Source: Macrostomum lignano
Lineage: Eukaryota
Direction of reading: 5' to 3'
DNA length: 34,875 bases
Assembly: GCA_002269645.1 (NCBI GenBank)
Contig: NIVC01001717.1
Location: 1 to 34,875, forward strand
In this document: positions 1 to 34,875 of the stretch, piece after piece
Layout: each line of letters begins with the position of its first letter
Numbering within the stretch: the stretch's first letter is position 1
Notes under the pieces: generated by a model
Database searches by the model: none
What the model saw: the letters and a program-made list of their open reading frames with translations, nothing else
Told to the model about the DNA's origin: nothing
Position numbers and translations under genes: made by a program

Positions 1-108
1 GAATATACACTAAACGACTGCTTTTTTGAAACGTAATTAATGGGATTGTTAAAGCAGAAATCATGCACACCAAAAAGATATAAAAATATCTGTTGCATTA
101 ATTACATG

Positions 109-905
109 TACATCTCACCCCTAAACCTGTCCATCTCACCCCTAAACCTGTCCATCTCACCCCTAAACCTGTCCATCTCACCCCTAAACCTGTCCATCTC
201 ACCCCTAAACCTGTCCATCTCATTTCTAAACCTGTCTACTCACTGCTAAACCTGTCCATCTCACTCCTAAACCTGTCTATCTCACTCCTAAACCTGTCTA
301 TCTCACCCTAAACCTGCCATCTCACTGCTAAACCTGTCCATCTCACTTCTAAACCTGTCCATCTCATCCCTAAACCTATCTATCTCACTCCTAAACCTGT
401 CTACTCACTGCTAAACCTGTCCATCTCATTTCTAAACCTGTCCATCTCACTCCTAAACCTGTCTATCTCACCCCTAAACCTGTCCATCTCACTGCTAAAC
501 CTGTCCATCTCACCCCTAAACCTGTCCATCTCACTGCTAAACCTGTCATCTCACCCCTAAACCTGTCCATCTCATTTCTAAACCTGTCTACTCACTGCTA
601 AACCTGTCCATCTCACTCCTAAACCTGTCCATCTCACTCCTAAACCTGTCCATCTCATTTCTAAACCTGTCCATCTCACCCCTAAACCTGTCATACTCAC
701 TGCTAAACATGTCCATCTCATTTCTAAACCTGTCATCTCATTTCTAAACCTGTCCATCTCACTCCTAAACCTGTCCATCTCACTCCTAAACCTGTCCATC
801 TCACTCCTAAACCTGTCCATCTCATTTCTAAACCTGTCTACTCACTGCTAAACCTGTCCATCTCACTTCTAGACCTGTCTATTTCACTCCTAAACCTGTC
901 CCTAA
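109..905. repeat. Minisatellite, 21-bp unit CTAAACCTGTCCATCTCACCC, downstream of LRSAM1
   Basis: About 38 tandem copies with small variants; source of the SPLNLSI ORF. Confidence 0.95.
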
Positions 906-1038
906 ACCATCCTTAATATCAGAGTATTTTAACCCTGTCTGTAACTGGCTAACAAGAAAAAGTGGAGCACAGAAAATCAGGTATAAAAAATAAAAAATTT
1001 CTGCACAGAAAAGCACAGTGGAGTCGGGTCAGACAATT

Positions 1039-4000
1039 TTACTCTGCCTCCGCCATGAGAGCGGACACAAAAATGCGCCTGAGGATGGGCTGGCGGCACA
1101 GCGGGCAGAGGCTCAGGCCAGTCGAGCAGGCCTCGCAGCAGCAGACGTGGCCGCAATTCAAGAACAGCGTGTCCGGCGTAGCGTCCATGCAGACGCAGCA
1201 GCCGGTTGATTCGGCTGTCCGGGCTCGAACCACGGACGCCGGCTGAGGCTCGCTAGCCGGGGCCACTAGCGCCATAGGCGGCGCGCTCGGCTCCAGCTTC
1301 TCTCTACACGCGGCGGCTTCTTCATCAAATTTATCCGGCGGATGGCCAGACTCCTTGTTGTCGTTCTCAGCCTCGCTGTCGTCAAGATCGTCGCCTAGAG
1401 CGGCCAGCTCGGCGATGATGGCTCGCCGGACGCCCAGCTCCCGGATGCCGATGGTGTCGCGCAGGTCGGCGTCGTCGGCGCACAGTCGTAGCCGCTTTAA
1501 GTTGAGCACGCGGTGGCGCAGGAATTGCGGCTCGTAGGACTGCAACGAGAATGGGATTTGTTTTCACAGTTGCTATGCGATTCTTATTCGCCTGAGACTG
1601 AGGATTCGAGCTTGTGAGCGCCATAGAGATTTGTAGGATGGTTGCGGACAAACTGACGTCACGCTTTTGGCGACATCACCGCACAAACCGCAGCTGAGAT
1701 TAAAGATCTGAGCAAGCAGTTTGAGGATCGGTGCTTTGGGATTAGGGATCTGAGCTAGGATTTTGAGCATCTGAGCTGGGATTTTGAGCATCTGAGCTAG
1801 GATTTTGAGGATCTGAGCTGGGATACTGAGCAACTGAGCTAGGATTTTGAGGATCTGAGCTGGGGTATTGAGGATCTGAGCTGGGGTATTGAGGATCTGA
1901 GCCGGGGTATTGAGGATCTGAGCTGGGATTAGGGATCTCAGCTAGGATTTTGAGGATCTGAACTGGGATTTTGAGCATCTGAGCTAGGATTTTGAGGATC
2001 TGAGCTGGGGTATTGAGGATCTGAGCTGGGATTAGGGATCTCAGCTAGGATTTTGAGCATCTGAACTGGGATTTTGAGGATCTGAGCTGGGATTTTGAGG
2101 ATCTGAGCTGGGAGATTGAGGATCTGAGCTGGGATATTGAGGATCTGAGCTGGGAGATTGAGGATCTGAGCTGGGATATTGAGGATCTGAGCTGGGATAT
2201 TGAGGATCTGAGCTGGGATATTGAGGATCTGAGCTGGGTTATTGAGGATCTGAGCTTGAGTACGCCATAGATTGACAGGATTTCAGACTGTGAACTGAGT
2301 TCTGCACGAGCAAAAATCTTAGCAAAGCACAGCCTGACTGCAAGCTGCTAACCTGCGCCCCGGCCTTAGCCAACAGTTTGGTCAGTCTGACGCTCAGCCC
2401 GGGCTCCAGCTGTCCAGGCCGGCGCTCCATCAGCCGCTGATACTGCACCAGCCAATAGTCGATCTGGTCAGCTTTGCGCTGCTCTTCCAGCTCCGCCAGC
2501 CGTTTGGTGAGCTCGTTGGCTCGCTTGGTCCGCTCGTCCATGAGCTGCTGCAGCAGGCGGATCAGGGCGTCGCGCTTGGCGGCCAGTGCGGTCAGGCTGG
2601 CGTCAGAACGGTCGCGACGGCGCTGCATCTCGGCTCGGGTGATGGCGCACAGCTCGCGCTCGATCAGCGACACCTGCGGATGAGATGTTGAGATTTAGTA
2701 GGATAATGGCCAATTCTAAGCAAAGCATCAAAAAAGTGCAGAATCGAACCTCCTGACAGAGTCGCTGACTCTTGTAGTCGCGCTGAATCAGCAGCTGGGC
2801 GAACGCCTCCCGCTGCCTGCTCTGCTCCTCGGCTATGCTGCTGACCAGGCCCCGCCTTTGGCTGGCGTGGGTGTCCAGGGCCCGCTCGACCTCTTCGGTG
2901 CGCTCGCCAGCCTTGGCCGCGGCGGTGACAGCGTCGGCCCGGTCAGCTTCCACTCGGCGTCGGCGAGACTCCAACGAGTCGGACTCGGCCAGCAGTTTGT
3001 CCATAGAGGCCAGGATCTCCGACCGGTGCTGGGCAGTCAGCTCCGTCAGGGACTCCTCCTGGTCCTGCTGCTCCAGCTGTTCAAGGATGGCCTCCCTACC
3101 GCTGGCGCGGACGTTCCAATCCAGTAGGTGGCGGATCAGCCGATCGGCGCTGGACTCGGCCGCGCTGACGTCTTCAACTAGGCGTTGCCGATCTCGCTGG
3201 CGGGCGGCCTGGACGGCGGCCAAGTCCAGAGCCTGACCGTCGGCAGCGTCGGCGTCCAGCCTGTCAACGGCTGCCCGACGCTGCTCCTGGGATCGAGTAG
3301 CCAGAGCCAACTGGGCGCTGGAGTCCTCTTGAATCTGGCGCTCCAGCTCTTGGCGCTGCTGACGGCGCTGGGCGAGGACGCGCTCCTGCACCTGGACGCT
3401 GTCCTGTTTTGGGAAGCCAGTGGGGAAGATCTGACATCAAGCAGCTATGATGTAACCAATGACATCAGGCAGTTCTGGTGTATGCCCGATGACATCAAGC
3501 AGCTATGATGTAACCAATGACATCAGGCAGTTCTGGTGTATGCCCGATGACATCAAGCAGTTCTGATGTAACCAATGACATCAGGCAGTTCTGATATGCC
3601 CAAGGACATCAGGCAGTTTTGATATGCCCAATGACATCAGGCAGTTCTGATTTGTGCCCAAGGACATCAGGCAGTTCTGATTTGTGCCCAAGGACATCAG
3701 GCAGTTCTGATTTGTGCCCAAGGACATCAGGCAGTTCTGATTTGTGCCCAAGGACATCAGGCAGTTCTGATTTGTGCCCAAGGACATCAGGCAGTTCTGA
3801 TTTGTGCCCAAGGACATCAGGCAGTTCTGATTTGTGCCCAATGACATCAGGCAGTTCTGGTGTATGCCCGATGAGATCAGGCAGTTCTGATGTATGCCCG
3901 ATGACATCAGGCAGTTCTGGTGTATGCCCGATGACAACAGGCAGTTCTGATTTGTGCCCAAGGACATCAGGCAGTTCTGATTTGTGCCCAATGACATCAG

Positions 4001-7000
4001 GCAGTTCTGATTTGTGCCCAATGACATCAGGCAGTTCTGATTTGTTCCCAATGACATCAGGCAGTTCTGATTTGTGCCCAATGACATCAGGCAGTTCTGG
4101 TGTATGCCCGATGACATCAGACAGTTCTGGTGTATACCCGATGACATCAGGCAGTTCTGATGTATGCCCGATGACATCAGGCAGTTCTGGTGTATGCCCG
4201 ATGACATCAGGCAGTTCTGATGTATGCCCGATGACATCAGGCAGTTCTGATGTATGCCCGATGACATCAGGCAGTTCTGGTGTATGCCCGATGACATCAG
4301 GCAGTTCTGGTGTATGCCCGATGACATCAGGCAGTTCTGGTGTATGCCCGATGACATCAGGCAGTTCTGGTGTATGCCCGATGACATCAGGCAGTTCTGG
4401 TGTATGCCCGATGACATCAGGCAGTTCTGGTGTATGCCCGATGACATCAGGCAGTTCTACGTGACCCTTGCATTCTAATGAGTTATACAAAACAATAACT
4501 ACGAGCTACTTACTGAACGTTCAAAGCAACAGAAACGTGAATGCATGTCTTGCAACAAGTGGATGCAGGATTAAGCGTAACAAAGGTACAATATATATTG
4601 TGTAGCGCACTTACGGATTGAATTGAGAATTTGCTAAATCTGATTCAATACCAATATTTGCGAGCAGCTCAAGTAGAGGGAGAGGAGAGAACACACGGGG
4701 ATAGGGAGAATAGAAGTCTCAGTACTCATCACTCGAGTGCCCAAGCATACATCCAGTGGCGTACACACAGGCTAGGCCAGAAGTACTCCCAGAGAGAGAG
4801 AGAGAGGGCCATCCCCCTTATCGATTCAGAGGGCTGCAGGAGCATAGAGAATTTCTGGGGCACAGAGAAACGAGACGAATGCTGGCCCAGGGAGCTTTGG
4901 ACCAATCCAACAAAATGTACAACGCCTAGTGAGTGCGCGGCGAGGCAGTCACCGCCAAGTCAAGATACTAACCTCGTAACAGAGATCAAAAAGGAGCCAC
5001 TAACTTTTAACTGCTGACTTCTGACTGACTGACCGACTGGTTGAAAGTACTAATGTTTCTTTCTTCTTTTTTTCTGAAACTCCTTAATGACTGTATAAGT
5101 CTCTCCAAGATTTTGGGCACTCTTAAACGCGAAAATGTCACTCCATAGATCTAGAATATCACTCTTCATGGACAGTGTCTCTATCGAGATTTCAGGCACT
5201 CCTAAGTCGAAAATGTCACTCCATAGATCTAGAATGTCGCTCTTCAAAAATTCAAAAACAGCGTGACTCTATCGAGATTTCGGGCACTCCTAAGTTGAAA
5301 ATGTCACTCCATAGATCTAGAATGTCACTCTTTATGGACAGTGTGTCTCTATCTGGATGTGAGGCACTCCTAAATTTGAAAATGTCACTCTTTAAAGTCA
5401 GCGTGACTCTATCGAGATTTCGGGCACTCCTAAGTCGAAAATGTCACTCCATAGATCTAGAATGTCGCTCTTCAAAAACAGCGTGACTCTATCGAGATTT
5501 CGGGCACTCCTAAGTCGAAAATGTCACTCCATAGATCTAGAATGTCGCTCTTCAAAAACAGCGTGACTCTATCGAGATTTCGGGCACTCCTAAGTCGAAA
5601 ATGTCACTCCATAGATCTAGAATGTCGCTCTTCAAAAACAGCGTGACTCTATCGAGATTTCGGGCACTCCAAAAGTCGAAAATGTCACTCCATAGATCTA
5701 GAATGTCGCTCTTCAAAAACAGCGTGACTCTATCCAGATTTCGGGCACTCCTAAGTCGAAAATGTCACTCCATAGATCTAGAATGTCGCTCTTCAAAAAC
5801 AGCGTGACTCTATCGAGATTTCGGGCACTCCTAAGTCGAAAATGTCACTCCATAGATCTAGAATGTCGCTCTTCAAAAACAGCGTGACTCTATCGAGATT
5901 TCGGGCACTCCTAAGTCGAAAATGTCACTCCATAGATCTAGAATGTCGCTCTTCAAAAAACAGCGTGACTCTATCCAGATTTCGGGCACTCCTAAATCGA
6001 AAATGTCACTCCATAGATCTAGAATGTCGCTCTTCAAAAACAGCGTGACTCTATCCAGATTTCGGGCACTCCTAAGTCGAAAATGTCACTCCATAGATCT
6101 AGAATGTCGCTCTTCAAAAACAGCGTGACTCTATCGAGATTTCGGGCACTCCTAAGTCGAAAATGTCACTCCATAGATCTAGAATGTCGCTCTTCAAAAA
6201 AACAGCGTGACTCTATCCAGATTTCGGGCACTCCTAAGTCGAAAATGTCACTCCATAGATCTAGAATGTCGCTCTTCAAAAAAACAGCGTGACTCTATCG
6301 AGATTTCGGGCACTCCTAAGTCGAAAATGTCACTCCATAGATCTAGAATGTCGCTCTTCAAAAACAGCGTGACTCTATCGAGATTTCGGGCACTCCAAAA
6401 GTCAAAAATGTCACTCTTCAAGAATGGTATCGAGAGAGAAAATGGCACTCCACAGACTTCAAAACAGTACAGTTCAATTTAGTTCAATCCCCACCTCGTA
6501 GTCGTTAGCCAGCTCCTTCAGCAGCGGGCCACTGTTGCCACCACCGCCCATGCCTGGGCCACCGCCGCTGCTTTCAACCTCGGGCGAAGGCAGAATGTGC
6601 AGAGCAAACCTACTAGGCGGTTCGTACTGAACACCTGCCTCTGAAATGTAAGCGATGGTGCGAAAAACTTATTAGGAAAACTTATACTTGCAGTTTCGAA
6701 TTTGTCGCAATAGAAACAAAAAAACACTTTGCTCACCCTTGCACAGGAAACGCATAATGGCTTCAGTGCCTTGGGCGCAGATTTCTAAAACGTGCGCGTG
6801 ATAAATAATATTGTTACATGACGAAAAGTAATATTTCACGATAATTATTAATATTAAATAGTTGTCGAATATCCGACACTGACCCTTGCTAGGATAGGTG
6901 AATCCCTGCGGAGACAGAGTCAAATTCTCCAGAGTGCGGGCCTGGCAGATGGTGCGCGGCAGCTGGCGCATTGGATTGCCGGCAATGTCCAGTAGTTTAA

Positions 7001-8960
7001 GGCTGGCCAAGCCAAGAAATATCTCGGATGGCAGCGACTTCAACCGGTTGTCTGCGGTCGGTGTATATGGCTAACTAGGTCCATAGGTAGTGGTATAAAT
7101 TTTACAACTGCCTACTTATAGTCTAGCAATGCCAGATATTGGCTTGCTTGCACTTTTAGTTACCGATAATAAAACTGATAAGGCATGTCTAAGCTTGTAC
7201 TTTTATCTAATCGACCTGGTACTAGTCTAGTCAAATTCGTACTTTCATCTAATCGATCTTTTACGATTCTTATCTAATCGATCTTTTACGATTCTTATCT
7301 TATCGATCTCTTACGATTCTTATCTAATCGATCTTTTACGATTCTTATCTAATCGATATTTTGCGATTCTCATCTAATCGATCTTTTGCGATTCTTATCT
7401 AATCGATCTTTTGCGATTCTTATCTAATCGATCTTTTGCGATTCTTATCTAATCGATCTTTTGCGATTCTTATCTGATCAATCTTTTACGATTCTCATCT
7501 AATCGATCTTTTGCGATTCTTATCTAATCGATATTTTGCAATTCTTCTCTAATCGATATTTTGCGATTCTCATCTAATCGATCTTTTACGATTCTCATCT
7601 AATCGATCTTTTACGATTCTTATCTAATCGATCTCTTACGATTCTTATCTAATCGATCTTTTGCGATTCTTATCTAATCGATATTTTGCGATTCTCATCT
7701 AATCGATCTTTTGCGATTCTTATCTAATCGATCTTTTGCGATTCTTATCTAATCGATCTTTTGCGATTCTTATCAAATCGATATTTTACGATTCTTATCT
7801 AATCGATCTTTTGCGATTCTCATCTAATCGATCTTTTACGATTCTTATCTAATCGATATTTTGCAATTCTTCTCTAATCGATATTTTGCGATTCTTATCT
7901 AATCGATCTGGTACAATTCTCTTCAAAATTTGTACTTTTATCTAATCGGTCAGGAACAATTATCTTCAAATTTGTACTTTTATCTAACCGATCTGGTCAT
8001 ATTTGTACTTTTAATGAATAAGTCTGCACTCGTCTACTAAAACTTGTACTTGTATCAAATCGATCGCGTAGTCGACTTGCACTGGGCCATAAAGAATGAA
8101 TGATGAAGAGATTAATGAGATTCTCAGAATTGCTGCTCACCTCTCAGGCCGAGAGTCTGCAAATTGCGCATGCTCTGCATAGAGGCCGGTAGCCAAGTTA
8201 ATTTATTCCTGTCCAAGCTGAGTACCTGGAGATAAAATGCAAAAAAAATCGTTTTAATTGTCGACTAATCGTTAATTCTGATTTCAACCGTATCTATGGA
8301 CTCAGTAATAAAGTTTATAGACTGTTAGCTGGATTTATCGAATTCAAACAATGTCGAGACAAGTCGCCAAAGAATCGCCTACGAGTCAAATTGAGGCGTG
8401 CTGGAGTCGTATCGAATTAATATGAATTAGTATCACATTTCGCATTTATAAAAACTCTGTTTAGTCTGCTTGAGTTAGCAGAAATTTAATCGCTAACACA
8501 ACGACTCTTAAACGATTTTTTGCGCGACTCTTACGATTCTGCAACTCACGTGATGCGCTCGCGACTTAAAAAGTCACAAGAGTCGTTTCACTCAAGCGAA
8601 TCTTAAGAAGGCTAATACTAGATTAGTAAAGCGCATTTAAAACTAACAGACCTGCAGACAGGTGAGACAGCCGATATTGTTAGGCAGGTCGGTGAGCTCG
8701 TTATTGCGCAAATCCAGCACTCGCAGATTCGCTAAGCTGGTGAGTTTAGACTCAGGTCCCAGGCTAGTTAACCAGTTGTCATTGAGCAGCAGGGCCTCTT
8801 TGCGTAGCACCCGGATTTGAGTATAGACTCCAGTGGGCACCTCGGTTAGTTCGCATTCAGACAGGTCGAATGGTGACGACTCGCTCTCCTGGGCTAGATA
8901 GAGTTTACGCTCTAGGCGACGCTTGCCAGCCTCTGTCTGCTTGCGGCCGAACAGTGGCAT
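1039..8960 (-). CDS. LRSAM1: LRSAM1 (LRR, coiled-coil, SAM and RING E3 ubiquitin ligase), 8 coding exons, about 743 aa
   Basis: Exons (minus): 8960-8652, 8225-8141, 7051-6884, 6784-6737, 6640-6495, 3403-2750, 2673-2353, 1539-1039. All introns are GT..AG with matching phases, 2232 nt total. The N-terminus MPLFGRKQTEAGKRRLERKLYLAQE resembles human [27 protein letters not shown]. It is followed by LRRs, FLCKEAGVQYEPPS, a long coiled coil, the YWLVQYQRL motif, a SAM-like segment and the C-terminal RING CCVCMDATPDTLFLNCGHVCCCEACSTGLSLCPLCR. Confidence 0.95.
1696..2256. repeat. Minisatellite, 21-bp unit GAGGATCTGAGCTGGGATATT, in LRSAM1 intron 7
   Basis: About 26 tandem copies, degenerate at the left edge. 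Confidence 0.95.
3432..4458. repeat. Minisatellite, 30-bp unit ATGACATCAGGCAGTTCTGGTGTATGCCCG, in LRSAM1 intron 5
   Basis: About 34 copies in two main variant blocks (ATTTGTGCCCAAGG type and GTGTATGCCCGATG type). Confidence 0.95.
5115..6450. repeat. Tandem repeat, 80-bp unit built from four diverged ~20-bp monomers, in LRSAM1 intron 5
   Basis: ATGTCACTCC recurs every 80 bp (e.g. 5521, 5601); about 16 copies. Confidence 0.95.
7245..7910. repeat. Minisatellite, 25-bp unit TTATCTAATCGATCTTTTGCGATTC, in LRSAM1 intron 2
   Basis: About 26 copies; degenerate TTGTACTTTTATCTAATCG relics flank the array on both sides. Confidence 0.95.
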
Positions 8961-9720
8961 TCTCTGATGGCTCTTGTGTAGCTTGGGCAGCGGTAGTAGG
9001 TTAGCAAAGCTGCAATAGCAAAACGCATAACTTTTATAGAGGCATATCGGCTCATTAAAGTGCAGGATTTCGGATCATGGGGTCAATTCAATTTGTTTCC
9101 TTGCAAACTGTAAAAATAGCCATATACTAAATTTTCCCATGGCCTATTCACATCCATATCGAATTAATTTCCCATCACATTCCCTAACTTAACTCAGATG
9201 CCAACAGTTCCTTCATCATTCACTATAATATAGTGGGGAAGTTAAGAACGACAGCAATAGTTAAACCTGTCACTTTATTAAATGTGTCTCATTTTCATAT
9301 TAACTTTAGCCCCCACCACCCCAACCACACATGGTGCATGTGGTATTGAAAATCTCTGTTGCTATAGTCCTTAATCCCCAGGGACATAAGAGCTACCCTT
9401 GTATTGAAAGTAAGAATATTCAACTAAACTTGAGCCCAAAGCACATGATATGCAAGTGGCTTAAGATATCTCTGCTACCTGAGTTCATGACCCAGTGGCT
9501 ATAGAAGGAAAAGTGTCAAAATGCATACTTTAGGATGCACTACTCAAAAACGCAGCTCCCTAGTCTTTGCCCCTCCCTTCTAGTAATGTTAATTTTGAGA
9601 TTTTGACATTTTTAATGGAGATTGAATTCAAATATTATAACCACAGAATATCGTGACTATAACTATAAGCAACATAGATCCTACATAGATAGATTTAAAA
9701 AAAATTCCTATATATATTTA

Positions 9721-10012
9721 CATACATGCCCAACCTCAAAATTTCACCCATCTAGTGCAAGTTAGTTTAATCTAGATTTATGACTTAGTTCCCCTCAATT
9801 GCAACTTAATTTTCACTTTGTATGACTTTTCTTGCCTTTTTCTATTTTAATCTTTCTTTTTCTCTCTCTCTTCTCCCTCTTTTTTTTCTCTTCCTCTCCT
9901 TTCTTCTACCATTTTTTTGTTTTTTTGCATTTTGGATTTAGCAACTTACCCTGGCTGGTGGCCATTTCACCTGTCCAGTTTATATAGGTCAGACAGGTGT
10001 TGGGCATGTATG
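9721..10012. mobile_element. Non-autonomous hAT-type MITE (TIR CATACATGCCCAAC)
   Basis: Left CATACATGCCCAAC and right GTTGGGCATGTATG; 8-bp TSD TATATTTA / TATATTTG (7 of 8 match); 292 bp. Confidence 0.75.
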
Positions 10013-12649
10013 TATATTTGCCTTTCAATGATTTTACCTATATCTATAATGTTGTATTTTAAAATGCCTAATATAACTTGCCTTTCTAAACTTTTCTCTA
10101 GATTTATGCCTAGGTATAAACTATTAACTAAAGATATTCATAATATTTTAGTCAATTATAAATTTTATACTTTGAGTTGAGTTAGCAAGATTCTATATAG
10201 AAGAAGAGATTATATAGGCATAGTTTTTTACTTTAGTTTAAAAAAATTATTGCTAACAAAGACTAATAGTTATCATAGTCAAGAAAGTTATACCACATTG
10301 CTAATTATGTTAGGCATACAATAGAACAAAAATGAAGGCCTGAAAAATTACTAGTATACTAAATAACAATTAGCTTTGTTTATGGCAAGGCAACCTTATT
10401 TATATAACTTATATTTAAATAACCAAGAATAAACTTAAAAACTATTAAAAATGGGTATGAAGCTATAAAAATTTAACTTAAAGTAAAAATAAACTTTTCC
10501 TATAATATAAATTATATGTCTAATACAAATGATAATTCAATTTAGCTCTTTAAGAGCTTTGATATTCTCATTTATTACCACTTATTAATATTATATTGAT
10601 TAATATAACATAATGAACTAGATATATATGTATGCTAAGATATACCATAGTTCAGATTGTGTATTAATGTATGCCAGGTCTGGTAGAAGAAAAAATACAA
10701 GACCCATTTATATGCTAAGACTTAAAAATGTTTTTTAACTATGTACACCAAAGTTATATGCTTTTTTATTCTTAGAATTCATTATTCCTACAGAAAAAAG
10801 AGGCAATTATAAAAGAAGTACTCAATACTTTTTGCTAAAGATAAGGGAAAAAAGTTTTTAGGGTACATAGTTTAATTTTTTTATTAAGGCCTACTCTATG
10901 TTCTATGTCTGATGGTGTTGAATGTAAAGTATTTTATATAAAGTCACTTTAATTGATCCTAACAATAATATGTACACAGGCATACAATAGATATAAGCCA
11001 AAAATTTTCCACTATCATCTTCTAAACTATGGAAAATATATAGTATTTTTTAATCTATTTATGCTAAATATGCTAGACTAAATGCCAGTATTACATGCAA
11101 ACTAAGTGTATACCAAAGTAATTGCCATTAATGGCAATGAAGCTTAATATATGCTAGAAATCTTTTGGCATTTTAGCAGGATTAGCAATATAAATCATAA
11201 GGTGCCAGTCCTTTTGTCAACTGACAGTTTGTCTACTGAGCAGACAAAAAGTTTTTCTTTCAAAAACTATATATTTGCAAGGAAATGGAGGCTAGAGGAT
11301 ATGGAGTAGGGTGGGGAGCTGCCCAACCCACAACTTCTTCATTAACCTCTTTATACTTCTTTTGTCTTATGCCTAAACCATATATTTGGTGCTGCCATTG
11401 ACTGCAATTATCACATTGCAAAGCTTGCTATCGAGTGCTCACACATTTTCTACAAATGACACAGATCAATGTCTTGCATCTAAGAAATTTTGAATGAGAA
11501 TTGTTCTATCTGATAATATTTTTATCTTTATCAAAGTTTTAACAGTTTCTGTTCTACTGTTTTCAGTTAAGCTTTATTATTTTAGGTATATATTATAAAA
11601 TAGTTTGTTAAAATGATGAAAGAACCCTATATGCAACACTTTATAACAATGTTAATGGACAGAGAGGAATTGTTAAGTAGCTCCCTAGTCCCCCCTACTC
11701 CTTATCCCTACCCTATTTCCTAGCAGATAAACTGTTGGCAAACAAATTAGAAAACTAAATCATAGTAAATATTATAACTATGAGTATAATAGTTTTTTTT
11801 GATAGGCATGTCATAGTTTGAACAAAGCTATTGGCACTTTGGCATTAATGTTTAAGCAGCATAGAGTAGGGAGTCCAGTGAGATTTTAAATTTTTCTAAT
11901 TTGTCTTCTGTTTTGATACTATGTGATAGACATTTAAAATATATGAGTAAAATGACACCTTACTTTTGAATTTTGGACAAGTTTTAATATGACACTTTTA
12001 GTGTCATATTTTTTTATAATTCCATAATGCAATTTTCTTACAAGGCACTGTGATCATTTTCCTCAAAAGGTCTGATTTTCTAAGTTATAGATGACATAAC
12101 TTTTGAACTATTCAGTGGATTTTCATTCTTCATATGTCATTATTAGCATTTTTCTTATAGATTATTTTGCATTAGTGCTTTGCAAAATACAACTATTCAT
12201 TTTTTTATTCTGAAAAAATGTGCTATAAATAGAATTTTAATCATTCAACTATAATTATGCCACTTTTGTCTTTATATAGATCATCTAGATACAATACTAA
12301 GCTGATCCAGCTAGCTAGCAAGGGGTCCAACCAAGGTAAGCTGCAAAAATGCCAATTCAAAAAATTCCAAAAGTAGTACTAATTAGCTGACAAGGCATTT
12401 AGCTATTATAATACAGATATAATTACTCCTGCTGTTTACCCAAACATTACATTAACTTTGCTTATGTTTCTTTCATAGTTAAGTTGCTTTTTTGATCAAA
12501 AAGTAAACTGTACAGCTAGTGTATTCATATATATACATGCTTATATACAAATATAATGTCCAATGCAATGAAACTTAGTACTAAAATCAAAATCAACTTG
12601 ACTAATAAGATGATGTGATTTCTTATGAAACAATAGTAATAGTTATTCC

Positions 12650-12935
12650 CATACATGCGCAACCTCCAAAATTCGGTCGGCCATGCGACTTAGTTTTAAC
12701 AAAAATGCGACATAGTTTTTGGCCAAAAATGCGACTTACATGTAAAAAAACCCTAATGCAAAATAACGCAACTTTGGGTAAACGGCAGGAGTAACTATGA
12801 CTGTCTTATTAACTCAAAATGCCTCATCAGCTACTTAGAACTACTAATTTAGGTGGGCATTTTTGCGACTTCCTTGGTTGGCCGCCAAATTGGTCGGCCA
12901 GATTGGCCGACTCGGCCGACTGTTGCGCATGTATG
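12650..12935. mobile_element. Non-autonomous hAT-type MITE (TIR CATACATGCGCAAC), related to 9721-10012
   Basis: Perfect 14-bp TIRs; exact 8-bp TSD GTTATTCC at 12642-12649 and 12936-12943; 286 bp. Confidence 0.88.
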
Positions 12936-13558
12936 GTTATTCCTGCTATTTACCCAAACATTGGTGCCATTATAGAGTTGTAGGAAGAGCTAGCAATGAG
13001 ATCATTGTTTTGTCCTGTTTATATGCTATTTCAGATAATATATCAGAAGATAAAAATACCATTGATGCATATTTGAAAATGCATAAATTTTTCTACTTTC
13101 AATGGAAGTGCACATGTATTTTGGCTCCAACTTTGAATCAATATTGTAAATGCAAGAATACATATAAATAAGCAGTTTTCTATATTGGAAACTATGTTGT
13201 ATGTGGCTAGCAGGCTAGTATAATAGAAAGCATCATTAAAAAGTTTTTTCGAAGGACAAAAACTCAAAAACAAAATTTTGCTTGCTTCTTATAGCCTACG
13301 GATAGATAAAAAGTTCTTAATTTATTTTTCAGTTTTTTTGTAGTCAAATATGTTTATATTCCATTGTGTTTAGGCTACTACCTACACATAAGTATATATA
13401 AGTATACATTTCTTGGAGTCTGGAGAGAAATGGTAAGATCCTAAGGCTTAAGCCTTAAGGTAGAATTGCTAAGATGTCAAGGCTTGAAAGAATTGCTACA
13501 GTGCTATTACTCTTAGAAAGAATTAATAAGAAATCAAGGTAGAAAAGAGGGATTGCTA

Positions 13559-13926
13559 CAGGGTTTGTTTGTGCACAGAGTGTGCATATGCACCCTAAAT
13601 TTTAAAATCGTACCCTGAAATTAAAAAAGTAGGTGTGGTTTTGGTTTAGGTGTGGTCTTATAACCATTTTTCTTTAAAGGCTTAACCATGCTTAAGCTAT
13701 TTTTCATGCACTGCCTTAAAATATGAAACAAAATAACTCTTTAAATCCTATTAAGTCATATAGGCGATATAGCCTATGGCTATAGCCTTATGTAAGATAT
13801 TAAAATATACATTCCCAGTTGTCTGAAACAAGACTCAAGAGAAATTGCACTCTGAGCCTTAAAATCGCACCTTGAAATTTGGCACAAGGTGCGATTTCGC
13901 ACCTTGTCTCTGGCGAAAAAACCCAG
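13559..13926. mobile_element. Non-autonomous hAT-type MITE inserted in a degenerate GAATTGCTAAGATGTCAAGGCT repeat
   Basis: Imperfect TIRs CAGGGTTT... / ...AAAACCCAG; exact 8-bp TSD GATTGCTA at 13551-13558 and 13927-13934; 368 bp. Confidence 0.7.
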
Positions 13927-14538
13927 GATTGCTAAGATTTCAAGGCTAATAGAGAAAATTGAGATATTAAAGCATATGGGGGAATCGCTAAGAGGTCAAG
14001 GCTTAAGAAAATAATTACTGAGATGTCAAGGCTAAATTAGTTAAGATAAATTAGTTGACTCGTGAAGTTTAAAGTAAAGTGTTTCAGATCCTGAAACGAA
14101 ATAAATATAAGCCTAAACATATAATACATATAGGATTAAATCAAGACGTACAATTGTACAAGCCTTGTCGATATCTATCTTAAATTCAAAGAAAATAATG
14201 GCAAAACTTGGACAATAGTTCTTTGAACAGCAACAAATAAATTCCTAGAATGCTAAATTAAACATAGGACTTGATATATTTAAAACAAATTATCCATCAA
14301 ACGGTTTCTAATGCTTTTGACTTGACGCAAAAAACATAAATGATTTTATGATTTTTATTCAAAGCTTTAATATATTATTTAGTTCAGTAAAGTTTCTACA
14401 TCGGCTACTTGAGAATGACTACTTTAATATTTCGCATAAGTGAGATTGAACACAAGGTGAACACATTTCAAGGAATCAAGCAGAATGAAATAGAAAGATG
14501 AATGAGTCCCGTGACAGCAGTATAGATGACACAAGTAT

Positions 14539-14905
14539 TTTTTTATTAGAGGCAGGGGGGTTGTGTGCACCAGCTGGCGCACTTTAAGCGACATTGGCAC
14601 ACAACCGGCGAGAGGCATTACTGCCCATTCCGCCGACTCCCCTGAGCAGGCATACAAGCGCGCGGATACGTACGCAGGCACACACTCGCACAGGAGTGTA
14701 CAGTGGCCCTAACTTTATATTATCGTTAGGCATGTACACTTCACTGCGCCTTGGGGGTTGGCTCTCAAGGCCGTTAATTGCACGAGCAGAGCCAAGCCAA
14801 GATTCCAATTCAGCCCCAAATTAGTGACTGCACTTGGAATCGAGCCTGGGTCGCTGGCACACCAGAGCAGCTGCGCTACCGCTGGGCTACGGCCCCCCTT
14901 ATGAC
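14539..14905 (-). mobile_element. tRNA-derived SINE
   Basis: On the minus strand the head GGGGGCCGTAGCCCAGCGGTAGC carries a pol III A box (14889-14879) and the B box GGCTCGATTCC (14846-14836). There is an A-rich tail and a 13-bp TSD ATGACACAAGTAT at 14526-14538 and 14906-14918. Confidence 0.85.
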
Positions 14906-15221
14906 ATGACACAAGTATACAGTTAGTCCAAAAAACAAGTCCCGAAGTCTCTACTCGCAAAGCGTTTACTTCCCAGGTTCGCACCCTTTCGCACCTGCAG
15001 GTTCCACCCCGCTAATCATGTCGAAATCAAGTTGAACTACGTGTATCGACGCGAAAATTTTACTTTAAAATGATACAGCCTCATCGACGTCGTTTCAGCA
15101 CGCTCAAACTGATCGAAGCGCGGCAAGGTTGAGGTTGAGTCCCAGCGGTACTTTCAACACCGCAACTGTCTGTCTGCCGAGGCGACTCAAACGGATTCCG
15201 TGCTTCATGCTCTCTGTTGCT

Positions 15222-16036
15222 TTAGTGTCCCGGAGTTTCGGAGAAATTCGATAAGCCGGCGATTAGCCGACGACTCGGTCGGCATCGCGCCGTTGGCGTT
15301 TGTGCCGATGGTCGTGGTTTGTGCATGGCTTTGCGGCCTTGACCTTGATCAGCATACGCTATCTCGATGCTGTAACCGTCTAATACGATGACGGCAGTGT
15401 TAGGATCCCCTTTTGTCTTATAAAATTGGCCGATTAAGGCTCCAGTCCCCGGCCTTGTACCTGATTCTGGTTCTGATTTGGTGTCTAATTTAAGCTGCGA
15501 CGGGGCTGTGAGAGCTCGCGGCCAACATTCGAAATGAACCTACAATTACATGTAAGAAGGCTAAATGAACCTACACAAACATGATTCATACGATCCCGCA
15601 GCTACGGCTCCAGGCCGTTAATTCTTTTTTGATGGAGTCAACCATTCATTCTGCAAGCCTTTAATTTGCTTGCTGGTGCCTATAGATGGAGTCTTTAGAG
15701 CAACAGTCTCGCAGTCTCGCATCGTGATACTCAACAGCGTCGTATGTCGCTCACTTGTTCGTTGAGAAACGTATTGTTATTTGTCCATTGGAAAGATAAA
15801 AACGAGACTGTGTCCTGCCATCGGTTCGATGGCAGTGTGTCGATCTGTTTGGATAGGCGCATTGTCAATCGACTGGATTGGCAAAAGTACAAGATAAATA
15901 TAAAGATTGAAACTAAAATATGCATCTTCCTACTTGAAAATACGTGTAAGTAGAATTGTAGATTCTTAAACCATGCTAATATGGACTCGGATAACCAAGA
16001 TGGGCTCAACAACAGCAGCAACAAAATACGCTGCAT
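15222..16036 (-). CDS. Putative orphan secreted protein, 3 exons, about 151 aa
   Basis: Exons 16036-15972 (signal-like MQRILLLLLLSPSWLSESILA), 15872-15755 and 15494-15222; introns of 99 nt and 260 nt with matching phases. The first donor (GTTTAA) is weak, and a competing AG 11 nt upstream of the last acceptor would give an early stop. Confidence 0.4.
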
Positions 16037-17313
16037 GTGTGGGTCTTCAGAAGCCAGCGTCATTAAGACAGCAGGCAGTCGACGAACTACCGGAGTGCGC
16101 GCGCCTTGTCGGTAGGGCGCGCCTTGTAGCTTAGTCTTTACCTTCTTTAGCTCAGTTAAAGTAGACAAAATTTCTGCTCATAATTCTGAGAACGAGATTC
16201 AATTTAATTTTATCCAATAACGAACCGTAGGTAGAGCTGTCGTTCACCTTTGCGAAGGGTGGTAAAAAATTCGTCCCCAGGCTATAGCGATCCATTCAGG
16301 TAGTATATATCATCCTTTGAATAATGAATACATAGAACTAATTATAAGCAGACAAGAAATGAATTAGAATTGCGTTTTGTTTAAATAAAATTGAGTAATG
16401 CACGTAGGAAGTCAGGAAGAAAGAATTCGGTAAGTTTATATTGCGGCAGGCAAGTAACCCGTTTTGTGTCTGACAAGACGCATCTTTACCGAATGAATCC
16501 AGACCGCGACTGCGTAATGCCGCGATTACGGTTTTCTCTCAAATTGCAAAAGCTGTTTAAGTATTTCTTAAGCTGCATTGTGGTTGCAAAACGGATAACG
16601 AAAACTCTAATTTGAGCTGTTACGCTAGCGTAACATGATCGCGTCTGAATTTGAATGAACTCGAAGTGACTGCATCAATTTAAGAGGCTTCTATTAGTGG
16701 ATCAGGCACTTAGCGGCTCAAATTCGGTGACTAGAAGAGACTCGTGGAACCCGCGAACAGCTAAAGTAAAGCTTTGGAGTCCGAAAGTTGCACTGCAGCC
16801 TGACAATACACGAAAGTATATAACTGTTCCACATTCTGAGCTATTCACACCCACGGCACAGAGTGTGTACACATGTTTGACCATGAGAAAGTCAGAGCCC
16901 GTGTAAACTTTATGTAGGCCTATCCATGTGCGTTCTCAGGGGTCACAGCGGAACGGGCATTACTTGACTTATCCACAGGGGCTCCAGGCATCTGGATACA
17001 GCGGGGAGGCGTTGCATGCTAATCCCTGGCGACCACGGTCAGCTGGTGCCTGTGTCCTCAGCGCGGTCCCGCTCTGAAGAGTCCAGGAGGCTTGGTGTTG
17101 GCACCACTTACGATGGCTTGATTCTAGACTGGAGGCTTCAGTCACATGAATATTGATGACATGTCCGTCTCCTGGCGATTTTGTCCGATTGTGAGTGCCC
17201 TGTCGAGTCCGATCGGTAATGCCCGGACTACAGGTGGCCTTGGCTCGATCTATGGTCACCGACTTCGCTCAGCCAATCGCGACAGTCGAGTTGTGCGGTC
17301 TGAAGCGGCCGTC

Positions 17314-17321
17314 TATTTAAA
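17314..17321 (+). promoter_or_regulatory. TATA-like box TATTTAAA upstream of the peptide gene
   Basis: Lies about 100 nt upstream of ATG 17416; support is position only. Confidence 0.35.
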
Positions 17322-17415
17322 GTCGGAGATTTTTCCCAACCAGACTCCGCCCGATCATCAGCTCGAATCGACAACTCACTGCAGCTAGGATAAGAAGTTC
17401 CCCGAGACAAGCTCA

Positions 17416-17808
17416 ATGGCTCAAAAGCTCGTCCAGCATCTTGCTTTGATGCAGCTGCTGCTTCTGCTGCTCCTGCTGCACAGCGGCGGCGGCGGCTGTA
17501 GCAGCGCCGGCCTCGATCTCGACGCCGGCCTTGAGACAGAGGACGACAGCGCTGCAGTCGTCGGCCTCGAGACCGACAAGAGATGTGAGGCTTTGCCTGT
17601 CTAGCTCGTATCAAATTGACATTGAAATAAACTTAATTGACATAATTGACACTAACTGACATCGGCAGACATGCACACCGGCCTGTCCTACTGCACCAGG
17701 CTGTGCCACTACAACTTCGGCCGGCACGCCAGATGCCGCGGCTATTTCAATTCGGTCAGCCGCGGCTGCGACTGCGTCTGCGCCGCGTTCAACGGCTGGG
17801 GCCGTTGA
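17416..17808 (+). CDS. Prepro-peptide: secreted 6-Cys cationic defensin/mytilin-like peptide, 2 exons, 102 aa
   Basis: Exon 1 17416-17584 encodes a signal peptide, an acidic pro-region and KR. The 84-nt intron runs GTGAGG..ACTAAC..GGCAG. Exon 2 17669-17808 gives mature YMHTGLSYCTRLCHYNFGRHARCRGYFNSVSRGCDCVCAAFNGW followed by GR and stop. Confidence 0.85.
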
Positions 17809-17928
17809 CTGACCAGTATCGAGACTGCTCGAGCCCAATGCTCGTGTCTGCAACCGCGGCTTTGCAAAACGTTTCACTGACAATCATAAAGTTCCTGACG
17901 ATCTGGAACAGCGAGATCATAGTTCTAG

Positions 17929-17945
17929 AATAAAACGATAATAAA
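17929..17945 (+). terminator. Tandem polyadenylation signals (AATAAA x2) of the peptide gene
   Basis: AATAAA at 17929-17934 and 17940-17945, about 120 nt after the stop. Confidence 0.6.
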
Positions 17946-18059
17946 CGAGAAGAGTAGTTATGCTAGACTAATTAAAGAGACTTATCAGTTTTTTTCTTGG
18001 AAATAAGTATGTTTTTGTTTTAGAAAGTCTCATCTCTCTGGTATTTAAAAGCTTTTGAG

Positions 18060-18801
18060 ACCCTCTGTTGCTTGAAAGCATGCAGCTCTCTGCGGTTTGA
18101 AAGCAACAGCTCTCTGCGGTTTGAAGTCAACAGCTCTCTGAGGTTTGAAGGCAACAGCTCTCTGCGGTTTGAAGGCAACAGCTCTCTGCGGTTTGAAGGC
18201 AACAGCTCTCTGCGGTTTGAAGGCATGCAGCTCTCTGCGGTTTGAAGGCAACAGCTCTCTGCGGTTTGAAGGCAACAGCTCTCTGCGGTTTGAAGGCAAC
18301 AGCTCTCTGCGGTTTGAAGGCAACAGCTCTCTGCGGTTTGAAGGCAACAGCTCTCTGCGGTTTGAAGGCAACAGCTCTCTGCGGTTTGAAGGCAACAGCT
18401 CTCTGCGGTTTGAAGGCAACAGCTCTCTGCGGTTTGAAAGCATGCAGCTCTCTGCGGTTTGAAGGCAACAGCTCTCTGCGGTTTGAAGGCAACAGCTCTC
18501 TGCGGTTTGAAGGCAACAGCTCTCTGCGGTTTGAAGGCAACAGCTCTCTGCGGTTTGAAGGCAACAGCTCTCTGCGGTTTGAAGGCAACAGCTCTCTGCG
18601 GTTTGAAGGCAACAGCTCTCTGCGGTTTGAAGGCATGCAGCTCTCTGCGGTTTGAAGGCAACAGCTCTCTGCGGTTTGAAGGCAACAGCTCTCTGCGGTT
18701 TGAAGGCAACAGCTCTCTGCGGTTTGAAGGCATGCAGCTCTCTGCGGTTTGAAGGCAACAGCTCTCTGCGGTTTGAAGGCAACAGCTCTCTGCGGTTTGA
18801 A
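18060..18801. repeat. Minisatellite, 24-bp unit GCAACAGCTCTCTGCGGTTTGAAG with interspersed 25-bp GCATGC variants
   Basis: About 30 near-perfect copies; variants at 18078, 18223, 18440, 18633 and 18730. Confidence 0.95.
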
Positions 18802-19364
18802 ATGACCTGTGGTATTTAAATGATCAGAAGTCAACAATACTTCGTGAGAGCTACAAAGTGGCTGGCAAAGATGAGCAATCAAGACGCTAAAATTAGATAT
18901 CCCAGTTGCGTCGAACGGAAAATCAATCAGCGTTAAAACTAGCGAAAGGTTTCAAAGACGCGGAGAATATTTATCAGTCTGCAGCCGGAAAATATCGTCA
19001 AAGCAAATTCCCTAATTAAGCCGCAGTTTGAGATTCCTGAGCAAATCTTCCTAGCGGAATTTGTAAACTGCCGATGCATCAATACCAAACAGCTTTGCAG
19101 CTTTGGGGAGACATCGAGTTTCCTTTTGCCAGCTGGCCCGAATGAGGCTTCAGTCTAATTAGCAGCGGCCAGCTAGTAGAATTCTGCAAGGAAATCTGCA
19201 GCAAACCAGTCCTGAAATTCTACACTTTGACTCTTCCTGCACCATCCTGAGACGTGGACACCTGAGAGTTCAGTAGTGGAAATTTATCTGTCAAAGTCTT
19301 TCACACAGAAAAATTTACCAAGCTGTGTTAGTTTTAGCTTCTGTCTACGAGCCCAGTGCGTCTA

Positions 19365-20878
19365 CATGTAGGATCAATGTAGGATCATGTCATATAGGAT
19401 CATGTAGGATCATGTGGGATCGTGTAGAATCATGTCATATAGGATCGTGTAGAATCATGTCATGTAAGATCATGTAGGATCACGTCATGTAGGATCGTGT
19501 AGGATCATGTAATGTAGGATCGTGTAGAATGATGTAATGTAGGATCGTGTAGGATCATGTTATGTAGGATCGTGTAGAATGATGTCATGTAGGATCGTGT
19601 AGGATCATGTTATGTAGGATCGTGTAGAATCATGTAATGTAGGATCGTGTAGGATTATGTCATGTAAGATCGTGTAGAATCATGTAATGTAGGATCGTGT
19701 AGAATGATGTCATGTAGGATCGTGTAGAATGATGTCATGTAGGATCGTGTAGAATGATGTCATGTAGGATCGTGTAGGATTATGTTATGTAGGATCGTGT
19801 AGAATCATGTAATGTAGGATCGTGTAGGATTATGTCATGTAAGATCATGTAGGATCACGTCATGTAGGATCGTGTAGGATTATGTCATGTAAGATCGTGT
19901 AGAATCATGTAATGTAGGATCGTGTAGAATGATGTCATGTAGGATCGTGTAGGATCATGTTACGTAGGATCGTGTAGGATCATGTAATGTAGGATCGTGT
20001 AGGATCATGTTATGTAGGATCGTGTAGAATGATGTCATGTAGGATCGTGTAGGATTATGTCATGTAAGATCATGTAGGATCACGTCATGTAGGATCGTGT
20101 AGGATTATGTCATGTAAGATCGTGTAGAATCATGTAATGTAGGATCGTGTAGAATGATGTCATGTAGGATCGTGTAGGATCATGTTATGTAGGATCGTGT
20201 AGAATCATGTAATGTAGGATCGTGTAGAATGATGTAATGTAGGATCGTGTAGGATCATGTTATGTAGGATCGTGTAGAATGATGTCATGTAGGATCGTGT
20301 AGGATTATGTCATGTAAGATCGTGTAGAATCATGTAATGTAGGATCGTGTAGGATTATGTCATGTAGGATCGTGTAGAATGATGTCATGTAGGATCGTGT
20401 AGAATGATGTCATGTAGGATCGTGTAGAATGATGTCATGTAGGATCAATGTAGGATCATGTCATGTAGGATCGTGTAGAATCATGTAATGTAGGATCGTG
20501 TAGAATCATGTAATGTAGGATCGTGTAGAATATGTCATGTAGGATCAATGTAGGATCATGTCATATAGGATCGTGTAAGATCATGTCATGTAGGATCGTG
20601 TAAGATCATGTCATGTATGATCGTGTAGAATCATGTCATGTAGGATCGTGTAGAATCATGTAATGTAGGATCGTGTAGAATATGTCATGTAGGATCAATG
20701 TAGGATCATGTCATATAGGATCGTGTAAGATCATGTCATGTAGGATCGTGTAAGATCATGTCATGTAGGATCGTGTAAGATCATGTCATGTATGATCGTG
20801 TAAGATCATGTCATGTAGGATCGTGTAAGATCATGTCATGTAGGATCGTGTAGGATCACGTCATGTAAGATCGTGTGT
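19365..20878. repeat. Minisatellite, 25-bp unit TGTAGGATCGTGTAGAATCATGTCA
   Basis: About 60 copies, built from TGTAGGATC subunits. Confidence 0.95.
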
Positions 20879-21444
20879 AGGGTCCTTTAGTCGGATTTGA
20901 GAAAAGAGTTTAAAAGCAGCAGCTAATAAGTAGGTGGCTCATATAGAGAAGATTGATGCGAAATAGCATAGAAATTTTGGAGTTGGAATGCTGTCTATTT
21001 ATGAGGATTATCGGAACACAATTGCCAGAGCAAAACAAATATATTTAGCAATCAGTTAGCACAAAATCCTACTGAGATTTTAGCAAAAATTAGCAAAATT
21101 AGCAAAATTATGGCACAAAAAAATGAGTTTTTCAATTATTTTAATATAAGCACAGCCAATTTCTTATCTGAAAAAAACGCCTCGCAATAAAATTAAAAAA
21201 TACTACTTTTAATTTTCTTACTACTTTTGAAAGTAGCAACACAGCGGGGGAACACATGGCAGCCAAAAACACCGAAGAATTTGGACCAGAAAGTGCAAAT
21301 TATCAAAATACTCATAACGATTGTTCGACTGGATGAAGCTGAGAGCAAAGCCTTATGGAGATCGTGAGGATGGGGAAGTGGAGAATAGGGATCTCGGTAG
21401 CAATTGACACATTCTGGGCCACTGAAGATGCAATGAGCGAGATA

Positions 21445-22530
21445 TGGGTCAGTGCGGAGATGGGTCAGTGAGGGAGGTGGGTCAGTGAGGGAGGTGGGTC
21501 AGTGAGGGAGGTGGGTCAGTGAGGGAGGTAGGCTCAGTGGGTAAGTGGGAGAGGTGGGTCAGTGAGGGAGGTGGGTCAGTGAGGGAGGTAGGCCAATGGG
21601 TCAGTGAGGGAGGTGGGTCAGTGGGTAAGTGGGAGAGGTGGGTCAGTGAGGGAGGTGGGTCAGTGAGGGAGGTGGGTCAGTGAGGGAGGTGGGTCAGTGA
21701 GGGAGGTAGGCCAATGGGTCAGTGAGGGAGGTGGGTCAGTGGGTAAGTGGGAGAGGTGGGTCAGTGAGGGAGGTGGGTCAGTGAGGGGGTGGGTCAGTGA
21801 GGGAGGTGGGTCAGTGAGGGAGGTGGGTCAGTGAGGGAGGTGGGTCAGTGAGGGAGGTGGGTCAGTGAGGGAGGTGGGTCAGTGAGGGAGGTGGGTCAGT
21901 GAGGGAGGTGGATCAGTGTGAGAGGTAAGTCAGCGAGGGAGGTGGGTCAGTGAGGGAGGTAGGCCAATGGGTCACTGAGGGAGGTGGGTCAGTGGGTAAG
22001 TGGGAGAGGTGGGTCAGTGAGGGAGGTGGGTCAGTGGGTAAGTGGGAGGTGGGTCAGTGAGGGAGATAGGTCAGTGGGTAAGTGGGAGGTGGGTCAGTGA
22101 GGGAGGTAGGTCAGTGGGTAAGTGGGAGAGGTGGGTCAGTGAGAGAGGTGGGTCAGTGGGTCAGTGGGGGAGGTGGGTCAGTCGTGAGAGGTGGGTCAGT
22201 GGGTCAGTGAGGGAGGTGGGCCAATGGGTCAGTGAGAGAGGTGGGTCAGTGAGGAAGGTAGGCCACTGGGTCAGTGAGGGAGGTGGGTCAGTGGATCAGT
22301 GTGGGAGCTGGGTCAGTGTGTCAGTGAGAGAGGTGGGTCAATGGATCAGTGAGAGAGGTGAGTCAGTGAGGAAGGTGGGTCAGTGGGTCAGTGGAGGAGT
22401 GGGTCAGTGGGGGAGGTGGGTCAGTGGGGAGGTGGGTCAGTCGGGGAGGTGGGTCAGTGGGTCAGTGGGGGAGGTGGGTAAGTGAGTGAGGGAGGTGGGT
22501 CAATGAGATAGGTGGGTCAGTGGGTCAGAT
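21445..22530 (+). repeat. G-rich minisatellite, 17-bp unit GGGTCAGTGAGGGAGGT
   Basis: About 60 copies with variants; strong G/C strand skew. Confidence 0.95.
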
Positions 22531-22997
22531 TGAGAACAGAATCAATGATGAAGAAGTACCAGAGTGCATGCTGAGCTAAAGAAGCAAAAATCAAATATAA
22601 AAAATCAAAAAAGAGCTCAGAACCGAGCTCTGAGCTGTTTTTACTCATATATAAATTCTAAAACTATCAATTTACATTTTTTCAAGACATTTTAGCAGTA
22701 AAAACAGTCAAGCGGTAAGTAAAACACGCGCCGAGACAGCTGATCGCAGAGTAGAAAATTAGTAATCTGGCCCAAATATTGATTAATAAGCAATTAGCAG
22801 GTACAGACAAAAGCAGATTCACAATTTGACTGTCACAATATTGATGCAAGTGACACAGGACCATAGTAAGCGCGCAATACAGGCAGTATGGGGCATACGT
22901 GAAGCAATAAACAATTAGTAATAATAATATTAGAAACTTCAAGAAACCCCATTGGTATGAAGGGTTTTTTATTATAGCGTGTGTCGTGACACATCAA

Positions 22998-23525
22998 CTT
23001 CACTCTCAAATGGAATGGCACCCTTCTCAAATGAAATGGCACCCTTCTCAAATGAAATGGCACCCTTCTCAAATGGAATGGCACCCTTCTCAAATGAAAT
23101 GGCACCCTTCTCAAATGGAATGGCACCCTTCTCAAATGAAATGGCACCCTTCTCAAATGAAATGGCACCCTTCTCAAATGAAATGGCACCCTTCTCAAAT
23201 GAAATGGCATCCTTCTCAAATGAAATGGCACCCTTCTCAAATGAAATGGCAACCCTTCTCAAATGAAATGGCAATCCTTCTCAAATGAAATGGCAACCCT
23301 TCTCAAATGAAATGGCACCCTTCTCAAATGAAATGGCACCCTTCTCAAATGAAATGGCACCCTTCTCAAATGAAATGGCATCCTTCTCAAATGAAATGGC
23401 CATTTATTTGAATGGCATCCTTCTCATATGAAGTGGCAACACTTCTAAAATAAAGTCGCACCCTACTCAAATGAAATGGCAACCCTTCTCAAATGAAATG
23501 GCAACCCTGACATGGCACCCTTCAC
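22998..23525. repeat. Minisatellite, 21-bp unit AATGGCACCCTTCTCAAATGA, just 3' of the kinase stop
   Basis: About 25 copies; source of the PFHLRRV ORFs. Confidence 0.95.
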
Positions 23526-23568
23526 AATGAAGACCTGAACACCCGGAAGGACCACAGTACAAGCCGTG

Positions 23569-26502
23569 CTACAATTGCGACTGCCGATAAGCCGCCGGCA
23601 GGCGCACAGATTCAAAGCTGCTGCCGCGGTCGCTGCCGTCTCCGGCCTCCGACCCCGACGACGCTGCCGATTCAGACGAGGACGCAGTCGATGCGGTCGC
23701 TTCGCCGTCAGCTTGCCGCCGCTTCTGTCGCCGCCGACTCCGCCGCCGTTTCTGCTGCTTCTGCTGTTGCTGCTGCTTGCGCTGACCGTTGCTGCTCCCG
23801 GCGGGAGGCCGCTTCTGCGGCGCGAACCGGAGTCGCCGATCGTCCTCAGTGGCGAAGGCGGCCGGATCCAGCCGGCGGGCGGCCAGCGCTTCAAACAGCT
23901 TGCCGCCGGCCGGGGTAGCGGAGGTCTCGCAGCCGGCGCCAAGCTCGGCGTAAAATGGCGATTGGGCGAGGTCGGGAGGCTGGCCAAGCGTCGGCGCGGG
24001 TTCTTCTGCAGCAGCTGCTCGACGGTGTAGCGGCACTGCCAGCTCAGCCGGCCGGGCGTCTCGTATTCGTGACCGCGGATCATCTGCGCCATCTGCCGGT
24101 GCGACCGGGCGCCGTGCAGCGGGAACTGCGGGGAGAGGTGTGGGATTGGTGTGGGGTGTGAGGTGTGGGATTAGTGTGGGTATGAGGTTTGGGATTAGTG
24201 TGGGGTATGAGGTGTGGGGTGTGAGATTTGTGTGGGATTGGTGTGGGTTGTGAGATGTATTGGTGTGGGTTGTGAATGATTGGTGAGATGATTGAATTAC
24301 ACGTTGAACAAAACAGAATCTACACGTGAACAGAAAGAGCCAGATTGTGAATCACAGAATCTACACGTGAACAGAAGGAGCCAGATTGTGAATCACAGAA
24401 TCTACACGTGAACAGAAAGAGCCAGATTGTGAATCACAGAATCTACACGTGAACAGAAGAGCACAGATTGTGAATCACAGAATCTACACGTGAACAGAAA
24501 GAGCCAGATTGTGAATCACAGAATCTACACGTGAACAGAAAGAGCCAGATTGTGAATCACAGAATCTACACGTGAACAGAAGGAGCCAGATTGTGAATCA
24601 CAGAATCTACACGTGAACAGAAAGAGCCAGATTGTGAATCACAGAATCTACACGTGAACAGAAAGAGCCAGATTGTGAATCACAGAATCTACACGTGAAC
24701 AGAAAGAGCCAGATTGTGAATCACAGAATCTACACGTGAACAGAAAGAGCCAGATTGTGAATCACAGAATCTACACGTGAACAGAAAGAGCCAGATTGTG
24801 AATCACAGAATCTACACGTGAACAGAAAGAGCCAGATTGTGAATCACAGAATCTACACGCTAGAACAGAGATACATAAAGACCGTGAAAGCACAGACAAC
24901 GCACCCGCATAGGTGAGGGTGCCGCAGATAGTCCTAGTGTTTTGTCCTCGCTTAAGCCACTTGCACAATCCGAAGTCCACCAGGACCGGATGGCCGGCAG
25001 CGTCCAGTACGACATTCTCCAGCTTCAAGTCCCGGAAGATCACACCGCGGCTATGCAGAAAGTCCAAGCAGCAGGCCAGTTCGGCAACATAGAACCTGGC
25101 CAGAGGCTCCGAATAGCGGCCGTGCCTGCGCCAGTCGGCAAACAGCTCCCCATTAGGCAGGAACTGCAGCAGCAGGTAGAGCCGCTTCCTAGTCTGCCAG
25201 TGGCACTGCAGAGCGGCCACGAAAGTCGAATAGCCGATAGCCAGTTGGACTCCGACTTCGTCTTTGCTTTGGCGGACGACGCCGTGGCCCTGGGATAGTA
25301 GGCGGGCCTTGTCGATCACCTTCAACGCGTACAGCTGCTTGTCATCCTCGGAGCGAACTTTTAACACGTTGCCGAATGCGCCGGCAGAGATCACGTCGAG
25401 TACCTGAGCGCATGCATAAGATGATTCGATTTTTATGTTAAATACGAGCATACATGCGCGCGAGGTCTACTGCAAGTAGAAATGAAAACATTTTACATAG
25501 GGAGACGAAGATTTTAGAATCAGATATTTACGAACTATAATAAGTGTATAGATGGGCCACTTAGGCTTATTGACTAGATAAAACAGTTTCACTACTTTCA
25601 GTTCAGTAGCAAAGAAGAACATGTAAGCTATTTTAAGAAAAGAAAAAGCAACTGGAAAGACTTGTTGACGTAAAAAGTAACTTGCTATTGGTTGGTGCAA
25701 GCTCCATTAAGATGTGCATCACAGCAGCTTTAGGTGGAACACAGAGTAAGGCCAATAAAATAGATGGGTGCAAGGGCGCCGTTAAGCTAATAGTTAGGTG
25801 GGCCAATAAATGAGCTTTGTTTAAAATAAATTAAAACGCTTCCATATTACTTGCTGCTGAACTGAAAGTAGCTTACACGTAAATGTGCTGAATGGCACAC
25901 CTAGTTATTATACAGTATCCAGTCCAGTTACTATCACATGCAGGAGATTGGACCAAATTTTTGGAATCGAACCCCCGGGTCCTCCTCTGACGCTTCCAAG
26001 CTCACTTCAAGCTCGCCGAGTTCGTGCGGCCCCGGTCGCACGGGGAACTCCGGCAGGAACAGCGACTCGATGAACGGCACGGGCCATTTCGACTTCGATC
26101 CGCCAAACGGATCGCCAAGTGTAGATTGTTGAATGCACGACGGCTGCCGCGATTCCAGCGGTCAGCCAGCTCAGAAACTGGCGCTGCTGAGCCAGCCATA
26201 ATCTGATGCTGTTGCTCAGGCTGCGGCTGCTGCTGCTGATGCTCAGACTCCAGCTCCGGTTCCGGTGGAGTTGCCAATCGATTTTGCTCGGCCCCGCTAA
26301 CCAGCTCGTCAGCGTCCACGCCGTCAGCTCTGGCGACGCCGAGCCCCGACGAGGCCGCCCGGCCGCTGTGCGACCTGAAGCTCAGGCGGGAGGCCCAGCG
26401 GCGGATGCGGCGAAAAGACGACTGGCGCAGGCGGTGCAGCGAGGCGAAGCTGTGCTCTCGGGCACCCCCACGCTCGTAAACGACGCCCTGCCGGTTGCCC
26501 AT
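23569..26502 (-). CDS. RSKR: RSKR/SgK494-like (S6 kinase-like, AGC) Ser/Thr kinase; disrupted as assembled
   Basis: Exon 26502-26006 starts MGNRQG and contains the family motif SKSKWPVPFIESLFLPEFP (human EWPVPQFINLFLPEFP). Exon 25403-24905 has ISAGAFGNV, YALKV, FRDLKLEN, DFG and ICGTLTYA. Exon 24125-23569 has FPLHGARSH..QLLQKNPRRRL. Frameshifts are needed near 26134 and 23975, and no APE/DWW exon is present. Confidence 0.85.
24316..24860. repeat. Minisatellite, 41-bp unit CACAGAATCTACACGTGAACAGAAAGAGCCAGATTGTGAAT, in a kinase intron
   Basis: About 13 near-identical copies. An adjoining degenerate GT-rich tract spans about 24135-24290. Confidence 0.95.
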
Positions 26503-26763
26503 GACAACCAAAACAAAGCTGGCGTCTCTCGATCTCGATGTCTGCGCACTGTTTTGTTATAGCTTTTTACTCTTTTTTAGTGTACCAATTGTCTCTGTAG
26601 GGTTGATTGATGAAGCATCAGGTATGATTTGATAGGAATGAAAAATTGCATATTCTTTTCCTCCATGTCTTGTGTTGCATCTATTCTAGCCAATGTAATC
26701 TTTAGTTTAGTTAATAGATTATAACCAGTGTAATTATATTTATATTCAACAGCTTTTTATATT

Positions 26764-27180
26764 CAGCTGCTAAGGGTTAAGGAGCACTGTACAAGAACTA
26801 GCGATGTGTACGACCACCTCCTTATGTGCAACCAATGCACTAAAGTTAGGTATGCTGAGAAATTTGAAATTATCGATTGTAACTGCCAGAGTATGAAGTT
26901 GTCTACTCTTGAGGCATTGTACATTAAATAGCTAAAGCCCACCATGAACATCTAACTTGGTGGTAGAGGGGCGAGTGTCTATCTAAAAGTGTTCTAACCC
27001 TATGTGCTTGCCTCTTATTTAGGGCCAACTAACTCTGCATACCCATACTTGCATCATTTTGGCTTACTAGACTTAAAAATTTACCATCTCTTTGCATCAA
27101 TATTATTGCCTGAAGATGCCAATTGTTTGGCAAAACATGTCGCACAAAGATTAATCCATAAAAAAATCAATAATAAACAT
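26764..27180 (+). mobile_element. Decayed Penelope-like element 3' fragment (GIY-YIG endonuclease C-terminus plus 3' region)
   Basis: The frame from 26764 reads LLRVKEHCTRTSDVYDHLLMCNQC..FEIID..LSTLEALYIK*LKPTMNI*LGGRGASVYLKVF*. This matches the PLE pattern R.KEH..S.V..H...C..F.I....EALYI...P..N, with two in-frame stops (26929, 26953). Confidence 0.8.
27107..27144 (+). ncRNA. Degenerate minimal type I hammerhead ribozyme (PLE-associated), core G12 mutated to A
   Basis: TGC-CTGAAGA-T-GCCAA[TTGT]TTGGC-AAAAC-AT-GTC/GCA: stem I TGC/GCA, 5-6 bp stem II, palindromic ACATGT stem III, GUC cleavage triplet. GAAAC reads AAAAC at 27132. Confidence 0.65.
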
Positions 27181-27614
27181 ATATTTAGCTTATTTTAGTA
27201 TAGACTTATAAGACTTAAATTCAATTAAGGGTTAGGGCCTATACTTGTAGCCAGAAAATTGAAGATGCTCTATCCATTTTAACTTTTTAATATATATAAA
27301 ATATACTAAAATTTAGGCTATATGATTAAAATAAAATAGGGGAAATAATGCAAACTTAATACAAAATTGAACAGTAATGATTAGTCTAACCAATCTGCTT
27401 GTGCTTGTCTGCCTGTGCTATGCTATATATTGAGACTAAGTATGCATTAATGCTGCTATATGACTATGCCTCTTCTTTTTTCTTTTTTGAATTTTCCTAT
27501 ATAATCTATATATAACATGAGTGTAGTCAGTTTATTGAAATATATTAGTAAAGAAAGTTTGGTCTCCAAATTTGGAAGTGTCAGCCAATATATTGATATG
27601 AATGAGCCTATAGT

Positions 27615-28974
27615 CAGTGTTGGGCAAGTTGGCTTCAAAGGTAACGAGCTCGCCGACTCCCTCGCTAAGGCGGGGTGTTCCGGCTCGCTCCTTGGCCCCG
27701 TGCCCCTGGCCCCCATCCCCGCCACAGTCATTAATCGTCAGATTAACGACTGGGCGGACATCCTGCACTTGCGCAGATGGGATGGTATCTCCAACTGCCG
27801 CCAATCTCGTGCAGCAGTGCCCAATCCGTCCCTTAAGCTGCGGAGAATCCTTTTGAACCAAAATCGAAAAGATATCCGCGCTCTCACTATGACCTTCACA
27901 GGTCACGGTTGCTTTGCCAGGCACTGTTTCCTCCGAAGTGCCCGCCGGAGCGAACTCTGCCCTTTCTGCAACCTTGAGAACGAAGACGCCAAGCACTTCA
28001 TCTGCCACTGCCCGGCCTTCAACCAAGACCGGCTCAACCACCTCGGACCCAACCCGTCCCTGGACGACGTTTGCCGGCCCGAGAACATCCCACGGCTCAT
28101 CCGGTTCCTCCGGGCCACCAAGCGAGCCTCCGTCTTCCCCACCGAAGACAACGCTGCTGACAGGACCGGCAGACCTCCCTGACCGGCCCCGCGCCCTAGC
28201 CTATGCGGGTCTTTCAGGGATTAGCGGAATGGGCGACGCTCGCCTCCCCGCTGCGTCTTCGGACCGCCCTGCAGCTAAGTCAAGTAAGTCAAAGTTGGGC
28301 AAGTTACTTTGAAAAAGTAACTTCCAATTAAGTAACTTCCAGTTCCAGGGAAAGTAACTTTTGGCACTTGTTCCAGTACCGGTACTTTTTATAAAAAGTA
28401 ACTTCCGGTACTTTCATTACTGGTCCTTTATTTTAAAGAATGGCCAATTATTAAGTGCTCAAACATGTCTTTATGAAAAAAAACAAAAATTATTTGTTGG
28501 TCGAGACTTATACATGCTGTTATTCCTCAAAAAAGATGCTACATAATATTTTTTTATTATTGCATCCAAAATTTGAGTGAATAAACAAAACCTTTACAAA
28601 ACAATGATTAGCAGCATCTGATATATCAGGACGCTATAGTCGTGATTTGTAGAAAAAAATTTGGAGGCCAAATTTCAAATTTCAACTTAAAAGATAAAAA
28701 CCACACAAACTATGATCATCTCTTTTTTACCTTTTTATAATTGTACTGAGTATTTTGGTAAAAGTTTAGCGCTTTTGGGAAATTTTAGTGCTAAATTGGC
28801 TGTTTATCAGCTAAAATTTCAGTTTAAAGTGCCGGAGGACTGGATTTATCAAAAAGTAACTTCTGTTACCCTAGTCTGACATTCTGAAAAAAAGAACTAG
28901 AAAAAAGTGCCACTTTAAAAAAGTAACTATTGATACTAAAAGTGCCAAAAGTGCCGGAACTTTGCCCAACACTG
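27615..28974. mobile_element. Non-autonomous hAT element (TIR CAGTGTTGGGCAA), interrupted by a LINE
   Basis: TIRs CAGTGTTGGGCAAG / CTTTGCCCAACACTG; exact 8-bp TSD CCTATAGT at 27607-27614 and 28975-28982; subterminal AAGTAACT repeats. Confidence 0.88.
27631..28293 (+). mobile_element. 5'-truncated non-LTR retrotransposon (RNase H C-terminus and Cys-His motif; LOA/R1/I-like)
   Basis: GFKGNELADSLAKAG (RNase H end), LTMTFTGHG and CPFC..EDAKHFICHCP; stop at 28182; TAAGTCAAG tandem tail; 12-bp TSD GTTGGGCAAGTT at 27619-27630 and 28294-28305. Confidence 0.9.
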
Positions 28975-30282
28975 CCTATAGTAATACTAGGCCCTATTTG
29001 ATTCTATAATCTTACTTTTATTAGCAATACAATTATAAGTTTTATTAGGAAAAAGTTGTTCCACTCTTTCTAAAATGAAAAAAGATTGATAAAGTCTATA
29101 AGTATAAAGTAAATTAAGTACAAAATAAAAATAATATGCAATACTTGCAAATTAAATTTCCTATAGTATGTGCAAGTGCAATGTTTCAGTGGCAGTTTAG
29201 AATATATCATTGAAATAAAAAAATCTATTTTATATTGCAGTTAAAAATAAAAGCTTTTAGGCCTATTCAATTTTATATTGCAGTAAAAAAATTACATTTT
29301 ATTTTATAACTCCATACTTTTACACCAACTATGATCAGAAGATAAATAAATAGGCTAGCCACCTATGATTCATGAAAAAAGCTAGCTACTCTATGAATTT
29401 CTTATATTCAAGCAAAATATGATATATTATGACAATATTTATATTTTCAGTTTATAATAGATAGATAGATACCGACAGACCATTTTTAGTATATGGATCT
29501 TTTGAGTTAAAAACCACAGCTCAGGTTCATCTGAGATGCTAGCTCGATCAATTTTGTATAATTGCAACCAGTTTTCTTCATTTGACAGTTAAATGAAATT
29601 TCGACCTGCTTTCGTTTGGATGGACACGGATGGCTAGCATTGAATAAAGAATGAACGTTTAGCTCATACTACAAGGAAGTCACAAATTAAGATTGTGTAC
29701 ACATAAAAAGCAAACCAAGCCGTTTGGTATTGGTATAATGTCTAAATGAAAACGATTCATAAAATTTATGAAATGTAAATTTTCTTCCCAGAATTTAGCA
29801 TTGTGAAAAATAAAAGGAACTCATTTTTGCCTCTATCAGGCATATGCAACTTTAAACGTTCTGCATTTGATACTTGAATATTTTAGAGCAAAATTTAATA
29901 AAATGAAGTTTTTAAATGGTACTTTATATGTTTCGTTAGATTTTGTTAAGCAGGTTTTTTATTTTTACCGGTTTACCGGTTTACCGGTTTACTTTACACA
30001 GGCACGACAATTGACTGCAAAAATTGATATACATACACTGTTATTGGGTTATGGTTAGGGTTAAATTGATAGGGTTTAGGTTTGCATGAGTTATATTGTA
30101 AGAAACTACATGTATGGTTGGTTTATGATGGGGCCCAGTTTAATTAAGTTATAGCGGCAGTCATGCAATTCGTGGAAACCAAATAATTCAACCCAATTAG
30201 TAATAGATTTGCAGACCCTATCTAGATTCAACAAAAAATCAAATTATGGGGATAACACCTTCTATCTCATATAGTCACAGGG

Positions 30283-31297
30283 TAGGGATTGCAATCCCGG
30301 GATCCCGAATCCCGGGATCCCGGACACTTTTTGGCCTGACGGAATCCCGGGATTAGGGGCTTGCACGCATAGCAAAATTACGTATCCAATAGAAAGTGGG
30401 ACGTCTCCAATACGTAACTTTTTTGGTTGCAGGAACGTCTTTGATACGTATCCAATTTTTATGATCCTCTAAAGAAGCTCGTTTCAACAAAAATGGTGAA
30501 CAGATAATGCTTGTAATTTTATTGATTATTTATTCCACCGTTTTTGTAGAAACGAGCTTCTTTAGAGGATCATAAAAATTGGATACGTATCAAAGACGTT
30601 CCTGCAACCAAAAAAGTTACGTATTGGAGACGTCCCACTTTCTATTGGATACTAATTTTGCTATGCGGGTTGGGATCCCGGGATTGGAAACTTTTTGATT
30701 GAGTGGGGGATATCCATAATACATTACACAAAGTAACATTCGCGCGTCGTGATCATGAGTCGTGATCGTGACGTGACTCTCGATTCTCAAATCGTGATAC
30801 AATACAAATTATACAATACATACAATTACATGCAAGTCTCAAACTTGTGAATTACTTGTGTAACTTGTGAAGTGAGGTTGTGTAACTTGTGTTATGTACA
30901 CAAAAGCATTGAAAAATGACTGGGAGATAATTTTGCATGCATGTATAGTATTACGATTACGAGCTCGTAAGTTACAAGTGTAGAAAATAACAAAACAAGA
31001 AAAGAAACCATTATATATTAGATAATAGATACTCGGTAATGCTGTCAAGTCAAGAAATATGAAAATTATTACACACTATTACTGCTTTACACATTCGTGT
31101 TCTCGTTTTTTAGTAAAATCAAAAAGAAAAGTTATTACTTTTAAAAAACGTTTAAAAGAAGCGGGTTTTCTGGCATTCTGTCGGCAAAAATATTTAAAAT
31201 GTCAATCCCGGGATTGGGTCCGGGATCCCGGATTGAGTCGATCATTGCTTCGTCCGGGATCCCGGGATCGTAGAACAGTCGGGATTTGCAATCCCTA
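30283..31297. mobile_element. Non-autonomous hAT element (TIR TAGGGATTGCAA) with subterminal ATCCCGGGAT repeats
   Basis: TIRs TAGGGATTGCAA / TTGCAATCCCTA; 8-bp TSD GTCACAGG at 30274-30281 (one extra G before the TIR) and 31298-31305; 1015 bp. Confidence 0.85.
30366..30667. repeat. Near-perfect ~134-bp inverted repeat (302-bp foldback) inside the hAT element
   Basis: Arm 30366-30499 is the reverse complement of about 30533-30667, separated by a ~33-bp AT-rich spacer. Confidence 0.9.
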
Positions 31298-32758
31298 GTC
31301 ACAGGCACTTTCCCGACGCGGGCCAAATTTTATGTCGGCAAGCATGCAATTATCATGCGAGCCAATAATATCGGCGGGCATATTTCGGCGAGCAAACTTC
31401 GGTGGGAAAAAGGAGTAACTAACCTGCCAGCTTAGTGTCTCAATTTCACATCAGATTTCACGTACAATATACGTACAATCCATAAATTGCAAATTTGCAT
31501 TTTTGTCGCTGGCCCAACCTGTCTTTTTGTTTCGGATGTAAGGAAGGCTTATTATGCAGCGACACATGTGTGACGGTTTGAACTGTTGTAGATCGTTTTG
31601 TGTGCCGTCGTTGTGAAAGTCTTTACAAAAGAATAATTATTAATTATTGTATCAAATTGTTCATCTTGTGGCGGCCAGACTACGCGACCGGCAGCACCAG
31701 TGCAGCCGCACTGGAAACCCCTCCCCGCCTCTGTCTAGCTGAGGTGGGGTGGGTACGCGCCAAGCTAGCCGGCTCGCTAAGCCGGGGGGGTTGGCGTAGC
31801 CAAGCACGCCATGCCACCTTTTCGCACCTCCCTTGGCCCCTCAATCCTCAGCCCCTGTTTGTTATAATCATATAAATACACGCGCAACGCAGTGCAGAAT
31901 CTTGGCTGCCATACCATCTATCGAACTAAAAGGCCTTCCGCCTCAATCTGTATGTATTGTTTGATATTTTAAGCAGTTTTAGTTTACGCTCTTTTTGTTT
32001 AAATCTCTATACTTAAATTTCAAATTACTATATAAAACGTTTTGAATTTCGCCTCCAAGTTGGTTGTTTGGTTGGTCGCTCGATCGTCGCTCTTGAGTCT
32101 TGGCCTTGCACTGGCTCTAATACTTTTAATAGATAAATATATTGAATAGTTCGACAGTATTTCGACAGCTCGACCCTGTACCGCCTCGCTTAGTTTGCTA
32201 CACTTGTTCATTACTCGTATATATGTGGGTCATGATAGACCGCTACGCCACTCATCAACATCAGTCGTCAGCAAAAGAAAATTAGGCCTACAACTTCGTC
32301 ACACATGTATGTATTGACAGCGTATATTTTCTGTGCAATGCCCCGAATCGACATCGAAAGCACGTGCAATAGTAAATATAGATTACCAGTTTTTAAATCA
32401 AACGGAAAAATTATTGTACAGAATCAATTAATATCATGATGCGTCATAGTTTGAACCGAACTTTTGGGTTTTTCAGTGACAGCTGAGAATCTTTGCCGTG
32501 TCATTCTTTGATCTGATCGTTTTTGATCCCAGCCTTGACCTCATTCCCATAACCGCATTTCTGACCCCAGCCTTGGCTTCATTCCCGCAATTTATTGTTT
32601 ATTTAGCAATTCATTTAGCAATTTATTGTTGCCGAGTTGATGAGTTCAATGAGTTGTTGATCATCACTAATGAGAATTATTTCGCATGCGCAATGAGTAT
32701 ATCGCAGGTCCTCATCGATTCTAACAGCAAATTTTCATCGGAGACACTCAATCAGTAG

Positions 32759-34722
<1,964 letters not shown>

Positions 34723-34875
34723 TCGAACTCGCTACTTATTGGCTTTCATGCAAACCAACAATGACTTCATCGTGATTTAATTTAAAATTAAAAAATTTTG
34801 TTGTGCTTATGATGAATCAATTTCCTTTGATTTGCAATTGTTCACTAATACTACTTACTGAGATTCCCTTCAATG

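Follow-up and report, generated by a model that had tools for sequence, protein, structure and literature searches.

The segment from position 17416 to 17808 on the forward strand of the window, the 34,875-nucleotide stretch of Macrostomum lignano DNA analysed here, is a real two-exon gene that encodes a small secreted cationic six-Cys peptide. Its family comprises four paralogue groups in the same genome. As to processing, folding and function, which we infer, we lean towards a secreted prepropeptide that would be cut after a Lys-Arg (KR) pair to give a peptide of some 44-46 aa that is cationic. This peptide would be held by three disulfides in a CS-alpha-beta-like helix-hairpin with a non-canonical third bridge, and would serve as a lineage-restricted host-defence effector. 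Up to now the protein has been catalogued twice by automatic procedures, and no earlier study has treated the family or assayed the peptide. New here are the linking of the four paralogue groups, the definition of a family signature together with its processing site, and the recognition of a predicted non-canonical disulfide array.

Gene structure

An initial reading of the DNA, made from the sequence alone and referred to below as the sequence-only reading, had proposed a spliced gene in this segment with an 84-nt intron. In silico splicing confirmed the intron base for base, with its GTGAGG, ACTAAC and CAG signals, and the deposited gene model was identical. The TATA-like box and the two AATAAA hexamers said to flank the gene were likewise present. 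The features of the gene and of its predicted product are listed here by their positions in the window.

17314-17321, forward strand: TATA-like box TATTTAAA, about 95 nt upstream of the ATG, found by pattern search as a motif alone
17416, forward strand: start ATG, preceded by an in-frame stop
17416-17584, forward strand: coding exon 1, 169 nt, with its last base opening a split Tyr codon; equal to the deposited PAA64764.1 model
17416-17493, forward strand: predicted signal peptide, aa 1-26, MAQKLVQHLALMQLLLLLLLLHSGGG, from the translation and a SignalP 4.1 result of Irvine et al. 2023
17494-17583, forward strand: acidic pro-piece, aa 27-54, followed by K55-R56; 8 D/E in LDLD...LETD and one unpaired Cys
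17585-17668, forward strand: phase-1 intron, 84 nt, GTGAGG...ACTAAC (17651-17656)...CAG, 38% GC
17626-17631, forward strand: third AATAAA, within the intron
17669-17808, forward strand: coding exon 2, 140 nt including the TGA at 17806-17808; codes for the six-Cys domain
17695-17784, forward strand: Cys core C-x3-C-x9-C-x10-C-x-C-x-C with the family-invariant F, G and G-Y-x-N
17800-17805, forward strand: C-terminal Gly-Arg, possibly signalling amidation, which would leave a Trp-amide
17929-17934 and 17940-17945, forward strand: two AATAAA hexamers of putative polyadenylation type, about 120-135 nt past the stop

The spliced coding sequence comprised 309 nt and translated into a prepropeptide of 102 aa, MAQKLVQHLALMQLLLLLLLLHSGGGGCSSAGLDLDAGLETEDDSAAVVGLETDKR followed by YMHTGLSYCTRLCHYNFGRHARCRGYFNSVSRGCDCVCAAFNGWGR. 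With the intron retained, the reading frame would run into a stop after ...KRCEALPV, eight codons on. Upstream of paralogue D the sequence TATAAAAG was found at a distance similar to that of the TATA-like box of the window gene. A scan for sigma-70 promoters and terminators, of no relevance in a eukaryote, gave nothing.

The gene structure stands far above chance, because 11 further loci keep the exon structure, the phase and position of the intron, the KR and the six Cys, and because a gene product with the identical sequence has been deposited. The exons had a GC content of 63-65%, and GC3 was 83% compared to 38% GC in the intron, which speaks against an ORF arisen by chance, a pseudogene or an error of annotation. 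The transcript origin of the gene models in this assembly argues against such a non-functional reading as well. The Mlig_3_7 models derive from mapping RNA-seq and transcript assemblies onto the genome (PMC5730564), and the 17584/17669 splice junction thus has indirect transcript support.

Annotation and earlier catalogues

The gene had been described as hidden, and this did not hold. The spliced model had already been deposited, and the identical 102-aa protein was found in GenBank three times (PAA64764.1, PAA65225.1 and PAA71963.1, each a hypothetical protein BOX15_Mlig002610g1/g3 of Macrostomum lignano) as well as in UniProt, where UniRef100_A0A267EUX9 is named 'Invertebrate defensins family profile domain-containing protein'. 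For groups B and C, proteins have been deposited as well, and the UniProt/UniRef names of paralogues A, B and C read either as above or 'INVERT_DEFENSINS domain-containing protein'. The automatic names imply a match to PROSITE PS51378 (INVERT_DEFENSINS), as we take the wording 'Invertebrate defensins family profile' to be the name that UniProt gives automatically to such a match. No match in the protein collections was found for any of the three allelic forms of group D, which is therefore apparently unannotated.

The second catalogue is that of Irvine et al. 2023, who searched 33 flatworm species, both M. lignano assemblies included, by HMM and BLAST (PMC10414684). Their conclusion was that flatworms have no genes for CS-alpha-beta, big-defensin or myticalin peptides, and they termed it surprising that CS-alpha-beta peptides should be lacking (PMC10414684). 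In their S5 File BOX15_Mlig002610g1 is listed as 'Ungrouped' AMP-like peptide #504, for which a 76-aa product was predicted without KR cleavage and 72.7% of the predictors returned an AMP-like result; Mlig034330g2/g3, our paralogue B, forms 'Same genome' group 149 (PMC10414684). The gene can thus not be called undescribed, as had been suggested. Single-genome and ungrouped entries were left out of the prioritisation and never tested, and the four paralogue groups linked here are unlinked in that catalogue (PMC10414684).

The literature that was searchable contained no description of Macrostomum defensins. In the full-text literature and in M. lignano RNA-seq supplements, searched with the gene IDs, nothing was found on expression, induction, the peptide or its activity.

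Prepropeptide and predicted processing

The composition of the precursor agreed with what had been read from the DNA. The pro-piece LDLDAGLETEDDSAAVVGLETD contains 8 D/E and is followed directly by the KR. The peptide after the KR, YMHTGLSYCTRLCHYNFGRHARCRGYFNSVSRGCDCVCAAFNGWGR, has 46 aa, a Cys spacing of x3/x9/x10/x1/x1, 3 His and 1 Asp, and ends in Gly-Arg before the stop. The five Arg counted earlier are correct once the terminal Arg is trimmed, but six are present when it is included. BOX15_Mlig002610g1 was SignalP 4.1-positive in the S5 File of Irvine et al. 2023, with the cleavage placed before GCSSAG... (PMC10414684).

K55-R56 was invariant in 8 of 8 aligned precursors, and the pro-region around it varied. 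After removal of the signal peptide, a protease of the furin or prohormone-convertase type would cleave behind the KR and release a product of roughly 44-46 aa whose net charge would be +3 to +4, as calculated for the mature forms of all four paralogue groups, each of which is cationic. In the window paralogue only, the terminal Arg would then be trimmed and the Gly converted, which would leave a C-terminal Trp-amide.

The same processing would suit a signalling peptide, that is a neuropeptide, hormone or pheromone cut by a prohormone convertase at the KR, amidated in the window paralogue and acting on a receptor. The invariance of the KR throughout the paralogues and the Gly-Arg-stop of the window gene both speak for such a peptide, and amidated peptides are numerous in flatworms. 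We nevertheless regard it as rather unlikely. The amidation signal is missing in three of the four groups, and the CxxxC/CxC scaffold combined with the positive charge fits defence peptides; the divergence of the family, presented in the next section, points in the same direction.

A paralogue family in Macrostomum lignano

A search for paralogues in the genome had been proposed along with the sequence-only reading, and it was productive. The genome, of which the window is one complete contig, was searched in six frames (764.4 Mb, 5,269 contigs), and exon 2 matched 11 other loci. The resulting 12 loci fall into four paralogue groups of three copies each.

Group A, the window gene (BOX15_Mlig002610): window and contigs C1124 and C1672, 100% identical over about 2 kb
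Group B: contigs C440, C1338 and C1855
Group C: contigs C1419, C1493 and C725
Group D: contigs C942, C1234 and C1236

Redundancy and neopolyploidy are documented for the M. lignano genome in two studies (PMC5730564; PMC10733133), and the finding of three copies per group fits both.

In the reconstructed models of all four groups a signal peptide and a short pro-piece were followed by a KR ending exon 1. The intron was in each case a canonical GT..AG phase-1 intron, of 84, 228, 330 and 79-80 nt in the four groups, and split a codon 8 residues before the first Cys. Exon 2 coded for C-x3-C-x9-C-x10-C-x-C-x-C in every group. From the alignments the invariant residues were the KR, a His at position -6, all six Cys, an F-G behind the second of these and a G-Y-x-N behind the third, which gives the family signature H-x5-C-x3-C-x3-F-G-x4-C-x-G-Y-x-N-x5-C-x-C-x-C; the HFG/GYxN motif is conserved across the family. 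The C-termini differed, with ...NGW-GR-stop in A, SNYP in B, PRPAGN in C and TKPAPA in D. Only paralogue A had the Gly-Arg signal and a strongly acidic pro-piece, and none of the three other groups had either. Therefore they are no defining features of the family, contrary to the architecture put forward at the outset.

Identity between the groups was 30-58%. In a core of 37 codons, dN/dS was 0.34 for C vs D, 0.28 for A vs B and about 1 for A vs C/D. This pattern points to a scaffold under constraint whose loops diversify, and the rise to about 1 between A and C/D is usual for effector families. No dN/dS was obtained among the three copies of the window gene, because these are 100% identical over about 2 kb. 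Three identical copies carry no selection signal, and to this extent they would be compatible with a non-functional stretch. We consider that explanation very improbable, since in 12 intact loci the Cys, the KR, the splice sites and the phase of the intron have been kept at an identity of 30-58%, and dN/dS between the nearest groups is about 0.3.

Outside M. lignano no relative was found by an exhaustive hmmsearch of 1.84 billion representative proteins, and a word-indexed search of 5.8 billion proteins returned M. lignano proteins only. Three partial matches to translated repeats (P0009-P0011, E about 3e-4) covered 10-17 residues with the domain missing, and were discarded as spurious. The lack of relatives among the 1.84 billion representatives is more in keeping with an effector that evolves fast than with a hormone that is conserved. 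Conserved neuropeptide precursors differ from the present family in this respect, as no orthologues of the latter were detected in other annotated proteomes. The fast divergence, with 30-58% identity between groups and dN/dS up to about 1, counts against a signalling peptide too.

Predicted fold and disulfide pattern

Two different paralogues were modelled independently with AF2, on an MSA of 5 sequences. For peptide A a helix at residues 7-17 and strands at 23-28 and 33-38 were predicted at a pLDDT of 73. For paralogue C the helix spanned residues 5-21 and the strands 28-32 and 37-41, at a pLDDT of 77 with 82-88 in the core. Both models are of moderate confidence and are read here for the order of secondary structure. 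They shared one topology, a single helix followed by a two-stranded antiparallel sheet, in which the helix contains the CxxxC and the second hairpin strand the CxCxC.

In the numbering of the window peptide, C9-x3-C13 and C34-x-C36(-x-C38) were invariant in 4 of 4 paralogue groups. The cysteine-stabilised helix motif, defined by a CxxxC and a downstream CxC (PMC5116183), is thus present by sequence, with a putative pairing. It corresponds to C3, C4, C8 and C9 of the ten-Cys reference array of Tarr, in which a bond C2-C6 between a Cys N-terminal to the helix and the first beta-strand completes the fold (PMC5116183). Between the KR and the CxxxC no Cys was found in any paralogue, and an extra Cys follows the CxC instead. 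The canonical third disulfide, from an N-terminal Cys to strand 1, is therefore impossible in this family. In the register of the predicted hairpin Cys3 lies opposite Cys6, from which we infer the connectivity C1-C4, C2-C5, C3-C6. Accordingly drawn, the helix would be packed on the beta-hairpin with its CxxxC bonded to the first two Cys of the CxCxC, and the third disulfide, Cys3-Cys6, probably staples the base of the hairpin in the modelled structure.

The CS-alpha-beta signature that had been recognised in the DNA was thereby upheld in part. The CxxxC...CxC, the helix-hairpin in two AF2 models and the UniProt name support it, but the canonical N-terminal Cys is missing.

Comparison with invertebrate defensins

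The nearest known counterparts are the invertebrate (CS-alpha-beta) defensins, among them insect defensin A/sapecin (1ICA, 1L4V), MGD-1 (1FJN) and Cg-Def (2B68), catalogued as PROSITE PS51378 and Pfam PF01097. Like the invertebrate defensins, the flatworm peptide is predicted to be small, secreted and cationic, to derive from a prepropeptide, and to carry the CxxxC in a helix and the CxC on a beta-strand in the order helix-strand-strand. Its C-x3-C-x9-C spacing is exactly that of C16-C20-C30 in insect defensin A (sequence verified against 1ICA). Unlike those defensins it has no Cys N-terminal to the helix, the C2 of the Tarr array, and it has an extra Cys two residues past the CxC. With 10 residues its hairpin loop is longer than that of invertebrate defensins (about 5), and the GxC before the strand-1 Cys is absent, a C-x-G-Y-x-N following the strand-1 Cys instead.

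None of the searches gave a significant connection to CS-alpha-beta peptides. A Pfam scan of all paralogues, as mature peptides and as precursors at E<=10, returned no defensin or toxin family and only sub-threshold YacG and Sha_B_N noise. With PF01097 (Defensin_2) nothing in the genome exceeded the cut-off, and the weak matches included none of the 12 loci; no canonical defensin was detected by this search. Searches of PDB sequences with the single peptides and with the family profile gave nothing relevant. An HMM built from 8 PDB-verified defensins of insects, molluscs, scorpions and fungi scored the peptides between -3.7 and 0.2 bits, equal to shuffles with fixed Cys; the same HMM gave just 3.8 bits to mytilin B, a proven CS-alpha-beta peptide, and so has low power between subfamilies. 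The profile and fold check came out mixed: AF2 did produce a helix and then a hairpin, but hhalign against insect defensins gave a probability of 6%, and Foldseek of the two models against the PDB reached a best E of 1.9-2.6, with none at E<=0.001, in a comparison that has little power at about 45 aa. The nematode peptide ASABF (2D56) appeared at Foldseek rank 39 with E 6.5.

These negative results are of limited weight, because the HMM scores mytilin B at 3.8 bits and Foldseek is weak on 45-residue models. We concluded that the flatworm family is no close relative of any characterised CS-alpha-beta subfamily; the negatives do not show a different fold. A significant link to defensins was obtained neither by sequence nor by structure, which is a point in favour of the signalling peptide considered above.

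A six-Cys variant is known from the nematode ABF peptides. ASABF-6Cys-alpha resembles the flatworm peptide in having six Cys with which the canonical three pairs are impossible, and altered bonding has been assumed for it (PMC5116183). It differs in keeping another subset of the Cys, C3-C6, C8 and C9, and has no detectable sequence similarity to the flatworm peptide.

A secreted effector of another kind, either an ion-channel-modulating toxin or deterrent or a protein of reproductive or other gland secretions, we hold to be quite unlikely. M. lignano is not known to be venomous, which counts against a toxin, and no similarity to toxin families was found in Pfam or in the PDB. The gene IDs do not occur in the supplementary tables of a Macrostomum reproduction and positional RNA-seq study. 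In favour of this explanation, CS-alpha-beta-type scaffolds serve toxins and antimicrobial peptides alike and the two are indistinguishable by sequence (Tarr 2016, PMC5116183). Lineage-specific, rapidly diverging small secreted proteins are moreover typical of Macrostomum reproductive genes (PMC7336406). The host-defence reading, towards which we lean, would make the product a secreted antimicrobial effector from a fast-diverging, lineage-restricted defensin-like family.

With some hesitation, and as a possibility that we rate below the host-defence reading as a whole, the four Macrostomum groups may be the first genuine CS-alpha-beta peptides of the Platyhelminthes. They would then overturn the claim of Irvine et al. 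2023 that the superfamily is absent from flatworms, and would form a new subfamily. In it the ancestral bond between an N-terminal Cys and strand 1 would have been lost, its place taken by a hairpin staple from a C-terminal Cys (C1-C4, C2-C5, C3-C6), and one member would be a Trp-amide.

Relation to mytilin

The sequence-only reading had called the peptide mytilin-like, and this was not borne out. For the comparison the reference sequence of mytilin B was verified against PDB 2EEM. Mytilin has 8 Cys in the array C-x3-C-x3-C-x4-C-x11-C-x-C-x-C-x2-C, whereas the flatworm peptides have 6 Cys in C-x3-C-x9-C-x10-C-x-C-x-C, and the helix of mytilin B contains C-x3-C-x3-C in place of the flatworm C-x3-C. 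Common to both are the absence of a long N-terminal loop, the C-x(10-11)-C-x-C-x-C tail and the cationic character. The disulfides of mytilin are C2-C27, C6-C29, C10-C31 and C15-C34. The last of these lies at the base of the hairpin in mytilin B, where a disulfide is predicted for the flatworm peptide as well.

In a single BLASTP comparison with mytilin B only 6 residues were aligned, GYFNSV/GYYVSV, with E 0.19. When the mytilin sequence was shuffled with its Cys fixed, the window peptide gave p=0.61, which is average for the scaffold. Paralogues C and D lay slightly above the Cys-fixed shuffles of mytilin B, with p=0.02-0.04, uncorrected for 12 comparisons. That the window peptide is a true homologue of the mussel mytilins is thus hardly credible. 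The shared C-x10/11-C-x-C-x-C tail, the G-Y-[FY]-x-S-V stretch after a Cys and the values of paralogues C and D would speak for it. The result for the window peptide itself speaks against it, as do the 8 Cys with a C-x3-C-x3-C-x4-C helix region compared to the C-x3-C-x9-C of the family, and no mollusc protein appeared in the exhaustive profile search of 1.84 billion representatives. As the similarity is at the level of the scaffold and 6 Cys stand against 8, membership in the mytilin family was rejected. A 'hairpin-staple' design shared with mytilin is a reasonable analogy.

Implications

The antimicrobial peptides of flatworms are almost uncharted, and according to the main survey (PMC10414684) flatworms have no member of any classical lophotrochozoan AMP group, CS-alpha-beta peptides among them. 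The practical value of the present finding is modest, since the gene was already annotated and catalogued. If the CS-alpha-beta fold is true, a gap in the free-living flatworms would close and the published claim of absence (PMC10414684) would have to be qualified. Members whose Cys arrays are rearranged would moreover be seen to escape homology searches. M. lignano is a transgenic model amenable to RNAi, and the family would then offer a handle on epithelial immunity in this animal.

The locus and its copies

Coding exons of other genes were found in the window on both sides of the defensin-like gene BOX15_Mlig002610:

1039-1563, minus strand, C3HC4 RING finger exon (PF13920, E 1e-12)
6672-7070 and 8643-9074, minus strand, leucine-rich repeat exons (LRR_8/LRR_4)
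24771-25466, minus strand, protein kinase domain exon (PF00069, E 1e-31)

The coding exons adjoining the gene had no relation to defence peptides. We concluded that the gene stands alone and that no tandem AMP cluster surrounds the locus.

Over approx. 2 kb, including the intron and flanks, window positions 16300-18300 were 100% identical to two other genomic contigs, C1124 (~228300-230300) and C1672 (~120700-122700), and differences among the three copies started only in the repeat-rich flanks. A 24-bp tandem array at 18083-18801 (~30 copies, 96% matches) begins ~140 nt downstream of the poly(A) signals of the gene; its region varied in length among the three copies, which were elsewhere identical, with indel columns at 18300-18500. 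The identity of the copies is compatible with a very recent duplication (neopolyploidy) or with assembly redundancy. The window itself spans contig C1717 from end to end. Minisatellite arrays were numerous in the window, e.g. at 107-901, 3432-4458, 5381-6416, 19365-20876 and 21445-22528.

The paralogue A precursor contains a seventh, unpaired cysteine, Cys28 (window 17497-17499, context GGGGCSSAG), in the pro-piece directly past the predicted signal-peptide cleavage site. If cleavage occurs at the KR site, Cys28 would be lost along with the pro-piece.

Paralogues D and C

Group D was represented by three copies in the same assembly (G000), all of them intact:

C942, ~41988-42328 (L011, 1280-1620)
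C1234 (L012, 1281-1620)
C1236 (L013), minus strand

The 86-aa precursor reads MSASKAAVIIFLL[S/G]WLISAGQA[V/L]RRPSPMELSRTEVKRIRMD followed by THQAFVPFCSYRCKVHFGPERQCIGYFNPKTSVCYCVCTKPAPA; the intron measures 79-80 nt, and a TATAAAAG box lies upstream of the gene. None of the three allelic protein forms was present in a collection of 15 billion proteins. Group D thus looks like a true family member that has escaped annotation.

Paralogue C was met within an older-assembly UniProt entry, UniRef100_A0A1I8I6D2, named 'Apple domain-containing protein', a low-complexity model of 400 aa in which the paralogue's exon 1 is embedded together with the greater part of its exon 2 (…KRIRMDTHRAFVPFCTYRCEMHFGRERGCVGYVNQKEGNCL…). 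The gene model behind this entry is apparently mis-predicted or chimeric.

The family in a published catalogue

The S5 File of Irvine et al. 2023 (PMC10414684) lists BOX15_Mlig002610g1 (group A) and BOX15_Mlig034330g2/g3 (group B). Mature products were predicted there by signal-peptide cleavage alone, giving 76 aa for Mlig002610g1 and 62 aa for Mlig034330g2/g3, and the conserved KR site was left unused; groups A and B were not linked, still less C and D. Because the pipeline ignored the KR site and left the paralogue groups unlinked, Mlig002610g1 and Mlig034330g2/g3 were dropped as 'Ungrouped' / 'Same genome'.
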